Part shown: positions 1-64,000 of the stretch, in pieces
How positions within the stretch are numbered: the first letter of the stretch is position 1
How the letters are laid out: each line of letters begins with the position of its first letter
Assembly: GCF_035555815.1 (NCBI RefSeq)
Contig: NZ_DATMGG010000184.1
Location: forward strand, 11,088 to 75,087
Direction of reading: 5' to 3'
From: Sphingomonas sp.
GTDB taxonomy: Bacteria; Pseudomonadota; Alphaproteobacteria; Sphingomonadales; Sphingomonadaceae
DNA: 64,000 nt
Made by a program: the position numbers and the translations under genes
Notes under the pieces: model-generated
Seen by the model: the letters and a program-made list of their open reading frames with translations, nothing else
Told to the model about the DNA's origin: nothing
The model's database searches: none

Positions 1-602
1 CGGCCCCCAAGAAGAAGGGCGGCATCCTGAAACTGCTGATGATCGGTGGTGGCCTGATCGTGCTGGTCGGCGGCGGGGTCGGCGCGGGGCTCTATGCCTC
101 GTCGAGCGGCCTGGTCGGCGGCGGCCCCGGCGCCGCGCGCGACACCGGCCCGCGCCTGGTCCCCGCATCCGAGCAGAAGCGCGCATCGGCGGCCGGTGAG
201 GGTGGCGGCCACGGCGAGGGCGGCGGCGAAAGCGCCGGCGGCTCGCACGGCAGCGCTCCTCCGCCCGGCGAAGGCGGCGATCGCTACGCCTCCAACTATT
301 ACGCGATGGACAAGGAATTCACCGCCAATCTCAAGGAAAGCGTGCATTTCGTCCAGGTCGGCATCGCGGTGTCGACGCCCTATGACGATACCGTCATCGA
401 CAATCTCAAGACGCATGAGATCGCCGTCCGTTCGGCGGTGCTGATGGAGCTTGGCAACACCGATGAGGAGACGGTGTTCACCGAAGCGGGCAAGATCGGG
501 ATCCAGAAGCGGGTCGCCGCGTCGATCAACCGCGTTCTGAAGGAAAAATCGGGCTTCGGCGGGATTAGTAACGTCTACTTTACCAATTTCGTTGTTCAGT
601 GA
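1..602 (+). CDS. fliL: Flagellar basal body protein FliL (5' partial)
   Basis: Frame is open from the window edge (PKKKGGILKLLMIGGG); N-terminal TM segment; C-terminal VYFTNFVVQ typical of FliL; precedes fliM. Confidence 0.9.
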   Translation, partial: APKKKGGILKLLMIGGGLIVLVGGGVGAGLYASSSGLVGGGPGAARDTGPRLVPASEQKRASAAGEGGGHGEGGGESAGGSHGSAPPPGEGGDRYASNYYAMDKEFTANLKESVHFVQVGIAVSTPYDDTVIDNLKTHEIAVRSAVLMELGNTDEETVFTEAGKIGIQKRVAASINRVLKEKSGFGGISNVYFTNFVVQ

Positions 603-608
603 CCGGGC

Positions 609-1565
609 ATGGTTAACAGGACGGCAACCACGATGGACTCGGAACGGCGCGGGCGCGATCGCCCGACGGCGGAGCATGCGCCGTCGCTGGGGGCCGCCAA
701 TCTCAATCCGTTCGGCGATCTGCACACCGTCCAGCATCTGTCGGCGCGGCTGGCGCGGACGCTGCGTGGCGTGTTCGAGCCGGTGCTGCGCAGCCACGTC
801 CGCGCCTGGGCCGAGCCGCTGGTCGTCCAGCGGTTCGCCGATTACGCCGCCGAACGCCCCAACGTCCTCACCGCGTGGCTGCCGCTGGCGATGACGCCGG
901 GCAGCGCCCGCGCGCTGATCGTGCTCGACGGCGGTTTCGTGCTCGAGGCGCTCGATCTCTATTTCGGCGGCGCCGGCGATCGGCCCAAGCCGCTGCCCGG
1001 CGAGTTCACCCCGGCGGCGGAGGCGATGATCGTCCGCATCGGCCAGATGATCGCCGAACCGCTGACCAGCGCGTGGGAGCCGCTGGCGCGCCTTGGTTTC
1101 GCGCCCGGCCATCCCGAGGCGAGCTCGGCGATGATCCAGGGCGTCGACGGCGACGATGCGATGGTGGTGACCCGTTTCGGGGTCGCGGCGGGGGACAGCG
1201 CGCCGGTGTTCGTCGATATCGTCTATCCGGTCGCCGCGCTGAAGCCGTTCGCCCCCACGCTCACCGGCAAGCTGGTCCATGGCCACGCCACCGCGGTCGC
1301 GCCGAAATGGCAGGCCGGCCTGACCCGCGCCGCGATGAGCGTCCGCTTTCCGGTCCGCTCGGTGCTGGCCGAGCCGGTGATATCGCTCGCGCAGCTCATG
1401 GAGCTGAAGGTCGGCGACGTCGTGCCGGTCAATTTCGGCGCCGAAGTGCCGATCATGGTCAGCAACGATCGTCTCGGCACCGGCCTGGTCGGCACCTCCA
1501 ACGGTCGCGCCGCCATTCGCATCACCCAACTTAATCGTCTCGACGAAGAGGACGCAGACCAATGA
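609..1565 (+). CDS. fliM: Flagellar motor switch protein FliM
   Basis: C-terminal SpoA domain (LMELKVGDVVP...G..NGRAAIRI); lies between fliL and fliN. Confidence 0.85.
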   Translation: MVNRTATTMDSERRGRDRPTAEHAPSLGAANLNPFGDLHTVQHLSARLARTLRGVFEPVLRSHVRAWAEPLVVQRFADYAAERPNVLTAWLPLAMTPGSARALIVLDGGFVLEALDLYFGGAGDRPKPLPGEFTPAAEAMIVRIGQMIAEPLTSAWEPLARLGFAPGHPEASSAMIQGVDGDDAMVVTRFGVAAGDSAPVFVDIVYPVAALKPFAPTLTGKLVHGHATAVAPKWQAGLTRAAMSVRFPVRSVLAEPVISLAQLMELKVGDVVPVNFGAEVPIMVSNDRLGTGLVGTSNGRAAIRITQLNRLDEEDADQ

Positions 1566-1861
1566 ACGACATGTCCGGCGGAGCCCCGGTCGACGCATCG
1601 GTGGCCGCCAATTTCCGGCTGCTCCAGGACGTCGACGTCAAGCTGACGGTCGAGATCGGATCGACCTCGCTCACCCTGCGCGAACTGCTCGCGCTGGGCG
1701 AATCGAGCGTGATCGAGCTTGATCGCCACGCCAACGAACTGCTGGACGTGCTGGTCAACGGCACGCTGATCGGGCGCGGCGAAGTGGTCACCGTCGGCGA
1801 CAAGTTCGGCGTGCGGATGACCGAACTGGTCAGCCCCGATAAGCGGGCGTCGCGCCAATGA
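1562..1861 (+). CDS. fliN: Flagellar motor switch protein FliN
   Basis: LLQDVDVKLTVEIG...LVNGTLIGRGEVVTVGDKFGVR signature. Confidence 0.95.
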   Translation: MNDMSGGAPVDASVAANFRLLQDVDVKLTVEIGSTSLTLRELLALGESSVIELDRHANELLDVLVNGTLIGRGEVVTVGDKFGVRMTELVSPDKRASRQ

Positions 1862-2121
1862 TGTGGGGGTATATCCTCAAGCTGGTCGTGTTGCTGCCGC
1901 TCGTCTGCGGCCTGCTGATCGGCTGCCTCTACCTGTGGCGCCGGCTGGAAGCGCGGATGCCCGGCAACCAGGGCGAGCGGCTGCTCAAGGTGCGTGAGAC
2001 GATGATGATCTCCCCCGGCCTGCGCTTGGCGGTGCTCGATTTCGAGGGCAATCGCCTGCTCGTCTCGGTCGGCCGCGGCGGCGTCAACCTGATCGACAAG
2101 GCACCGGGCCAACAGCCGTGA
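1858..2121 (+). CDS. fliO: Flagellar biosynthesis protein FliO
   Basis: Single N-terminal TM plus short beta domain (RLAVLDFEGNRLLVSVG); lies between fliN and fliP. Confidence 0.8.
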   Translation: MMWGYILKLVVLLPLVCGLLIGCLYLWRRLEARMPGNQGERLLKVRETMMISPGLRLAVLDFEGNRLLVSVGRGGVNLIDKAPGQQP

Positions 2122-2954
2122 CCATCAATGATTTCCTGCCCAGCACCCGGAGCAATTCGGGCCGGACGTTCCGCGCGCTGATCGTCGTGCTGGCGATCAT
2201 GACGGCGGCGCTGATCGCCTTCCCGGCCTTTGCGCAGGGCCTGCCCCCGGTTCCGGCCCCGGTCGCGCCGGGCGTCGGCGACGCGGTCGATCGCGCGCTG
2301 GGCGATCTCGGCGGCGGCAACGCCCCGCTCAGCCTGTCGCTGCAGATCCTCATCATCATGGGGCTGCTCACGGTCCTGCCCAGCATCCTGCTGATGATGA
2401 CCAGCTTCACCCGGATCGTGATCGTGCTGGCGATCCTGCGCCAGGCGATGGGGCTCCAGCAATCACCGCCCAATCAGGTGCTGATCGGGCTGGCGCTGTT
2501 CCTCAGCTTCTTCGTGATGTCGCCGGTGATCTCGGACATCAACACCCAGGCGATCCAGCCCTATTCCGAAGGCAGGATCGGCGCGACCCAGATGATCGAG
2601 ACGGCCGGAAAGCCGCTCCACGCCTTCATGGTCAAGCAGACGCGGGTCAAGGACGTGACGATGTTCGCCGGCATGGCGAAGAGCGGCCCGTATGCCGATA
2701 CCGCCGACGTGCCGTTCTCGGTGCTGCTGCCCGCGTTCGTCACCAGCGAGCTGAAGACCGCGTTCCAGATCGGCTTCCTCATCTTCCTGCCGTTCATCGT
2801 CATCGATCTCGTCGTGGCCACGGTGCTGATGTCGTTGGGCATGATGATGCTCAGTCCACAGATCATATCCCTGCCGTTCAAGCTGCTGCTGTTCGTGCTG
2901 GTCGACGGCTGGGCGCTGACGATGGGCAGCCTCGCCAATAGTTTCGTGAGTTGA
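2118..2954 (+). CDS. fliP: Flagellar export apparatus protein FliP
   Basis: MMTSFTRIVIVL..LRQAMG.QQSPPNQ, SELKTAFQIGF and LPFKLLLFVLVDGW motifs. Confidence 0.97.
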   Translation: MTINDFLPSTRSNSGRTFRALIVVLAIMTAALIAFPAFAQGLPPVPAPVAPGVGDAVDRALGDLGGGNAPLSLSLQILIIMGLLTVLPSILLMMTSFTRIVIVLAILRQAMGLQQSPPNQVLIGLALFLSFFVMSPVISDINTQAIQPYSEGRIGATQMIETAGKPLHAFMVKQTRVKDVTMFAGMAKSGPYADTADVPFSVLLPAFVTSELKTAFQIGFLIFLPFIVIDLVVATVLMSLGMMMLSPQIISLPFKLLLFVLVDGWALTMGSLANSFVS

Positions 2955-2974
2955 GGCTCGTGATTCCTCCACAA

Positions 2975-3065
2975 CCGTTCGTGCTGAGCTTGTCGAAGCA
3001 CCGCCCTTCTTTTGCGCGCGCCGGTTTGAAGAAGGACGGCCCTTCGACAAGCTCAGGGCGAACGG
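2975..3065. repeat. REP-like palindromic doublet, family A (copy 1, fliP-fliQ intergenic)
   Basis: CCGTTCGTGCTGAGCTTGTCGAAGCAC ... GCCCTTCGACAAGCTCAGGGCGAACGG, 91 bp. Confidence 0.92.
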
Positions 3066-3080
3066 GGCGGGACTCCTGAC

Positions 3081-3350
3081 ATGGACGCCGACTATTTCCT
3101 GACCGTCGCGCGGGAGGCGATGTGGGTGCTGGCGCTGGCTGCCGCGCCGATCCTGATCCCGGCGCTGCTGTCGGGCCTGATCCTCGGCATGATCCAGGCG
3201 GCGACGTCGATCAACGAGCAGACGTTGAGCTTCGTGCCCAAGCTGATCGTGGTCGCGGTGTCGCTGGTGGTGTTCGGCGCGATGATCCTCGGGCTGCTGA
3301 GCGACTTCACCGTCAGCATCTTCGAACGCATCCCGGATCTGGTGAAATAG
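3081..3350 (+). CDS. fliQ: Flagellar export protein FliQ
   Basis: QAATSINEQTLSFVPK motif. Confidence 0.97.
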   Translation: MDADYFLTVAREAMWVLALAAAPILIPALLSGLILGMIQAATSINEQTLSFVPKLIVVAVSLVVFGAMILGLLSDFTVSIFERIPDLVK

Positions 3351-3356
3351 CCGGTG

Positions 3357-4127
3357 ATGGGCTTCGGCCTCGCGATCGAGCCGCAGCTGTGGACGCTGCT
3401 GTTCTGCATGGTGCGCGTCGGCGCGGCGTTCGTCGCTGCGCCGGTGTTCAGCGCGGTCGCGGTGCCGCTGCCCGTACGGATCACGCTGGCCGGGGCGATC
3501 GGCGTGCTGGTGATGAACGTCACCCCCATCCACGCCCCCGAACATATCTTCGCCATCACCACCTTCCTGGCGATCGCGGCGGAGCTGCTGGTCGGCCTCG
3601 CGCTCGGCTTCGTGCTCCAGATCGCCTTCGCCGCGCCGCTGGTCGCAGGCGAACTGATCGGCGCGTCGATGGGCATCGGCTTCGCCAACCAGATCGATCC
3701 GCAACACGGCACCTCCACCCCCGCGCTCGGCAATTTCCTGTCGATCCTGCTGACGCTGCTGTTCCTGTCGGTCGACGGCCATCTCGTGCTCGTCGATCTG
3801 GTGGTGCGCAGCTATGAGGCGCTGCCGCCCGGTGCGGAGTGGCTGGCGCCGGCGCGGCTGATGAACATCGCGATGTTCGGCGGCTATGCGATGCTCGCCG
3901 GGCTGCTGCTCGCCCTGCCGGTCGGCTTCCTGCTGCTGTGTCTCAACCTCGTCGTCGGCATGCTGTCGCGCTCGGCGCCGGCGCTCAATCTGTTCGCGGT
4001 CGGGCTGCCGGCCAGCCTTGCGGTCGGCGTGATCGCGCTGTTCATCGCATTGCCGGTGATGGGCGATTACATGCAGGTCATCATCCGCGAGGGTCTCGAC
4101 ATGGCCGCCAAGCTGGTGCTCGGCTGA
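3357..4127 (+). CDS. fliR: Flagellar export protein FliR
   Basis: Hydrophobic; AGELIG..MG.GFA..IDP, DGHL and R.APALNLFAVG motifs. Confidence 0.95.
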   Translation: MGFGLAIEPQLWTLLFCMVRVGAAFVAAPVFSAVAVPLPVRITLAGAIGVLVMNVTPIHAPEHIFAITTFLAIAAELLVGLALGFVLQIAFAAPLVAGELIGASMGIGFANQIDPQHGTSTPALGNFLSILLTLLFLSVDGHLVLVDLVVRSYEALPPGAEWLAPARLMNIAMFGGYAMLAGLLLALPVGFLLLCLNLVVGMLSRSAPALNLFAVGLPASLAVGVIALFIALPVMGDYMQVIIREGLDMAAKLVLG

Positions 4128-5257
4128 TGTCGGATAACGAACGGACGGAAGCCCCAACACCCAAGCGCCTGCAAAAGGCGCGGGATGAGGGCGATGTCCT
4201 GCGCAGCCGCGAATTCGCGTCGGCGCTGGTGATCCTGATCGGCTGCGGCTGGATGGTGTTCTTCGGCCCCGGCCTGCTGGCGGCGTGCCGTCACGTGATG
4301 ACCGCCAGCTTCTCGTTCGGCCGCGACGACGTCGAGCATTTCGAGCCGTTCCGCCCGCTGGCGGAGGCGGGGTGGACGCTGGCGCCGTCGATGGGCGTGC
4401 TGTTCGCGGTGGCGGTGGCGGCGGCGATCCTCAGCCAGGCGGGGCTGGGCGCGCTGACCTTCAATCCCAAGAACCTCGGCTTCAAGCCGAACAAGCTCAA
4501 CCCGGCCAAGGGTCTCAAGCGGATCTTCGGCGCCAACGGCTGGATCGAACTGGTCAAGTCGCTGCTCAAGGTGGTGCTGCTGGGGTCGATCGGCGTGTGG
4601 ATGCTATGGCGCACCGCGCACGGATCGATGGGGCTGGTCTCGACCGACCTCAATCGCGCGCTGGGCACGCTCGGCGACAGTTTCCTGACCCTGCTGTTCG
4701 CGATGGCGGGCGGGCTGGTGGTGATCGCCGGCATCGACGTGCCGGTCCAGGCGATCCGCCGGATGAAGAACCTCAAGATGAGCCATCAGGAGATCAAGGA
4801 CGAGCACAAGGAGAGCGAAGGCTCGCCCGAGGTCAAGTCCGCGATCCGCGCCCGCCAGCGCGAGATCCTCAAGCGCAATTTCCGCAAGGCGGTGGCGGAG
4901 GCGCATGTCGTGCTGACCAACCCGACCCATTTCGCCGTGGCGCTGCGCTATGACCGGTTCAACGATCAGGTGCCGGTGGTGGTCGCCAAGGGCCGCGGCG
5001 ACACCGCGCTGGCGATCCGCGAACTGGCGGCGGAGATGGCGGTGCCGGTGCTCGAATATCCGACGCTGGCCCGCGCGGTCTATTACACCAGCAAGGAAGG
5101 GCAGGAGGTCCGCGACGATCTCTATCTGGCGATCGCGACGGTGCTGGCGTTCGTGTTCGGCCTCAATGCCGAAGCGGGCGGCACGCAGCCCAACGTCGCC
5201 GTGCCGGAGACCGCGCGCTTCGATGAAAACGGGCGGAAAAACCCCACGATCCACTAA
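4127..5257 (+). CDS. flhB: Flagellar export protein FlhB
   Basis: RTEAPTPKRL..AR.EG N-terminus; NPTH autocleavage motif; ATG overlaps the fliR stop. Confidence 0.96.
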   Translation: MSDNERTEAPTPKRLQKARDEGDVLRSREFASALVILIGCGWMVFFGPGLLAACRHVMTASFSFGRDDVEHFEPFRPLAEAGWTLAPSMGVLFAVAVAAAILSQAGLGALTFNPKNLGFKPNKLNPAKGLKRIFGANGWIELVKSLLKVVLLGSIGVWMLWRTAHGSMGLVSTDLNRALGTLGDSFLTLLFAMAGGLVVIAGIDVPVQAIRRMKNLKMSHQEIKDEHKESEGSPEVKSAIRARQREILKRNFRKAVAEAHVVLTNPTHFAVALRYDRFNDQVPVVVAKGRGDTALAIRELAAEMAVPVLEYPTLARAVYYTSKEGQEVRDDLYLAIATVLAFVFGLNAEAGGTQPNVAVPETARFDENGRKNPTIH

Positions 5258-5281
5258 ATTTCCGCCGCGCGCGGTCGCTCT
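5255..5281 (+). promoter_or_regulatory. Possible sigma-28 (FliA) promoter for fliD-fliS
   Basis: TAAA-N15-GTCGCTCT; the -10 matches GCCGATAA only partly; position fits a late flagellar gene. Confidence 0.3.
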
Positions 5282-5301
5282 ATTCCTAGAGGGAGACGGT
5301 G

Positions 5302-6678
5302 ATGGTCGATTCGATTGCCAAGACGCTCGGCGCCGGATCGGGCATCGACATCCAGGCGCTGGTGACGTCGCTGGTCGACGCGCAATATGCCAGCAAGACC
5401 CAGCTCTACGACAAGCGCGATGAGACGCTGACCGCACAGGTCTCCGCCGTGTCGCAACTCAAGAGCGGTATCACCGGCTTCAACACCGCCTTGCAGTCGC
5501 TGGTGCGCGGTGGCTCACTGTCGACCCAGCCGACCAGCGCCAACACCGGCATCGTCCAGGTCAGCGCAATCGCCGGGGCCAAGGTCGGCACGGTGTCGAG
5601 CAGCGTCGAGGTGCGCGCGCTGGCGTCGGCGCAGGTCGCCAACACCGCCGTGGCGCTGCCCGCCGGCGCGCATGTCGGCACCGGCACGCTGCAATTCGCC
5701 TTCGCCGACGGCACCAGCGTCGCCCCGATCGCGATCGGGGCCGGCGACGCGACGCTGTCCGGCATCGCGGCCAAAATCAACGCCGCCGGCATCGGCGTCA
5801 CCGCGTCGGTGGTGAGCGACGTCAACGGCGAGCGGCTGGTGATGAAGGGCGCGAGCGGCGAGGCCAAGGCGTTCACCGTCACCGCGACCGAAACCGCCGG
5901 CGATGAAGGGCTGGCCGCGCTCAACGTCGGCAATGGTGCCACGGGCACCCAGATTTCCACCGCCGCCGCCGACGCGCGCGTCGCGATCGACGGCGTCGAG
6001 GTGCGGCGCGCGACCAACACGATCACCGATCTGATCCCCGGCGTGCGGCTCGATCTGCAATCGGCGGCGGTCGGTACGCGGGTAGCGATCGGCAGCACGC
6101 CGTCCACCGCCGCGCTCAACCAGGCGGTCAACGACGTCGTCGCCACCTACAACGAATTGTACGCGATGCTGAAGGAAGCGACCGACCCGGTGAACGGCGC
6201 GCTCGCGCACGATCCGGCCGCGCGTACCATGCTGACCCAGCTGCGCCAGATGACCACATCCAACCTGACCGGCAAGACCGATGGCAGCCCGGCCAGCCTG
6301 GCGTCGATCGGCGTTGTCACCAACCGCGACGGCACATTGAGCGTCGATGCGGCCAAGCTGACCGCCCAGCTCGCCAAGGCGCCTGACGCGATCGAGGCGA
6401 TGTTCTCCGATCCCGGCAACGGCACCGGCCTGTCGTCGGCGCTCAACAAGATCACCATTGCGGTCACCAGCTCGAAAACCGGATTGGGCGCCGCGGCGAC
6501 CCGCTACGCCAAGGCGCAGAGCGCGCTGGCCGAGGCCAAGGACAAGCTGGCCGACGCCGAGGAGCAGACCCGCACCCGGCTGACCCAGCAGTTCGGTAAC
6601 ATGGATGCGCGGGTCGCGGCCTATAAGAGCACCCAGGCGTTTCTGGAGCAGCAGATCGCCGTGTGGAACGCGCAGTAA
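5302..6678 (+). CDS. fliD: Flagellar filament cap protein FliD
   Basis: GSGIDI..LV..LV N-terminus; A.DA...IDGV...R.TNTI.DLIPGV.L.L; C-terminal RL..QF..MD. Confidence 0.93.
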   Translation: MVDSIAKTLGAGSGIDIQALVTSLVDAQYASKTQLYDKRDETLTAQVSAVSQLKSGITGFNTALQSLVRGGSLSTQPTSANTGIVQVSAIAGAKVGTVSSSVEVRALASAQVANTAVALPAGAHVGTGTLQFAFADGTSVAPIAIGAGDATLSGIAAKINAAGIGVTASVVSDVNGERLVMKGASGEAKAFTVTATETAGDEGLAALNVGNGATGTQISTAAADARVAIDGVEVRRATNTITDLIPGVRLDLQSAAVGTRVAIGSTPSTAALNQAVNDVVATYNELYAMLKEATDPVNGALAHDPAARTMLTQLRQMTTSNLTGKTDGSPASLASIGVVTNRDGTLSVDAAKLTAQLAKAPDAIEAMFSDPGNGTGLSSALNKITIAVTSSKTGLGAAATRYAKAQSALAEAKDKLADAEEQTRTRLTQQFGNMDARVAAYKSTQAFLEQQIAVWNAQ

Positions 6679-6684
6679 GCGAAG

Positions 6685-7080
6685 ATGCGCTACGCCACCG
6701 CCTTTGCCCGTCCCGACGCCACCTATCGCGCGATCGACCTTGCCGGCCGCACCGGCGGCGAGGATCCGGCGGGCCTGGTCGCGCTGCTCTATACCGAGGC
6801 GTCGCGGGCGCTGCGCACCGCCGCCTGGGCGGCCGAAAATCGCCGCTTCGACGTCAAGAGCGAGCGGGTGACCCGCGCCCTGTCGATCCTGTTCGCGCTG
6901 GAAGGTGGGCTGGACTTCGATCGTGGCGGCGAAGTGTCGAAGACGCTGGCCCGAGTCTATCAGGGCGCGCGCACCGAGCTGGTCGAGGCGAGCCTCGGCA
7001 CCGATTCGCGCCGTTTCGTCACGATCGCCGAGACGATCGACGAGATCGCCGCCGCGTGGGAAACCGCGCGCCGATCGTGA
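6685..7080 (+). CDS. fliS: Flagellin chaperone FliS
   Basis: P..LV.LLY, LDFDRGGEVS..L..VY and I..AW motifs; follows fliD. Confidence 0.9.
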   Translation: MRYATAFARPDATYRAIDLAGRTGGEDPAGLVALLYTEASRALRTAAWAAENRRFDVKSERVTRALSILFALEGGLDFDRGGEVSKTLARVYQGARTELVEASLGTDSRRFVTIAETIDEIAAAWETARRS

Positions 7081-7132
7081 CGGCGTCGAGCGCGCTGGCG
7101 AACCGCGGCGGCTTCGACTATCCGGGCGTGGC

Positions 7133-7669
7133 ATGAGCCAGCCACATATCGTCGCTCTGGGGGGCACCACCCGCACCGAATCCTCGACCGGCCGCACGCT
7201 GGCGGCGGCGCTGCGCATCGCCGAAGGGCTGGGCGCGCGCACCACGCTGCTGACCGGCGACGCGATCGATTTCCCCAACTATGATCCGGCGGGCAACGCC
7301 GCCGGCGACCAGGTCGACCGGTTTCTGGCGGCGCTGCGCGACGCCGACGGCATCATCCTGGGGTCGCCGGGCTATCACGGCACCTTTTCCGGGCTGGTCA
7401 AGAACGCGCTCGACCATGTCGAGCTGATGGCCAACGACGAGCGCCCCTATTTCACCGGGATGCCGGTCGGCCAGATCGCGATCGCGGCGGGCTGGCAGGC
7501 GGCGGTGTCGACGCTCACCGGGCTGCGGACGATCACCCACGCGCTGCGCGGCTGGCCGACTCCGCTGGGGGTGGCGATCAACTCGATCGAACCCGATTCG
7601 ATCGCGCGCGCGGAACCGCAGATCGCGCTGATGGTCGGCCAGATGCTCGATTTCCTGTCGCGGCGTTAA
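7133..7669 (+). CDS. NADPH-dependent FMN reductase
   Basis: GGTTR..SST; ADGIILGSPGYHGTFSGLVKNALD flavodoxin-fold motif. Confidence 0.9.
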   Translation: MSQPHIVALGGTTRTESSTGRTLAAALRIAEGLGARTTLLTGDAIDFPNYDPAGNAAGDQVDRFLAALRDADGIILGSPGYHGTFSGLVKNALDHVELMANDERPYFTGMPVGQIAIAAGWQAAVSTLTGLRTITHALRGWPTPLGVAINSIEPDSIARAEPQIALMVGQMLDFLSRR

Positions 7670-7705
7670 CCAGATCGTGAGCCCCCGGCGCTATATGCCG
7701 GGGCG

Positions 7706-8278
7706 ATGGAGATTTCGCGCACCCGCACGATCCTGGCGGTCGATGACAGCCGGACCAACCTCAACGTGCTCGGTGCGCGGCTGGGGCGGCTGGGCTATCT
7801 GATGATGCTGTCGGGCAGCGGGCGCGAGGCGCTTGATCTGATCGCGGCGCGCGGCATCGACCTTGTCCTGCTCGACATGGTGATGCCCGATGTCAGCGGG
7901 CTCGACGTGCTCACCGACGTGCGCGCCACCCCGGAAACCGCCGAACTGCCGATCATCATGGTCACCAGCCGCAGCGAGCCGCAGGCGGCGGTCGAGGCGC
8001 TGGCCGCCGGCGCCGACGACTGGATCGCCAAGCCGTTCGCGTTCGAGGTGCTCGCCGCGCGGATCGAACGCACGCTCGAGCGGTCGCGCCGGCTGGGCGA
8101 GCTCAAGCGGGCCAACGCTGCGCTCGACGCCCGCATCGCCGCGCGCGCGATCGAGCTGGGCGAAATGCGCGCCGAACTGGCATCGAGCCAGGCCGACCGC
8201 AGCCGCCTGATCGCCTCGATCCACGCGCTGCACGGCGAGATCGACCGGCTGAGCCCAGGGTCGATTCGGCGGGGCTGA
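7706..8278 (+). CDS. Response regulator (receiver domain plus coiled-coil tail)
   Basis: ILAVDD, LLDMVMP, IIMVT, GADDWIAKPF; helical C-terminus. Confidence 0.88.
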   Translation: MEISRTRTILAVDDSRTNLNVLGARLGRLGYLMMLSGSGREALDLIAARGIDLVLLDMVMPDVSGLDVLTDVRATPETAELPIIMVTSRSEPQAAVEALAAGADDWIAKPFAFEVLAARIERTLERSRRLGELKRANAALDARIAARAIELGEMRAELASSQADRSRLIASIHALHGEIDRLSPGSIRRG

Positions 8279-8316
8279 ACCCGCATCCACGTCCGCAGAT
8301 CAAGTCTTCCGCGGCG

Positions 8317-9261
8317 TTACCGCGTCCAGTGGCGCCAGATGAAATAGGCGGTGATCCCCACCGCGATCAGCGCGCAGATCGCCGAAATCGCGTCGAACGC
8401 CCACGGCTCCTGCGCATAGGGCAGACCGTGGACGTTCATCCCGTACAGCCCGGTGATGAAGGTCAGCGGCAGGAACACCATCGCCGCGATCGCGATGATC
8501 AGGCTGCGCTGGTCGATCAGTTCGGCGCGCAGGTCGGTCAGCGACTCATGGGTCAGCCCGGCGCGCTCGCGGATCGACTCGACCTCCTCGGCCATGCGCG
8601 CGGCGCGATCGGCGGCGGTGGCGAGGTGCTGGCGGTCGTCGTCGTGCAGCCACGCGCACGGTAAAGCCGCCAGCTTGTCGAGCGCGGCGCGCTGCGGGAA
8701 CAGGAAGCGGCGGTACTGGATCGCCTCGCTGCGCACGCGCGCGACGCGGCGGCGCAGCTCGAACGCGTTGCTCGCCTCGATCGCGCTCTCGCACTCGTCG
8801 AGCTGGTCGCCCAGGTCGGCGACGATCGGATCCAGCTCGGCGGTGATCGCGATCGCGAATTCGGCGATCAGGTCGCCGGGATCGGCGACGCCGCCGGCCT
8901 TGACCAGCGCCTTGACCTCGCCCAGCGCATTGAGCGCGCGGCGGGTGACCGAATAGACCCGCCCGGCCAGCGCATAGATGCGGACCGATGCCAGCTCGTT
9001 CAACGCCGGATCGGGTGAGGGGCCGCGCAGGTTGATGAAGGCGCCGGCGCCCATCTGGTCGCAGCGCGGCCGCGATTCGACCGCGGTCAGCGCATCGATC
9101 ACATAGTCGGGCAGCCCGGCCGCGCCGCCCAGCCAGCGTTGCGCCTCCTCGTCGTTGACCGTCAGATGGACCCACACCAGCCCCGCGCTATGCTCCGGCG
9201 CCTCGCCCAGCGGCAATTCGGTGGCGACGCCGCCCTCGACCGCGAAGGCGAAACCGCTCAC
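8317..9261 (-). CDS. CorA/ZntB family divalent cation transporter
   Basis: FLPLTFITGLYGMNV signature; two C-terminal TM helices. Confidence 0.9.
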   Translation of the reverse strand: MSGFAFAVEGGVATELPLGEAPEHSAGLVWVHLTVNDEEAQRWLGGAAGLPDYVIDALTAVESRPRCDQMGAGAFINLRGPSPDPALNELASVRIYALAGRVYSVTRRALNALGEVKALVKAGGVADPGDLIAEFAIAITAELDPIVADLGDQLDECESAIEASNAFELRRRVARVRSEAIQYRRFLFPQRAALDKLAALPCAWLHDDDRQHLATAADRAARMAEEVESIRERAGLTHESLTDLRAELIDQRSLIIAIAAMVFLPLTFITGLYGMNVHGLPYAQEPWAFDAISAICALIAVGITAYFIWRHWTR

Positions 9262-10010
9262 CCGGCGAAATCCAGCACCACGCTCAACCCGGGCAGCGGC
9301 GTGGCCGGCGGCGGCGCGGCGATCCGCTCGGCATCGCCGCGCGCGCGGTCGAGGATCGCCGCCGGCACGGTCGCGCCATGATAGACGCGGTCGGCCAGGC
9401 TCAGCCAGCGCGCGGTGCGCAGCGTCAGGTCATCGGGATCGGGCGATGTCAGCGTGGCGGTCACCATTTGCGGGGCAGGGGCGTCAATGCCCGATGCCAG
9501 CCAGCGTTCCACGTCGGGCGCGGCGAACGAATCGAGCGGACCGTCCTGCGCCAGCGCCGCTCCGATCGCGCGGCGGCGGTCGTCGAAATCGGGCCAGCGC
9601 GCATGGATGCGCGCGCGCGCCGCCTTCAGCCCGGCGGCCAGCGCGCCGAGTCCGGCGGGCAGCCACGTCTCGATCCGCTGGCGCAACTGCGCGGCCAGCC
9701 CGGCCGATGCGCCGCCGGTGGAGACGGCGACGATCACGTCGCCGCGCTCGACGATCGCCGGCATGGTGAAGTCGCACAGATCGGGCCGGTCGGTGGCGTT
9801 GACCAGCACGCCGCGCGCGCGCAGCCGGATCGCGGCGGCCTCATCCCCGACGACGAAGGCGAAGCGCGCCTGCGCGTCGTCCTCGGCGACGACGGTCGCG
9901 CCGGCGCGTTCGATCAGGCGGCGCTTGGCGTCCGCCATGTGCCCATCGCCCACCAGGATCACCGGCTTGCCGTGAAGCCGCATGAACATCGGCAGGCTGT
10001 GGAGCGTCAC
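9258..10010 (-). CDS. Siroheme synthase N-terminal part (precorrin-2 dehydrogenase/ferrochelatase-like)
   Basis: SLPMF..L.GKPVILVG.G..A..K, VNATD.PDLCDF..PAIV.RG, VSTGGAS; GTG overlaps the lysA stop. Confidence 0.85.
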   Translation of the reverse strand: MTLHSLPMFMRLHGKPVILVGDGHMADAKRRLIERAGATVVAEDDAQARFAFVVGDEAAAIRLRARGVLVNATDRPDLCDFTMPAIVERGDVIVAVSTGGASAGLAAQLRQRIETWLPAGLGALAAGLKAARARIHARWPDFDDRRRAIGAALAQDGPLDSFAAPDVERWLASGIDAPAPQMVTATLTSPDPDDLTLRTARWLSLADRVYHGATVPAAILDRARGDAERIAAPPPATPLPGLSVVLDFAG

Positions 10011-11263
10011 AGCCACTCGGGCACGCGCTCCGCGTCGATCAATGCGCTCGGCGCGATGCGATCGGCGACCACGGCATAGCGATCGCCGTCGACCAGCACT
10101 TCGGGCACCAGCGCGCGGCTGTTGTAGGTCGACGCCATCGTCGCGCCATAGGCGCCGGCGGTGTGGAACACGCCCAGGTCGCCGCGCCGGACCACGTCGA
10201 TCTCGCGGTTCTTGGCAAAGGTGTCGCCGCTCTCGCACACCGGCCCGGCGATATGCGCGATCATCCGCGTGCCGGTGGGGCGCACGGCGGAGAATTCGTG
10301 GTGCGCGTCGTACAGCGCCGGGCGGGCGAGGTCGTTCATCGCCGCATCGACGATCACCCAGGGGTGGCCGACGCCCGGCTTGACCCAGATCACCTCGGTC
10401 AGCAGCAGCCCGGCGTTGCCGGCGATGAAGCGCCCCGGCTCGAACATCAACGTGACGTCCCAGCCGGCGGTGGCGCGGGCGATCATCGCGCCGATCTCGG
10501 CCGAGACCGGATAGACCTCGCCCGGGCGATAGGCGACGCCAAAGCCGCCGCCCAGGTCGACATGCGTGACCGCGTGCCCCGCCGCGCGCAGATCGGCGAC
10601 CAGCCGGCCGATGCGGGCATAGCTGGTCTCCAGCGGGGCGAGGTCGGCGATCTGGCTGCCGATGTGGCAGGCGACGCCGCGCATATCGAGGCCGGGCAGC
10701 GCCGCCAGCCGGGCATAGATCGCCGGGGCGTCGTTGATCGCAACGCCGAACTTGTTCTCCGCCTTGCCGGTGGAGATCTTGGCATGGGTGCCGGCGTCGA
10801 CATCGGGATTGACGCGCAGCACCGCCGGGGCCTTCACCCCGCGCGCCAGCGCCAGCGCGGACAGCACCGCGCCTTCTTCCTCGATCTCCAGGTTGAACTG
10901 GCCGATCCCGGCCTCCAGCGCTGCGTCGAGCTCGGCGATCTTCTTGCCGACCCCGGAAAAGACGATGCCGGACGGCGCCATGCCCCCCGCGATCGCGCGC
11001 TGCATCTCGCCGGCCGAGACGACGTCGGCGCCATAGCCCAGCTTGGCCAGGATATTGACCACCGCCAGATTGGGATTGGCCTTGATCGCATAGGCGAGGT
11101 GGACGTTGTCGAGCGCGGCCAGCCCGGCGCGCAGCGCGGTGGCGTTGGCCTCGAACGCGGCGCGTGAATAGACATAGACCGGCGTGCCGACCTCCGCCGC
11201 GATGCGGGCGAGCGGCACGTTCTCGGCGTGGAGTTCGCCGTCCTTCAGATGGAAGTGAGTCAT
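10007..11263 (-). CDS. lysA: Diaminopimelate decarboxylase
   Basis: YAIKAN (PLP lysine), HIGSQ, EPGR, GPVCESGD, GAYG..M.S.YN. Confidence 0.96.
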   Translation of the reverse strand: MTHFHLKDGELHAENVPLARIAAEVGTPVYVYSRAAFEANATALRAGLAALDNVHLAYAIKANPNLAVVNILAKLGYGADVVSAGEMQRAIAGGMAPSGIVFSGVGKKIAELDAALEAGIGQFNLEIEEEGAVLSALALARGVKAPAVLRVNPDVDAGTHAKISTGKAENKFGVAINDAPAIYARLAALPGLDMRGVACHIGSQIADLAPLETSYARIGRLVADLRAAGHAVTHVDLGGGFGVAYRPGEVYPVSAEIGAMIARATAGWDVTLMFEPGRFIAGNAGLLLTEVIWVKPGVGHPWVIVDAAMNDLARPALYDAHHEFSAVRPTGTRMIAHIAGPVCESGDTFAKNREIDVVRRGDLGVFHTAGAYGATMASTYNSRALVPEVLVDGDRYAVVADRIAPSALIDAERVPEWL

Positions 11264-11279
11264 GGTGTGGTGTGCGCCA

Positions 11280-11522
11280 TCAATTGGGGGGAGGAAGGTC
11301 GAACGGGTCTTGCCCGCGCTCCTCCGAATTCTTGAGCAGCTCGTCGCTGCGGTCGGGCCGGGCTTGCGCGCCCGGTTTGAGCAGGTCCGCCGGGGTCGGC
11401 GTCGCCGGGGCGCCATAGGGCTTGACCGGCAACATCTCGCCCGGCGGGGGTTTCAGGTCACCCCGCGCGCCGCATCCGGCCAGCAGGGTCGCGACCACAA
11501 GCGCCGATGCCAGCCGTTTCAT
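11280..11522 (-). CDS. Small lipoprotein, LptM/YifL (LppL)-like
   Basis: Lipobox LAGC followed by GARGDL; conserved argH-lipoprotein-lysA position. Confidence 0.75.
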
Positions 11523-12913
11523 CGTTCCGCCTCCCGCGCCGCGCGCGCCGCCGCCACCGCCTCGCGCACCCGCGACGGCGCGGTGCCGCCGAAACTGGTG
11601 CGGCTGGCCACCGACGCATCGACCGCCAGCACGTCGAACACGCGCCGGTCGATGCGCTCGTCGATCTCGCGCAGCGCGCCCAGCGGCAGCGCATCCAGCC
11701 GGACCTTCAGGCTTTCGGCATGGGCGACGGCGCGCCCCGTGATGTGATGCGCCTCGCGGAACGGCACGCCCGCCTCGCGCACCAGCCAGTCGGCCAGGTC
11801 GGTGGCGGTCGAAAAGCCGGTCTCCGCCACTTGCCGCATCCGATCGGTACGAAAGGTCGCGCTGTCGATCATCCCGGTCATCGCCGCGACCGACAGTTCG
11901 AGCAGCCCATGCGCCTCGAACACCGGCGGCTTGTCGTCCTGCATGTCCTTCGAATAGGCCAGCGGCAGTCCCTTCATCGTCACCATCAGGCTGACCAGGC
12001 AGCCGGTGATGCGCCCGGCGTGGCCGCGCACCAGCTCGGCGGCGTCGGGGTTGCGCTTTTGCGGCATGATCGAGCTGCCGGTCGACCATTGGTCGCTCAG
12101 GCTGGCAAAGCCGAACGGCTGCGACGCCCACAGCACGAATTCCTCGGCTAGCCGGCTCAGGTGCAGCGCGCACTGGGCGGCCGCCGTCAGATATTCGATC
12201 GCGAAATCGCGGTCGCTGACCGCATCCAGCGAATTGGTCGTCGGTCCGTCGAAACCCAGCGCCGCCGCCGTCGCGTCGCGATCGATCGGAAAGCCCGTGC
12301 CGGCCAGCGCCGCGCTGCCGAGCGGGCTCTTGTTGAGCCGCGCGCGGGCGTCGCGAAACCGGCCGCGATCGCGCGCGATCATGTCGTGATAGGCCATCAG
12401 GTGATGGCCCAGCGTCACCGGCTGCGCGCTCTGGAGGTGGGTGAAGCCGGGCATCACGCTGGCGGCATGTTCGTCGGCGCGCGCGATCAGCGCGTCCTGC
12501 AATCCGCCGAGCGCCGCGTCAGTCTGGTCGATCGCGTCGCGCACCCACAGCCGGAAATCGGTCGCGACCTGATCGTTGCGGCTGCGCGCGGTGTGCAATC
12601 GCCCGGCGACCGGCCCGATCTTGTCCGCCAGCCGCGCCTCGGTCAGCATGTGGATGTCCTCGAGCGCGAGGTCGTCGGGCACGCCGTCGGCCGCGTAATC
12701 CGCCGCCACCGCGTCCAGCCCGGTCAGGATCGTCGCGACGTCGTCGGCCTCGACGATGCCCTGTGCGCCCAGCATCGTGGCGTGCGCCTTCGATCCAGCG
12801 ATGTCCTGCCGCCACATTTGCTTGTCGAACGGGATCGATGCATTGATCGCGCGCATCACCGCCGACGGGCCTTCGGCGAAACGCCCGCCCCACATGGAGT
12901 TTGATTTGCTCAT
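11519..12913 (-). CDS. argH: Argininosuccinate lyase
   Basis: [27 protein letters not shown]; start either 12913 or 12895. Confidence 0.97.
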
Positions 12914-13511
12914 GCGATCCGCGATTGTGCCTGTCCTTGCCATGGCCGCGCTGGCCGGGGGCTGCGATAGGCAATCACCGCCCGTGGCACAAGGCAACGA
13001 GTCCGCCAATGTCGCCGCCGGCGACGAAGTCCCGCCGCCGTCGCCGGACGAAGCCTTGGCGAGCGGCCCGGCGGCCAAGCCCGGCAGCTTCGACACCAGT
13101 CATCGCGGTGAGGCGGCGCCGGACTTCGCGTTTCAGGATCCGGCGGGCAAATCGGTGACGCTGGCCGCCTATCGCGGCACCCCGGTGCTGCTCAACCTGT
13201 GGGCGACGTGGTGCGCGCCGTGCATCAAGGAAATGCCGTCGCTCGATGCGCTGGCGGTGCGGGAGGGCGCGAAGCTTCAGGTGATCGCGCTGTCGCAGGA
13301 TCTGGACGCGGCCAAGGTCGCGCCGTTCTGGGCCAAGGGCGGCTACCGCGCGATCAAGCCGTCGCTCGACCCCAAGATCGCGTTCAGCACCGGCCTGGGC
13401 GTCAACCTGCCGACCACGATCCTCTACGATGCGGCGGGCAAGGAAGTGTGGCGGGTGAGCGGCGCGGCCGAATGGGACGGCGCCGACGCGGCAAAGGCGC
13501 TCGCGCTCTAA
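12912..13511 (+). CDS. TlpA-family disulfide reductase lipoprotein
   Basis: Lipobox-like LAGGC; [13 protein letters not shown] thioredoxin motif. Confidence 0.9.
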
Positions 13512-13560
13512 CCGCGCCCACCGCGTAGCCGTACCCCACCGCGTTCTGGGGGCACTTGCC

Positions 13561-13639
13561 CGTGCTCCCGAACAAGGCGGGCCAAAGGATCGAAGGTGTA
13601 TCCCTCGTGGTCCCGGACCCCCGCCTGCGCAGGAGGACG
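13561..13639. repeat. Degenerate REP-like doublet (CGTC-tagged type, family B)
   Basis: CGTGCTCCCGAACAAGGCGGG ... CCCCGCCTGCGCAGGAGGACG between convergent tlpA and dedA; resembles 47809..47906. Confidence 0.55.
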
Positions 13640-13644
13640 ATCCA

Positions 13645-14286
13645 TCAACCCTTCGCCTTCGCCTTGCGGATGCCGCGAATACGAAACCAGATCCACGTGC
13701 CCGCAAGCACGACCAGCACCACGCCGATCACCGCGTCGGCCGAATGGAACGCCGCCTTCAGCCGCGGGTCGCTGTGCCAGGCCTGCCCCAGTTTCATCCC
13801 CACCCAGGTCAGCGCGAGGCAGAACGGCCAGCTTCCCGCGAAGGTATAGAGGTGGAACGGGATCAGCGGCATCCGCGCGACGCCGGCGGGAAAGGCGATG
13901 AAGGTGCGGATCACCGGCAGCAGACGGCCGATGAACACCGCCGAATTGCCCCAGCGCTGAAAGAAACGGTCGGCGGCGTCCAGCTCGTCCGGCCCGATCA
14001 GCAGATATTTGCCCCAGCGCTCGATCACCGGGCGGCCGCCGCGCTTGCCGACCTCATAGGCGATGATCGAGCCGACGTTGCACCCCAGCGCGCCGGCGGT
14101 GGCGGCGGCGTACAGGTTCATCTGGCCGGTCGAGACCAGATAGCCCGCGAACGGCATCACCAGTTCGGACGGGAGCGGCACGCACGCGCTCTCGATCGCC
14201 ATCAGGATGAGGACGCCCAGATATCCGGTCGCTTCGATGACCGCGATGACGATGCCGGCAAGCCAGCCGAGGATCTGTTCCACCAT
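13645..14286 (-). CDS. DedA family membrane protein
   Basis: ES..VPLPSE.VMPFAGY, F.R.G...VFIGRLLP.IRTFI..PAG. Confidence 0.93.
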   Translation of the reverse strand: MVEQILGWLAGIVIAVIEATGYLGVLILMAIESACVPLPSELVMPFAGYLVSTGQMNLYAAATAGALGCNVGSIIAYEVGKRGGRPVIERWGKYLLIGPDELDAADRFFQRWGNSAVFIGRLLPVIRTFIAFPAGVARMPLIPFHLYTFAGSWPFCLALTWVGMKLGQAWHSDPRLKAAFHSADAVIGVVLVVLAGTWIWFRIRGIRKAKAKG

Positions 14287-14407
14287 GGGCGGCGGTCGTG
14301 GCCGATCGCCGGCGGTTTGGCCAGCCCGTTTGACGACGACAGCTTGGGGGGAGGCGACAAAAGCTCCGCGCCGCCCTCCGCGCGCGTCTCGCGGGAGAGC
14401 GACAGGC

Positions 14408-15808
14408 CTACGCCACCCGCGCGGCGGCGGCCTTCAGATCCTCGACAAAGCGATCGAACTCGGCCTGCGCCTCGTCGCGGTCGGGGATGCGCAGCAGGTA
14501 GCTCGGATGCACCGTCACCCACGCCTCGCTCTCGTCCGCCAGCGCGATCGGCCTACCGCGTACCGCGCTAATCGTCACCGCCTTGCCCAGCAGCGATCGT
14601 GCGGCGGTGGCGCCGAGGGCGACGGTGATGCGCGGACGGATCAGCGCGCGTTCCTGCTCGATCCACCATCGGCACGCGTCGATCTCGCCCGCGTTCGGCT
14701 TCGCATGGATGCGGCGCTTGCCGCGTTGCTCGAACTTGAAATGCTTGACCGCGTTGGTGACGTACACGCCCGCGCGATCGATCTTCGCCGCTGCCATCGC
14801 GCGGTCGAACATCTGCCCGGCGGGGCCGACGAACGGCCGGCCGGCCAGATCCTCCTGGTCGCCCGGCTGCTCGCCGACGAACACCATCTGCGCGTCGAGC
14901 GGGCCCTCTCCGAACACAGTCTGCGTCGCGTCGCGATACAGGTCGCAGCGGGTGCAATGCGCCGCCTCGCCGCGCAGCGCCGCCCACGCCGCGTCGACAT
15001 TGCCGCCCGGTGCGGTTCTCGCCTTTGCGATCATGCCCGTCTCCCTTGCCCGGGCGCCGGCGATCAACTCTCCGACCAGCGCGGTTTCGGGCATCGCGTG
15101 CCAGTATTTGCGCGGCATCTCCTTCAACATCGCGCCGACCTTCAAACGCGCGGGATTGAAGATCGAGGCATAATAGGTCTTCCACACCTCTTCGGCGGGA
15201 TCGCCGCCGGGTGCGTCGCCGCGCACCGCGCCGGGGCCTTCGCGCACAATCGCGCCGTCCCAGTGGAGCGACAGCGCTGGCGTCAGGATCGACCAACGCA
15301 TCGCGGCAAAGCGATCGACGAAGAAGGCGGCGTTGGCGCGGACGATGTGGTGCTCGGGCGTGAACCACGCGACGAAGCGGGGCACGCCATCATCGTCGAC
15401 CGTTTCGCGGAACCGCAGAAAGGCGCGCATCTTGTGGATGTCGCGGCGCACCTGCCGCGCCATCGCCTCTAGCCGGCGCAACTGCGGATCGGCGCGGTCG
15501 CCGATCAGGCGCGGCTGCTCGATCAGGCGGGTCAGCATCGTATAGAGCATCCCGAACCGGGCGGGTTCGGTATGAAGCAGTGCGGCGCCGGCCAGGTCGA
15601 TGAACGGACGCGGTACGCGCAGCGGCGGCGCCTCTCCGCCGACGATCGCCTCGCCGCCGACGATGGCCTCGCCGCCGAACAGGTCGGTCGCGCCATCGCC
15701 CACCTGCCAGACCACATCGTGCGGCGGCACGCGCGCGGCCACCAGCCGGCGGGCCGCATCGCGCCAGCCGGCGAAATCGTCCTCGGATTGCAACGTCGCG
15801 ATCGCCAT
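14408..15808 (-). CDS. DUF4130 (TIGR03915-like) domain fused to UdgX-type uracil-DNA glycosylase
   Basis: N-terminal RDIHKMRAFLRF/W..YY.SIFNPAR; C-terminal CTRC, GEQPG.QED..G.PFVGPAG, NAVKHFKF..RGKRRIH, HPS. Confidence 0.9.
   Translation of the reverse strand: MAIATLQSEDDFAGWRDAARRLVAARVPPHDVVWQVGDGATDLFGGEAIVGGEAIVGGEAPPLRVPRPFIDLAGAALLHTEPARFGMLYTMLTRLIEQPRLIGDRADPQLRRLEAMARQVRRDIHKMRAFLRFRETVDDDGVPRFVAWFTPEHHIVRANAAFFVDRFAAMRWSILTPALSLHWDGAIVREGPGAVRGDAPGGDPAEEVWKTYYASIFNPARLKVGAMLKEMPRKYWHAMPETALVGELIAGARARETGMIAKARTAPGGNVDAAWAALRGEAAHCTRCDLYRDATQTVFGEGPLDAQMVFVGEQPGDQEDLAGRPFVGPAGQMFDRAMAAAKIDRAGVYVTNAVKHFKFEQRGKRRIHAKPNAGEIDACRWWIEQERALIRPRITVALGATAARSLLGKAVTISAVRGRPIALADESEAWVTVHPSYLLRIPDRDEAQAEFDRFVEDLKAAAARVA
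15630..15679. repeat. 18-bp in-frame tandem repeat (~2.7 copies) in the udgX-fusion gene
   Basis: GCCTCKCCGCCGACGATS units encoding GGEAIV-GGEAIV-GGEA. Confidence 0.8.
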
Positions 15809-15812
15809 CGCT

Positions 15813-17060
15813 TCAGCCGAACAATTCCATCTGCTCGGCACGCGGCGCGACCAGCGGCTTCAATTCGGCGCGGTCGGCCAATGCGGTGGGGCGCCAGTCT
15901 TCCGCGACGATGAACGGACGCACCTTCGTCAACGACGCGGTCAGTCGGCCGACGTCCGCCAGATGCAGCCGACGCCAGCGCCGCGCCGTCAGGATCGCCG
16001 CGACCGCGCGCGTGCCCAGTCCCGGGACCCGCAGCAACGCCTCTCGCGGCGCGCGGTTGACGTCGACTGGAAACCGATCGCGAAAGCGCAGCGCCCATGC
16101 CAGCTTGGGATCGATGTCCAGCGGCAACATGCCCGTCTCGGCATCGGCGGCGGCGGCGACCTCGCCCGGTTGATAGCCATAGAAGCGCATCAGCCAGTCC
16201 GACTGGTACAGCCGGTGCTCGCGCATCAGCGGCGGCCGCCGCAGCGGCAGCACCGCGCTGGCATCCGGGATCGGGCTGAACGCCGAATAATAGACCCGGC
16301 GCAGGGCGAACCGGTCATAAAGGGTCGCGGCCTTGCCGACGATCTCGCGATCGGTGGCGGCGTCGGCACCGACGATCATCTGCGTAGACTGGCCGGCGGG
16401 GGCAAAGCGGGGGGCCGATCGATAGCGTCGCCGCGCATCCTTTCCGTCGTCGATCGCGTCGCGCAGGCCATGCATCGCCCCCTCGATCCCCGGTGCCGAT
16501 TTTTCGGGCGCGAGGCGCGCGAGCCCGGCGACGGTCGGCAGTTCGACGTTGATCGATAGCCGGTCGGCATGGCGCCCGGCCTGGTGGATCAGCCCCGGAT
16601 CGGCATCGGGGATCGTCTTCAGGTGGATATAGCCGCGAAACCCATGGTCCTCGCGAAGCGCGCGGGCGACCTCGACGATCTGCTCCATCGTATAGTCGGG
16701 CGATCGGATGATGCCGGACGACAGGAACAGCCCCTCGATATAATTGCGCCGGTAAAAGGCGAGGGTGAGGTCCACCACCTCCGCCGCGGTGAACCGCGCG
16801 CGGCGCACGTTCGAACTCTTGCGGTTGATGCAATAATGGCAGTCAAAAATACAGCTGTTGGTCAGCAGGATCTTGAGCAGGCTGATGCAGCGGCCGTCGG
16901 GCGCATAGGCGTGGCAGATGCCCATGCCGCCGTCGGTGGATCCCAGCCCCTTGCCGTCCCGGCTGCTGCGCTTGACCGTCCCCGACGACGCGCAGGACGC
17001 ATCATATTTGGCGGCATCGGCCAGGATCGCCAGCTTTTCACGAACATCCAGTTGCGCCAT
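15813..17060 (-). CDS. Putative DNA modification/repair radical SAM protein (TIGR03916-like)
   Basis: AKYDASCASSG, GICH...PDGRCISLLK, CxxxCxxC, REHRLYQ.DWL.RFYG, C-terminal HhH (LLRVPGLG). Confidence 0.93.
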   Translation of the reverse strand: MAQLDVREKLAILADAAKYDASCASSGTVKRSSRDGKGLGSTDGGMGICHAYAPDGRCISLLKILLTNSCIFDCHYCINRKSSNVRRARFTAAEVVDLTLAFYRRNYIEGLFLSSGIIRSPDYTMEQIVEVARALREDHGFRGYIHLKTIPDADPGLIHQAGRHADRLSINVELPTVAGLARLAPEKSAPGIEGAMHGLRDAIDDGKDARRRYRSAPRFAPAGQSTQMIVGADAATDREIVGKAATLYDRFALRRVYYSAFSPIPDASAVLPLRRPPLMREHRLYQSDWLMRFYGYQPGEVAAAADAETGMLPLDIDPKLAWALRFRDRFPVDVNRAPREALLRVPGLGTRAVAAILTARRWRRLHLADVGRLTASLTKVRPFIVAEDWRPTALADRAELKPLVAPRAEQMELFG

Positions 17061-17062
17061 GC

Positions 17063-17077
17063 GTTCGATATATGTTC
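17063..17077 (-). promoter_or_regulatory. Alphaproteobacterial LexA (SOS) box overlapping the promoter
   Basis: GTTC-GATATAT-GTTC (GTTC-N7-GTTC) 2 bp upstream of the rSAM ATG; TTGACT -35 on the minus strand at 17095..17100. Confidence 0.85.
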
Positions 17078-17104
17078 CAAACCGCGCTGTGTCGAGTCAA
17101 TGGC

Positions 17105-18268
17105 TTAGCGCCGCTCGTGTCCGAAGTTGAGGCGCCGGGTGACGCCGGGGTCGAGCACAGCCATCACGAACCACGCGACCAGCTGTTTGAGCCGGATCCA
17201 CGGATTGGATCGCGCGCGGTGCAGCTCCGGGGTGATTAGCTCCGAATCGGCGACCTCGCCGTCGACATAGGCGCGGACGTGCGCGGCAAAGGCGGCGTCG
17301 TGGACGCGCAACATCAGTTCCAGGTTGAGGTACAGGCTGCGCATGTCGAAATTGGCCGATCCGATGTGGACGACGTCGTCGATCACGAACAATTTGGTGT
17401 GCAGCTTGGTCGGCTGATATTCATAGATCCGCACGCCCTTGCGCAGCAGTCCGGCATAGGTGAACCGCGCGGCCCAGATCGCGGCGGCGTGATCGTTCTT
17501 GGCGGGCAGAACGATCCGCAGCTGCCGGCGGCGCCCGATCTTGTCCAGCCGACGGAGCATGCCGGGACTGGGCGCGAAATAGGCGGCGATGATGTCGGCG
17601 CGGCGCGCGCGCTTCAGGTCGGCGCGGACGGTACGCGCCCATGGCGACAGCTTGCGCGTCGGTCCGCCCAACAGCCAGCGCGCGTCACCCTCTGGCTCGC
17701 TCCAGTCGGCCAGCAGCTTGCGCAGGCTGCGTAGCGACGCGCGCGGGCGGTGCGCCCAGGCCGACAGCGCGTCGTAATATCCCGAAAGGCGCGGCACGGC
17801 GGGGCCTTCGACCACCAGCCCCAGGTCGCGCCATGCCTGGTCCGCCTCGGTGCCGAAATAGCTGTCCTCGACGTTGAACCCGCCGACGATCGCGATCGCG
17901 TCGTCCGCGATCGCCAGCTTCTGGTGGTTGCGCAGCAGATAGCGTCGGCCCAGGCGCGGCACGAAACGGCACACGTCGACCCCCGCCGCCGCCAGCGGCT
18001 CAAAGAAGCGGCGCTGCGCGGCATGTTCGCTGCCCAGGCCGTCGACGGTCAGCGCGACCCGCACGCCGCGCGCGGCGGCGCGGATCAGCGCGTCGCGCAC
18101 CGCCGCGCCGGCATCGTCGTCGACATAGATATAGAACAGCAGCCGGACGCTCGCGCGCGCCTCGTCGATCAGCGCGATCAGCGCCGCGATCCGGCGCGGG
18201 CCGGTGTCGAGCATCGTCAGTCGATTGCCGTCGACGGAGAAGCTGGGCTGCGGCGGCGGCTGTTCCAC
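17105..18268 (-). CDS. Cardiolipin synthase / phospholipase D family protein
   Basis: Two HKD motifs ([10 protein letters not shown]; [18 protein letters not shown]); start uncertain (18268 GTG or 18310). Confidence 0.88.
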
Positions 18269-18396
18269 CCGGCATCTGTGCCGCCTCCCGCGCGGGGGGG
18301 CAAGCGGCATGTATCGGGGCGATTTCCTTGACTCTCGCGCCCGCGATCCCTAGGTGCTCCGCCTTTCCCGGACCCCGTTTTTTCAAGGAAGTGCCG

Positions 18397-18741
18397 ATGG
18401 CGCGCGTCACCGTCGAGGATTGCGTCGACAAGATCCCGAACCGTTTCGACCTCGTCCTGCTCGCCGCGCAGCGCGCGCGGCAGATTTCGGGCGGCGCCGA
18501 ACTGACGCTCGATCGCGATCGCGACAAGAACCCGGTCGTCGCGCTGCGCGAGATCGCGGAGCAGACCGTGACCCCGATCCAGCTGAAGGAATCGGTCGTC
18601 TCGGGGATGCAGAAGGTCCAGATCGACGACGAGGAAGCCCCGGACGAGATCGGCAGCCTGGCCGCCTCGGCGGAGGCGCTGCGCCTCACCGCCGCCGCGC
18701 CGCCGCGCAACCAGAATGTCGGCGGCGACTACGACGGCTGA
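18397..18741 (+). CDS. rpoZ: RNA polymerase omega subunit
   Basis: [26 protein letters not shown]; [12 protein letters not shown]. Confidence 0.98.
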
Positions 18742-18806
18742 GGGCGGCGCGGCGAGTGCGCGAACGCCGCGCCGCGTCGTGACATCCGTCCGCCACAACG
18801 GACAGA

Positions 18807-18836
18807 GAGGCCGGGGCAGCGATGCTCCGGCCTTTT
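18807..18836 (+). terminator. Rho-independent terminator after rpoZ
   Basis: GAGGCCGGGGCA-GCGA-TGCTCCGGCCTT stem followed by a short T tract. Confidence 0.7.
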
Positions 18837-19168
18837 GCGTTGGTGCGGCAATCTGGTGCCGCGAATACCGGTGGCGAGGGGTGATATGCGGGGAAGCGCG
18901 CCGACGCTGTGCCGATGTTCCCCAGCGCAATTCGCAGGACTCCGGCTCCTGAACCGTCCTGATCGTTCAAAATGCCGGGGACGGACTTCGACCCTGGATG
19001 GGCGTTGGCGGTGCTGCCAGACCGGCGCGAACCAGTCTCCACACGATACATTGTCAGGCGTGAGTTGAGCGCCACGCAGATTGTCGAAATCCTGAACGCT
19101 CGCCGCCAACCCAGCGCATGATGCCGTCTCGCGGGCGGGCCGGCGTCGGCTCCCGCTCCGCACACGGT

Positions 19169-19732
19169 TCAGCCGGCCCGCGCTTCAGTCGCTTCGTAAT
19201 GCCGCTGCAAGGTCGCCAACACCTCGGCGAAATCCTCTATCGGTGAATCGTCGGCCGGCTGCTTGGGCAAGCCCCGCGCATCGAGCATGGCCGTCGCGAT
19301 CTTCACGGCCGCGTCGGCGAGCTGGATCATCTCATTGCCCGTAATGTCAGCGCGCTCGAAAACTTGCGCATAGGTGAGCTTGTTGCTGCGGTGCGCAAAT
19401 AGCTGATCGCGGAACTGCCGCACTTTCGAAGCCATAGGTTCCGCCTCGGCGATCTGATCGGCCGCGACGTCGCCCAGCTCGGCGGAGAGCTTCTTGAACC
19501 GAATTGTCCCGTGTCGATCGCCGAAGAGATTGTGGATCGTCACCATGAAGGCGACGAATTGCGCGTGCTCGATAAACCGCCAAGCGTTCCAATGCTCATC
19601 TAGCGCTTCGTGAAAAAGCGCCCGCCCGGCTGCGCTGGCCGTCGACCACCACAAGCCGCAATGGACACGTGCCCGCACGGCCAGCTTCGCCGCGCTCGTG
19701 ATCTGTTCATCTAGGTCGAGGGGCTTTGCCAT
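19169..19732 (-). CDS. Hypothetical protein with HEPN-like Rx5H motif (AbiU2-like)
   Basis: Helical 187 aa protein with FRDQLFAH; lower GC and atypical codons; next to the tRNA 3' end. Confidence 0.6.
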   Translation of the reverse strand: MAKPLDLDEQITSAAKLAVRARVHCGLWWSTASAAGRALFHEALDEHWNAWRFIEHAQFVAFMVTIHNLFGDRHGTIRFKKLSAELGDVAADQIAEAEPMASKVRQFRDQLFAHRSNKLTYAQVFERADITGNEMIQLADAAVKIATAMLDARGLPKQPADDSPIEDFAEVLATLQRHYEATEARAG

Positions 19733-19885
19733 CGAGGCGTCTTATCCGATCGGCCCGACAAGTCGTGGTCGTAACCGTTCTTTTCGGCACAAAATCGACC
19801 GCTACCGAAATGTGGGTAGAGCCGGGGGCCGGCTAGCATAGATGTCGGCTAACATCATGGAATATAATGAGATTTTAAGCAGAAT

Positions 19886-19978
19886 TGGCGGAGACGGAGG
19901 GATTCGAACCCTCGGTAGGAGTAATCCCCCTACGGCGGTTTAGCAAACCGCTGGTTTCAGCCACTCACCCACGTCTCC
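19886..19978 (-). tRNA. tRNA-Ser (GCT)
   Basis: GGAGACG acceptor...CGTCTCC-G-CCA; anticodon arm GCGGT-TTGCTAA-ACCGC; long variable arm; GGTTCGAATCC T arm. Confidence 0.97.
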
Positions 19979-20139
19979 GGATGCGGCAGAGCGCCGGCCT
20001 ATAGCGACGACGTTCGGCGCAGGCAACCCGACCTTGCGCGTGCCGGCCGGGCGCGAAATCGATTCGATTCGTCGCCTGTTCATTGCCAGGCAAGCCTGCC
20101 GCTGCCACGCTTGCCCGCTATGATGGCCCGGGGGCTTCG

Positions 20140-20892
20140 ATGATGCGCGTTTCCAAGGCCTTGGGCCTGTTCTTCCTCACTGCCGCGATGCTCGCGGCGC
20201 CGGCCTCTTCGCAGGTCCGCACCGTCGATCCCAACAGCGCGATCGATTCCGACCTGCGCGCCAGCCCTGGCGCGGGCCAGCAGGCCCCGGTGCAGTCGCA
20301 GGAAAATCTGCCGGTCGATCCAGGCCCCGACGGCACCGTCCAGTCCGCCGCCGTGCCCGTGTCGGGCGATCTGCCGCCGCCGGTCCGCCCGACGCGCGGG
20401 CAGGACGTGGCGACCTATGAGGACGAGGACGTCATCGCCGCGGCCGAGGGCGTGTTCGGCAAGGGCGCGCAGGGCCTGGCGTCGATGGTCGAGAACCTGC
20501 TCAAGAGCCAGGGCCGGCCCAACGCCTATATCGCCGGGCGCGAGGCGGGCGGGGCGCTGGTGGTCGGCCTGCGCTACGGATCGGGCACGATGAGCCACAA
20601 GGTCGAGGGCGATCGCAAGGTGTTCTGGACCGGCCCGTCGGTCGGCTTCGACGTCGGCGGTGATGCGGCGAAGGTGTTCGTGCTGGTCTACAACCTCTAC
20701 GACAGCCAGGATCTGTACAAGCGTTTCCCCGCCGCGGAGGGACGGGTCTATTTCGTCGGCGGGTTCGCGGCGACCTATCTGCGGCGCGGCGATATCGTGC
20801 TGATCCCGATCCGGCTGGGCGTCGGCTGGCGGCTGGGCGCCAACGTCGGCTACATGAAGTTCTCCGAGAAATCGCGCTGGCTGCCGTTCTGA
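20140..20892 (+). CDS. eipA: EipA / DUF1134 envelope integrity protein
   Basis: Signal peptide; G.PNAYI.G.E.GGA..VGLRYG.G, W.GPS.GFD.GG, PIR.GVG.RLG.NVGY, W.PF end. Confidence 0.85.
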   Translation: MMRVSKALGLFFLTAAMLAAPASSQVRTVDPNSAIDSDLRASPGAGQQAPVQSQENLPVDPGPDGTVQSAAVPVSGDLPPPVRPTRGQDVATYEDEDVIAAAEGVFGKGAQGLASMVENLLKSQGRPNAYIAGREAGGALVVGLRYGSGTMSHKVEGDRKVFWTGPSVGFDVGGDAAKVFVLVYNLYDSQDLYKRFPAAEGRVYFVGGFAATYLRRGDIVLIPIRLGVGWRLGANVGYMKFSEKSRWLPF

Positions 20893-20944
20893 TAGGGTGG
20901 GCGATGCGCCCGAGGGCGCGTCGCCGGCCAGCCTGATCCCACAC

Positions 20945-21038
20945 CGTCATTGCGAGCCCCGCGCAAGCCGGGCGACGCGATCCGGCGCGGCGTGCGAGGG
21001 CACTGGATTGCCGCGCGGCGTCGCCGCTCGCAATGACG
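20945..21038. repeat. CGTC-tagged REP-like doublet (family C)
   Basis: CGTCATTGCGAGC ... GCTCGCAATGACG inverted ends between convergent eipA and gor. Confidence 0.8.
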
Positions 21039-21062
21039 ATTCAGGAAAGCACTCATCGCCTC

Positions 21063-22409
21063 CTAGCGCATCAGCACCAGTTCCTCCGCCATCGACGGGT
21101 GGAGCGCGACGGTCTGGTCGAAATCGGCCTTGGTCAGCCCGGCCTTCACCGCGATCGCGGCGGCCTGCAATATCTCCGGTGCGTCGGGACCGATCATGTG
21201 CAGGCCGACGACGCGGTCTGTGACGCCGTCGCACACCATCTTGTACAGCGCGCGCTCGTTGCGGTTGGCGAGCACGTTCTTCATCGCCCGGAAATCGGAC
21301 TGGTAGACCTTGACCGAGCCGAGCTGCTGGCGCGCCTGGCTTTCGGTCAGGCCGACGCCGGCCATCGGCGGGTGGCTGAACACGGCGCTCGGCACATTGT
21401 CGTAATCGACCCGCCACGGCTTGTCGCCGAACATCGTGTCGGCGAAGGCCTGCCCCTCGCGGATCGCCACGGGCGTGAGTTGGATGCGGTTGGTGACGTC
21501 GCCGACCGCATAGATGCTGGGGCAGCTCGACCGGCTGTCGGCATCGACCTTGACCGCGCCCTTGTCGTCCAGTTCGACCCCCGCGCCCTCCAGCCCGAGC
21601 CCCTCGGTGTTGGGGACGCGGCCGGTGGCGAACAGCACGCGATCGACGGTGATCGGATCGTGGTTGGTCATCTCGACGGTCAGGCTGCCGTCGTCGCCCT
21701 TGGTGATGCCCCGGAATTCGGCGTGGAAACGGAATTCGATGCCCTTTGCCGTCGAGATCTGGAGCAGCCGGTCGCGGATCGCCGCGTCATAGCCGCGCAG
21801 GATCACGTCGGTGCGGTTGATCAGCGTCACCTTGCTGCCGAATTCGTTGAAGATGCCGGCGAATTCATTGGCGATATAGCCCGCCCCGGCGATCAGTACC
21901 CGCTTTGGCAGCGCGTCGAGGTGGAACACCTCGTTCGAGGTGATGCCCAGTTCATGGCCCGGACAGCCCGGCACGGCGGGGCGCGCGCCGGTGGCGACCA
22001 GGATGATGCGCGCGGTGACGGTGCGCCCGTCGGCCAGCCGGACGGCGTTGGCGCCGGCCACCGTCGCGCGTTGGTGGATGATCTCGACCTTGTGGCTTTC
22101 CAGCGTGGTCGTATAGGCGCCATTGAGCCGGTCGACCTCGCTCAGCACATTGTCGCGCAATGTCGCCCAGTCGAAATCGCAGTCGGGCACGTTCCAGCCA
22201 AAGCGGCGCGCGTCCTTCAGATCCTCGGCGAAATGCGCGCCATAGACGAGCAGCTTCTTGGGCACGCATCCGCGGATCACACAGGTACCGCCGACGCGAA
22301 ATTCCTCGGCGATCGCCACCCTGGCGCCGTGCGCCGCCGACACCCGCGCCGCGCGCACGCCGCCCGAACCAGCGCCGATGACGAAAAGGTCGTAGTCGAA
22401 TTCGGCCAT
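21063..22409 (-). CDS. gor: Glutathione-disulfide reductase
   Basis: GAGSGG, GGTCVIRGCVPKK, GAGYIA.EFA, HPSMAEE. Confidence 0.95.
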   Translation of the reverse strand: MAEFDYDLFVIGAGSGGVRAARVSAAHGARVAIAEEFRVGGTCVIRGCVPKKLLVYGAHFAEDLKDARRFGWNVPDCDFDWATLRDNVLSEVDRLNGAYTTTLESHKVEIIHQRATVAGANAVRLADGRTVTARIILVATGARPAVPGCPGHELGITSNEVFHLDALPKRVLIAGAGYIANEFAGIFNEFGSKVTLINRTDVILRGYDAAIRDRLLQISTAKGIEFRFHAEFRGITKGDDGSLTVEMTNHDPITVDRVLFATGRVPNTEGLGLEGAGVELDDKGAVKVDADSRSSCPSIYAVGDVTNRIQLTPVAIREGQAFADTMFGDKPWRVDYDNVPSAVFSHPPMAGVGLTESQARQQLGSVKVYQSDFRAMKNVLANRNERALYKMVCDGVTDRVVGLHMIGPDAPEILQAAAIAVKAGLTKADFDQTVALHPSMAEELVLMR

Positions 22410-22501
22410 CTGCTGCCCTCCTGCCTGCCGGGCTAGGTAGGGCGTGACCGGCTTGCGCGCCAGCGGGCGATGCGCGACGCTGCGCGAAAGAGGAGAGGGA
22501 C

Positions 22502-23668
22502 ATGCGCGATTTCGATATCATCGTCTATGGCGCCACCGGCTTCACCGGGCGGCTGGTCGCCGAATATCTGGCCGAACATTATCCCGATGGCCTGCGCTGG
22601 GCGATGGCCGGGCGGTCGCTGACCAAGCTGGAGGAGGTGCGCGGCGCGATCGGCGCGCCGGCCGATACGCCGCTGGTCACCGCCAACGCCGACGATCCCG
22701 CCGCGCTGCGGGCGATGGCGCAACGGGCGCAGGTGGTGATCTCCACCGTCGGGCCGTACCAGTTGTACGGCAACGATCTGGTCGCGGCGTGTGCGGCCAC
22801 CGGCACCGGCTATGTCGATCTGTGCGGCGAGCCGGCCTGGATGCGCCACATGATCGACGCGCACGACGTGGCGGCCAGGGCCAGCGGCGCGCGGATCGTG
22901 TTCTCCTGCGGCTTCGATTCGATCCCGTTCGATCTCGGGGTGTGGACGCTGCAGGAAGCGGCAAAGGCCCGGTTCGGCGCCCCGGCGCCGCGCGTGAAGG
23001 GGCGGGTGCGGTCGATGAAGGGCACCTTCTCCGGCGGCACCTTTGCCAGCGGCAAGGCGACGATGATGGCGGCTGCGCGCGATCCCTCGATCCTCAAGCT
23101 GCTGATCGATCCGTTCGCGCTGACGCCCGGTTTCGAAGGGCCGGCGCAGCCCAAGGGGTTGATGCCGGAATATGACGAGGCGGTCGGCGCGTGGGTGGCG
23201 CCGTTCGTGATGGCGGCGATCAACACAAAGAACGTCCACCGCACCAACGCGCTGCTGAACCACGCCTATGGCGAGGATTTCCGCTATGACGAGATGATGA
23301 TCGCGCCGGGGCTGGGCGACATCGGCAAGGCGGCGGCGGAGGCGATGGCCAAGTTCAACCCGATGGCCGGCGACGACGGGCCCAAGCCCGGCGAGGGGCC
23401 GTCGAAGGAGGAGCGCGACACCGGCCACTACGACCTGCTGTTCGTCGGCGAGATGCCCGATGGCCAGCGGATCGAGGCGACGGTGACCGGCGACCGCGAC
23501 CCCGGCTATGGATCGACCAGCAAGATGATCGCCGAAAGCGCGATCTGCCTGCTGCGCGACGTTCCGGCAGAGGGGAAGGGCGGCATCTGGACGCCGGGCG
23601 GATTGATGGCCGCCCCCCTGCTCGACCGGCTGAAGGCGAACGCGGGGCTGACGTTCAGCGTGGCGTGA
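22502..23668 (+). CDS. Saccharopine dehydrogenase-like (trans-acting enoyl reductase family) oxidoreductase
   Basis: YGATGFTG, VGPY..YG, CGFDSIPFDLG, SGGT, DPGYGST. Confidence 0.9.
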   Translation: MRDFDIIVYGATGFTGRLVAEYLAEHYPDGLRWAMAGRSLTKLEEVRGAIGAPADTPLVTANADDPAALRAMAQRAQVVISTVGPYQLYGNDLVAACAATGTGYVDLCGEPAWMRHMIDAHDVAARASGARIVFSCGFDSIPFDLGVWTLQEAAKARFGAPAPRVKGRVRSMKGTFSGGTFASGKATMMAAARDPSILKLLIDPFALTPGFEGPAQPKGLMPEYDEAVGAWVAPFVMAAINTKNVHRTNALLNHAYGEDFRYDEMMIAPGLGDIGKAAAEAMAKFNPMAGDDGPKPGEGPSKEERDTGHYDLLFVGEMPDGQRIEATVTGDRDPGYGSTSKMIAESAICLLRDVPAEGKGGIWTPGGLMAAPLLDRLKANAGLTFSVA

Positions 23669-23727
23669 CGGGGCCCCGGAGCGGCCGGTTCGCCTCCATG
23701 GACGCGGTGCCACCGGCCGTTCCCGCA

Positions 23728-23819
23728 CCTCATTGCGACCCCGGCGTCAGCCGGGGGAAGCCATTCAGAGCGGCGCGCGCGGCGCTGGTTTGCGCGGGGC
23801 CCTGCCCCTCGCGATGGCG
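23728..23819. repeat. Degenerate family C REP-like doublet
   Basis: CCTCATTGCGAC ... CTCGCGATGGCG, similar to 20945..21038; between convergent genes. Confidence 0.55.
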
Positions 23820-23842
23820 ATCCGCGGTGGCCTCATCGCGCG

Positions 23843-24145
23843 TCAGGCAAGGAGCGCCACCAGCGCGCCGATCGCGGCGACCGCGCCGGCGGCGGCGATT
23901 CCCGCGCGGCGGCGGCGCTTGCGGCTGTAGCTGTCCCACGCCGCGACATCGACGTAGTAACCCCGGCCCTTCGCCCCCGGCAGCAGCACGCCGGCATCCT
24001 GCAATTGCGCGAACAGGCGCGCCGACAGGCGGCGTTCCGGGGTGTAGGGCACCGCGCTGGCGGGCGTGACCGCGTTACGCGAAAAGAAATGCGACATCAC
24101 GTCGCGCCGAGCCTTTGCCACAACTGCCGCTACTGTCGTTGCCAT
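23843..24145 (-). CDS. Small hypothetical protein with C-terminal TM helix
   Basis: RBS GGAAGG; polybasic stretch then hydrophobic tail; directly downstream of rnr. Confidence 0.6.
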   Translation of the reverse strand: MATTVAAVVAKARRDVMSHFFSRNAVTPASAVPYTPERRLSARLFAQLQDAGVLLPGAKGRGYYVDVAAWDSYSRKRRRRAGIAAAGAVAAIGALVALLA

Positions 24146-24175
24146 GCGCGTTCCTTCCCGTTTTTCGTCCCTGCG

Positions 24176-26500
24176 TCAGCGCCGTTTGCCCTGGTGCCGG
24201 ATGTTGGCCGGCCGCCCGCGCCGTTTGAGCACGCGTGGCGGTCCGCCCCGGCGGCCATCGCCGCCGCCCGCCGAGCCCTTGCCGTCGGGCAGCTCGAAGC
24301 GCAACGCGCCCGATACCGGATTGGCCTCCGCCAGCCGCAACCTTAGCCGCTGGCCCAGCGCGAATTCGGTGCCGCTATGCTCGCCGACCAGCCGCTGCCC
24401 GGTCTCGTCCCAGCGGAAATATTCGGCGCCCAGATCGCGGGCCGGCACCAGCCCGTCGCCGCCGACCCCGTCGATCGTCGCGAAGAAGCCGAAGCTCTGC
24501 ACCCCGGTGATCCGCGCCTCCATCACCTCGCCGACATGCTCGCTGAGGTAGGCGGCGACGTAGCGATCGACAGTCTCGCGCTCGGCCTCCATCGCGCGGC
24601 GTTCGAGCTGGCTGATCGCTTCGCCGATCCGCTCGAAATTGGCGGTCTCCTCCGGCGTCAGCCCGCCCGGCCCCAGCTTGTACCCTTCCACCAGCGCGCG
24701 GTGCACCATCAGGTCGGCATAGCGGCGAATGGGCGAGGTGAAATGCGCGTAGCTGCCCAGCGCCAGCCCGAAATGCCCGGCGTTCTGCGGCCCGTAATAG
24801 GCCTGGGTCTGCGTCCGCAGCACCTGTTCCATCGCCTGCGGCCGGAAATCGGCGTCGCCGACCCGGTCGAGCAGCTGGTTGAACGTGCCGGGCCGGATCA
24901 CCTGGCCCAGCGCGAAATCGACGCCGAACGTCTTGAGATACTCCTTGAGCGCGACCAGCTTCTCGCGCGCCGGCGGTTCGTGGATGCGGTACATCACCGG
25001 CATCTTCTTCGCCTCCAGCGCCTTGGCGGCGGCGACGTTGGCGGCGATCATGTAATCCTCGATCAGCTTGTGCGCGTCGAGCCGTTCGCGCGGCGCCACC
25101 GACAGGATGCGCCCCTTTTCGTCGAGCACGATCCGCCGTTCGGGCAGGTCGAGGTCGAGCGGATCGCGCCGCTCCCGCGCGACGTTCAGCGCGCGCCAGC
25201 AATCCCACAGCGGTTTGAGCGCGGTCTCGGTCAGCGGGTGGGGCTTGATCCCGTCGATCGCCGCCTGCGCGTCCTCATAGGCGATGTTCGCCGCGATCCG
25301 CACCACCGCGCGGGTGAAGCGGAAATCGCTGATCGCGCCGTTCTTGCCGACGGTGAAGTGGCACGCGAGCGCCGCACGGTCGACGTCCTGCTTGAGTGAG
25401 CACACGTCGGCCGACAGGATCTCTGGCAGCATCGGCACCACCCGGTCGGGGAAATAGACGCTGTTGCCGCGCCGCCGCGCCTCCCGGTCGAGCAGCGATC
25501 CGGGCCGGACGTAGAAGCTGACGTCGGCGATCGCGACGATCGCGTCCCAGCCGCCGTTCCCGTTGGGCTGTGCCCACACCGCGTCATCGTGGTCGCGCGC
25601 GTCGACAGGGTCGATCGCGACGATCGGCAGGTGGCGCAGATCCTCGCGCTCCCCAATCTCCGTTCGTGCTGAGCTCGTCGAAGCACCGCCCTTCCTTCCA
25701 TCGCTCGAAGAAAAGGGCGGCCCTTCGACAAGCTCGGGGCGAACGGTCTGGATGGGGCCGAGGCTTTGCCCCGCGACTGCCTTCGCCTCGTCGAGCAATT
25801 CGCCCGAAAACACGTTGGGGATGCCGTGGCGGTGGATCGCGATCAGCGAGAAGCTGCGCGGCGCGAACGGATCGCCCAGCCGCTCGATCACCCGCGCGGT
25901 CATTCGCGGCGGCCGGCCGGCCTTTTCCGCCACCACAAGTTCGCCCGGCTGCGCGTCGCCGGCATCGGAGACCAGGAAGTCGCGCCGTTCCTTCTTCTCC
26001 ACCCCTTGCAGGAACAGCTTGCCGCCCTCCTCGCGCAGCACGCCGATCATCGTCTCCTCGCCGCGCGGGAGCTTCTTCATCGGATGCGCGGTCCAGCCGC
26101 CGCCCGTCTCCTCGGTCCGCGCGAGGATGCGGTCGCCGACGCCCAGCGCGCCCTGCTTGCGGTCGCGCACGCGCAGCCGCGGCTCGGGCACGCCCTCCGC
26201 CTCCCACCGCTCGGGCTGCGCCCAGACGTTGCCGCCGTCGTCGACGTCGACGATCCGCAGCACGGTCACCTTCGGCAGCCCGCCCATCGCGTGAAAGGCG
26301 CGGCCGGGGGCGCTGTCGATCAGCCCCTCGTCGCCCATGTCCTTGAGCAGCGCCTTGAGCGCGATCTTGTCGGCGCCGTGCAGGCCGAACGCGCGCGCGA
26401 TCTCCCGCTTGCCCGCCGGGGTGGGGGACGACGCGATGAAATCGAGGACCTGCTGGCGGGTCGGCAGACCCGGGACGATCTTGCGGGGGCGATTGGCCAT
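24176..26500 (-). CDS. rnr: Ribonuclease R (carries an in-frame family A repeat insertion)
   Basis: IDP.DARDHDDA catalytic motif, HFTSPIRRYADL, C-terminal S1 domain. Confidence 0.96.
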   Translation of the reverse strand: MANRPRKIVPGLPTRQQVLDFIASSPTPAGKREIARAFGLHGADKIALKALLKDMGDEGLIDSAPGRAFHAMGGLPKVTVLRIVDVDDGGNVWAQPERWEAEGVPEPRLRVRDRKQGALGVGDRILARTEETGGGWTAHPMKKLPRGEETMIGVLREEGGKLFLQGVEKKERRDFLVSDAGDAQPGELVVAEKAGRPPRMTARVIERLGDPFAPRSFSLIAIHRHGIPNVFSGELLDEAKAVAGQSLGPIQTVRPELVEGPPFSSSDGRKGGASTSSARTEIGEREDLRHLPIVAIDPVDARDHDDAVWAQPNGNGGWDAIVAIADVSFYVRPGSLLDREARRRGNSVYFPDRVVPMLPEILSADVCSLKQDVDRAALACHFTVGKNGAISDFRFTRAVVRIAANIAYEDAQAAIDGIKPHPLTETALKPLWDCWRALNVARERRDPLDLDLPERRIVLDEKGRILSVAPRERLDAHKLIEDYMIAANVAAAKALEAKKMPVMYRIHEPPAREKLVALKEYLKTFGVDFALGQVIRPGTFNQLLDRVGDADFRPQAMEQVLRTQTQAYYGPQNAGHFGLALGSYAHFTSPIRRYADLMVHRALVEGYKLGPGGLTPEETANFERIGEAISQLERRAMEAERETVDRYVAAYLSEHVGEVMEARITGVQSFGFFATIDGVGGDGLVPARDLGAEYFRWDETGQRLVGEHSGTEFALGQRLRLRLAEANPVSGALRFELPDGKGSAGGGDGRRGGPPRVLKRRGRPANIRHQGKRR
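25660..25746. repeat. Family A doublet (copy 2) inside rnr, 87 bp
   Basis: CCGTTCGTGCTGAGCTCGTCGAAGCAC ... GCCCTTCGACAAGCTCGGGGCGAACGG; read as TVRPELVEGP...GASTSSARTE. Confidence 0.92.
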
Positions 26501-26651
26501 GGCCCGGGATAGAGGGTCAGGCCCGGCGCGTCACGGAGATTAAGGATGGAGCCGCGCCCCAGGGGGAGCGCGGCTCACGGCCGGGCGAGAGGGGCGTCCC
26601 CAAAGGGTCGGAAAAGGGCACGCTTCCCACCCGACTGTCCGGGCGTCTCCG

Positions 26652-27347
26652 TCAGACCTCCAGCTTCACCGTCGGGCGGGTGTTGGGATAGATCTGCTCG
26701 ACGCGGGGCTCGCCGGCGGCCGGGCCGCGCATGGCATAGGCGTTGACCGGCTGCGACCGGTTGACCCACAGCGCGTAATAGAGGTGGTCGGCGCGCGGAT
26801 CGTCGGTGTTGGGGTGGAGCAGGATCGTCAGCCCCAGGCTGTTGAGCTGAAGCCACGGCACGATCACCGGCAGCAGGTCGTTGGTGAACCCGAAGTAGAA
26901 TGACGGCGTGACGTGCGGGCCGCGCGGTTCGAGGTTCCAGTTGCCCAGCTCGACCGAAAAGCGTTCCGCCGACCATTTGCGGATCTGTTCCGCCTTCTGG
27001 TGGGTGTCCTCGTCGAAATAGATGTGGGCGTGATAGCTTTCGATATCGGTATAGGCGCGCGGCGTCGTCGGCAGCGTCTGCTCGCCGGGGCGCACCGAGA
27101 CCGGGCGCGGGGTCGGCTCCCGATAGGTGTCATAGCCCCACGGGCTCTTGCCCGGCTCGCGCACGCGCCGGGGCGGCGTCGGCGTGCCGGGCGCGGGCGT
27201 CGCGCTCTGGCCGTGGGCGGTCCCGCCCAGGCCCAGCGCCGCGATCGCCGCCGCCCCGCCGCCCAGCAGCGCGCGACGATTGGGCGACAGCAGGTCCGCC
27301 CACATCTGGTCGTCGCGCTCGTTAAAGAAATTCGCTTGCTCTGACAT
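26652..27347 (-). CDS. DOPA 4,5-dioxygenase family protein with twin-arginine N-terminal extension
   Basis: YHAHIYF, GPH, WL.LN..GL.IL.HP.T....DH...A.W; NRRALL motif, hydrophobic stretch and AHG. Confidence 0.85.
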   Translation of the reverse strand: MSEQANFFNERDDQMWADLLSPNRRALLGGGAAAIAALGLGGTAHGQSATPAPGTPTPPRRVREPGKSPWGYDTYREPTPRPVSVRPGEQTLPTTPRAYTDIESYHAHIYFDEDTHQKAEQIRKWSAERFSVELGNWNLEPRGPHVTPSFYFGFTNDLLPVIVPWLQLNSLGLTILLHPNTDDPRADHLYYALWVNRSQPVNAYAMRGPAAGEPRVEQIYPNTRPTVKLEV

Positions 27348-27380
27348 ATCGTTCCCCTTCTTCGGCGAAAGGTTTGCGGG

Positions 27381-27409
27381 TTAATTCCCACAAGATCGAT
27401 ATGAATTAA
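27381..27409. promoter_or_regulatory. Putative operator, TTAATTC-N15-GAATTAA
   Basis: Perfect 7-bp AT-rich inverted repeat ~35 bp upstream of the DOPA dioxygenase start. Confidence 0.4.
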
Positions 27410-27474
27410 GCTTCACCGGGCAAAAGCTCCGGTTTGCGGGCCGGGCGGGCGCGCCGCCCGGCCCCGAGGTCGTC

Positions 27475-29049
27475 CTATTCCGCCGCCTCGGCCAGCGTCG
27501 GCTCCTTCCACACCAGCACCGGCTTGCGCGCGGCCAGCGTCTCGTCGAGCCGGCGGCGCGGGGCGAAATGGGGGGCGGACTTGAGCGCGGGATCGCCCGC
27601 CTTGGCCCGCTCCGCCACCGACTTGAGCGCGCCGATGAACTGGTCGAGCGTCGCCTTGCTCTCGGTCTCGGTCGGCTCGATCAGCATCGCGCCGTGGACG
27701 ACCAGCGGGAAATACATCGTCATCGGGTGATAGCCCTCGTCGATCAGCGCCTTGGCGATGTCGATCGTCGAGAAGCCCTCGGCCAGCCCGGCGTCGCTGA
27801 AGATCGCCTCGTGCATACACGGCCCCGCCGCCGCGAACGGCGCGTCGAGCGTGCCCTCCAGGCTGCGCAGGATGTAGTTGGCGTTGAGCACCGCGTCCTC
27901 GGCGACCTGGCGCAGCCCGTCGGCGCCGTGGCTAAGGATATAGGTCAGCGCGCGGGTGAACATGCCCATCTGGCCATGGAACGCGGTCATCCGGCCAAAG
28001 CTGTGCGGATGCTCCTCGCCGGCATTCTCCTCCTCGATCAGCCGGACATGGCCGTCGGCCATCCGCGCGGTGAACGGCAGTGGGCCATAGGGGCTGAGGG
28101 CTTCGGACAGCACCACCGGGCCGGAACCCGGCCCGCCGCCGCCGTGCGGGGTGGAAAAGGTCTTGTGCAGGTTGATGTGCATCGCGTCGATGCCCAGGTC
28201 GCCGGGGCGCACCCGCCCGACGATCGCGTTGAAATTGGCACCGTCGCAATAGACGTAGCCGCCGACGGCATGGACCGCGTCGGAAATCGCCTTCATGTCG
28301 CGCTCGAACAGGCCGCAGGTGTTGGGGTTGGTGATCATCACCGCCGCCACGTCCGGCCCCAGCCGGGCCTTGAGCGCGGCAAGGTCGACCCGTCCCTCGG
28401 CGGTCGCCGGGATATCCTCGACCGCATAGCCGGCGAAGGCGGCGGTGGCCGGGTTGGTGCCGTGCGCGCTCTCGGGCACCAGAATCACCTTGCGATGACC
28501 CTCGCCGCGCGCCTCCAGCGCGGCCTTGATGCACAATATGCCACACAGCTCTCCGTGGGCGCCGGCCTTGGGCGTCATTGCCACGCCGTGCATCCCGGTC
28601 AGCGCGATCAGCCATACCGCCAGCTCGTTGATCACCTCCAGCGCGCCCTGCACGGTATCGACCGGCTGGAGCGGGTGGACGTCGGCGAAGCCCGGCATCC
28701 GCGCGACCTTTTCGTTCAGCCGCGGATTGTGCTTCATCGTGCACGATCCCAGCGGGAACAGGCCAAGGTCGATCGCGTAGTTCTGCCGGCTGAGGCGGGT
28801 GTAGTGGCGCACCGCCTCCGGCTCCGACAGGCCGGGCAGGCCGATCGGCGCGGCGCGTTCGAGGCCGGCGAGGCGGCTGCCGTTCGCGGCGGGGGTGAGG
28901 GCGAAATCGACGCCGGTGGTGTCGGTCGCGCCGATCTCGAAGATCAGCGGCTCCTCGAGCATCAGCGCGCGGTTGCCGGTGAAGGTGGGGGCGTCGGCGG
29001 TGCCGCCCTGCGGCGCTTCGGGGCGCCAGCCGCTCGGGTTCAGGGTCAT
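27475..29049 (-). CDS. gcvPB: Glycine dehydrogenase (decarboxylating) subunit 2
   Basis: [44 protein letters not shown]. Confidence 0.96.
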
Positions 29050-30404
29050 GCCAATACCTCCGTCAGCGCATCGGCCAGCACGGCGACGTCCTCCGTCGTG
29101 GTCGTCTCGGTCACCGCGACCACCAGCCCGTTCTCCAGATCGGCCGCGCCCGGATAGAGCCGGCCGAGCGACACCCCCGCCAGGATATCGCTGTCCGCGA
29201 GCTGGCGGACCACCGGCCGCGCTTCCTTGTTCAGCCGCAGCGTGAATTCGTTGAAGAAGCTGGGCGTGACCAGCTCGACCCCCGGCACCGTCGCCAGCCG
29301 GTCGGCGGCGGCGGACGCGCCCGCGTGGTTGACCGCCGCGAGCTGGCGCAGCCCGGCCTCCCCCAGCAACGTCATGTGGATCGAAAAGGCCAGCGCGCAC
29401 AGCCCGGAATTGGTGCAGATGTTCGACGTCGCCTTTTCGCGGCGGATATGCTGCTCGCGCGTCGACAGCGTCAGGACGAAGCCGCGCTTGCCGTCGGCAT
29501 CCTGCGTCTCGCCGCACAGCCGGCCCGGCATCTGCCGCACCAGCTTTTCCGAACAGCCGAACAGCCCGACATACGGCCCGCCGAACTGGAGGCCGACGCC
29601 GATCGACTGGCCCTCGCCGACGACGATGTCGGCGCCCATCTCGCCCGGCGACTTGAGCAGGCCCAGCGCGACCGGCTCGGTCACCACCGCGACCAGCAGC
29701 GCCTTTTTCGCGTGGCATGCGGCGGCGAGTTCGGACAGGTCGGCGATGCGGCCGAGGATGTCGGGATATTGCACGACGACGCACGATGTGTCGTCATCGA
29801 TCCGGTCGATCAGCGACGCGGTGTCGGGCTCGGGCGCCAGCGTCGGCAGCGCCGTTTCCAGCACGTCGCCGGTGAACTTGGCCATCGTCGTCGCGACCGA
29901 CACGTAATGCGGGTGCAGCCCCGACGACAGCACCGCCTTTGCCCGCCGCGTCACCCGCCGCGCCATCACGATCGCTTCCCAGCAGGCGGTCGATCCGTCG
30001 TACATCGATGCGTTGGCGACGTCGGTGCCGAGCAGCCGCGCGACCTGCGTCTGGAACTCGAACAGCATCTGCAACGTGCCCTGCGCGATTTCCGGCTGAT
30101 AGGGCGTATAGGCGGTGAGATACTCGCCGCGCTGGATCAGGTGATCGACGCTGGCCGGGACGTGGTGGCGATAGGCGCCACAGCCAAGGAAGAACGGCGC
30201 GTCGCCCGCCGCCAGATTCTTGCGCGCCAGCTTGGCCATGTGGCGTTCGACCGCCAGCTCGCTGGCATGGATCGGCAGGCCGGGGATCGGCCCGTCGAGC
30301 TGCGTCCCGGCGGGGACGTCGGCGAACAGGTCGTCGATCGACGATGCGCCGATGGTCGCGAGCATCGTCTCGCGATCGTGCTGGGTGAGGGGCAGATAGC
30401 GCAT
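29046..30404 (-). CDS. gcvPA: Glycine dehydrogenase subunit 1
   Basis: [36 protein letters not shown]. Confidence 0.96.
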
Positions 30405-30450
30405 TCACATTCCCTTGGAAAACGAACAGGGTCGGAGGGCTGCCCTCTCC

Positions 30451-30530
30451 CCGTTCGCCCTGAGCTTGTCGAAGGGCCGTTGTTCTTCGCGGAAGAAAGG
30501 ACGGTGCTTCGACAAGCTCAGCACGAACGG
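30451..30530. repeat. Family A doublet (copy 3, gcvH-gcvPA intergenic)
   Basis: CCGTTCGCCCTGAGCTTGTCGAAGGGC ... GTGCTTCGACAAGCTCAGCACGAACGG, 80 bp. Confidence 0.92.
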
Positions 30531-30554
30531 AGGGGACGTATTCCCTTCAACCGA

Positions 30555-30926
30555 TCAGAGCCTGCTGACGAACGCCGCGTATTTGGTCTCGTCCATCAGC
30601 GCGTCCAGCTCGCCGGCGTCGGCGATCGTCAGCTTGAAGAACCAGCCCTCGCCCTCGGGGTCCGAATTGACCAGGTCGGGCTGGTCGGCGAGCGCGGCGT
30701 TGCCTTCCACCACCGTGCCGGCGATCGGGGCATAGACGTCGGACGCGGCCTTGACGCTCTCGACCACGGCGGCGTCGTCGCCCTTCGTGACGGTGCGGCC
30801 CTCGTCCGGCACTTCGACGAACACGATGTCGCCGAGCTGGCTCTGCGCGTAATCGGTGATGCCGACGGTGGCGACATCGCCGTCGACGTCGATCCACTCA
30901 TGGTCCTCGGTGAAGTAACGGCTCAT
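30555..30926 (-). CDS. gcvH: Glycine cleavage system H protein
   Basis: [22 protein letters not shown] lipoyl lysine. Confidence 0.98.
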
Positions 30927-30929
30927 GGT

Positions 30930-32081
30930 TCAGGCTCCCGTTTTGACGGCGGTTTGGCGAACGTAACGATGCGGCACGAACGGCATCGCGGTGACGGTGG
31001 CGTGGTGGACCTTGCCGCGCTGGGTCAGCGCCAGCCGGGTGCCGGGCACGGCAAGCGCGGCGGCGACATAGCCCATCGCGATCGGCGCGCCGACGCTGGG
31101 GGCGAACCCGCCAGAGGTGATCCGCCCGACGTCGTTGCCGTCGCCGTCGATCACCAGCGCGCCCTCGCGCACCGGCTGGCGCCCCTCGACCAGCAGGCCG
31201 ACGCGCTTGACCGCCGCGCCTTGCTCGCGCTCGATCATGATGCGCTCATGGCCGGGAAAGCCGCCCTGCTCGCGCCGCCGCTTGGCCAACGCGAAGCCGA
31301 GGTCGGACATCACCGGCGTCGTCTCGGGATCCAGGTCGTGGCCGTACAGCGGCAGCCCCGCCTCCAGCCGCAGCGAATCGCGCGCGCCCAGCCCGATCGG
31401 CTTGACCTCGGGCGCGGCGGTCAGCGCGTCGGCCAGCGCCTCGACAGCGTCGGCCGGCACCGAAATCTCGAAACCGTCCTCGCCGGTATAGCCCGACCGG
31501 CTGATCCACAGCGGGGTGCCGTTCCAGTCGAACCGGGCGCCGGTCATGAATACCAGCGCGCCGACGCCGGGCACCAGCCGGTCGAGCACGTCGACCGCCT
31601 TCGGCCCCTGCAGCGCCAGCAGCGCCTGATCGTCCATGTGGTTGAGCGTGATCGCGTCGGGCAACAGATCGCGCAAATGGCCGATGTCGTCATATTTCAC
31701 CGCGCCATTGACGACCATGTAGATGCCGTCGTCCCAGCGGCTGATCATCAGATCGTCGAGGATGCCGCCATTGTCGGCGAGCAGCAGCGAATATTTCTGC
31801 GCCAGCGGCTTCAGCGCCGCCACGTCCGCGGGAATCACCCCCTCCAGCGCGGCGTCGAGCCCGTCGCCGGACAGCAGCAGCTGCCCCATGTGGCTGACGT
31901 CGAACAGCCCGGCGTTCTCGCGCACCCACTGGTGCTCGGCCATGATGCCTTCATACTGGATCGGCATGTGATAGCCGGCGAATTCGACCATGCGACCGCC
32001 CTTCGCGCGGTGCCAGGCATCGAGCGGCAGCGTGCCGATCTCGACGGGTTCGGGCTGGTCGATCGTATCGGGGTCGCTCAT
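30930..32081 (-). CDS. gcvT: Glycine cleavage system T protein
   Basis: GLFDVSHMG, RSGYTGEDGFE, GLGARDSLRLEAG. Confidence 0.97.
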   Translation of the reverse strand: MSDPDTIDQPEPVEIGTLPLDAWHRAKGGRMVEFAGYHMPIQYEGIMAEHQWVRENAGLFDVSHMGQLLLSGDGLDAALEGVIPADVAALKPLAQKYSLLLADNGGILDDLMISRWDDGIYMVVNGAVKYDDIGHLRDLLPDAITLNHMDDQALLALQGPKAVDVLDRLVPGVGALVFMTGARFDWNGTPLWISRSGYTGEDGFEISVPADAVEALADALTAAPEVKPIGLGARDSLRLEAGLPLYGHDLDPETTPVMSDLGFALAKRRREQGGFPGHERIMIEREQGAAVKRVGLLVEGRQPVREGALVIDGDGNDVGRITSGGFAPSVGAPIAMGYVAAALAVPGTRLALTQRGKVHHATVTAMPFVPHRYVRQTAVKTGA

Positions 32082-32147
32082 CACCGGCCTTCACAACAGA
32101 GGGAATCGCGACGGTCACGCGCCTTGCCGCGCCTGTGTCCGCCGCCC

Positions 32148-32388
32148 CCTCTGTCACGGAAACCTGAGAGCTTTGACCCCGTGCTGTCGCCGGGGCTTAC
32201 ACCTTCGGTGGCCCGGCTCTCACCGGACGCTTTCCAGAGTGTCGGGCCTCGCGCGGTCCCTGGTGCCTGAGAGATTCCGGGGCGGTTGCTCCTTCGGCGG
32301 CGGGGCACCCCGTTGCTCCGATCGAACCACCGGCACGCCGGCGACGATCGGAGAGGTGACCCAGCACTCTCCCGCGCGAGCCTCGACC
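32148..32388 (-). ncRNA. Tandem glycine riboswitch
   Basis: Two aptamers on the minus strand: GGAGAG..CCGAAGGAGCAA..CTCTCAGG..GGACCG and CTCTGGAAAG..CACCGAAGG..CTCTCAGG..GACAGAG; upstream of gcvT. Confidence 0.93.
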
Positions 32389-32480
32389 GGTTGCCCGGTC
32401 TCGACGCGCCGTCTGTGGCGAGCGCGCCGGGCCGAGTCAATCGCGGAAAATGCAATGCCGCGCCGGGTGCGGACGCGCGG

Positions 32481-33971
32481 CTACTCGCCGAACGCGCGCG
32501 CGATCAGATCGCGGGTGGAGGCATCGAAATCGCTACCGCCGGCGCCCGCCGCCTTGGCCATTTCCTTGCCCAGCTCGACGCCGAACTGGTCGAACGGGTT
32601 GATGCCCAGCAACGTCGCGTTGACGAACACGCGGTGCTCGTAAAAGGCGATCAGCGCGCCCAGCGTGCGCGCGTCGAGCGTGTCGAGCAGGATCGTCGTC
32701 GACGGCCGGTTGCCGGGATAGGCGCGCGCGGCGTCGTCGTTCGGCCGGCCCTTCATCAGCGCGGCGCCCTGGGCAAAGGCGTTGAGCAGCAGCTGGCGAT
32801 GATGGTCCTCGTCCAACAGATCGCCCGGCTCGATCGCCGCGATGAACTCGACGGGGACCAGGTGGGTGCCCTGGTGCAGCAGCTGGAACACCGCGTGCTG
32901 CGCGTCGGTGCCGACCCCGCCCCAGGTGATCGCCGCGCTCGGCCGGTCGAGCGGCCGGCCGTCGATCGTCGCGCGCTTGCCGTTCGATTCCATCTCGAGC
33001 TGTTGCAGGTAGCTCGGCAACAGCCGCAGCCGCTCGTCATAGGCAAAGGTGGCGCGCGTCTCGCACCGCTTGACCTGGGTGTAATAGAGGTCGGCGAAGG
33101 CGGCGAGCGCGGGCGCGTTCTCGTGCAGCGCGGTCAGCCGGAAATGGCGGTCCATCTCCGCGGCGCCCTCCAGCAGTTCCTCGAACGCGTCCCAGCCCAG
33201 CGCCAGCGCGGCGGGAAAGCCGATCGACGACCACAGCGAATAGCGCCCGCCGACACTCTCCGAAAAAGGCAGCACCCGCGTTTCGTCGACGCCCCATTCG
33301 ATCGCCTTGTCGGGGGATGCGGTCAGCGCGATCACCCGGCCGTGCGGATCCTCGGCGCCGCCTTCGCGCATCCATTGCAGCGCGCTTTCGGCGTTGAGCA
33401 TCGTCTCGGTGGTGGTGAAGGTCTTGGACGCGATCACCAGCAGGGTCGCGGTCGGATCGAACCGCGCGAACGCCTCCTCCAGCGCGGCGCCGTCGACGTT
33501 CGACACCACCATCACGTCATAGCGTTCCGCCTCGCGGCCCAGCGCGTCGACCAGCAGGTCCGGCCCCAGCGCCGATCCGCCGATGCCGATGTGCAGGACG
33601 TGGCGGATCGGGCCCAGCGCCTCCGCCTCGATCGCGTCGATCAGCGCGCGCATCCGGGCGTGGAGCGCGCTGGCGCGGGCGACGCTGTCGGGCGCGCCCT
33701 CGCCGCGTTCGGCGGTGTGTTCGGCGGCGCGGTGCTCGCTGGTGTTGACCTCCTCGCCGGCGAACAGCGCGTCGCGTCGCGCCGCCAGCCCAGCCGATTT
33801 CGCCAGCGCCTGGAACGCGGCCAGCGCGGCGGCGTCGAGGTGGGTCTTGGAAAAATCGAAATGGAGGCCGGGCAGGTCGACCGAAAGGCGCGCGACCCGG
33901 CCGGGATCGGCGGCGAACAGATCGAGCAGCGCGGGGGGATCGAGTGCCTCGACTTGGGTCCAGTCCGCCAT
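32481..33971 (-). CDS. pgi: Glucose-6-phosphate isomerase
   Basis: GIGGS.LG, SKTFTT.ET, VGGRYSLWS, QQLEMESNGK, FDQFGVELGK. Confidence 0.97.
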   Translation of the reverse strand: MADWTQVEALDPPALLDLFAADPGRVARLSVDLPGLHFDFSKTHLDAAALAAFQALAKSAGLAARRDALFAGEEVNTSEHRAAEHTAERGEGAPDSVARASALHARMRALIDAIEAEALGPIRHVLHIGIGGSALGPDLLVDALGREAERYDVMVVSNVDGAALEEAFARFDPTATLLVIASKTFTTTETMLNAESALQWMREGGAEDPHGRVIALTASPDKAIEWGVDETRVLPFSESVGGRYSLWSSIGFPAALALGWDAFEELLEGAAEMDRHFRLTALHENAPALAAFADLYYTQVKRCETRATFAYDERLRLLPSYLQQLEMESNGKRATIDGRPLDRPSAAITWGGVGTDAQHAVFQLLHQGTHLVPVEFIAAIEPGDLLDEDHHRQLLLNAFAQGAALMKGRPNDDAARAYPGNRPSTTILLDTLDARTLGALIAFYEHRVFVNATLLGINPFDQFGVELGKEMAKAAGAGGSDFDASTRDLIARAFGE

Positions 33972-34051
33972 GCCAATCTCCTCGCTATAACCCTGCGCGC
34001 TCTACCGTCTAACGCTTGACGCGCAACTTTTGCCGACACATGCCACCGGAC

Positions 34052-34867
34052 ATGGCCAAATCCTCCAGCACGACCCCCGGCAAGCCGAAACGTTCCGAAT
34101 GGCGCGAAACGCTGGGCTTTCTCGTCAAGCTCGCGCTTGTCGTGTTCATTTTCCGCAGTTTCGTGCTGTCGCCCTTTTCGATCCCCAGCGAATCGATGCT
34201 GCCGCGCCTGCTGATCGGCGACTATCTGTTCATCTCGAAATGGAACTACGGCTACTCGCGCCATTCGCTGCCGCTCAGCCTGCCGCTGATCCCCGGCCGG
34301 GTCTTCGGCAGCACGCCGGCGCGCGGCGACGTGGTGGTGTTCAAGGCGCCGCCGGGCAACAAGGCCGACTATATCAAGCGCGTGATCGGGCAGCCCGGCG
34401 ACACCATCCAGATGCTGCGCGGCCGGCTGATCCTGAACGGCAAGCCGGTACCCAAGCAGCGCGTCGCCGATTTCATCGTGCCGATCACCCCCAATTACGG
34501 CTGCGAGGGCCAGTTCCAGGATGAGGTCGGCGGAAAGCCGGTGTGCCGCTACCCGCAGTTCCGCGAGACGCTGCCGAACGGCAAGAGCTACAACGTGCTC
34601 GATCGCGGCTATTTCCCGCAGGCCGACGATACCGGGGTCTATACCGTGCCCGCCGGCCACCTGTTCATGATGGGCGACAATCGCGACGCCAGCGCCGACA
34701 GCCGCTTCCCGGCGGTGGAGGGTGAGGCGATCGGCATGGTCCCGCTGGAAAATGTCGAGGGCAAGGCGCTGGTCGGCTTCTGGTCGACCGACGGCAACGC
34801 CCGGTGGCTGCTGCCATGGACATGGTTCACCGCCGCGCGGTGGAACCGGATCGGGATGGGGTTCTGA
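34052..34867 (+). CDS. lepB: Signal peptidase I
   Basis: IPSESMLP (Ser), YIKRVIG (Lys), GDNRD.S.DSR; start 34040 or 34052. Confidence 0.96.
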   Translation: MAKSSSTTPGKPKRSEWRETLGFLVKLALVVFIFRSFVLSPFSIPSESMLPRLLIGDYLFISKWNYGYSRHSLPLSLPLIPGRVFGSTPARGDVVVFKAPPGNKADYIKRVIGQPGDTIQMLRGRLILNGKPVPKQRVADFIVPITPNYGCEGQFQDEVGGKPVCRYPQFRETLPNGKSYNVLDRGYFPQADDTGVYTVPAGHLFMMGDNRDASADSRFPAVEGEAIGMVPLENVEGKALVGFWSTDGNARWLLPWTWFTAARWNRIGMGF

Positions 34868-35529
34868 GCGCCGATCTCGATGCCTGGCTGGCGGCGACGC
34901 TGGGCGTCGCCCCCGCGCACCGCGCCGCGTTCGAACGCGCGCTGACCCACGGCAGCCAGGCCGCCGAAAACTACGAGCGGCTCGAATTCCTGGGCGATCG
35001 GGTGCTGGGGCTGACCATCGCCGAATGGCTGTACGAACGCTTCGCGCATGAGCCGGAGGGGCAGTTGTCCAAACGGCTCAACGCGCTGGTGACCGGCGCG
35101 GTGTGCGCCGACGTCGCGCGCGAGCTGGGCGTGCCGTCGCGGCTCAGGCTGGGCAAGCAGGCGCGCGACGACGGCGCCGCCGCCAGCGACAATGTGCTGG
35201 GCGACGTGATGGAGGCGTTGATCGGGGCGCTCTATCTCGATCAGGGGCTGGATGCGGCGCGGGCGTTGGTCCGCCGCTGCTGGGCTGGCCGGATCGACCA
35301 GTTGCGCGTGCCACAGCACCCCAAATCGGCGCTCCAGGAATGGGCCGCCGCACACAATCGCCGCCCGCCCGAATATGCTGTGGTCGACCGCAGCGGTCCC
35401 CAGCACGCGCCGCGCTTCCGGGTGCAGGTGACGATCGGCAAGCTCGCCGACGCGGTGGGCGAGGGCACGTCGAAGCAGGAAGCGGAAACGGCGGCGGCGG
35501 CGGCGCTGCTGGCGGCGCTGGCGGGGTGA
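34864..35529 (+). CDS. rnc: Ribonuclease III
   Basis: ERLEFLGDRVL signature, D.MEALIGA, C-terminal dsRBD (PKSALQE); start ambiguous (CTG 34864, GTG 34840 or ATG 34822). Confidence 0.95.
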   Translation: MSADLDAWLAATLGVAPAHRAAFERALTHGSQAAENYERLEFLGDRVLGLTIAEWLYERFAHEPEGQLSKRLNALVTGAVCADVARELGVPSRLRLGKQARDDGAAASDNVLGDVMEALIGALYLDQGLDAARALVRRCWAGRIDQLRVPQHPKSALQEWAAAHNRRPPEYAVVDRSGPQHAPRFRVQVTIGKLADAVGEGTSKQEAETAAAAALLAALAG

Positions 35530-35567
35530 GGGTGCCCCCATCCGTGATCGCGATGCTTGCGGCGAGC

Positions 35568-35662
35568 AAGAGCGGTGCTTCGACAAGCTCAGTACGAATG
35601 GGCGTGTTTTGGTACGCTCCATTCTTTCCCGTTCGTGCTGAGCTTGTCGAAGCACCGCTCTT
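35568..35662. repeat. Family A arm pair in inverted (right arm then left arm) order, upstream of the GIY-YIG gene
   Basis: AAGAGCGGTGCTTCGACAAGCTCAGTACGAATGGG -25 bp- CCCGTTCGTGCTGAGCTTGTCGAAGCACCGCTCTT; 35-bp stem with 2 G:U pairs. Confidence 0.92.
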
Positions 35663-35680
35663 CAGCCTGGGCGGCGAACG

Positions 35681-36070
35681 ATGAGCTTTTGCGCCTATAT
35701 GCTCCATTGTCGCGGCGGTGTGTTCTACGTCGGCCATACCGAGAACCTCGACCAGCGCATCGCCGCACATCATGCCGGCGAGTCCGCCTACACGCGCCAA
35801 TATTTGCCGCTCGAACTGGTCTGGTCGCAGGATTTTCCCAACCGTCTGGAGGCCTTGGAGGCCGAGCGCCGGATCAAGGGGTGGAGCCGGGCGAAGAAGC
35901 TGGCGTTGATCCGTGGGGACTGGACCGCGATTTCGGTGCTGGCGGCGAGCAAGAACGGTCCTTCGACAAGCTCAGGACGAACGGGGGCGGGTGAGGCGCA
36001 TCAAAGCCATTCCGTTGGTGCTGAGCCTGTCGAAGCCCCCACCTCCTCATCAACAAGGCTTATCCCATGA
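35681..36070 (+). CDS. Stand-alone GIY-YIG nuclease (UPF0213/YhbQ-like), REP-flanked
   Basis: AYMLHC..G.FYVGHT.NL..R...H ... EALEAERRIKGWSRAKK.ALI; tail translated through family A arms; stop overlaps the era ATG. Confidence 0.88.
   Translation: MSFCAYMLHCRGGVFYVGHTENLDQRIAAHHAGESAYTRQYLPLELVWSQDFPNRLEALEAERRIKGWSRAKKLALIRGDWTAISVLAASKNGPSTSSGRTGAGEAHQSHSVGAEPVEAPTSSSTRLIP
35960..36036. repeat. Family A arm pair (right arm then left arm) at the 3' end of the GIY-YIG gene
   Basis: CCTTCGACAAGCTCAGGACGAACGGG -26 bp- CCGTTGGTGCTGAGCCTGTCGAAGC. Confidence 0.9.
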
Positions 36071-36960
36071 CCCAACATTGCGGCCTGATCGCCGTGGTCG
36101 GCGCGCCCAATGCCGGCAAGTCGACGCTCGTCAACGCGCTGGTCGGGCAGAAGGTGGCGATCGTCAGCCCCAAGGCGCAGACCACGCGCGCGCGGCTGAT
36201 GGGGATCGCGATCCACGACGCCACCCAGTTGCTGCTGGTCGACACCCCCGGCATCTTCGAGCCGCGGCGCCGGCTCGATCGCGCGATGGTCTCGGCGGCC
36301 TGGGGCGGCACCGAAGGGGCGGACCTGATCGCGCTGGTGGTCGACGGCAAGGGCGGCATCGGGCCAAAGGTCACCACGATCCTCGAATCGCTCGCGCCCC
36401 GGCCAGAGCCGAAGCTGCTGATCCTCAACAAGGTCGACATCGCCGACAAGCCGCGCCTGCTCGGCCATGCGGCGAAACTCAACGAGGCGCTGCCGTTCGC
36501 GGAGACCTTCTTCGTCAGCGCGACCACCGGCGACGGCGTGCCCGAGCTGAAGGCGGCGCTGGCGGCGCGGATGCCGGAGGGGCCGTGGCATTTCCCCGAC
36601 GATCAGGTCGCCGACATGACCGACCGGATGCTGGCGGCGGAGGTGACGCGCGAGCAGCTCTATCACCAGCTCCACGCCGAACTGCCCTATGACAGCGCGG
36701 TCGAGACCGAACGCTATCAGGAGCGCGACGACGGATCGGTCGAGATCCACCAGCAGATCCTGGTCGCGCGCGACACCCAGCGCGCGATCGTGCTGGGCAA
36801 GGGCGGCAGCCGCATCAAGGAGATCGGCGCCAAGGCGCGCGCCGAGCTGAAGGAACTGCTCGGCGTGCCCGTCCACCTCTATCTGCACGTCAAGGTCAAC
36901 CCGCGCTGGGAAGAGGACCGGAGCCTCTATCGCGACATCGGGCTGGATTGGGTCGACTGA
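36067..36960 (+). CDS. era: GTPase Era
   Basis: GAPNAGKST, QTTR, DTPG, NKVD, KH domain (LGKGG..IK.IG). Confidence 0.97.
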   Translation: MTQHCGLIAVVGAPNAGKSTLVNALVGQKVAIVSPKAQTTRARLMGIAIHDATQLLLVDTPGIFEPRRRLDRAMVSAAWGGTEGADLIALVVDGKGGIGPKVTTILESLAPRPEPKLLILNKVDIADKPRLLGHAAKLNEALPFAETFFVSATTGDGVPELKAALAARMPEGPWHFPDDQVADMTDRMLAAEVTREQLYHQLHAELPYDSAVETERYQERDDGSVEIHQQILVARDTQRAIVLGKGGSRIKEIGAKARAELKELLGVPVHLYLHVKVNPRWEEDRSLYRDIGLDWVD

Positions 36961-36967
36961 CAAAGAA

Positions 36968-37025
36968 TCGGGAGAAGGACGGGGCCGCAGGCAGGGGGCC
37001 CCCGGTGAAACCGTCCCTCTCCCGA
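36968..37025. terminator. Inverted repeat between convergent era and TonB receptor (terminator or REP remnant)
   Basis: TCGGGAGAAGGACGG ... CCGTCCCTCTCCCGA. Confidence 0.45.
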
Positions 37026-37107
37026 GCCTATCCCTCAAGCGAGGGGGGCCTCGAGCGTCGAGTCATAATACGGTAGACAGGGCGATCCTGAACTAACGCA
37101 GATCACT

Positions 37108-39276
37108 TTAGAGGGTGAACCGCGCCGTCACGCGGATGTCGCGCCCGGCCAGCGGGGCGAAATCCTTGAGGAAGCTCGAATGGCGCCGCGCGACGACGTC
37201 GAAGATGTTGTTCGCGCTCAGGATCAGGTTGAGCTTGTCGGTGCCGGTCGGCTTCCACGATGCGGAGGCGTTGACCAGCGTGTAGGACGGGGTGACCGTC
37301 TCGAACTCGGCGATGCGGTCCTGTTTGAACACATGCTCGGCCTCGACCCGCGCGGTGATCGCGTCGCTCTGCGCCTCCAGTCCGCCCAGCACGCGCATCG
37401 GCGGGATGCGCGGCACCGGCCCCAGGTCGACGATGTTGGCCTGGACGTAGTCGCCCAGCACGTCGGCGTTGACCGTCCAGCCGTCGAACTGGGCGAGCCG
37501 CACCGAAGCCTCCGCCTCCAGCCCCCAGTAGCGGGCGTCGGCCTGCAACGACTGGAAGCACGGCAGGTCGGCCTCGCGGCCGGACGGGTCCGCCGCCGCC
37601 TGGCACACGCCCTCGGCGACCTGGGTTTCGTAGATGTAGTTGGAGAACCAGTTGTAATAGGCCGACGCGTCGAACGAATAGCCGTCGCCGTGGCCGTGGA
37701 CGGTCGCTTCCAGCCCCCACGACTTCTCGACCTTGAAATCGGGATTGCCCAGTTCCCACGCCTGCGTGCCGGCGTGGGCGCCGTTGGCGAACAGCTCCTC
37801 GCCCGATGGCGCACGCTCGGTGCGCGACAGGTTGAGGCCGAAACGCCAGTCGGGGGTCACCGCATAGGATGCGCCCAGCGATCCCGACACGGTGTCGAAA
37901 TGGCGCGATCCGCCGAAGAAGCGCAGGTCGTCGCCAACGGTCTTCGACGTCAGGCTGCTCGATTCGTAGCGCAGGCCGCCCTCCGCCTTGAACGCGCCCA
38001 TGTCGATCTGCTGCAGCGTGAACAGGCCGATCTGGCTGGTCTCGTTGCGCGGCAGGAACGCCTCGTCGCCGCGCACGTCGAAGTTGCGGTTGAAATATTG
38101 CACGCCGCTGGCGCCCAGCCACGCGCCGCGCCTGGCCTGGACCAGCTCCAGCCGCGCCTCGGTGCCCTTGTTGTAGAAGGCGGTGCCGACCTCGCCGTCC
38201 TCCTCCAGCTCATAGTGGCGGTATTGGGCATGGCCGGCGCGCAGGCGGATCTTGTCGAGGATGTCGCCGCCGGTATCGATCTCGCCGCGCAGGTCGACGC
38301 GGTTCTGAACGATGTCGAGGCGCGGCGCCTCCTGCTCCTGGCCCGGTTCGGTCGCATAGCGCAGCGGCACGCCGTACAAGCTGTCGTAATGGCTGTACGA
38401 AATGCCGAGATTGCCGGTGTCGGTGACGATCGCCGCGCCGAACCCGGCGGTCCACGTCTCCGCCGCGCTGTTCGGCAGCTTCCCCTTGAGCGCGGCCTGG
38501 CCGGCAAAATCGATCGGCTCGTCGGCCGGGTCCTGCGGCAGCGCGGCGCTGGCCAGCGACGCGGCGCGCATCGCCGGGGACAGCAGATAGCCGCCGGTGC
38601 GCAGGTCGCCCGACTTGGAATAGCTGCCGTCGGCGTGGAGCACGAACGGGCCGCCGACCGCGACGTCGCCGGCCATGCCGCCCGACCGCTCGTTCGCCGC
38701 CGATCCATAGGTCGCCGTGCCCGACAGGCGATAGCCGTCGGCGGGGATGCTGCGCGGGATGCGGGTGTCGATGACGTTGACGACGCCGCCCACCGCCGAC
38801 GATCCGAACAGCAGCGCCGCCGGCCCGCGCAGCACCTCGATCCGCTCGGCCAGCAGCGGGTCGATGATCACCGCGTGATCGACCGAGGTGTTCGACACGT
38901 CGATCGATCCGATGCCGTCGGTCAGCACGCGCACGCGATCGCCCTGGAAACCGCGCAGGATCGGCCGCGACGCGCTCGGCCCGAACGAGGTCGCCGACAC
39001 GCCGGGCTGGCGCGCCAGCGTCTCGCCCAGCGACGGGCGCAGATCCTTGGCAAGTTCCGCGCCCGACACGACGGAGGTGCCGGACAGCACGTCGCGCTCG
39101 CTGCGCTCCAGCGCGCCGGTGACGACGATGTCGCCCGGATCGTTGGCGTGGTCGTGCTGCTGCGCCACCGATTCGCTGCCGTCGGCGGTGGGGCCGTTCT
39201 GGGCGGTGGCGGGGGCGGCGACGGCCAGCGCGATCAGGCTGGCGGCGGCGGCAAGACTGGTATACGATTTGATCAT
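37108..39276 (-). CDS. TonB-dependent receptor, ZnuD-like (probable zinc uptake)
   Basis: Signal peptide, DIVVTG, plug SRPILRG...D.S..S.DHA, IEVLRGPA, HSSFLKD.APL.GR C-terminus. Confidence 0.88.
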   Translation of the reverse strand: MIKSYTSLAAAASLIALAVAAPATAQNGPTADGSESVAQQHDHANDPGDIVVTGALERSERDVLSGTSVVSGAELAKDLRPSLGETLARQPGVSATSFGPSASRPILRGFQGDRVRVLTDGIGSIDVSNTSVDHAVIIDPLLAERIEVLRGPAALLFGSSAVGGVVNVIDTRIPRSIPADGYRLSGTATYGSAANERSGGMAGDVAVGGPFVLHADGSYSKSGDLRTGGYLLSPAMRAASLASAALPQDPADEPIDFAGQAALKGKLPNSAAETWTAGFGAAIVTDTGNLGISYSHYDSLYGVPLRYATEPGQEQEAPRLDIVQNRVDLRGEIDTGGDILDKIRLRAGHAQYRHYELEEDGEVGTAFYNKGTEARLELVQARRGAWLGASGVQYFNRNFDVRGDEAFLPRNETSQIGLFTLQQIDMGAFKAEGGLRYESSSLTSKTVGDDLRFFGGSRHFDTVSGSLGASYAVTPDWRFGLNLSRTERAPSGEELFANGAHAGTQAWELGNPDFKVEKSWGLEATVHGHGDGYSFDASAYYNWFSNYIYETQVAEGVCQAAADPSGREADLPCFQSLQADARYWGLEAEASVRLAQFDGWTVNADVLGDYVQANIVDLGPVPRIPPMRVLGGLEAQSDAITARVEAEHVFKQDRIAEFETVTPSYTLVNASASWKPTGTDKLNLILSANNIFDVVARRHSSFLKDFAPLAGRDIRVTARFTL

Positions 39277-39292
39277 GCGCCGTCGTCTAGAC

Positions 39293-39310
39293 GGCATGAT
39301 ACAACATATC
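39293..39310 (-). promoter_or_regulatory. Putative Zur box
   Basis: Minus strand GATATGTTGTATCAT, 10/12 match to the ATGTTATAACAT palindrome, ~20 bp upstream of the receptor ATG. Confidence 0.6.
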
Positions 39311-39357
39311 AAGAACAACTCGTCGCTATCGGATACCGTTTCATCGCTGCAACGATG

Positions 39358-40446
39358 TCAGAGCGGCTCGGGGCCGGCGGCGCCCAGCCGGTGGCTGCAC
39401 AACTGCGCCTCGGGGGTGTCGTCGCGGGTCAGCGCGGCGACGGTGACCCAGCCCGCCGCGCGTAGCTGGCGCCCGGTTTCCACGTCGGTGCCGGGGGGCA
39501 GGAACAGCCGTCGCCGGTCGCGCGCGGACCCCAGCGTATCGAGGATCGGATCGGCGAACAGCGTCACGCCGACCGCGCGCTCCTCGCTCCCGTCGTCGTG
39601 GACGATGGTGTAGCTGCCGCCGCGCCCGATCTCGCCCGGCGCGCCGCCCCCGAAGATCGAGAAGCCGAGCCAGCTCTGATACTCGAAACCGTGGCGTTCG
39701 GTCGGGTCGACGGTCAGGCCGACGCCGGCCGGCAGCGCCTCCGCGATCGCCACCAGCCCGTCGAGCCGGCTGGCGAGTGCGGCATGGCCGCGCAATTTGG
39801 TCAGCGCGGCGGGGAAGGGGCCGGCCGCCTCGATCAGTGGCAGATAGGCGCGGTCGATCGCGGCGACGCGCCCCGCGTCCTTGGCGTCGAGCGCGTCGCG
39901 CAGCGCCGCCAGCGCCTCTGGTGCCAGCGAATCGCCGGCCAGGGTCGCGATCAGGTCGGGCAGGGTGAAATCGACCGATACGCCCTGCACGCCCGCCGCC
40001 GCCAGCGCCTCGACCGCGACCGTCACCACCTCGCGCGCCGCCGCGACGCTGTCGAGGCCGATCAGCTCGACGCCGATCTGGCGCATCGTCCGCGCCGGGC
40101 GCAGCTCCGACGCGCGCAGCTTGAGCACCGGGCCGGCATAGGACAGCCGCACCGGGCGCGGGTGGTGCGCCATGCGCGTCGCCGCGATCCGCCCGACCTG
40201 CGCGGTGATGTCGGGGCGGATCGCCAGCGTGCGCTGCGACAGCGGATCGACGAAGCGCACCGCGTCGCGCGATGCGCCCGCCTTCAGCCGCCGGGCCAGT
40301 TCGTCGGCATATTCGACCAGCGGCGGATCGACCCGCTCATAGCCATGGGTCCGCGCGGTATCGAGCACGCCATGCTCCAGCCGCGCCGCCGCATCGGCGA
40401 AGGGCGGCAGGCGATCGTCGAAACCCTCGGGAAGCAGACCGGTCAT
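39358..40446 (-). CDS. hisZ: ATP phosphoribosyltransferase regulatory subunit
   Basis: LLPEGF.D.LP, RPDITAQVGRIA, RLSYAG.V, Q.GVELIG, GRGG.Y. Confidence 0.92.
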   Translation of the reverse strand: MTGLLPEGFDDRLPPFADAAARLEHGVLDTARTHGYERVDPPLVEYADELARRLKAGASRDAVRFVDPLSQRTLAIRPDITAQVGRIAATRMAHHPRPVRLSYAGPVLKLRASELRPARTMRQIGVELIGLDSVAAAREVVTVAVEALAAAGVQGVSVDFTLPDLIATLAGDSLAPEALAALRDALDAKDAGRVAAIDRAYLPLIEAAGPFPAALTKLRGHAALASRLDGLVAIAEALPAGVGLTVDPTERHGFEYQSWLGFSIFGGGAPGEIGRGGSYTIVHDDGSEERAVGVTLFADPILDTLGSARDRRRLFLPPGTDVETGRQLRAAGWVTVAALTRDDTPEAQLCSHRLGAAGPEPL

Positions 40447-40461
40447 CGTGCGGCGAAAACT

Positions 40462-40553
40462 CCGTTCGCGGCTGCATCCCTCGATGCCCCGCCTGTCCTT
40501 TGACACCGTGCGCTAGAAGAAGCGCGGCCCTTCGACAAGTTCGGCGCTGACGG
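40462..40553. repeat. Degenerate family A doublet (serA-hisZ intergenic)
   Basis: CCGTTCGCGGCTG..TCGATGCCCCGCC ... AGAAGAAGCGCGGCCCTTCGACAAGTTCGGCGCTGACGG. Confidence 0.65.
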
Positions 40554-40587
40554 TTGGGGGGCGGCGCGGCGGCCGCCCCCTCCAGTC

Positions 40588-42165
40588 TCAGAACGCCAGC
40601 GCCATCGCGGTCTTGACGCCGGGCAGCGCGCGCAGGCGGGCGATCAGCTCGCCGGTCACCGCCTCGTCGACCGACAGCAGCAGCACCGCCTCGCCGCCGG
40701 CTTCGCGCCGGCCGAGGTGGAAGGTGCCGATGTTGACCCCCGCCTCGCCCAGCAGCGAGCCGAGCCGGCCGATGAAGCCCGGCGCGTCCTCGTTGACCAC
40801 ATACAGCATGTGACCGGCCAGATCGGCCTCGACCTTGATCCCGAACAGCTCGACCAGGCGCGGCGCCTGATTGCCGAACAGCGTGCCCGCGACCGATCGC
40901 TCGCCCGCGTCGGTCTTGACCGATACGCGCACCAGCGTGTGGTAATCGCCCTCGCGCTCGGTCTTGACCTCGCGCACCTCGATCCCGCGCTCCTTGGCCA
41001 GATAGGGGGCGTTGACCATGTTCACCGTCGCGGTCTGGGTCCGCAGGAACCCGGCCAGCACGGCGCTGACGATCGGCTTCTGGTTCAGCTCGGCGGCGGC
41101 CCCCTCCGAATGGATCGACACGCGCGGGATCGCGCCGGTCGCCAGCTGGCCGACCAGGCTGCCCAGCTTTTCCGCCAGCACCATATAGGGCTTCAGCCGC
41201 GGCGCTTCCTCGGCCGACAGGCTCGGCATGTTGAGCGCGTTGGTGACGCCGCCGGTCGTCAGAAAATCGGCCATCTGCTCGGCGACCTGGATCGCGACGT
41301 TGACCTGCGCCTCGTTGGTCGATGCGCCCAGATGCGGGGTGGAGATGAAGTTGGCGGTGCCGAACAGCGGCGATTCCTTCGCCGGCTCGGTCACGAACAC
41401 GTCGAGCGCGGCGCCGCCGATCTGTCCCGAATCCAGCCCCTCCTTCAGCGCCGCCTCGTCGATCAGGCCGCCGCGCGCGCAATTGATGATCCGCACGCCC
41501 TTCTTGGTCTTGGCCAGGTTCTCCGCCGACAGGATGTTGCGCGTCTGGTCGGTCAGCGGGGTGTGCAGCGTGATGAAGTCGGCGCGGGCGAGCAGTTCCT
41601 CCAGCTCGACCTTTTCCACGCCCATCTCGATCGCGCGCTCGGGGCTCAGGAACGGGTCATAGGCGACCACCTTCATGCGCAGGCCCAGCGCGCGGTCGGC
41701 GACGATCGAACCGATGTTGCCGGCGCCGATCAGTCCGAGCACCTTCGACGTCAGCTCGACGCCCATGAAGCGGTTCTTCTCCCACTTGCCGGCCTGGGTC
41801 GACGCGTCGGCCTCGGGCAGCTGGCGGGCGAGCGCGAACATCAGCGCGATCGCGTGTTCGGCGGTGGTGATCGAATTGCCGAACGGGGTGTTCATCACCA
41901 CCACGCCCTTGGCCGACGCGTTGGGGATGTCGACGTTGTCGACGCCGATGCCGGCGCGCCCGACCACCTTCAGGTTGGTCGCGGCATCCAGGATCGCCTT
42001 GGTCACCTTGGTCGAGCTGCGGATGGCGAGTCCGTCATACTGGCCGATGATCGCGGTCAGCTCGTCCGGCGTCTTGCCGGTGATCTCGTCGACCTCGATG
42101 CCGCGGGCGCGAAAGATGGCGGCGGCGTTGGGGTCCATTTTGTCGGAAATCAGAACCTTGGGCAT
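40588..42165 (-). CDS. serA: D-3-phosphoglycerate dehydrogenase
   Basis: GRAGIGVDN, GAGNIG, NCARGG, TPHLGAST, C-terminal ACT domain. Confidence 0.97.
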   Translation of the reverse strand: MPKVLISDKMDPNAAAIFRARGIEVDEITGKTPDELTAIIGQYDGLAIRSSTKVTKAILDAATNLKVVGRAGIGVDNVDIPNASAKGVVVMNTPFGNSITTAEHAIALMFALARQLPEADASTQAGKWEKNRFMGVELTSKVLGLIGAGNIGSIVADRALGLRMKVVAYDPFLSPERAIEMGVEKVELEELLARADFITLHTPLTDQTRNILSAENLAKTKKGVRIINCARGGLIDEAALKEGLDSGQIGGAALDVFVTEPAKESPLFGTANFISTPHLGASTNEAQVNVAIQVAEQMADFLTTGGVTNALNMPSLSAEEAPRLKPYMVLAEKLGSLVGQLATGAIPRVSIHSEGAAAELNQKPIVSAVLAGFLRTQTATVNMVNAPYLAKERGIEVREVKTEREGDYHTLVRVSVKTDAGERSVAGTLFGNQAPRLVELFGIKVEADLAGHMLYVVNEDAPGFIGRLGSLLGEAGVNIGTFHLGRREAGGEAVLLLSVDEAVTGELIARLRALPGVKTAMALAF

Positions 42166-42186
42166 ATGGAAATCCTTAAAGGAAAA

Positions 42187-42271
42187 CCGTTCGGGCTGAG
42201 CCTGTCGAAGCCCCGCCCTTCTTGAACGGTCGAGAAGACGTGCGGCCCTTCGACAAGCTCAGGGCGAACGG
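42187..42271. repeat. Family A doublet (serC-serA intergenic)
   Basis: CCGTTCGGGCTGAGCCTGTCGAAGCCC ... GCCCTTCGACAAGCTCAGGGCGAACGG, 85 bp. Confidence 0.92.
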
Positions 42272-42281
42272 AGGAAGAGGG

Positions 42282-43442
42282 TCAGCCGGCCTTGGCGGTC
42301 GCGTAGGCCCAGTCGAGCCACGGGCCGAGCGCCTCGATATCGGCGGTGTCGACGGTCGCGCCGCACCAGATGCGCAGGCCCGCCGGGGCGTCGCGATATC
42401 CGGCGACGTCCAGCGCGGCGCCTTCCTTTTCCAGCAGCCCGGCCATGGTCTTGATGAACGCCTCGTCGGCGCCTTCCACCGTCAGGCACACGCTGGTGCG
42501 CGATCGGATGCCGCGATCGACCGCGAGATGGCCCAGCCAGTCGCGGTGCGCGACGATCTTGTCGAGCGCGGCGGCATTGGCGTCGCTGCGCGCGATCAGC
42601 CCGTGCAGCCCGCCCAGCGACTTCGCCCATTCCAGCGCAAAGATCGCGTCCTCGACCGCCAGCATCGACGGGGTGTTGATCGTCTCGCCCTTGAACACGC
42701 CCTCGGCCAGCGCGCCCTTGGAGACCAGGCGGAACACCTTGGGCAGCGGCCAGGCGGGGGTGTATTCGGTCAGCCGCTCGACCGCGCGCGGCCCCAGGAT
42801 CAGCACGCCGTGGCCGCCTTCGCCGCCCAGCACCTTCTGCCAGCTGAACGTGGCGACATCGATCTTGTCCCACGGCAGGTCATAGGCGAACACCGCGCTG
42901 GTCGCATCGGCGAAGCTCAGCCCCTCGCGATCGGCCGGAATCCACTCGCCGTCGGGCACGCGCACGCCACTGGTGGTGCCGTTCCAGGTGAACAGCACGT
43001 CGTCCGACCAGTCGACCTTGTCGAGGTCGGGCAGCTGCCCGTAATCGGCGCGGATCACGGTCGGTTCGAGCTTCAATTGCTTGACCGCATCGGTGACCCA
43101 ACCTTCACCAAAGCTTTCCCAGGCCAGCGTGGTCACGCCGCGCGCGCCCAGCATCGTCCACATCGCCATCTCGAACGCGCCGGTATCCGAACCGGGGACG
43201 ATGCCGATGCGGTGGGTATCGGGCAGCTGGAGCATCTCGCGCATCAGGTCGATGGCATGTTGCAGCCGCGCCTTGCCGATCTTCGAGCGGTGCGAGCGGC
43301 CGAGCGAATCGGTGGCCAGCTTGTCGGCGGCCCAGCCGGGAGGCTTGGCGCAGGGACCGGAGGAGAAGAAGGGCCGCGCCGGCCGGGTGGCGGGCTTGGC
43401 GGCGGACGGAATCGTGGCGTCGGTAACGGTCGTGTCAGTCAT
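42282..43442 (-). CDS. serC: Phosphoserine aminotransferase (alphaproteobacterial type)
   Basis: FSSGPCAK.PGW, GRSHRS, SDTGA.E, FSWQK, TINTPS, LRIWCG. Confidence 0.95.
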   Translation of the reverse strand: MTDTTVTDATIPSAAKPATRPARPFFSSGPCAKPPGWAADKLATDSLGRSHRSKIGKARLQHAIDLMREMLQLPDTHRIGIVPGSDTGAFEMAMWTMLGARGVTTLAWESFGEGWVTDAVKQLKLEPTVIRADYGQLPDLDKVDWSDDVLFTWNGTTSGVRVPDGEWIPADREGLSFADATSAVFAYDLPWDKIDVATFSWQKVLGGEGGHGVLILGPRAVERLTEYTPAWPLPKVFRLVSKGALAEGVFKGETINTPSMLAVEDAIFALEWAKSLGGLHGLIARSDANAAALDKIVAHRDWLGHLAVDRGIRSRTSVCLTVEGADEAFIKTMAGLLEKEGAALDVAGYRDAPAGLRIWCGATVDTADIEALGPWLDWAYATAKAG

Positions 43443-43445
43443 GTA

Positions 43446-43492
43446 GACTCTCCTTACAGAGAGCACGCGCGGCGTTGGGACCGCGTGGCCCG
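43446..43492 (-). ncRNA. Probable serC leader RNA motif
   Basis: Minus strand GGGCCACGCGGTCCCAACGCCGCGCG hairpin plus CTCTC-TGTAAG-GAGAG hairpin over the RBS; matches my recollection of the alphaproteobacterial serC leader motif. Confidence 0.6.
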
Positions 43493-43590
43493 TCGGCGGC
43501 CCTAACGGCGTTCGGCGGCGTGTCAATCGGCTTTGGCTGGACAATGCCTGCGCGGTGGTGATTCTTGGCCAAGGGGGGAGAGCCATCGGG

Positions 43591-44252
43591 ATGGATCAGG
43601 ACATGCCGCGCGACCCGGTCGCGCTCGGGAAAGTTGCGATCGCGTTCGTCTACACCTACCTCTCGCTCGAAGCTCTTTACACGCTCAGCTGCGTCTACCA
43701 GCTCGTGCGCTTTTCCGGGCTGGACCCGGCCGAGCCCGATTCGCTGGCCCTCGATCAGCTGGATGGGCCATCGACGTTGTTGATCGCGGCCCTCGGGATC
43801 GGCCTTGCAGTCGTCGGAGTGGTGGCCGCGATCATTGCTTTCCGTTGGATTTATCGGGTCAACCGCAACGCCCACCTGTTCAGCGACTGGATGACGATGA
43901 CGCCGGGCTGGAACGTCATCTGGTTTTTCGTCCCGGTCGCGGGCTGTACATGCCCTTCCAGGGGGTGCTTCAAAGCTGGCAGGCGAGCCATGCGCCGGAC
44001 GATCCCGCGTCGGTGCCGGTGCCGCCGTTGCTGCGCTGGTGGTGGGGGCTGTGGATCGTCACCAATCTACTCGGAAATGCTTCGCCGCGCGTCTGGGCTC
44101 GTGGCGATACCGTCGGCGATATGATGTTTTCGAACTGGGTCGATGTCGCGACGTTTTTTGTCGATGTGCCGCTCGCCATTCTCTTCATCACACTGATCCG
44201 CCGCCTCTCCACGGCGCAGGCCGCCGCGCTTGAAGAACGGGTGTCCGCATAG
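43591..44252 (+). pseudogene. DUF4328-like membrane protein, frameshifted near 43943
   Basis: Frame 1 W.YR.N.NAH...TPGW...WFFVPVAG continues in another frame as LYMPFQ...W..S...WW.LW. Confidence 0.75.
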
Positions 44253-44292
44253 CGTTAGGCCAGGGTTCATCGCCGGCCGATACTGGGCTGGC

Positions 44293-44955
44293 ATGGGCAA
44301 GGGGTGGATAGCGGGTCTGGCGGTTGCGGCACTGCTCGCCGGGTGCGGCGGCGATCGGCCGCGTGAGCGGCCGCGCGGCAGCGCGCCGGTAACGCTGCCC
44401 TCGGCGCCGTCGTCCGAAACGCGCCAGTGTTTCGCCGATCTGTCGGGACAGGAGGTGCGCTTCTCGCCGCTCCCCGATCGCGACTATGGCGGCGGCTGCA
44501 CGGTGCGCGGGGCGGTGCAGCTGATCGATTTCGGCGTGCCGACCAGCAACCTGACCGCGATGGCCTGTCCGCTCAGCCGCACCTTCGTCGCCTGGGTACG
44601 ACACGGCGTGGTGCCGGCGGCGAGCGAGATCCTCGGCAGCCCGGTGGTCAAGGTCGAGAGTTTCGGCACCTATGCCTGTCGCGGCATCGTCGGCGGGGGC
44701 GCGGCGTCGGCGGGGCGATTGTCCGAACATGCCACCGCCAACGCGGTCGACATAGCCGCCTTCGTGCTCGCCGACGGCCGCCGGATCAGCATCGAGCGTG
44801 ACTGGCGTAACGCCGATCCGGCGGTGCGCCGCTTCCTCGCGACGATCCACGCCTCCGCCTGCAAGCGGTTCGGGACGGTGCTCGGCCCCGACTATAACGC
44901 CGCGCACTACAACCATCTGCACCTCGACATGGGGCGGGGTCCGTTCTGCCGATAG
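44293..44955 (+). CDS. Extensin-like C-terminal domain lipoprotein
   Basis: Lipobox LAGC; GTYACR, LSEHATANAVDIAAF, VLGPDYNAAH.NH.HLD. Confidence 0.88.
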   Translation: MGKGWIAGLAVAALLAGCGGDRPRERPRGSAPVTLPSAPSSETRQCFADLSGQEVRFSPLPDRDYGGGCTVRGAVQLIDFGVPTSNLTAMACPLSRTFVAWVRHGVVPAASEILGSPVVKVESFGTYACRGIVGGGAASAGRLSEHATANAVDIAAFVLADGRRISIERDWRNADPAVRRFLATIHASACKRFGTVLGPDYNAAHYNHLHLDMGRGPFCR

Positions 44956-44983
44956 CCAAGCCGCGCGGGTTTCGCTAAACCCC

Positions 44984-45868
44984 ATGAAAATGACAGATAC
45001 CAAAGTTCCGTCGCGGGTTTTCCCGCGCGCCAAGCAGGATGCGGAGACCGCCAAGCACGGCGTCAGCACCCCCCAGACCGAAAACCCGGCCTATCGCCTC
45101 GCCTTCCAGGACATGGATTTCCTGCTGCGCGAGGATCTGCGGCCGGTGCGCTTCCAGCTCGAGCTGCTCAAGCCCGAGCTGGTGCTGGAGGAGGCGAATA
45201 TCGCCTCGACCTTCGTCTTCTATGGCTCCGCCCGCATCCCTTCACCCGACCATGCCGCCGCCGCCGTCGCCGCCGCGCCCGAGGGGCCGGCCCGCGCGGT
45301 CGCCGAGAGCTTGGCCGCCAAGGCGCATTATTACGAGGTCGCGCGCGAACTGGCGCGGCTGGCCAGCAGCTTTCCGGTCGATGAGGCGGGCAAGCGCCAC
45401 TTCGTGGTGTGTTCGGGCGGCGGGCCGTCGATCATGGAGGCGGCCAATCGCGGCGCGACCGACGTCGACGCCGAATCGATCGGGCTCAACATCGTGCTGC
45501 CGCACGAACAGGCGCCCAATCCCTATGTCACGCCGCGCCTCAGCCTGCAGTTCCACTATTTCGCGCTGCGCAAGATGCATTTCTTGCTCCACGCCCGCGC
45601 GCTGGCGGCGTTCCCCGGCGGGTTCGGCACGTTCGATGAGCTGTTCGAGCTGCTGACGCTGATCCAGACCGGCAAGATCGCGCCGATCCCGGTGCTGCTC
45701 TATGGCCGCGCGTTCTGGGAGCGCGTGGTGAACTTCGAGGCGCTGTGCGACGAGGGCGTGATCAGCCACCGCGACCTCAATCTGTTCACCTATGTCGAGA
45801 CCGCGCAGGAGGGCTGGGACGTGGTGCGCGACTTCTACCGCGACCGGGGCGACCCGATCGTCCCGTAG
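44984..45868 (+). CDS. LOG family (TIGR00730) nucleotide-binding protein
   Basis: YGSAR, GGGPSIMEAANRGA, FHYFALRK, PGGFGT.DELFE. Confidence 0.9.
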   Translation: MKMTDTKVPSRVFPRAKQDAETAKHGVSTPQTENPAYRLAFQDMDFLLREDLRPVRFQLELLKPELVLEEANIASTFVFYGSARIPSPDHAAAAVAAAPEGPARAVAESLAAKAHYYEVARELARLASSFPVDEAGKRHFVVCSGGGPSIMEAANRGATDVDAESIGLNIVLPHEQAPNPYVTPRLSLQFHYFALRKMHFLLHARALAAFPGGFGTFDELFELLTLIQTGKIAPIPVLLYGRAFWERVVNFEALCDEGVISHRDLNLFTYVETAQEGWDVVRDFYRDRGDPIVP

Positions 45869-45986
45869 GAGTTGCCGTGCGACGCGGCGGGCCGGGTTCG
45901 CCGTTGCCCGACAGCGTCGCACGGAGCCTTCGACCCCGCACCGGCCCGCGCGGGCCATGGCGCCGGGGGCTCGGCGGTATGCGGGG

Positions 45987-46664
45987 TCAGTCGGTCTTCT
46001 TTTCCGCCTGCACCGCCGCCGCCTTGTCGACCGACGGCGCGCCGGGCGCCATCGTGCCGGCATTGGCGACGTTGCCGGTCTCGCCGGCCTCGCCCGCCTT
46101 GGTCGCGGCATCGGCCTCGGCCGGCGCGGCCTCCTCCGCCGGGGCGGCGGGGAGCGGCAGGTTCGAGCCCTGCTGGTTCAGATAGGCGATGATGTTGGCG
46201 CGTTCCTCGGCATTGCCCAGGCCGGCGAAGGTCATCTTGGTGCCGTCGGCGAACTTGCGCGGGCTTTTCAGCCATGCGTTCATGTTCTCGAAATTCCACG
46301 ACCCGCCGACCTTCTTCAGCGCGTCGGAGAAGGCGAAGCCGGCCTTGCCGTGCGCGATCTCGTCGCCCAGCGTGGCGTAGAGGTTCGGGCCGATGCCGTT
46401 GGCGCCGCCCTGATTGATCGTGTGGCACGCGGCGCACTTCTTGAAGACGTCGGCGCCCTTGGCCGGATCGGCGGTCGCCAGCAGCGCCGCGATCGGCTTC
46501 TCGGCGGCGGCGCCGCCGCCGGCAGCCTCGACGCCCTCGATCGGATAGCCCATCTTTTCGGACTTCTCGCCGTGAAACGCCATGCCGCTCACGATCGACA
46601 GGCCCAGTGCGGTGACACATGCCGCCAGCGCCCAGCCCGCGATCGTATTGCTCCGATTGTCCAT
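45987..46664 (-). CDS. Membrane-anchored cytochrome c (CycM-like)
   Basis: N-terminal TM; CAACH heme motif; GPNL; GTKMTFAG. Confidence 0.92.
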   Translation of the reverse strand: MDNRSNTIAGWALAACVTALGLSIVSGMAFHGEKSEKMGYPIEGVEAAGGGAAAEKPIAALLATADPAKGADVFKKCAACHTINQGGANGIGPNLYATLGDEIAHGKAGFAFSDALKKVGGSWNFENMNAWLKSPRKFADGTKMTFAGLGNAEERANIIAYLNQQGSNLPLPAAPAEEAAPAEADAATKAGEAGETGNVANAGTMAPGAPSVDKAAAVQAEKKTD

Positions 46665-46721
46665 TTGCCCGCCGGTTGTTCAGGTGAAGATTACGCGGGC
46701 TCTTTAGGGCGGGCATTTCGG

Positions 46722-46782
46722 CACCGCAAGCGGGCTTGCCTTCCCACCGCAAGCCGGGTTGCCTTTCCCACCGCACGCGGGC
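46722..46782. repeat. Imperfect 23-24 bp tandem repeat in the cytochrome c / pheA divergent promoter region
   Basis: CACCGCAAGCGGGCTTGCCTTCC / CACCGCAAGCCGGGTTGCCTTTCC / CACCGCACGCGGGC. Confidence 0.65.
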
Positions 46783-46906
46783 CCGCGGCTGTCTCTCGAC
46801 CCGGCCCGCCGCGACGGCTTGCCGCGATCGGCCGCCCGCCCTAGGGCGGCACGCGCCGCGCCCCGTTTCCCGCCGGGCCGGCCTCCCATCGACAGCCAGG
46901 GCCTAC

Positions 46907-47797
46907 ATGGAAAATTTCGCCGCACCCGCCCGTCCGATCGTCGCCAGCATGGCCGCCGCCGCCGCCGCCGCGCCGCAGCGCGCGGTCGCGTTTCAGGGCG
47001 CGCCGGGCGCCAACAGCCACATCGCCGCGCTGGAGGTGTTTCCCGACGGCCTGCCGCTGCCGTGCTTCGATTTCTCCGACGCGATCGAGGCGGTGCAGGA
47101 CGGGACGGCCGATCGCGCGATCATCCCGATCGAGAATTCGCTGCACGGCCGGGTCGCCGACATCCATTTCCTGCTGCCCGAATCGGGGCTGGTGATCACC
47201 GGCGAGCATTTCCTGCCGATCCGCTACGCGCTGATGGGGCCGGGCCCGCAGGAGGCGGTGAAGGAGGCGATGAGCCATCCGCAGGCGCTCGGCCAGTGCC
47301 GCCACTGGCTGCGCGCCAACGGCATTTCGCCGATCGCCTATCCCGATACCGCCGGCGCGGCGGCGATGGTGGCGGAACTGGCCGATCCGACGGTGGCGGC
47401 GCTCGCCCCGCCCGGCGCGGCGGCGATCTACGGGCTTCAGACGCTGGCGGGCGAGATCGCCGATTCGGACGACAACACCACCCGGTTCGTCCTGCTGGAA
47501 CGCGAGCCCCGTCCGCTGGCGGGCGACGGACCGTTCATGACGACCTTCATCTTCGAGGTGAAGAACATCCCCGCCGCGCTGTACAAGGCGCTGGGCGGCT
47601 TCGCGACCAACGGCGTCAACATGACCAAGCTGGAAAGCTACCAGCGCGGCGCCAGCTTCGCCGCGACCGAATTCTACGCCGACATCGTCGGCCGCCCCGG
47701 CGATCCTGCGGTCGATCGCGCGCTGGAGGAACTGGGCTTCCACACCAAATGGGTGCGGCTGCTCGGCACCTATCCGCAGGCCCGCGCGCGGCCGTAG
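46907..47797 (+). CDS. pheA: Prephenate dehydratase
   Basis: FQG.PGANS, PIENS..G, SHPQALGQC, NTTRF, ACT domain NMTKLES. Confidence 0.95.
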   Translation: MENFAAPARPIVASMAAAAAAAPQRAVAFQGAPGANSHIAALEVFPDGLPLPCFDFSDAIEAVQDGTADRAIIPIENSLHGRVADIHFLLPESGLVITGEHFLPIRYALMGPGPQEAVKEAMSHPQALGQCRHWLRANGISPIAYPDTAGAAAMVAELADPTVAALAPPGAAAIYGLQTLAGEIADSDDNTTRFVLLEREPRPLAGDGPFMTTFIFEVKNIPAALYKALGGFATNGVNMTKLESYQRGASFAATEFYADIVGRPGDPAVDRALEELGFHTKWVRLLGTYPQARARP

Positions 47798-47808
47798 CCC
47801 CCCTTCCA

Positions 47809-47906
47809 CCGTCATTCCCGCGCAGGCGGGAATCGGTTCGCGGAGGGGGTGCGGCCCTTTCAGTGAGGCCAGCCTGAACGGATTCCCGCCTGCGCGGGAA
47901 TGACGG
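47809..47906. repeat. CGTC-tagged REP doublet (family B)
   Basis: CCGTCATTCCCGCGCAGGCGGGAATC ... GATTCCCGCCTGCGCGGGAATGACGG, perfect 26-bp inverted repeat. Confidence 0.92.
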
Positions 47907-47947
47907 ATTGGTGGATTGGTGGATTGGTGGATTGGTGGATTGGTGGA
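47905..47947. repeat. (GGATTGGT)5.4 simple tandem repeat
   Basis: Five perfect 8-mers plus GGA, starting at the REP end. Confidence 0.95.
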
Positions 47948-47960
47948 GGGGGTGGAGACC

Positions 47961-48887
47961 CTACCCGCGCTCGACCCACGCCGTCAGCAGCGTGTGGGCG
48001 ATCGCGTAGCGCGGCGGCGGCAGGAACGGGGCGGCATCGTCGCCGGCCAGCGCGGCGCGGGCCTCGGCGCGCGTCACCCAGATCGCGTCCTCCAGCTCGT
48101 TGGTGTCGAGCGTCAGTGCATCCGATTCGGCGGTCGCGAAACAGCCGATCATCAGCGATCCGGGAAACGGCCACGGCTGGCTGGCGATATAGCGGACGCC
48201 GCCGACGCGCACCCCGGCCTCCTCATGGATCTCGCGCGCCACCGCTTCCTCGATCGTCTCGCCCGGCTCGACGAAGCCGGCCAGCGCCGAATAGCGCCGC
48301 GCCGGCCAGCCCGGCCCACGCCCCAGCAGCGCGCGGCCGTCGTGCTCGGCGATCATGATCGCGACCGGGTCGACGCGCGGATAATGTTCGGCCGCGCAAT
48401 CGGGGCATTGCCGCGCCCATCCGCCCCGGATCAGGCCGGTGCCCGCGCCGCACACCGCGCAGTGCCTATGGCGCGCGTGCCAGTCGGCCAGGTGGCGCGC
48501 GGCGGCGAACACCGCCGCTTCCTCGTCGCGCATCCGCGCCAGCATCGCGAACAGCGCCGGCGAGCGGCCGACGCCGGCGGGGTCGCCCGGCCGGCTCTCC
48601 GCGAAATGCGGCCGGCCGCGATCGTCGAGGCCGAGGAACAGCAGCGCGCCGTCCTCGTCCGCGTCGGCCAGGCTGGTCCACACCAGCCGCCCGTCGGCGT
48701 CGATCGCCGGGTCGAATCCGCCGTCGAGCTTGAGCAGCCGCGCGCGCCAGTCGCCCGCCGCCGCCGCCAGCGCGTCGGGATCGGTACGGACATGATCGGC
48801 GCGGTCGAGCCAGCCGCCGGTGAAGCCGGGACGCGGGGTCGCCGGCGCCGGGGTCACGGATGCCGGGCTCACGGGCGCCAGCGTCAC
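47961..48887 (-). CDS. nudC: NAD(+)/NADH diphosphatase NudC
   Basis: C..CG...C..C zinc ribbon, YPR.DP, AGFVEPGE..EEAV.RE..EE.G Nudix box, SQPWPFP.S. Confidence 0.94.
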   Translation of the reverse strand: MTLAPVSPASVTPAPATPRPGFTGGWLDRADHVRTDPDALAAAAGDWRARLLKLDGGFDPAIDADGRLVWTSLADADEDGALLFLGLDDRGRPHFAESRPGDPAGVGRSPALFAMLARMRDEEAAVFAAARHLADWHARHRHCAVCGAGTGLIRGGWARQCPDCAAEHYPRVDPVAIMIAEHDGRALLGRGPGWPARRYSALAGFVEPGETIEEAVAREIHEEAGVRVGGVRYIASQPWPFPGSLMIGCFATAESDALTLDTNELEDAIWVTRAEARAALAGDDAAPFLPPPRYAIAHTLLTAWVERG

Positions 48888-50209
48888 GGACGATGGTCGG
48901 CGTACAGCGCCTGGATCACGTCGGCGCGCAGCGGCCATTTGTCCGACGGGAAGTAATTGACCATGATCGTCCCGCGCAGCTTGCGCGTCGGATCGACCCA
49001 GGCAACCGTGCCCGCCGCGCCGCCCCAGCCATAGGTGCCCTTGCCGGCACCCCCCGGCACGTCGCGCAGATAGACCGATCCGCCCGCGCCATAGCCCTGC
49101 AGCGGATTGGTATCGCCGCCGGTGCCCCCGGCCACCCCGCTGAACGTCACCCCCGCCGGCAGCAGGTTCGACATCGCCACCGCGACGGTCTGCGCCTTCA
49201 TCACCCGCACGCCGTCGACCGCGCCGCCGCCGGCCAGCATCTGGAGGAAGCGATCGTAATCGCGCGCCGACATCACCAGCCCCGCGCCGCCATAGGGAAA
49301 GCTCGGCGGCTGGAGATAGACCGAGGTCGCCGCCGGATCGAACGGCACGCGATTGTCGCCGACCCAGGCATAGTTGTCGGCCAGTCGCCCGACGTCGGCC
49401 TGCGGCACCGTCCAGAACGTCGATCGCATCCCCAGCGGGCCGAACATCCGCTGTTGCAGGAACGCGTCGAAGCTCATCCCGCTCGCCTTCTCGATCACCG
49501 CGCCCATCACGTCGAGCCCGATCGAATAGCTCCACACCGTCCCCGGATCGGCGATCAGCGGCAGCGTCGCCACCCGCTCGGCGAACGCCTGGAGCGTTTC
49601 CGGGCGGACCTTGCGCATGTCCGGCTCCATCCCGGCGTTGACCTGCGCCGGGTTGATGCCGCGCTTGTTGTACTCGTCGAGCAGCGGCCCCTTGGTAATG
49701 ATGTTGTAGCCCAGGCCGGCGGTGTGGGTGAGCAGGTGGCGGATGGTGATCGGCCGCGCCGCCGGGCGCGATGCCAGGCTGTTCGCCGGATCGGTCAGCA
49801 CCTTCATGTCCCTGAACGCCGGGATGAAGTCGCTGACCGGCTGGTCGAGCGACATCTTGCCGTCCTCGATCAGCATCATCGCCGCCATCGCGGTGATCGG
49901 CTTGGTCATCGAATAGACCCGCCACAGGCTGTCGGGGGAGGCGGGGGCGGCACCGGCCGCGCTGCCGACGCGTCCGGCGACGATGAAGCTCGGCGGGGCG
50001 GTGCCCTCGCCGATCGCGGCGACGACGCCCGGCGTCTTGTCCTCGGCGACATAGCGGTCGAGCAGCGTCTTGAGCGCGGGATACTGGCCGATCGCGGCGG
50101 GGGCCGCCGCCGGAGGGGCCGGCCGGGGCGCGGGTTGCGCCTGCCGTGCCAGCGCCGCGCCGCCCATGCTGCCCGCCAGCAGGATCGCCATCATCAGTTT
50201 CATTCGCAT
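48884..50209 (-). CDS. Serine hydrolase (class C beta-lactamase-like family)
   Basis: Signal peptide; SMTK, LLTHTAGL, W.YS, WGGAAGT; start 50209 or 50203. Confidence 0.9.
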   Translation of the reverse strand: MRMKLMMAILLAGSMGGAALARQAQPAPRPAPPAAAPAAIGQYPALKTLLDRYVAEDKTPGVVAAIGEGTAPPSFIVAGRVGSAAGAAPASPDSLWRVYSMTKPITAMAAMMLIEDGKMSLDQPVSDFIPAFRDMKVLTDPANSLASRPAARPITIRHLLTHTAGLGYNIITKGPLLDEYNKRGINPAQVNAGMEPDMRKVRPETLQAFAERVATLPLIADPGTVWSYSIGLDVMGAVIEKASGMSFDAFLQQRMFGPLGMRSTFWTVPQADVGRLADNYAWVGDNRVPFDPAATSVYLQPPSFPYGGAGLVMSARDYDRFLQMLAGGGAVDGVRVMKAQTVAVAMSNLLPAGVTFSGVAGGTGGDTNPLQGYGAGGSVYLRDVPGGAGKGTYGWGGAAGTVAWVDPTRKLRGTIMVNYFPSDKWPLRADVIQALYADHRP

Positions 50210-51228
50210 CGCTCTCTCCCGAACGCTTCCGCCGCATGAACGAACAGGCTGGGCAGCCCCGCCGATTCCAGATCGGCGATCGGCCACCATTCGCCGTCGA
50301 CCACCTCTTCCTGCGCCGCGATCGTGGCAGCCGCAAGACGGCATTCGAGGCGGAAATGGGTGAAGACATGGACCACGTCCGCCTCCAGCCAGCGCCACGC
50401 CGCCGCCGCCGGCGCGTCGGCCAGCCCCGGCGGCACTTCGCTCCACGGCCCGGTCGGCAGCGCGCGCATCCCGCCCAGCAGACCGCGCGGCGGGCGGCGC
50501 ACCAGCAGCACCTCGCCGCCGCGCCGCAGCCAGAAAATCGTGCCGTGCCGCGTCGGCCGCGCCTTCTTCTCCGCGCGCGCCGGAAACGCCTCGGGCGTGC
50601 CGCTGGCAAATCCCCGGCAATCGTCGCGCAGCGGGCACAACAGGCATTTCGGCGCGCGCGGGGTGCAGATCGCACTGCCCAGGTCCATCATCGCCTGCGC
50701 GAAATCACCGGCGCGGGTATCGGGAGTGATCGCATCGGCATGGGCCGGCACCGCGCCCTTGTCGGCCAGCGCGAACAGCCGCGCGACCACGCGCTGGACG
50801 TTGGCGTCGATCGCCACCGCGCGCCGGCCAAACGCGATCGCGGCGACCGCGGCGGCGGTATAGTCGCCGATGCCTGGCAGGGCGCGCAGCCCCGCCTCGT
50901 CGTCCGGGAAACCGCCGCGCGCCACCACCGCGCGGGCGCAGGCGAGCAGGTTGCGCGCCCGTGCGTAATAGCCAAGCCCGGCCCATGCCGCCATCACGTC
51001 GGCATCATCGGCGGCGGCCAGGCTTTCGACGTCGGGCCAGCGCGCGATCCACGCCGCGAATCGCGGGGCGACGGCGGCGACGGTGGTTTGCTGGAGCATC
51101 ACCTCCGACAGCCACACGCGATAGGGATCGGCGGCGTTGGCACCCGGCGGCGCGCGCCACGGCAGCACCCGTGCGTTCGCATCGTACCAGGCCAGCAGTC
51201 GTCGGGAGAGCGGGGGCTTTGCGGACAC
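50200..51228 (-). CDS. mutY: A/G-specific adenine glycosylase
   Basis: WLSEVMLQQT, W.GLGYY.RARNL, LPGIG.YTA HhH, C-x6-C-x2-C-x5-C Fe-S motif. Confidence 0.95.
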   Translation of the reverse strand: MSAKPPLSRRLLAWYDANARVLPWRAPPGANAADPYRVWLSEVMLQQTTVAAVAPRFAAWIARWPDVESLAAADDADVMAAWAGLGYYARARNLLACARAVVARGGFPDDEAGLRALPGIGDYTAAAVAAIAFGRRAVAIDANVQRVVARLFALADKGAVPAHADAITPDTRAGDFAQAMMDLGSAICTPRAPKCLLCPLRDDCRGFASGTPEAFPARAEKKARPTRHGTIFWLRRGGEVLLVRRPPRGLLGGMRALPTGPWSEVPPGLADAPAAAAWRWLEADVVHVFTHFRLECRLAAATIAAQEEVVDGEWWPIADLESAGLPSLFVHAAEAFGRERCE

Positions 51229-51255
51229 CCGCGCCCTATGGCATGGGTAGGCACG

Positions 51256-51771
51256 ATGCCGAAACCCAGCGTCCCCGCCAGCGATCCGCCGCCGCGCGCG
51301 AATCGCGCCCGTCAGGTCAGCGAACTGCTGCCCGACGTCGGCCGCGCCGCGTTCCGCCGCTTCGGTTTCGTCCAGTCGTCGGTGATCAGCCGCTGGCCGG
51401 AGATCGTCGGGGAGAAATACGCCCGTGTCTCCGCCCCCGATTCGATCCGCTTCCCCCACGGTGAGCGTACGCGCGGCACGCTGACGCTGACGGTCACCGG
51501 CGCGCATGCGACGATGATGCAGCATATCGGGCCGGAGATCGTCGATCGGGTCAATCGCTTCTTCGGCTATGCCGCGGTCGAGCGGATCGTGATCCGCCAC
51601 GGTGAGATCAAGCGCCCGCGCCGCGTCGCGCCGCCCGCCGTGCGGCCGGTGCCGGTCGAGCTGGGCGAGAGCCTGCGCACCATCGCCGATCCCGAACTCA
51701 AGGCGGTGCTCGAAGGGCTCGCCGCCGGTGTCGGTGCCACCTCCATCCCCAAGATCGGCAAGATCAACTGA
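51256..51771 (+). CDS. DciA / DUF721 family protein
   Basis: GF....V..RWPEIVG, TL.L...GA.A..MQH....I..RVN.FFGY; divergent from mutY. Confidence 0.85.
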   Translation: MPKPSVPASDPPPRANRARQVSELLPDVGRAAFRRFGFVQSSVISRWPEIVGEKYARVSAPDSIRFPHGERTRGTLTLTVTGAHATMMQHIGPEIVDRVNRFFGYAAVERIVIRHGEIKRPRRVAPPAVRPVPVELGESLRTIADPELKAVLEGLAAGVGATSIPKIGKIN

Positions 51772-52448
51772 TGCGAATCCTGCTCGCGCTGCTGTTCGGC
51801 GCGCTCCTCACCGCCGCCGCCCCGCAACCGGCCCGCGACTGGCGCACCAACACCGGCGTCGCCCCGGTCACCGGCGGCTTCACCGTCGGCAATCCGGCGG
51901 CGAAGGTCGCGCTGGTCGAATATCTCAGCTTCACCTGTCCGCACTGCGGCCATTTCTTCGCCGAATCAAAGGCGGTGCTGCACGACGTGATGGTCCGCAA
52001 CGGATCGGTCCGGGTCGAGACGCGCAGCGCGGTGCGCGATCCGTTCGATCTGGCGGCGTGGGTGGTGGCGCGCTGCGGCGGGCCGCGCCGTTTCCAGGCG
52101 CTGGGCGGCGCGATCTTCGCCGGGCAGGAGGGGTGGCTGACGCGCGGGCAGGCCTGGGTGCAGGCCAATCTGGACGCGGTCAAGGCGATGCCGCAGGCCG
52201 CCCAGCTCCGCGCGATCGCCGACAACAGCGGGCTCGCCGCGATCGGCGCGCAGCACGGCGTGACCCCGGCCGCGCTCACCGCCTGCTTTACCGGGCAGGG
52301 CACGCTCGATCCGCTGCTCAAGATGACCGACGCGGCCTTTGCCAAGATCTCCGGCACGCCGGGGTTCGAGATCAACGGCACGCTCGCCGCCGATACCTAT
52401 GACTGGGCGCACCTTGAGCCCAAGCTTCGCGCCGCCGGCGCCCGATAA
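51771..52448 (+). CDS. DsbA-family thioredoxin protein
   Basis: Signal peptide; GNP.AKV.LVEY.S.TCPHC; GTP.F.ING. Confidence 0.9.
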   Translation: MRILLALLFGALLTAAAPQPARDWRTNTGVAPVTGGFTVGNPAAKVALVEYLSFTCPHCGHFFAESKAVLHDVMVRNGSVRVETRSAVRDPFDLAAWVVARCGGPRRFQALGGAIFAGQEGWLTRGQAWVQANLDAVKAMPQAAQLRAIADNSGLAAIGAQHGVTPAALTACFTGQGTLDPLLKMTDAAFAKISGTPGFEINGTLAADTYDWAHLEPKLRAAGAR

Positions 52449-52461
52449 GGAGAGTTCGACC

Positions 52462-53214
52462 ATGCGCAATATCCTCGCCCTTGCCGTGCTGGCGCCCGCG
52501 CTGGTCGCGCTCGCCGGGTGCGGCGGCGGATCGGGCGGCGGCAACGCCACCGAAGCGGCGCCGGTCGCCGGCGCCCAGGCCCCCGCCGGCAAGCAATGGA
52601 CCGAAGTGGTCGAAAAGACCGCCGAAGGCTATCGGCTGGGCAATCCCAACGCACCGATCAAGCTGGTCGAATATGGCTCGCGCACCTGCCCGACCTGCGG
52701 CGCGTTCGGCCGTGAGGGGATGAAGCCGCTCGAGGACAATTACGTCTCGACCGGCAAGGTCAGCTATGAATTCCGCGAATTCATGGTCCACGGCCCGCCC
52801 GATCTGGCGGCCAGCCTGCTCGGCACCTGCGTCGGCACCGATGCGTTCTTCGTCATCCTCGAGCAGATGTACCAGAACCAGCTGAGCTATCTCGAAAAGC
52901 AGGAAGCCGCGATCGGCGACAAGGCGTTCCTCGCCAGCCTGGAGGGCAAGCCGCCGGCGGTGGTGGCGACCGGATGGGCCGAAAAGATGGGCCTGATCGA
53001 CTTCATCAAGCAGCGCGGCGTGCCCGAGGCCAAGGCGCGCGCGTGCCTGAGCGATACCAAGGCGATCGACGCGCTGGCCAAGATCACCGGCGACGCCGGC
53101 AACAGCGGCAAGGTCAACGGCACGCCCACCTTCCTGCTGGGCGACAAGCCGGTCGACGGCGTCGTGTCGTGGTCGCAGCTCGAACCCGTGCTGAAGAACG
53201 CCGGCGCGCGGTGA
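52462..53214 (+). CDS. DsbA-family thioredoxin lipoprotein
   Basis: Lipobox LAGC; GNPNAPIKLVEYGS.TCPTC; GTPTF. Confidence 0.9.
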   Translation: MRNILALAVLAPALVALAGCGGGSGGGNATEAAPVAGAQAPAGKQWTEVVEKTAEGYRLGNPNAPIKLVEYGSRTCPTCGAFGREGMKPLEDNYVSTGKVSYEFREFMVHGPPDLAASLLGTCVGTDAFFVILEQMYQNQLSYLEKQEAAIGDKAFLASLEGKPPAVVATGWAEKMGLIDFIKQRGVPEAKARACLSDTKAIDALAKITGDAGNSGKVNGTPTFLLGDKPVDGVVSWSQLEPVLKNAGAR

Positions 53215-53249
53215 GGGTGACGAAGGCGGATTGAATGGCACCAGCCTTC

Positions 53250-53338
53250 CCGTTCGTGCTGAGCTTGTCGAAGCACCGCCCTTCTTCGGCCGCGCGCCGG
53301 ACAAAAGCGCGGTTCTTCGACGGGCTCAGCACAAACGG
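53250..53338. repeat. Family A doublet (dsbA-smc intergenic)
   Basis: CCGTTCGTGCTGAGCTTGTCGAAGCAC ... TTCTTCGACGGGCTCAGCACAAACGG, 89 bp. Confidence 0.88.
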
Positions 53339-53364
53339 GAAATGGTGTTACGCGCGATAACCCG

Positions 53365-56300
53365 ATGCGGATCAAGCGCCTTCGCCTGACCGGCTTCAAG
53401 AGCTTCGTCGATCCGGCGGACCTCAGGATCGAACCGGGGCTGACCGGCGTGGTCGGCCCCAACGGCTGCGGCAAGTCCAACCTGCTTGAGGCGCTGCGCT
53501 GGGTGATGGGGGAAACCAGCGCCAAGTCGATGCGCGGCGCCGGCATGGACGACGTGATCTTCGCCGGCACCGCCAGCCGGCCGGCGCGCGATTTCGCCGA
53601 GGTATCGATCCTCGCCGACGACGTCGGTGACGCAAACGACGGGGGCGGCGAGATGGAGGTCGTCCGCCGGATCGAGCGCGGCGCCGGCTCCGCCTATCGC
53701 ATCAACGGCCGCGACGTGCGCGCCAAGGACGTCGCGCTCGCCTTCGCCGACGCCGCCACCGGCGCGCATTCGCCCGCGCTGGTCAGCCAGGGCCGGATCG
53801 GCGCGATCATTTCCGCCAAGCCGGCCGAACGTCGCGCGATGCTGGAGGAGGCGGCGGGGATCGCCGGCCTCCACGTCCGCCGCAAGGACGCCGAGCAGAA
53901 ACTCCGCGCGACCGAGGCCAACCTTACCCGCCTCGATGAGGTGATCTCGGATCAGGAGGCCCGCGCCGCGGCGCTCAAGCGCCAGGCGCGGCAGGCCGAA
54001 CGCTATCGCACGCTCTCGGCGACGATCCGCGTGGCGGAAGCGCGGATGATCTTCGCGCGCTGGCGTGAAGCGGCGGCGGCGGCGGACGCGGCCAAGGCCG
54101 AGGCGGCGGCGGCCGAGGCGCTGGTCAGCGCCCGCGCCGATGCCGCGCGCGCGGCGGAGGCGGCGCAGGCGCAGGCGACCGAAACATTGGTGGTGGCGCG
54201 ATCGGCGGCGCTGGCGGCGCGTGATCGGGCGAGCGAAGCCGGCCACCGCCTCGCCGCGCTGCGTGCCGAGCGCGAGGGCGCCGAGCGGCGACTGGCCGAA
54301 CTCCACGATTCGGCGCGGCGGCTGGTCGACGACCGCGCCCGCGAGGGCGCGCTGGCGCACGATGCCGCCGAGGCGCTCGACCGGCTGGGCGCCGAGGGCA
54401 AGGCGCTGGAGGCGCGCATCGCCGAGGGGACGACCCGCCTGCCCGCGCTCGACGCGGCGCTGGCCGAGGCCGAGCGCCACGCCCGCGATGCCGAGGTCGC
54501 GCTGGCGCAGGCGCTGGCCGAGCAGGCGGCCGAAACCGCCGATGCGCGGGTCGCCGCCGCCGCGCTCGCCGCCGCGCAGCAGCGCCGCGACCGGTCGGCG
54601 CGCGATCGCGCCGCGCTGGCGAGCGAGGCGGCGCGGCTCGCCGATCCCGAACCGCTCAAGGCCGAGCGCGCCCGCGCCGCCGACGATCGCGCCAAATGCC
54701 TGCGCCATGCCGAACAGGCGCGCACCGCGCTCGCCCGCGCCGATGCGGAGGAGCGCGGCGCGATCGCCGGGCGCGATCACGCCCAGGGCCAGCGCGCCGC
54801 CGCCCACGCCGAACTGACCGCGCTCGACAGCGAGGCGGCGGCGCTGGCCAGGGCCACCCGCGCGTCGGGCGGCGACAAATTGCTCGACCGGCTTCGCCCC
54901 GATCCCGGCTATGAACGCGCGCTGGCGGCGGCGCTGGGCGACGATCTCGAGGCCGGGCTCGACAGCAAGGCCGATCGCCACTGGGCCGGGGCCGATCCGC
55001 TGCCCGGCGATCCGCTGGTCGCCAGTCCGCTCGCCGATCATGTCGCCGCGCCCGACGCGCTCGCCCGCCGCCTGCGCCAGATCCTGGTGGTTGAGCGCGA
55101 TGAGGGCCAGCCGCTCGCGGTCGGGCAGCGGCTGGTGACGCTGGCCGGGGTGCTGCGCCGCTGGGACGGGTTCGTCGCGCGCGCTGGCGGTGCGGCGGCG
55201 GCCGAGCGCCTTGAACGCCTCAACCGCCTGCGCGCGATCGAGGGGGCGCGCCCGGCGGCGGTGCGCGCGGTCGAGACCGCCGACGCCGAGCTGGCGCGGA
55301 TCGATGCGGCCATCGCCGAGGCGCGCCGGACCGCCGCCGAGGGGCGCCGGCTGCTCGACGCCGCCGAATCGGGCGCGCGCGACGCCGCGCGGGCGGAGGA
55401 TCGCGCCGCCGCCGCGCTCGAACGCGTCGATGCACAGCGCGCCGATCTCGACCAACGCCGCCAGCGGATCGAGGCCGATGCCGCCGATGCCGATGCCGAG
55501 GTGGCGCGCGCGGAGGCGGCGCAGGCCGCGCTGCCCGATGGCGCCGTCACCCGCGCCCGCGTCGCGACGCTGGGCGGCGCGGCGGAGGGCGCGCGGGGAA
55601 GCGTCGCCACCGCCCGCGCCGATCGCGCCGCGCACGATCGCGCGGTGTCCGACGCCCGCGAACGGCTCGCCGCCGCCACGGCGGAGGCGCGCGGCTGGAA
55701 ATCGCGCGCGGGGGAAGCGGCACGGCGCATCGCCGACATGGCGACGCGGGAGGCGGCGCTGGGCGAGGAGATCGAGACGTTGTCGGCGCGCCCCGCCGCG
55801 CTGGCCGCGTCGATCGCCGAGGTCGAGGGCGCCCACACCGCGCTGCGCGAACAGGCCGAAAGCACGCTCGCCGGTGAGCGGGCGGCGGAGGCCGAGGTGC
55901 GCGTTCACGAAGCCGCCGCGCGCACCGCCGCCGAGGCGCTGGCGCAGGCGCGCGAAGCCCGCGCCGGGGCCGCCGCGCGGGCGGAAAATCAGGAAACGCG
56001 GCGGATCGAGATGGGCCGGCTGTCGGGCGAGCGCTTCGAATGCCCGCCGCCGCTGCTGCCCGAGCGTGTCGCGTTCGACGCCGCCGATGTCGCTGCGCCG
56101 GCCGAGGAATCGGCGCGCCACGACCGGCTGATCGCGGAGCGCGAGCGGATCGGCCCGGTTAATCTGGTGGCGGAGACCGAACTCGCCGAGCTGGAGGCCG
56201 CCAGCACCACCAACGCCGCCGAACGCGACGAGCTGGCGCAGGCGGTCAACCGCCTGCGCGGCTCGATCGGCACGCTCAACCGGGAAGGGCGGCAGCGGCT

Positions 56301-56775
56301 GCTGGCGGCGTTCGAGGCGGTCGATGGCCATTTTCGCCGCCTCTTCACCACCCTGTTCAACGGCGGGCAGGCGCATCTGGAACTGATCGATTCGGATGAT
56401 CCGCTGGAGGCGGGGCTGGAGATCATGGCGCAGCCGCCGGGCAAGCGGCTCCAGTCGCTCACCCTGTTGTCGGGCGGCGAGCAGGCGCTGACCGCGGTCG
56501 CGCTGATCTTCGCGCTGTTCCTGACCAACCCGGCGCCGATCTGCGTCCTCGATGAGGTCGATGCGCCGCTGGACGATGCCAACATCGACCGTTTCTGCGA
56601 CCTGCTCGACCGCATGGTCCAGGAAACCGAGACTCGCTACCTGATCGTCACCCACAACGCCGCGACGATGAGCCGGATGCACCGCCTGTTCGGCGTGACG
56701 ATGGTCGAAAAGGGGGTGAGCCGGCTGGTGTCGGTCGATCTCGGCGGGGCCGAAAGCCTGCTGGCGGCGGAATAG
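53365..56775 (+). CDS. smc: Chromosome segregation protein SMC
   Basis: GFKSF, GPNGCGKSN Walker A, coiled coils, LSGGE, LDEVDAPLD. Confidence 0.97.
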   Translation: MRIKRLRLTGFKSFVDPADLRIEPGLTGVVGPNGCGKSNLLEALRWVMGETSAKSMRGAGMDDVIFAGTASRPARDFAEVSILADDVGDANDGGGEMEVVRRIERGAGSAYRINGRDVRAKDVALAFADAATGAHSPALVSQGRIGAIISAKPAERRAMLEEAAGIAGLHVRRKDAEQKLRATEANLTRLDEVISDQEARAAALKRQARQAERYRTLSATIRVAEARMIFARWREAAAAADAAKAEAAAAEALVSARADAARAAEAAQAQATETLVVARSAALAARDRASEAGHRLAALRAEREGAERRLAELHDSARRLVDDRAREGALAHDAAEALDRLGAEGKALEARIAEGTTRLPALDAALAEAERHARDAEVALAQALAEQAAETADARVAAAALAAAQQRRDRSARDRAALASEAARLADPEPLKAERARAADDRAKCLRHAEQARTALARADAEERGAIAGRDHAQGQRAAAHAELTALDSEAAALARATRASGGDKLLDRLRPDPGYERALAAALGDDLEAGLDSKADRHWAGADPLPGDPLVASPLADHVAAPDALARRLRQILVVERDEGQPLAVGQRLVTLAGVLRRWDGFVARAGGAAAAERLERLNRLRAIEGARPAAVRAVETADAELARIDAAIAEARRTAAEGRRLLDAAESGARDAARAEDRAAAALERVDAQRADLDQRRQRIEADAADADAEVARAEAAQAALPDGAVTRARVATLGGAAEGARGSVATARADRAAHDRAVSDARERLAAATAEARGWKSRAGEAARRIADMATREAALGEEIETLSARPAALAASIAEVEGAHTALREQAESTLAGERAAEAEVRVHEAAARTAAEALAQAREARAGAAARAENQETRRIEMGRLSGERFECPPPLLPERVAFDAADVAAPAEESARHDRLIAERERIGPVNLVAETELAELEAASTTNAAERDELAQAVNRLRGSIGTLNREGRQRLLAAFEAVDGHFRRLFTTLFNGGQAHLELIDSDDPLEAGLEIMAQPPGKRLQSLTLLSGGEQALTAVALIFALFLTNPAPICVLDEVDAPLDDANIDRFCDLLDRMVQETETRYLIVTHNAATMSRMHRLFGVTMVEKGVSRLVSVDLGGAESLLAAE

Positions 56776-56780
56776 GCGAG

Positions 56781-57455
56781 GTGAAGCCGATCGATCCCCC
56801 CGTGCCGCAAAGCGTCGGTCCGCTGGCGCCGGCGCACGCCGCTGCGCTCGATCGCGACGGCTATCTGCTGCTGCGCGGGGCGGTGCCCGCGTCGTACCGC
56901 GACGATCTGCGCGCGGCGTTCGACGCCGGGGTGATGCCCAACGACCAATGGACCGCCCCGCGCGGCATCGGCTGGCGTCATGCGCTGGTCGATCTCGATC
57001 CCGCCGTGCAGCGCGCCTGCCGGGTGCCCGATCTGCTGGCGGCGGCGGGGCGGATATTGGGCGGCCCGTTCTTCCTCAGCCAGGTCGAGGGACGGGAGCC
57101 TTTGCCGGACCACGGCCACCAGCCGCTGCACCGCGACGGTGCCGGCAGCCGCGGGGCCGCGGCGCTGATCTTCCTCGATCCCTACGGCCCGGCCAACGGC
57201 GGCACCCGCGTGGTGCCGCGCCCGCGCGATGACGGCGAACCCGACGAATCGCTGGCGCTGGTGCTGGAGGGGCAGGCGGGGGACATCGTCGTGTTCGACA
57301 TGGACGTGCTGCACGGCGCGACCCTCAATCGCTCGGGCGCGCGGCGGCGGTCGCTGCTGCTGGGGTTCCTGCCGGAAAGCGATCGCGCGGTGGTGGAGGC
57401 GTGCCGCGCGGTCCGCGACGTGCGGATGGCGTACGGCGACAGCTTCACGCCGTGA
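56781..57455 (+). CDS. Phytanoyl-CoA dioxygenase (PhyH) family Fe(II)/2OG oxygenase
   Basis: DGYL; Q.LHRD (HxD); NGGT.VVP; LHG...N.S...RR. Confidence 0.8.
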   Translation: MKPIDPPVPQSVGPLAPAHAAALDRDGYLLLRGAVPASYRDDLRAAFDAGVMPNDQWTAPRGIGWRHALVDLDPAVQRACRVPDLLAAAGRILGGPFFLSQVEGREPLPDHGHQPLHRDGAGSRGAAALIFLDPYGPANGGTRVVPRPRDDGEPDESLALVLEGQAGDIVVFDMDVLHGATLNRSGARRRSLLLGFLPESDRAVVEACRAVRDVRMAYGDSFTP

Positions 57456-57494
57456 CGGCGACGCCCGCGCGGTGACGGATAGGGGGCGGAGGTC

Positions 57495-57782
57495 CTATTT
57501 GCTGTCCGCGCGCGCGCGCTCGTGATGCCGGATCACCTCGTCGATGATGAAGCGCAGGAATTTCTCGGAGAATTCGGGGTCGAGGTCGGCGTCGACCGCC
57601 AGCTTGCGCAGCCGCTCGATCTGGCGTTCCTCGCGGCCGGGATCGGCCGGAGGCAGGCCGGCGGTCGCCTTGTACTGGCCCACCGCCTGGGTCACCTTGA
57701 ACCGCTCGGCCAACAGGCACACCAGCGCCATGTCGATATTGTCGATGCTCTGGCGATAGCGTTGCAGCGTGTCGTCGGTCAT
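57495..57782 (-). CDS. Monofunctional chorismate mutase (AroQ)
   Basis: R.SIDNID.AL..LLAERF..T..VG.YK...LP..DP.RE. Confidence 0.9.
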   Translation of the reverse strand: MTDDTLQRYRQSIDNIDMALVCLLAERFKVTQAVGQYKATAGLPPADPGREERQIERLRKLAVDADLDPEFSEKFLRFIIDEVIRHHERARADSK

Positions 57783-57875
57783 CCCGGCCCCTTTGAAGTC
57801 GCCGCCCGCCTTTGAAGCGGCGGCAGGCCCCGCGCAAGGCTTGCGTTTCCCCCCGCGCCCGGCCATCAGCCGCGC

Positions 57876-58889
57876 ATGAGCGCAACCGTTCATCGCCTGG
57901 GCGGCAAGCACGCCCCTTCGCTCGATCCGATGATGGCGCTCGTCGCCCCGGACATGAATCTGGTCAACACCATCATCCTCGATCGGATGCAGTCGGACAT
58001 TCCGCTGATCCCGGAGCTGGCCGGCCATCTGATCGCGGGCGGCGGCAAGCGGATGCGGCCGATGCTGACGCTGGCGAGCGCGAAGCTGCTCGGCTACGCG
58101 GGCAACCGCCACCACCGGCTCGCGGCGGCGGTCGAGTTCCTCCACACCGCCACGCTGCTCCACGACGACGTCGTCGATTCGTCGGATCTGCGGCGCGGCC
58201 GGCGCACCGCCAACATCATCTGGGGCAATCCGGCCAGCGTGCTGGTGGGCGATTTCCTGTTCAGCCGCTCGTTCGAGCTGATGGTCGAGGACGGCAGCGT
58301 CAAGGTGCTCAAGATCCTCGCCAACGCCAGCGCGGTGATCGCGGAAGGGGAGGTCAACCAGCTCACCGCCGTGCGCCGGATCGATCTGGGCGAGGAACGC
58401 TATCTCGACATCATCGACGCCAAGACCGCGTCGCTGTTCGCCGCCGCCTGCCGCATCGCGGCGGTGGTCGCCGAACGGCCGGAGGCGGAGGAGGTCGCGC
58501 TCGACGCCTATGGCCGCAACCTCGGCATCGCCTTCCAGCTGGTCGACGACGCGCTCGATTATGTGTCCGACGCCGGCACGATGGGCAAGGAAGCGGGCGA
58601 CGATTTCCGCGAGGGCAAGATGACGCTGCCGGTCATTCTGGCGCGGTCGCGCGGCGATGCCGATGCGCGGGCGTTCTGGAAGGACGCGATGGAGGGTCGC
58701 CGCAACCAGGACAGCGATCTGGCCGAGGCGATCGACCGGGTGCGCGCCACCCGCGCGGTCGACGACACGCTGGCGCGCGCGCGCCACTATGGTCAGCGCG
58801 CGATCGACGCGCTGGGCATGTTCACCGACGGTGCCGCCCGGCAGGCGATGGTCGAGGCGGTCGAATTCGCGGTGGCGCGCGCCTATTGA
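57876..58889 (+). CDS. ispB: Octaprenyl/decaprenyl diphosphate synthase
   Basis: GGKR.RP, HDDVVD...RRG, FQLVDD.LD, GK.TLP. Confidence 0.93.
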   Translation: MSATVHRLGGKHAPSLDPMMALVAPDMNLVNTIILDRMQSDIPLIPELAGHLIAGGGKRMRPMLTLASAKLLGYAGNRHHRLAAAVEFLHTATLLHDDVVDSSDLRRGRRTANIIWGNPASVLVGDFLFSRSFELMVEDGSVKVLKILANASAVIAEGEVNQLTAVRRIDLGEERYLDIIDAKTASLFAAACRIAAVVAERPEAEEVALDAYGRNLGIAFQLVDDALDYVSDAGTMGKEAGDDFREGKMTLPVILARSRGDADARAFWKDAMEGRRNQDSDLAEAIDRVRATRAVDDTLARARHYGQRAIDALGMFTDGAARQAMVEAVEFAVARAY

Positions 58890-58918
58890 TCGCCGCGAGG
58901 CGCGGACTTGCCGTGCCG

Positions 58919-58983
58919 GCCCGCTCCTCCACCCGGCCACCCATCAAGATACACTGAGTGGGTGGCCGGGTAGGGGAGCAGGC
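58919..58983. repeat. Long palindromic element (family D) between convergent genes
   Basis: GCCCGCTCCTCCACCCGGCCACCCA -15 bp- TGGGTGGCCGGGTAGGGGAGCAGGC. Confidence 0.7.
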
Positions 58984-58997
58984 TCCTCGAACGAACC

Positions 58998-60272
58998 TCA
59001 GCCCTCGCCGCTCAGCAGCGCGTCGGTTTCGTCGCCGGCGGGTTCGGCCGCGCCCGAATGGCGCGCGATCGCGGTGGTCGCGGCGATGTCCATCACCACA
59101 TTGCCCAGCGTGCGCATGATGTCGGGAAAGGTCTCGACCGCGACCAGCAGCGCCAGCGGCTCGATCGGCACGCCCATCGCCAGCGCGATCGGCGCGATCG
59201 AGCTGACGAAGCTGATCGTGCCGGGCAGGCTGACCGCGCCCAGCGTGGTGACCGCGGCGGCGGCGATGCCGATCGCCACCTGCGTCGCGGTCAGGTGCAT
59301 CCCGAACACGTGCGCGACATACAGCGCGACCGCCAGGTTCATCGCCGGCCCGGTGTAGCGAAAGATCGCCACCGCCAGCGGCAGCGTGACGCCGCTGGTC
59401 GCGACATGCACGTCGAGCTTCGCGGTGCCGCGCAGCATCGCCGGCAGCGATGCCAGCGATGATTGCGTGCTGATCGCCACCGCCATCGCCGGGGTGGACG
59501 CGCGGAAATAATCGGGCAGCTTCACTCGGCCGCCGAACTTCGCCACCGGAATCGCCAGCAGCGACACGGCAAAGCCGGCGCCCGCGACCACCAGCACATA
59601 ATGGACCAGCGCGCCGAACGCCGCCGTTCCCGCCTTCGCCCCCACGACATAGGCCAGCGCGAACACACCGATCGGCGCCAGCGCCAGCACCCAGTTGATC
59701 ATCACCAGCATGACGTCGGCGATCGCCTTGAACACGTCGGTGAGCAGTTGTCGCGGGTGCGCGGGCAGGCGGGTGACCGCGAACCCGAAGATCACGGTGA
59801 ACACGATCAGCGGCAGAAAGGCGTCGTTGGCGGCGGCGGCGAGCGGATTGGTCGGCACCATCGCGACGATGAACTGGGAAAAGGGTGGGACTTCATCGAC
59901 CGGCGCCGCGCCGGCAAAGGCGCTGCGCAGCGCGGTGGCGGCGCCGCCGTGGAGCGGAAACAGGTCGAGCAGCCCCAGCGTCACCAGCGCCCCCAGCGCC
60001 GAGGAGACCCACAGCAGCGCGACGAACACGATCAGCGATCGGGTCGCCAGCCGGCTGGCGCGCGCCGCCTCCGCCGTCGCGGCGATGCCGGTGACCAGCA
60101 GCGCGACCACCAGCGGGACGATCGTCATGCGGAGCGCGTTGAGCCAGATCGTGCCGGTCGGATCGGCGACCATCGTCACCCGCGCGGCGAAATCGGGCGC
60201 CCAGCCCGACAGCAGCACGCCCATCGCCAGCCCGGCAATCAACGCGATCAGGATACGGGTCGGCCTGGACAT
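58998..60272 (-). CDS. Dicarboxylate/amino acid:cation symporter (DAACS)
   Basis: LRM.IVPLV, PTNP, STQSS.A.LP, D..RT..NV..D. Confidence 0.9.
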
Positions 60273-60344
60273 GCTCGCTTCTCCACCACGCCGACGCTAT
60301 GCAGGCGCGCCGGGGATGGGGACAAGGTCGCGGGAAGTGCAATA

Positions 60345-61685
60345 ATGGCAAGAAAATATTTCGGCACCGACGGGATTCGTGGTCTGACCAATGCGTCGCC
60401 GATGACCGCGGACATGGCGATGCGGGTCGGGATGGCGGCGGGAAAGCACTTCCAGCGTGGCGATCACCGGCACCGGGTGGTGATCGGCAAGGACACGCGG
60501 CTGTCGGGCTATATGCTTGAAAGCGCGATGGTCGCGGGCTTCACCTCGGTCGGCATGGACGTGGTGCTGCTCGGCCCGATGCCGACGCCGGCGGTCGCGA
60601 TGCTGACCACGTCGATGCGCGCCGATATCGGCGTGATGATCTCCGCCAGCCACAATCCGTTCGCCGACAACGGCATCAAGCTGTTCGGCCCCGACGGCTA
60701 CAAACTGTCGGACGAGGACGAGGCGGCGATCGAGGCGGCGCTCGAATCGCCGGTCGATCTCGCGCCGGCCGCCGACATCGGCCGCGCCCGCCGGGTCGAG
60801 GACGCGCGCGGGCGCTACATCCATTTCGCCAAATCGACCTTTCCCGACGACCTGCGGCTCGACGGGCTGAAGGTGGTGATCGATTGCGCCAACGGCGCCG
60901 CCTATCAGGTCGCGCCGTCCGCGCTGTGGGAACTGGGGGCGGAGGTGGTGGCGATCGGCGTCACCCCCAATGGCAAGAACATCAACGACCGCGTCGGGTC
61001 GACCGCGCCCGACACGCTGTGCGAGACGGTGGTGGCGTCCGGCGCGGCGATCGGCATCGCATTGGACGGCGACGCCGACCGGCTGATCGTGGTCGATGAG
61101 AACGGCCGGGTGGTCGACGGCGATCAGCTGATGGCGACGATCGCCGCCGCCTGGGCGCGGCAGGGCCGGCTGCGCGGTGGCGGGCTGGTGGCGACGGTGA
61201 TGTCGAACCTCGGCCTAGAACGCTACCTCCACTCGCTCGGGCTGGAATTGACCCGCACCCGCGTCGGCGATCGCTATGTGCTGGAAACAATGCGCGCGGA
61301 GGGGTTCAACGTCGGTGGCGAGCAGTCGGGGCACATCATCCTGTCGGACTATGCCACCACCGGCGACGGGCTGGTCGCGGCGTTGCAGATCCTCGCCGAG
61401 CTGGTCCGCACCGGCGCCCCGGCCAGCGAGGTGCTGCACCGCTTCGATCCGGTGCCGCAACTGCTCAAGAACGTGCGGTTCAAGGGCGGCAAGCCGCTGG
61501 AGGACGACGGCGTCCGCGCGCTGATCGCCGACGCGGAAGCGGAATTGAACGGGCGCGGCCGGCTGGTGATCCGCCCGTCGGGCACCGAGCCGGTGATCCG
61601 GGTAATGGCCGAGGGCGACGACGCCGATCAGGTCGCCGCGGTGGTCGATCGCATCTGCGACGCGGTGCGCGCGGTGGCCGGCTGA
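60345..61685 (+). CDS. glmM: Phosphoglucosamine mutase
   Basis: [35 protein letters not shown]. Confidence 0.97.
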
Positions 61686-61909
61686 TGCTGGAGATGCGCC
61701 CCGATTGCGAACGCTGCGGCGCCGATCTGCCCGCCGATCAGGCGGGGGCGTTCATCTGCTCGTTCGAATGCACCTTCTGCGTCGATTGCGCCGACGCGCT
61801 GGATGAGACCTGCCCCAATTGCGGCGGGGAACTGCTCGATCGCCCGGCGCGGGTGGGTGATGTGCTGAAACGTCATCCCGCCGGCACCGTGCGCAGGTTT
61901 GCGGGCTGA
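61685..61909 (+). CDS. DUF1272 cysteine-rich protein
   Basis: MLEMRP.CE.C..DL....A.ICSFECTFC..C....CPNCGGEL..RP. Confidence 0.9.
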   Translation: MLEMRPDCERCGADLPADQAGAFICSFECTFCVDCADALDETCPNCGGELLDRPARVGDVLKRHPAGTVRRFAG

Positions 61910-62054
61910 AAAGTCGCTGTCCTACATGCCCGCCCCTGTGCGATGAGCGGGTGATGCTGGCGCTTCGTTTCTCCGCTTGTCCTTCAAATCCAACGGTCGT
62001 CCCGCACGCTGCCCGACCAGCGTCAGGTGAGACCTTTGTGAGACCTTTCGGCCG

Positions 62055-62921
62055 ATGAGCATCGCCCGTGTCCTGATCATCGCCGGGTCCGATTCGGGCG
62101 GCGGCGCGGGAATTCAGGCCGATATCAAGGCGGTGACGATGCTCGGCGGCCACGCGATGACCGCGATGACCGCGCTGACCGCGCAGAATTCGCTGGGGGT
62201 GCAGGGGGTGATGCCGGTGCCGGCGGCGTTCGTGCTGGCGCAGATCGATTCGGTGGTGGGCGATCTTGGCGTCGACGCGGTCAAGATCGGGATGATCGGA
62301 TCGGCGGAGGTGGCGCACGCCGTCGCCGACCGGCTCGAATCGCTCGACGTGCCGATCGTGTTCGATCCGGTGATGGTGGCGACCTCGGGATCGGTGCTCG
62401 CCGACGCCGCCACGGTCGCGGCGTTCGAACGGCTGATGCGGATGGCGGCGCTGGTCACGCCGAACGTTCCCGAACTCACCGCGCTCGCTCTTTCCGTTCG
62501 CCCAGGGCTTGGCGAAGCGCCGCGCGCGTCGTCGGAGGAACAGGACGCTGCCCTGACCGACTCGGCACGAACGGAACTGGGCCGGGCGCTGGCCGACCAT
62601 CTCGGCGTCGCCGTCCTGGCAAAGGGGGGCGATCTGCCCGGCGCCGATGTCGTCGACATTCTCCTTGGCCCCGACGGTTCCCACCGCGTCTGGTCCGATC
62701 CGCGTATCGACACGCCGCACAGCCATGGCACCGGCTGCACGCTGGCCAGCGCGATCGCCACCGGGCTGGCGCAGGGGATGGCGCTGCCCGATGCGATCGC
62801 GCGCGGGCGGCGGTTCGTCCGCGCCGCGCTGGCCCATGCGCCGGGACTGGGGGCCGGGCACGGCCCGATGGGCCATGCGCTGGGCATCGCGCCGTTCGAC
62901 GTGTGGGAGGCGCGGGGCTGA
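62055..62921 (+). CDS. thiD: Hydroxymethylpyrimidine/phosphomethylpyrimidine kinase (with degenerate family A insertion)
   Basis: IAGSDSGGGAGIQADIK, KIGM, DPVMVA.SG, TPN..E, HGTGCTLASA. Confidence 0.95.
   Translation: MSIARVLIIAGSDSGGGAGIQADIKAVTMLGGHAMTAMTALTAQNSLGVQGVMPVPAAFVLAQIDSVVGDLGVDAVKIGMIGSAEVAHAVADRLESLDVPIVFDPVMVATSGSVLADAATVAAFERLMRMAALVTPNVPELTALALSVRPGLGEAPRASSEEQDAALTDSARTELGRALADHLGVAVLAKGGDLPGADVVDILLGPDGSHRVWSDPRIDTPHSHGTGCTLASAIATGLAQGMALPDAIARGRRFVRAALAHAPGLGAGHGPMGHALGIAPFDVWEARG
62494..62574. repeat. Degenerate family A doublet inside thiD, 81 bp
   Basis: CCGTTCGCCCAGGGCTTGGCGAAGCGCCG ... AGGACGCTGCCCTGACCGACTCGGCACGAACGG; aligns end to end with 30451..30530. Confidence 0.8.
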
Positions 62922-63562
62922 TGCCCGGCCTCAAGCATGAGAAGCTGTGCCTCGCCCCGGTCGCCGGGGTCGATGAGGCGGGGCGCGGGCCGCTGGCCGG
63001 GCCGGTGGTCGCGGCGGCGGTGATCCTGCCCGCGCGCGGCGTCCCGCGCGGGATCGATGATTCCAAGAAGCTGCCCGCCACCGAACGCGCGCGGCTGCAC
63101 GATCGGCTGATGGGCTGCGCTCAGGTCGGCATCGGCATCGTCGAGGCGGAGGAGATCGACCGGCTCAACATCTATTGGGCGACGATGAAGGCGATGACGC
63201 TGGCGGTCGAGGCGCTGATCGAGAACGGCGGCTGCGCGCCCGGCCATGTGCTGGTCGACGGCAATCGCCTGCCGCGCTGGAGCCATGCCGCGACCGCGCT
63301 CGTCGGCGGCGACGCGATCAGCCTGTCGATCGCCGCCGCGTCGATCGTCGCCAAGCACACCCGCGACACGATCATGATCGCCCATGCGGAGGCCTATCCG
63401 CATTACGGCTGGCATTCGAACAAGGGCTATGGCGCGCCCGGCCATCTGCGCGCGTTGCGCGAACACGGGCCGTCGCCGCTCCACCGCCGCAGCTTCGCGC
63501 CGGTCGCGCAGGCCGAATTGCCGTTATCCATGCCGAACGAGTCTTTTTCGTCACACCCCTAG
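62921..63562 (+). CDS. rnhB: Ribonuclease HII
   Basis: GVDEAGRGPLAGPVV, DDSKK, DG, SIAAASI.AK, KGY. Confidence 0.96.
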   Translation: MPGLKHEKLCLAPVAGVDEAGRGPLAGPVVAAAVILPARGVPRGIDDSKKLPATERARLHDRLMGCAQVGIGIVEAEEIDRLNIYWATMKAMTLAVEALIENGGCAPGHVLVDGNRLPRWSHAATALVGGDAISLSIAAASIVAKHTRDTIMIAHAEAYPHYGWHSNKGYGAPGHLRALREHGPSPLHRRSFAPVAQAELPLSMPNESFSSHP

Positions 63563-63681
63563 GGATTGTGGCTGGCGGCGGGCGCAGACTCAACATCGAG
63601 TCGCGGACTCGGAATGTTCCCTCGCGTTAACCACTTGTCAGCGATTCCCGTTAACTAATCTTCGCTTGACGAGCGGGACTC
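63539..63681 (+). promoter_or_regulatory. ccrM promoter region: six GANTC sites and TTAAC (CtrA-like) half sites
   Basis: GANTC at 63539, 63587, 63598, 63606, 63643, 63677; TTAAC at 63627 and 63651. Confidence 0.7.
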
Positions 63682-63691
63682 CGCCCGGTGA

Positions 63692-64000
<309 letters not shown>

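What the first reader, a model, noticed from the sequence alone, without database searches (positions are those of the whole stretch)
35540..36070. Candidate REP-associated GIY-YIG nuclease system (REPIN/RAYT-like pair with a non-HUH enzyme)
Seen: a small GIY-YIG gene (~90 aa core with Y, R and E residues in the expected motif positions) interrupts the conserved lepB-rnc-era operon. It is bracketed by four arms of the same repeat that forms seven doublets elsewhere in the window (2975, 25660, 30451, 40462, 42187, 53250, 62494). The inner arms (35628 left, 35960 right) enclose the gene exactly as left and right arms enclose the short spacer in the free doublets, so the locus reads as a doublet whose spacer is a nuclease gene. 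Established: in REPIN/RAYT systems a single-copy HUH tyrosine transposase is flanked by its REPs and maintains dispersed doublets. Inference: this GIY-YIG nuclease is the cognate enzyme that nicks and spreads family A repeats. I know of no functional characterisation of such a pairing, but I cannot search the literature here.
Basis: partly seen in the sequence, partly recalled or inferred. Interest (0 to 1): 0.88.

Follow-up and report, generated by a model that had tools for sequence, protein, structure and literature searches.

The report
Hairpin-paired nuclease, cousin of Ssn
A tiny DNA-cutting gene sits in the rnc-era operon between copies of a hairpin repeat found about 100 times in this genome, and its relatives carry matching hairpins; it likely cuts those hairpins as the published Ssn enzymes do and may help spread them, but it is a separate protein branch with a different hairpin.

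Summary
A GIY-YIG gene (35681-36070) lies between rnc and era, in the arm order R-L-gene-R-L. The genome has 106 such arms (simulation: 0) and no RAYT was found. The idea is not new: Chenal et al. 2025 (PMC11893778) showed that small GIY-YIG nucleases (Ssn, cd10448) cut their flanking hairpins as ssDNA and drew the REP/RAYT parallel. This scan also noted such pairs on other DNA (e1-4249000, e1-9831900). This protein is not an Ssn member: it groups with UPF0213/YhbQ, apart from Ssn-type genes (100/99 support), and 0 of 106 arms fit the Ssn repeat pattern. Its lineage has its own hairpin core (stem-GAG…TCGA-stem) at 179 of 183 loci, against 0 of 24 Ssn-type and 0 of 13 YhbQ-like loci. Two protein subtypes each track their own arm variant across 150 genomes. 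Relatives show empty, doublet-only and gene-carrying rnc-era sites. Best reading: a site-specific ssDNA hairpin nuclease whose nicks, with host repair, slowly spread arms and cassette. Cutting and spreading are untested, and some arm-rich genomes lack the gene. Verdict: new variant of a known kind.

The parts
34864..35529 (+). rnc (RNase III); start approximate, stop at 35527-35529
   Evidence: ORF list, Pfam RNase III and dsrm
35542..35574 (+). Remnant of a second copy of the nuclease gene's 3' end (reads SVIAMLAASKSG against TAISVLAASKNG)
   Evidence: 61-nt direct repeat 35542-35602 vs 35925-35985 at 85%; 21 of 33 nt identical beyond the arm tail, against 4-16 at most other loci listed
35575..35601 (-). 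Outer upstream arm (R orientation), type A hairpin
35629..35655 (+). Inner left arm (L): CCGTTCG tag, 5-bp stem, tandem G-A mismatches, G-C pair, C(TT)G cap
   Evidence: covariation across 106 arms
35681..36070 (+). UPF0213-like GIY-YIG nuclease gene; 90-aa core 35681-35950 with Y6, Y16, R26, H30, E62; the tail reads through both downstream arms; the stop overlaps the era start (ATGA)
35958..35984 (-). Inner right arm (R), inside the read-through tail of the ORF
36012..36038 (+). Outer downstream arm (L)
36067..36960 (+). era GTPase
2975..3065 (.). Free L-R doublet of the same arm
25660..25746 (.). Free L-R doublet
30451..30530 (.). Free L-R doublet
40462..40553 (.). Degenerate doublet (only the R arm passes 5 mismatches)
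42187..42271 (.). Free L-R doublet
53250..53338 (.). Free L-R doublet
62494..62575 (.). Degenerate doublet (only the L arm passes 5 mismatches); right end approximate

Best explanation
This is an arm-gene-arm cassette inserted between rnc and era, whose UPF0213-like GIY-YIG nuclease likely binds the single-arm hairpin as single-stranded DNA and likely nicks just 5' of its CCGTTCG tag, as Ssn enzymes do, with host repair of those nicks inferred to spread free doublets and, rarely, the cassette. SHOWN here: the pairing of gene and arm; an arm hairpin with compensatory changes; matching of protein subtype to arm variant; intact catalytic residues and purifying selection in the family; insertion relative to empty alleles; many different genomic sites. 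INFERRED by analogy with SsnA: ssDNA binding, strand specificity and the cut position. Because the tags face outward, one nick on each strand would mark the two ends of a doublet or cassette. INFERRED and weakest: mobilisation. From established knowledge, GIY-YIG enzymes hydrolyse DNA without the covalent tyrosine intermediate of HUH transposases, so joining would need host recombination or ligation rather than RAYT-style strand transfer. The gene is likely expressed with the operon and coupled to era translation.
For: Arms flank both sides at 59 of 75 full-flank homologous loci, 4.1 vs 0.077 arms/kb. The generic core occurs at 179 of 183 lineage loci, 0 of 24 Ssn-type, 0 of 13 YhbQ-like and 14 of 378 background windows. 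In a later draw centred on a Dehalococcoidia genome, 4 of 4 genes scoring 96 bits or more had the core (one seen before) and 0 of 13 lower-scoring ones did. Arm pairs 8:26 and 9:25 are Watson-Crick in 94 and 95 of 106 arms (39 and 51 expected), while the two arms of a doublet do not match each other more than chance (9 of 42). Ten or more arms occur in 35 of 51 genomes with the gene and 17 of 99 without. Double dissociation after removing flanking arms: PP-tailed proteins predict B arms (coefficient 3.1 vs 0.9), the others predict A arms (3.1 vs 0.85); both subtypes sit in this genome, each with its own arm. Among 24 same-genus genomes the rnc-era site has the gene in 6, a free doublet in 1 and no arm in 12; era has another neighbour in 5. 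239 loci fall into 92 downstream contexts. dN/dS median 0.10 over 89 pairs. Y6/Y16/E62 correspond to SsnA Y6/Y17/E64. No Y1_Tnp in this genome or in 5 arm-rich genomes. ATGA overlap with era at 19 of 38 era-site loci, one locus counted twice.
Against: No biochemical data exist for this lineage. Seventeen of 99 genomes without the gene still hold 10 or more arms, including complete ones (G185: 53 arms and no small GIY-YIG hit; G104: 64). Within-genus discordant pairs give 12 vs 4, p=0.077; related genomes are not independent, so the large p-values overstate. Subtype matching is imperfect: 9 of 31 genomes with only non-PP genes have 10 or more B arms, 3 of 9 PP-only genomes have 10 or more A arms, and this genome has a B-type gene but only 3 B arms. 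Paralogs within a genome are 44-88% identical (29 pairs), so no recent copying was seen. No target-site duplication (p=0.09). A single origin of the era-site genes is not rejected (p-AU 0.166). The arm patterns, the generic core and the PP signature were defined after I had seen the flanks. One YhbQ-like gene (L326) has an arm nearby. ViennaRNA gives the single arm no better energy than shuffles (z about 0.3-0.5).
Confidence: 0.6

Rival explanations
1. The nuclease does recognise its arm, but works for the host (restricting or trimming incoming ssDNA as SsnA does in Neisseria, or resolving doublet cruciforms), while the repeats spread by other means such as recombination or a borrowed transposase.
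For: This is the only in vivo role shown for SsnA. Strong purifying selection and long residence at a few housekeeping sites. Arms persist without the gene.
Against: It does not by itself explain why the gene is bracketed by outward-facing arms at many unrelated sites, why the gene's 3' end plus arm is duplicated upstream here and in L063, or the patchy presence of the gene (51 of 150 genomes). No alternative transposase was found.
Confidence: 0.25
2. The protein is simply a divergent member of the Ssn family and the arm a divergent SRM, so nothing here goes beyond the 2025 paper.
For: Same size, residues and layout. BLAST E-values of 3e-14 to 1e-10 (database size set to 1e6) against several SRM-flanked genes would pass the paper's loose homolog cut-off. 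Rhizobial-type members of the lineage have CGTCAT/CCTCAT tags like CGTC repeats.
Against: The paper defines Ssn as the cd10448 clade. The rooted tree joins this lineage to YhbQ/UPF0213 at 100/99, apart from Ssn-type genes. Profile scores are 82 bits (YhbQ-like) vs 70 (Ssn-type), and 164 of 193 lineage members prefer the YhbQ-like profile. 0 of 106 arms and 0 of 183 loci fit the SRM pattern.
Confidence: 0.1
3. The arms are RNA-level elements (terminators or stability hairpins) or a MITE moved by an unrelated transposase, and the nuclease gene is passive cargo captured between two arms.
For: Doublets are intergenic (36 of 38 not at contig edges), usually 6-35 nt after a stop codon, and enriched between convergent genes (15 of 36, against 188 of 954 gaps) by a crude gene call.
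Against: Passive cargo would not be the same gene family at 179 of 183 loci, nor show subtype-to-variant matching. No target-site duplication. No Rfam family matches the arms.
Confidence: 0.05

Closest known systems
Ssn nucleases with NTS/SRM hairpins (SsnA, CDD cd10448; Chenal et al. 2025, PMC11893778)
   Same: Single-domain GIY-YIG of about 90 aa with the Tyr/Tyr/Glu set; gene bracketed by inverted copies of a tagged hairpin that is also dispersed in the genome; protein-specific hairpin variants.
   Different: Separate branch that groups with UPF0213/YhbQ; tag CCGTTCG rather than CGTCA in sphingomonads; an invariant GAG…TCGA internal loop; missed by the SRM pattern; activity untested.
REP/REPIN-RAYT systems (as described in PMC3733652 and PMC11893778; mechanism recalled)
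   Same: Low-copy enzyme gene flanked by its repeats; intergenic inverted doublets with the tags outward; no target-site duplication seen.
   Different: The enzyme is GIY-YIG, not an HUH tyrosine transposase; no GTAG tag; no Y1_Tnp found in the 6 genomes searched.
CGTC-tagged repeats (Di Nocera et al. 2013, PMC3733652)
   Same: Alphaproteobacterial tagged hairpins in head-to-head dimers just downstream of genes, reported to lack a dedicated transposase.
   Different: Those have 8-9 bp stems, 4-5 nt loops and a CCA tail; this arm has a 5-bp stem with tandem G-A mismatches and another tag. The paper's Fig. 2 consensus sequences could not be seen.
UPF0213 / YhbQ-like bacterial Slx1-type nucleases (PDB 1ZG2, 1YWL; E. 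coli yhbQ)
   Same: Best sequence and fold matches (E 1.6e-20; Foldseek ranks 1-2); joined in the tree.
   Different: The 13 YhbQ-like loci in the main comparison have no such hairpins and form their own 99/97 branch; this lineage has a GWSRAKK motif and a C-terminal helix extension.

Membership tests
Ssn (cd10448) | Small single-domain GIY-YIG protein with the catalytic Tyr, Tyr, Glu | tested here: met
   PF01541 only; Y6 and Y16 invariant, E62 in 90% or more of 37 rows; SsnA Y6/Y17/E64
Ssn (cd10448) | Falls in the Ssn clade of the GIY-YIG tree | tested here: not met
   With SRM-flanked genes as stand-ins (Neisseria SsnA itself was not in the set): lineage plus YhbQ-like 100/99 apart from them, rooted on UvrC, 95 columns; 99 SH-aLRT in the 93-row tree
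Ssn (cd10448) | Top CDD hit is cd10448 | not testable with these tools
   No CDD library here; NCBIfam and PHROGs gave no hit
Ssn (cd10448) | BLAST E below 1e-10 and 75% cover to N. meningitidis SsnA | tested here: inconclusive
   SsnA not fetched; against stand-ins E 3e-14 to 1e-7 at database size 1e6
Ssn (cd10448) | Flanked by hairpins that fit the published SRM pattern | tested here: not met
   0 of 106 arms; 0 of 183 lineage loci. The pattern also misses the hairpin beside this genome's own Ssn-type gene, so it is narrow
Ssn (cd10448) | Gene bracketed by its own dispersed, oriented hairpin | tested here: met
Ssn (cd10448) | Site-specific cleavage of ssDNA 5' of the hairpin | not testable with these tools
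   needs an in vitro assay
REPIN-RAYT | HUH tyrosine transposase (Y1_Tnp) flanked by the repeats | tested here: not met
   The flanked gene is GIY-YIG; no PF01797 in this 87%-complete genome or in 5 arm-rich genomes; the control rang in 6 of 14
REPIN-RAYT | GTAG tag at the 5' end of the repeat | tested here: not met
   Arm consensus starts CCGTTCG
REPIN-RAYT | Dispersed intergenic inverted doublets | tested here: met
   42 L-R doublets plus one tandem pair; 36 of 38 intergenic by a crude gene call
CGTC repeats (Di Nocera 2013) | CGTC/TGTC/CCTC tag, 8-9 bp stem, CCA tail | tested here: not met
   Arm anatomy against the text of section 6; the figure was not visible
UPF0213 / YhbQ-like | Closest sequence profile and fold | tested here: met
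   margin over Ssn-type is modest (82 vs 70 bits); CDD cd10456 (name recalled) not testable

The most novel reading that the evidence does not exclude
This UPF0213-like lineage is the missing enzyme of a RAYT-independent REP/REPIN-like system. It nicks its own GAG…TCGA hairpin on ssDNA, and host repair multiplies free doublets and moves the cassette into the starts of housekeeping genes (era, dnaG, an rRNA/tRNA methylase, a pseudouridine synthase). Each paralog maintains its own repeat population. Repeat-free YhbQ-type genes may be domesticated descendants, since they nest inside the arm-linked lineage in the rooted tree (long-branch caveat).
Probability: 0.35. Interest if true: 0.8.

Novelty: new variant of a known kind. 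Interest (0 to 1): 0.55.

Why it matters
It would roughly double the known range of site-specific ssDNA nucleases with a second protein branch and a different hairpin class that the published Ssn search pattern misses, and each subtype comes with a predicted substrate. It also gives a small, direct test of an open question: what makes and maintains REP-like repeats that have no RAYT (PMC3733652 reports that CGTC repeats lack a transposase; PMC11893778 only proposes the link). One genome holds A-type, B-type and Ssn-type genes, which is a ready cross-specificity panel.

Tried and rejected
Rfam scan of the window: only a tRNA and a glycine riboswitch, nothing on the arms. NCBIfam and PHROGs: no family. 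Phage and plasmid records: only distant matches, apart from 3 large alphaproteobacterial replicons, so no sign of phage or plasmid carriage. Target-site duplication and inverted flanks around 42 doublets: not above shuffled pairings. Repeated independent insertion at rnc-era: the tree scatters era-site genes, but the AU test does not reject one clade. RAYT as the true mobiliser: none found. Ssn-type genes adopting the A arm in arm-rich genomes without the lineage gene: 0 of 13 loci. Sequencing runs: no RNA holder listed. Contigs tile the locus with no differences and show empty rnc-era junctions in related organisms, but cannot show excision. The profile search of protein representatives was never run because the queue was full, so total family size and full phylum range stay open. 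Literature searches without a relevant hit: UPF0213 + GIY-YIG, 0 papers; GIY-YIG + 'repetitive extragenic palindromic', 0; SsnA + nuclease since 2023, only the Ssn paper relevant among 20 of 46 listed; YhbQ + nuclease, 3 listings, not read; GIY-YIG/REPIN/RAYT, none of the 20 listed of 52 joins GIY-YIG to RAYT systems by its listing; RIME search uninformative. The library lacks most subscription papers.

Full report
VERDICT. The locus is real and the nuclease-repeat pairing is specific. It works like the published Ssn system but is a separate protein branch with a different hairpin. Cutting and repeat spreading are inferred, not shown.

OBSERVATION. Between rnc (stop 35529) and era (start 36067) lies ORF 35681-36070, a GIY-YIG protein (PF01541, E 3.6e-14; neighbours confirmed as lepB, rnc and era). 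Four arms start at 35578 (R), 35629 (L), 35961 (R) and 36012 (L). The genome (2.64 Mb, 87% complete) has 106 arms within 5 mismatches, against 0 in a Markov simulation. They form 42 L-R doublets, one L-R-L-R cluster, 12 singles and 3 R-L pairs, two of which are at this locus. The closest homologs come mostly from Sphingomonadales.

THE ARM. The consensus is a CCGTTCG tag followed by a hairpin. Positions 8:26 and 9:25 vary yet pair in 94 and 95 of 106 arms, where 39 and 51 are expected. Positions 12-13 face 21-22 as G-A and A-G in 99 and 94 arms, followed by a G-C pair and a C(TT)G cap. The two arms of one doublet carry the same variant in only 9 of 42 cases (28% expected), so selection appears to act on the single-arm hairpin rather than on the long doublet stem (inference). 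ViennaRNA does not favour the single-arm fold over shuffles; it may undervalue tandem G-A pairs (my knowledge). By a crude gene call, 36 of 38 doublets are intergenic, mostly close behind stop codons and enriched between convergent genes; no target-site duplication was found. Rfam has no match.

THE PAIRING. Among 80 homologous loci, 75 had full flanks. Of these, 59 have arms on both sides and 65 on at least one; density is 4.1 arms/kb near the gene and 0.077 further away. Most of the ten 'misses' that I inspected carry a longer arm variant. Pooling genome and metagenome loci, a generic core (4-bp stem, GAG, variable cap, TCGA, stem) occurs at 179 of 183 lineage loci, 0 of 24 Ssn-type loci, 0 of 13 YhbQ-like loci and 14 of 378 background windows. 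The pattern was written after seeing flanks. In a later draw centred on a Dehalococcoidia genome, 4 of 4 genes scoring 96 bits or more had the core (one had been seen before) and 0 of 13 weaker ones did. One YhbQ-like gene in another genome (L326) has an arm nearby.

ACROSS GENOMES. In 150 family-level genomes the profile hits are bimodal, and 51 genomes hold the lineage. Ten or more A arms occur in 35 of those 51 and in 17 of the other 99; medians are 25, 1.5 (other GIY-YIG only) and 0 (none). Kin are not independent, and discordant within-genus pairs give only 12 vs 4 (p=0.077). This genome has a second paralog before dnaG (L001) with a different cap (B arm). A protein-only feature, a PP tail (noticed after seeing the labels), marks 20 of 23 B-flanked genes and 0 of 41 A-flanked genes. 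After removing flanking arms, PP genes predict genome-wide B arms (3.1±0.5 vs 0.9±0.35 log2 units) and non-PP genes predict A arms (3.1±0.4 vs 0.85±0.5). Exceptions are common, and complete genomes such as G185 keep 53 arms with no small GIY-YIG gene. No Y1_Tnp was found here or in five arm-rich genomes.

MOBILITY. Among 24 same-genus genomes, the rnc-era gap holds the gene in 6, a free doublet in 1 and no arm in 12 (one with a 0-nt gap); era has another neighbour in 5. Contigs from two public runs also show empty junctions, one at about 91% identity to the window. The 239 lineage loci fall into 92 downstream contexts, with six recurrent ones: a SpoU-family methylase (38), era (38), dnaG (29), an unnamed protein (19), a pseudouridine synthase (13) and a JAB protein (8); a few loci are counted twice. 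Paralogs within a genome are 44-88% identical, so movement is slow. A single origin of the era-site genes is not rejected. Here and in L063 the gene's 3' end plus its R arm is duplicated upstream of the L arm (21 and 31 of 33 nt). This suggests a past tandem copy, for example by re-integration of a circular form, followed by deletion (inference from 2 of about 45 loci listed; a third high score, L189, looks like a self-match). At era, the ORF ends in an ATGA overlap in 19 of 38 loci despite tails of 9-81 aa; era's own ATG-A supplies that stop, so this is only moderate evidence of coupling.

THE PROTEIN. Y6, Y16, R26 and H30 are invariant and E62 nearly so in 37 sequences; dN/dS has a median of 0.10 (the window gene was not in that set). 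The model is confident (pLDDT 95), and its best matches are UPF0213 structures, then Slx1. This genome also has an Ssn-type gene with CGTCA-tagged hairpins (L002), 43% identical to ours, which hits 1ZG2 only at E 0.017. In a UvrC-rooted tree, the lineage and YhbQ-like proteins form a 100/99 branch apart from Ssn-type genes, with YhbQ nested inside (95 columns, long branches; 48 rows picked from the larger set). Profile scores favour YhbQ-like over Ssn-type modestly (82 vs 70 bits; 164 of 193 members).

WHAT IS KNOWN. Chenal et al. 2025 (PMC11893778; I read the abstract, passages, sections 8, 10, 12, 17 and 18, part 3 of the peer-review file, and searched 12 of 14 supplements) show that SsnA binds its hairpin as ssDNA, cuts a few bases upstream, and limits transformation. 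They define Ssn as the cd10448 clade, give the SRM pattern and propose the REP/RAYT parallel without testing it. UPF0213, cd10456 and the arm motif do not occur in the main text or searched supplements; two files and all figures were unseen. Di Nocera et al. 2013 (PMC3733652; passages, section 6, supplement search) describe CGTC repeats without a transposase. Dunin-Horkawicz et al. 2006 (PMC1564403; two passages; author name recalled) call 1ZG2 and 1YWL bacterial Slx1-family members. I found no paper on this lineage and its hairpin, within an open-access library. Earlier AI notes of this scan report the same idea on other DNA; they are not independent evidence.

MECHANISM. Most likely (0.6) the enzyme recognises tag plus hairpin on ssDNA and nicks 5' of the tag; outward-facing tags would put one nick at each end of a doublet or cassette, and host repair would complete occasional copying. 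The next rival (0.25) is the same specificity serving the host, with repeats spreading otherwise. The claim 'binds and cuts its arm' is common to both, so it stands at about 0.85; 'spreads the repeats' is the weak step.

SCORES. Novelty: new variant of a known kind. Interest 0.55. Novel case (RAYT-independent repeat-spreading enzyme): probability 0.35, interest 0.8.

Noticed in passing
L001 (G000:C190:600-1060): Second paralog of the same lineage (55% identical), inserted just before dnaG and bracketed by its own B-type arm; only 3 B arms in this genome.
   Followed up: yes
L002:1390-1830 (G000:C97): Ssn-type GIY-YIG gene flanked by CGTCA-tagged hairpins that the published SRM pattern misses; 36 matches to that hairpin's start in the genome.
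   Followed up: partly
G000:C156:27238-27463: An A-type doublet whose 178-nt spacer contains a complete doublet of the Ssn-type hairpin: one repeat family nested in another.
   Followed up: no
L371, L372, L373 (G000:C159:16135, C184:81834, C96:6655): Three DUF559 nuclease-like genes, each bracketed by inverted hairpins of other repeat families; a third kind of small nuclease with the same layout in one genome.
   Followed up: no
L012:3001-4245, L029:3001-4116, L010:3001-3699, L023:414-1313: At other sites the nuclease is fused in frame, through the arm, to the front of a pseudouridine synthase, a SpoU-family methylase, a JAB protein or an unnamed protein. Whether the fusions are translated is unknown.
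   Followed up: partly
L002, L221, L223, L226, L233, L235: The Ssn-type subclade with a SRAKK-like motif is the one whose hairpins also contain tandem G-A; the lineage studied here has GWSRAKK. Possibly a shared recognition feature, but it is one clade, so one event.
   Followed up: no
L063:2760-2860: Near-identical copy of the gene's 3' end plus R arm upstream of the cassette, with an A-type cassette at the dnaG site that usually holds B types.
   Followed up: partly
L091, L103, L104 (rnc-era gaps of relatives): The rnc-era gap also holds other hairpin repeats or an unrelated ORF in some relatives; in 5 of 24 genomes era follows a different gene.
   Followed up: no
window 47878 (minus strand match): One canonical SRM/NTS-like hairpin in the window.
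   Followed up: no
window 32244-32384 and 19889-19978: Glycine riboswitch ahead of a gcvT-like ORF (name recalled from sequence) and a tRNA; ordinary.
   Followed up: no
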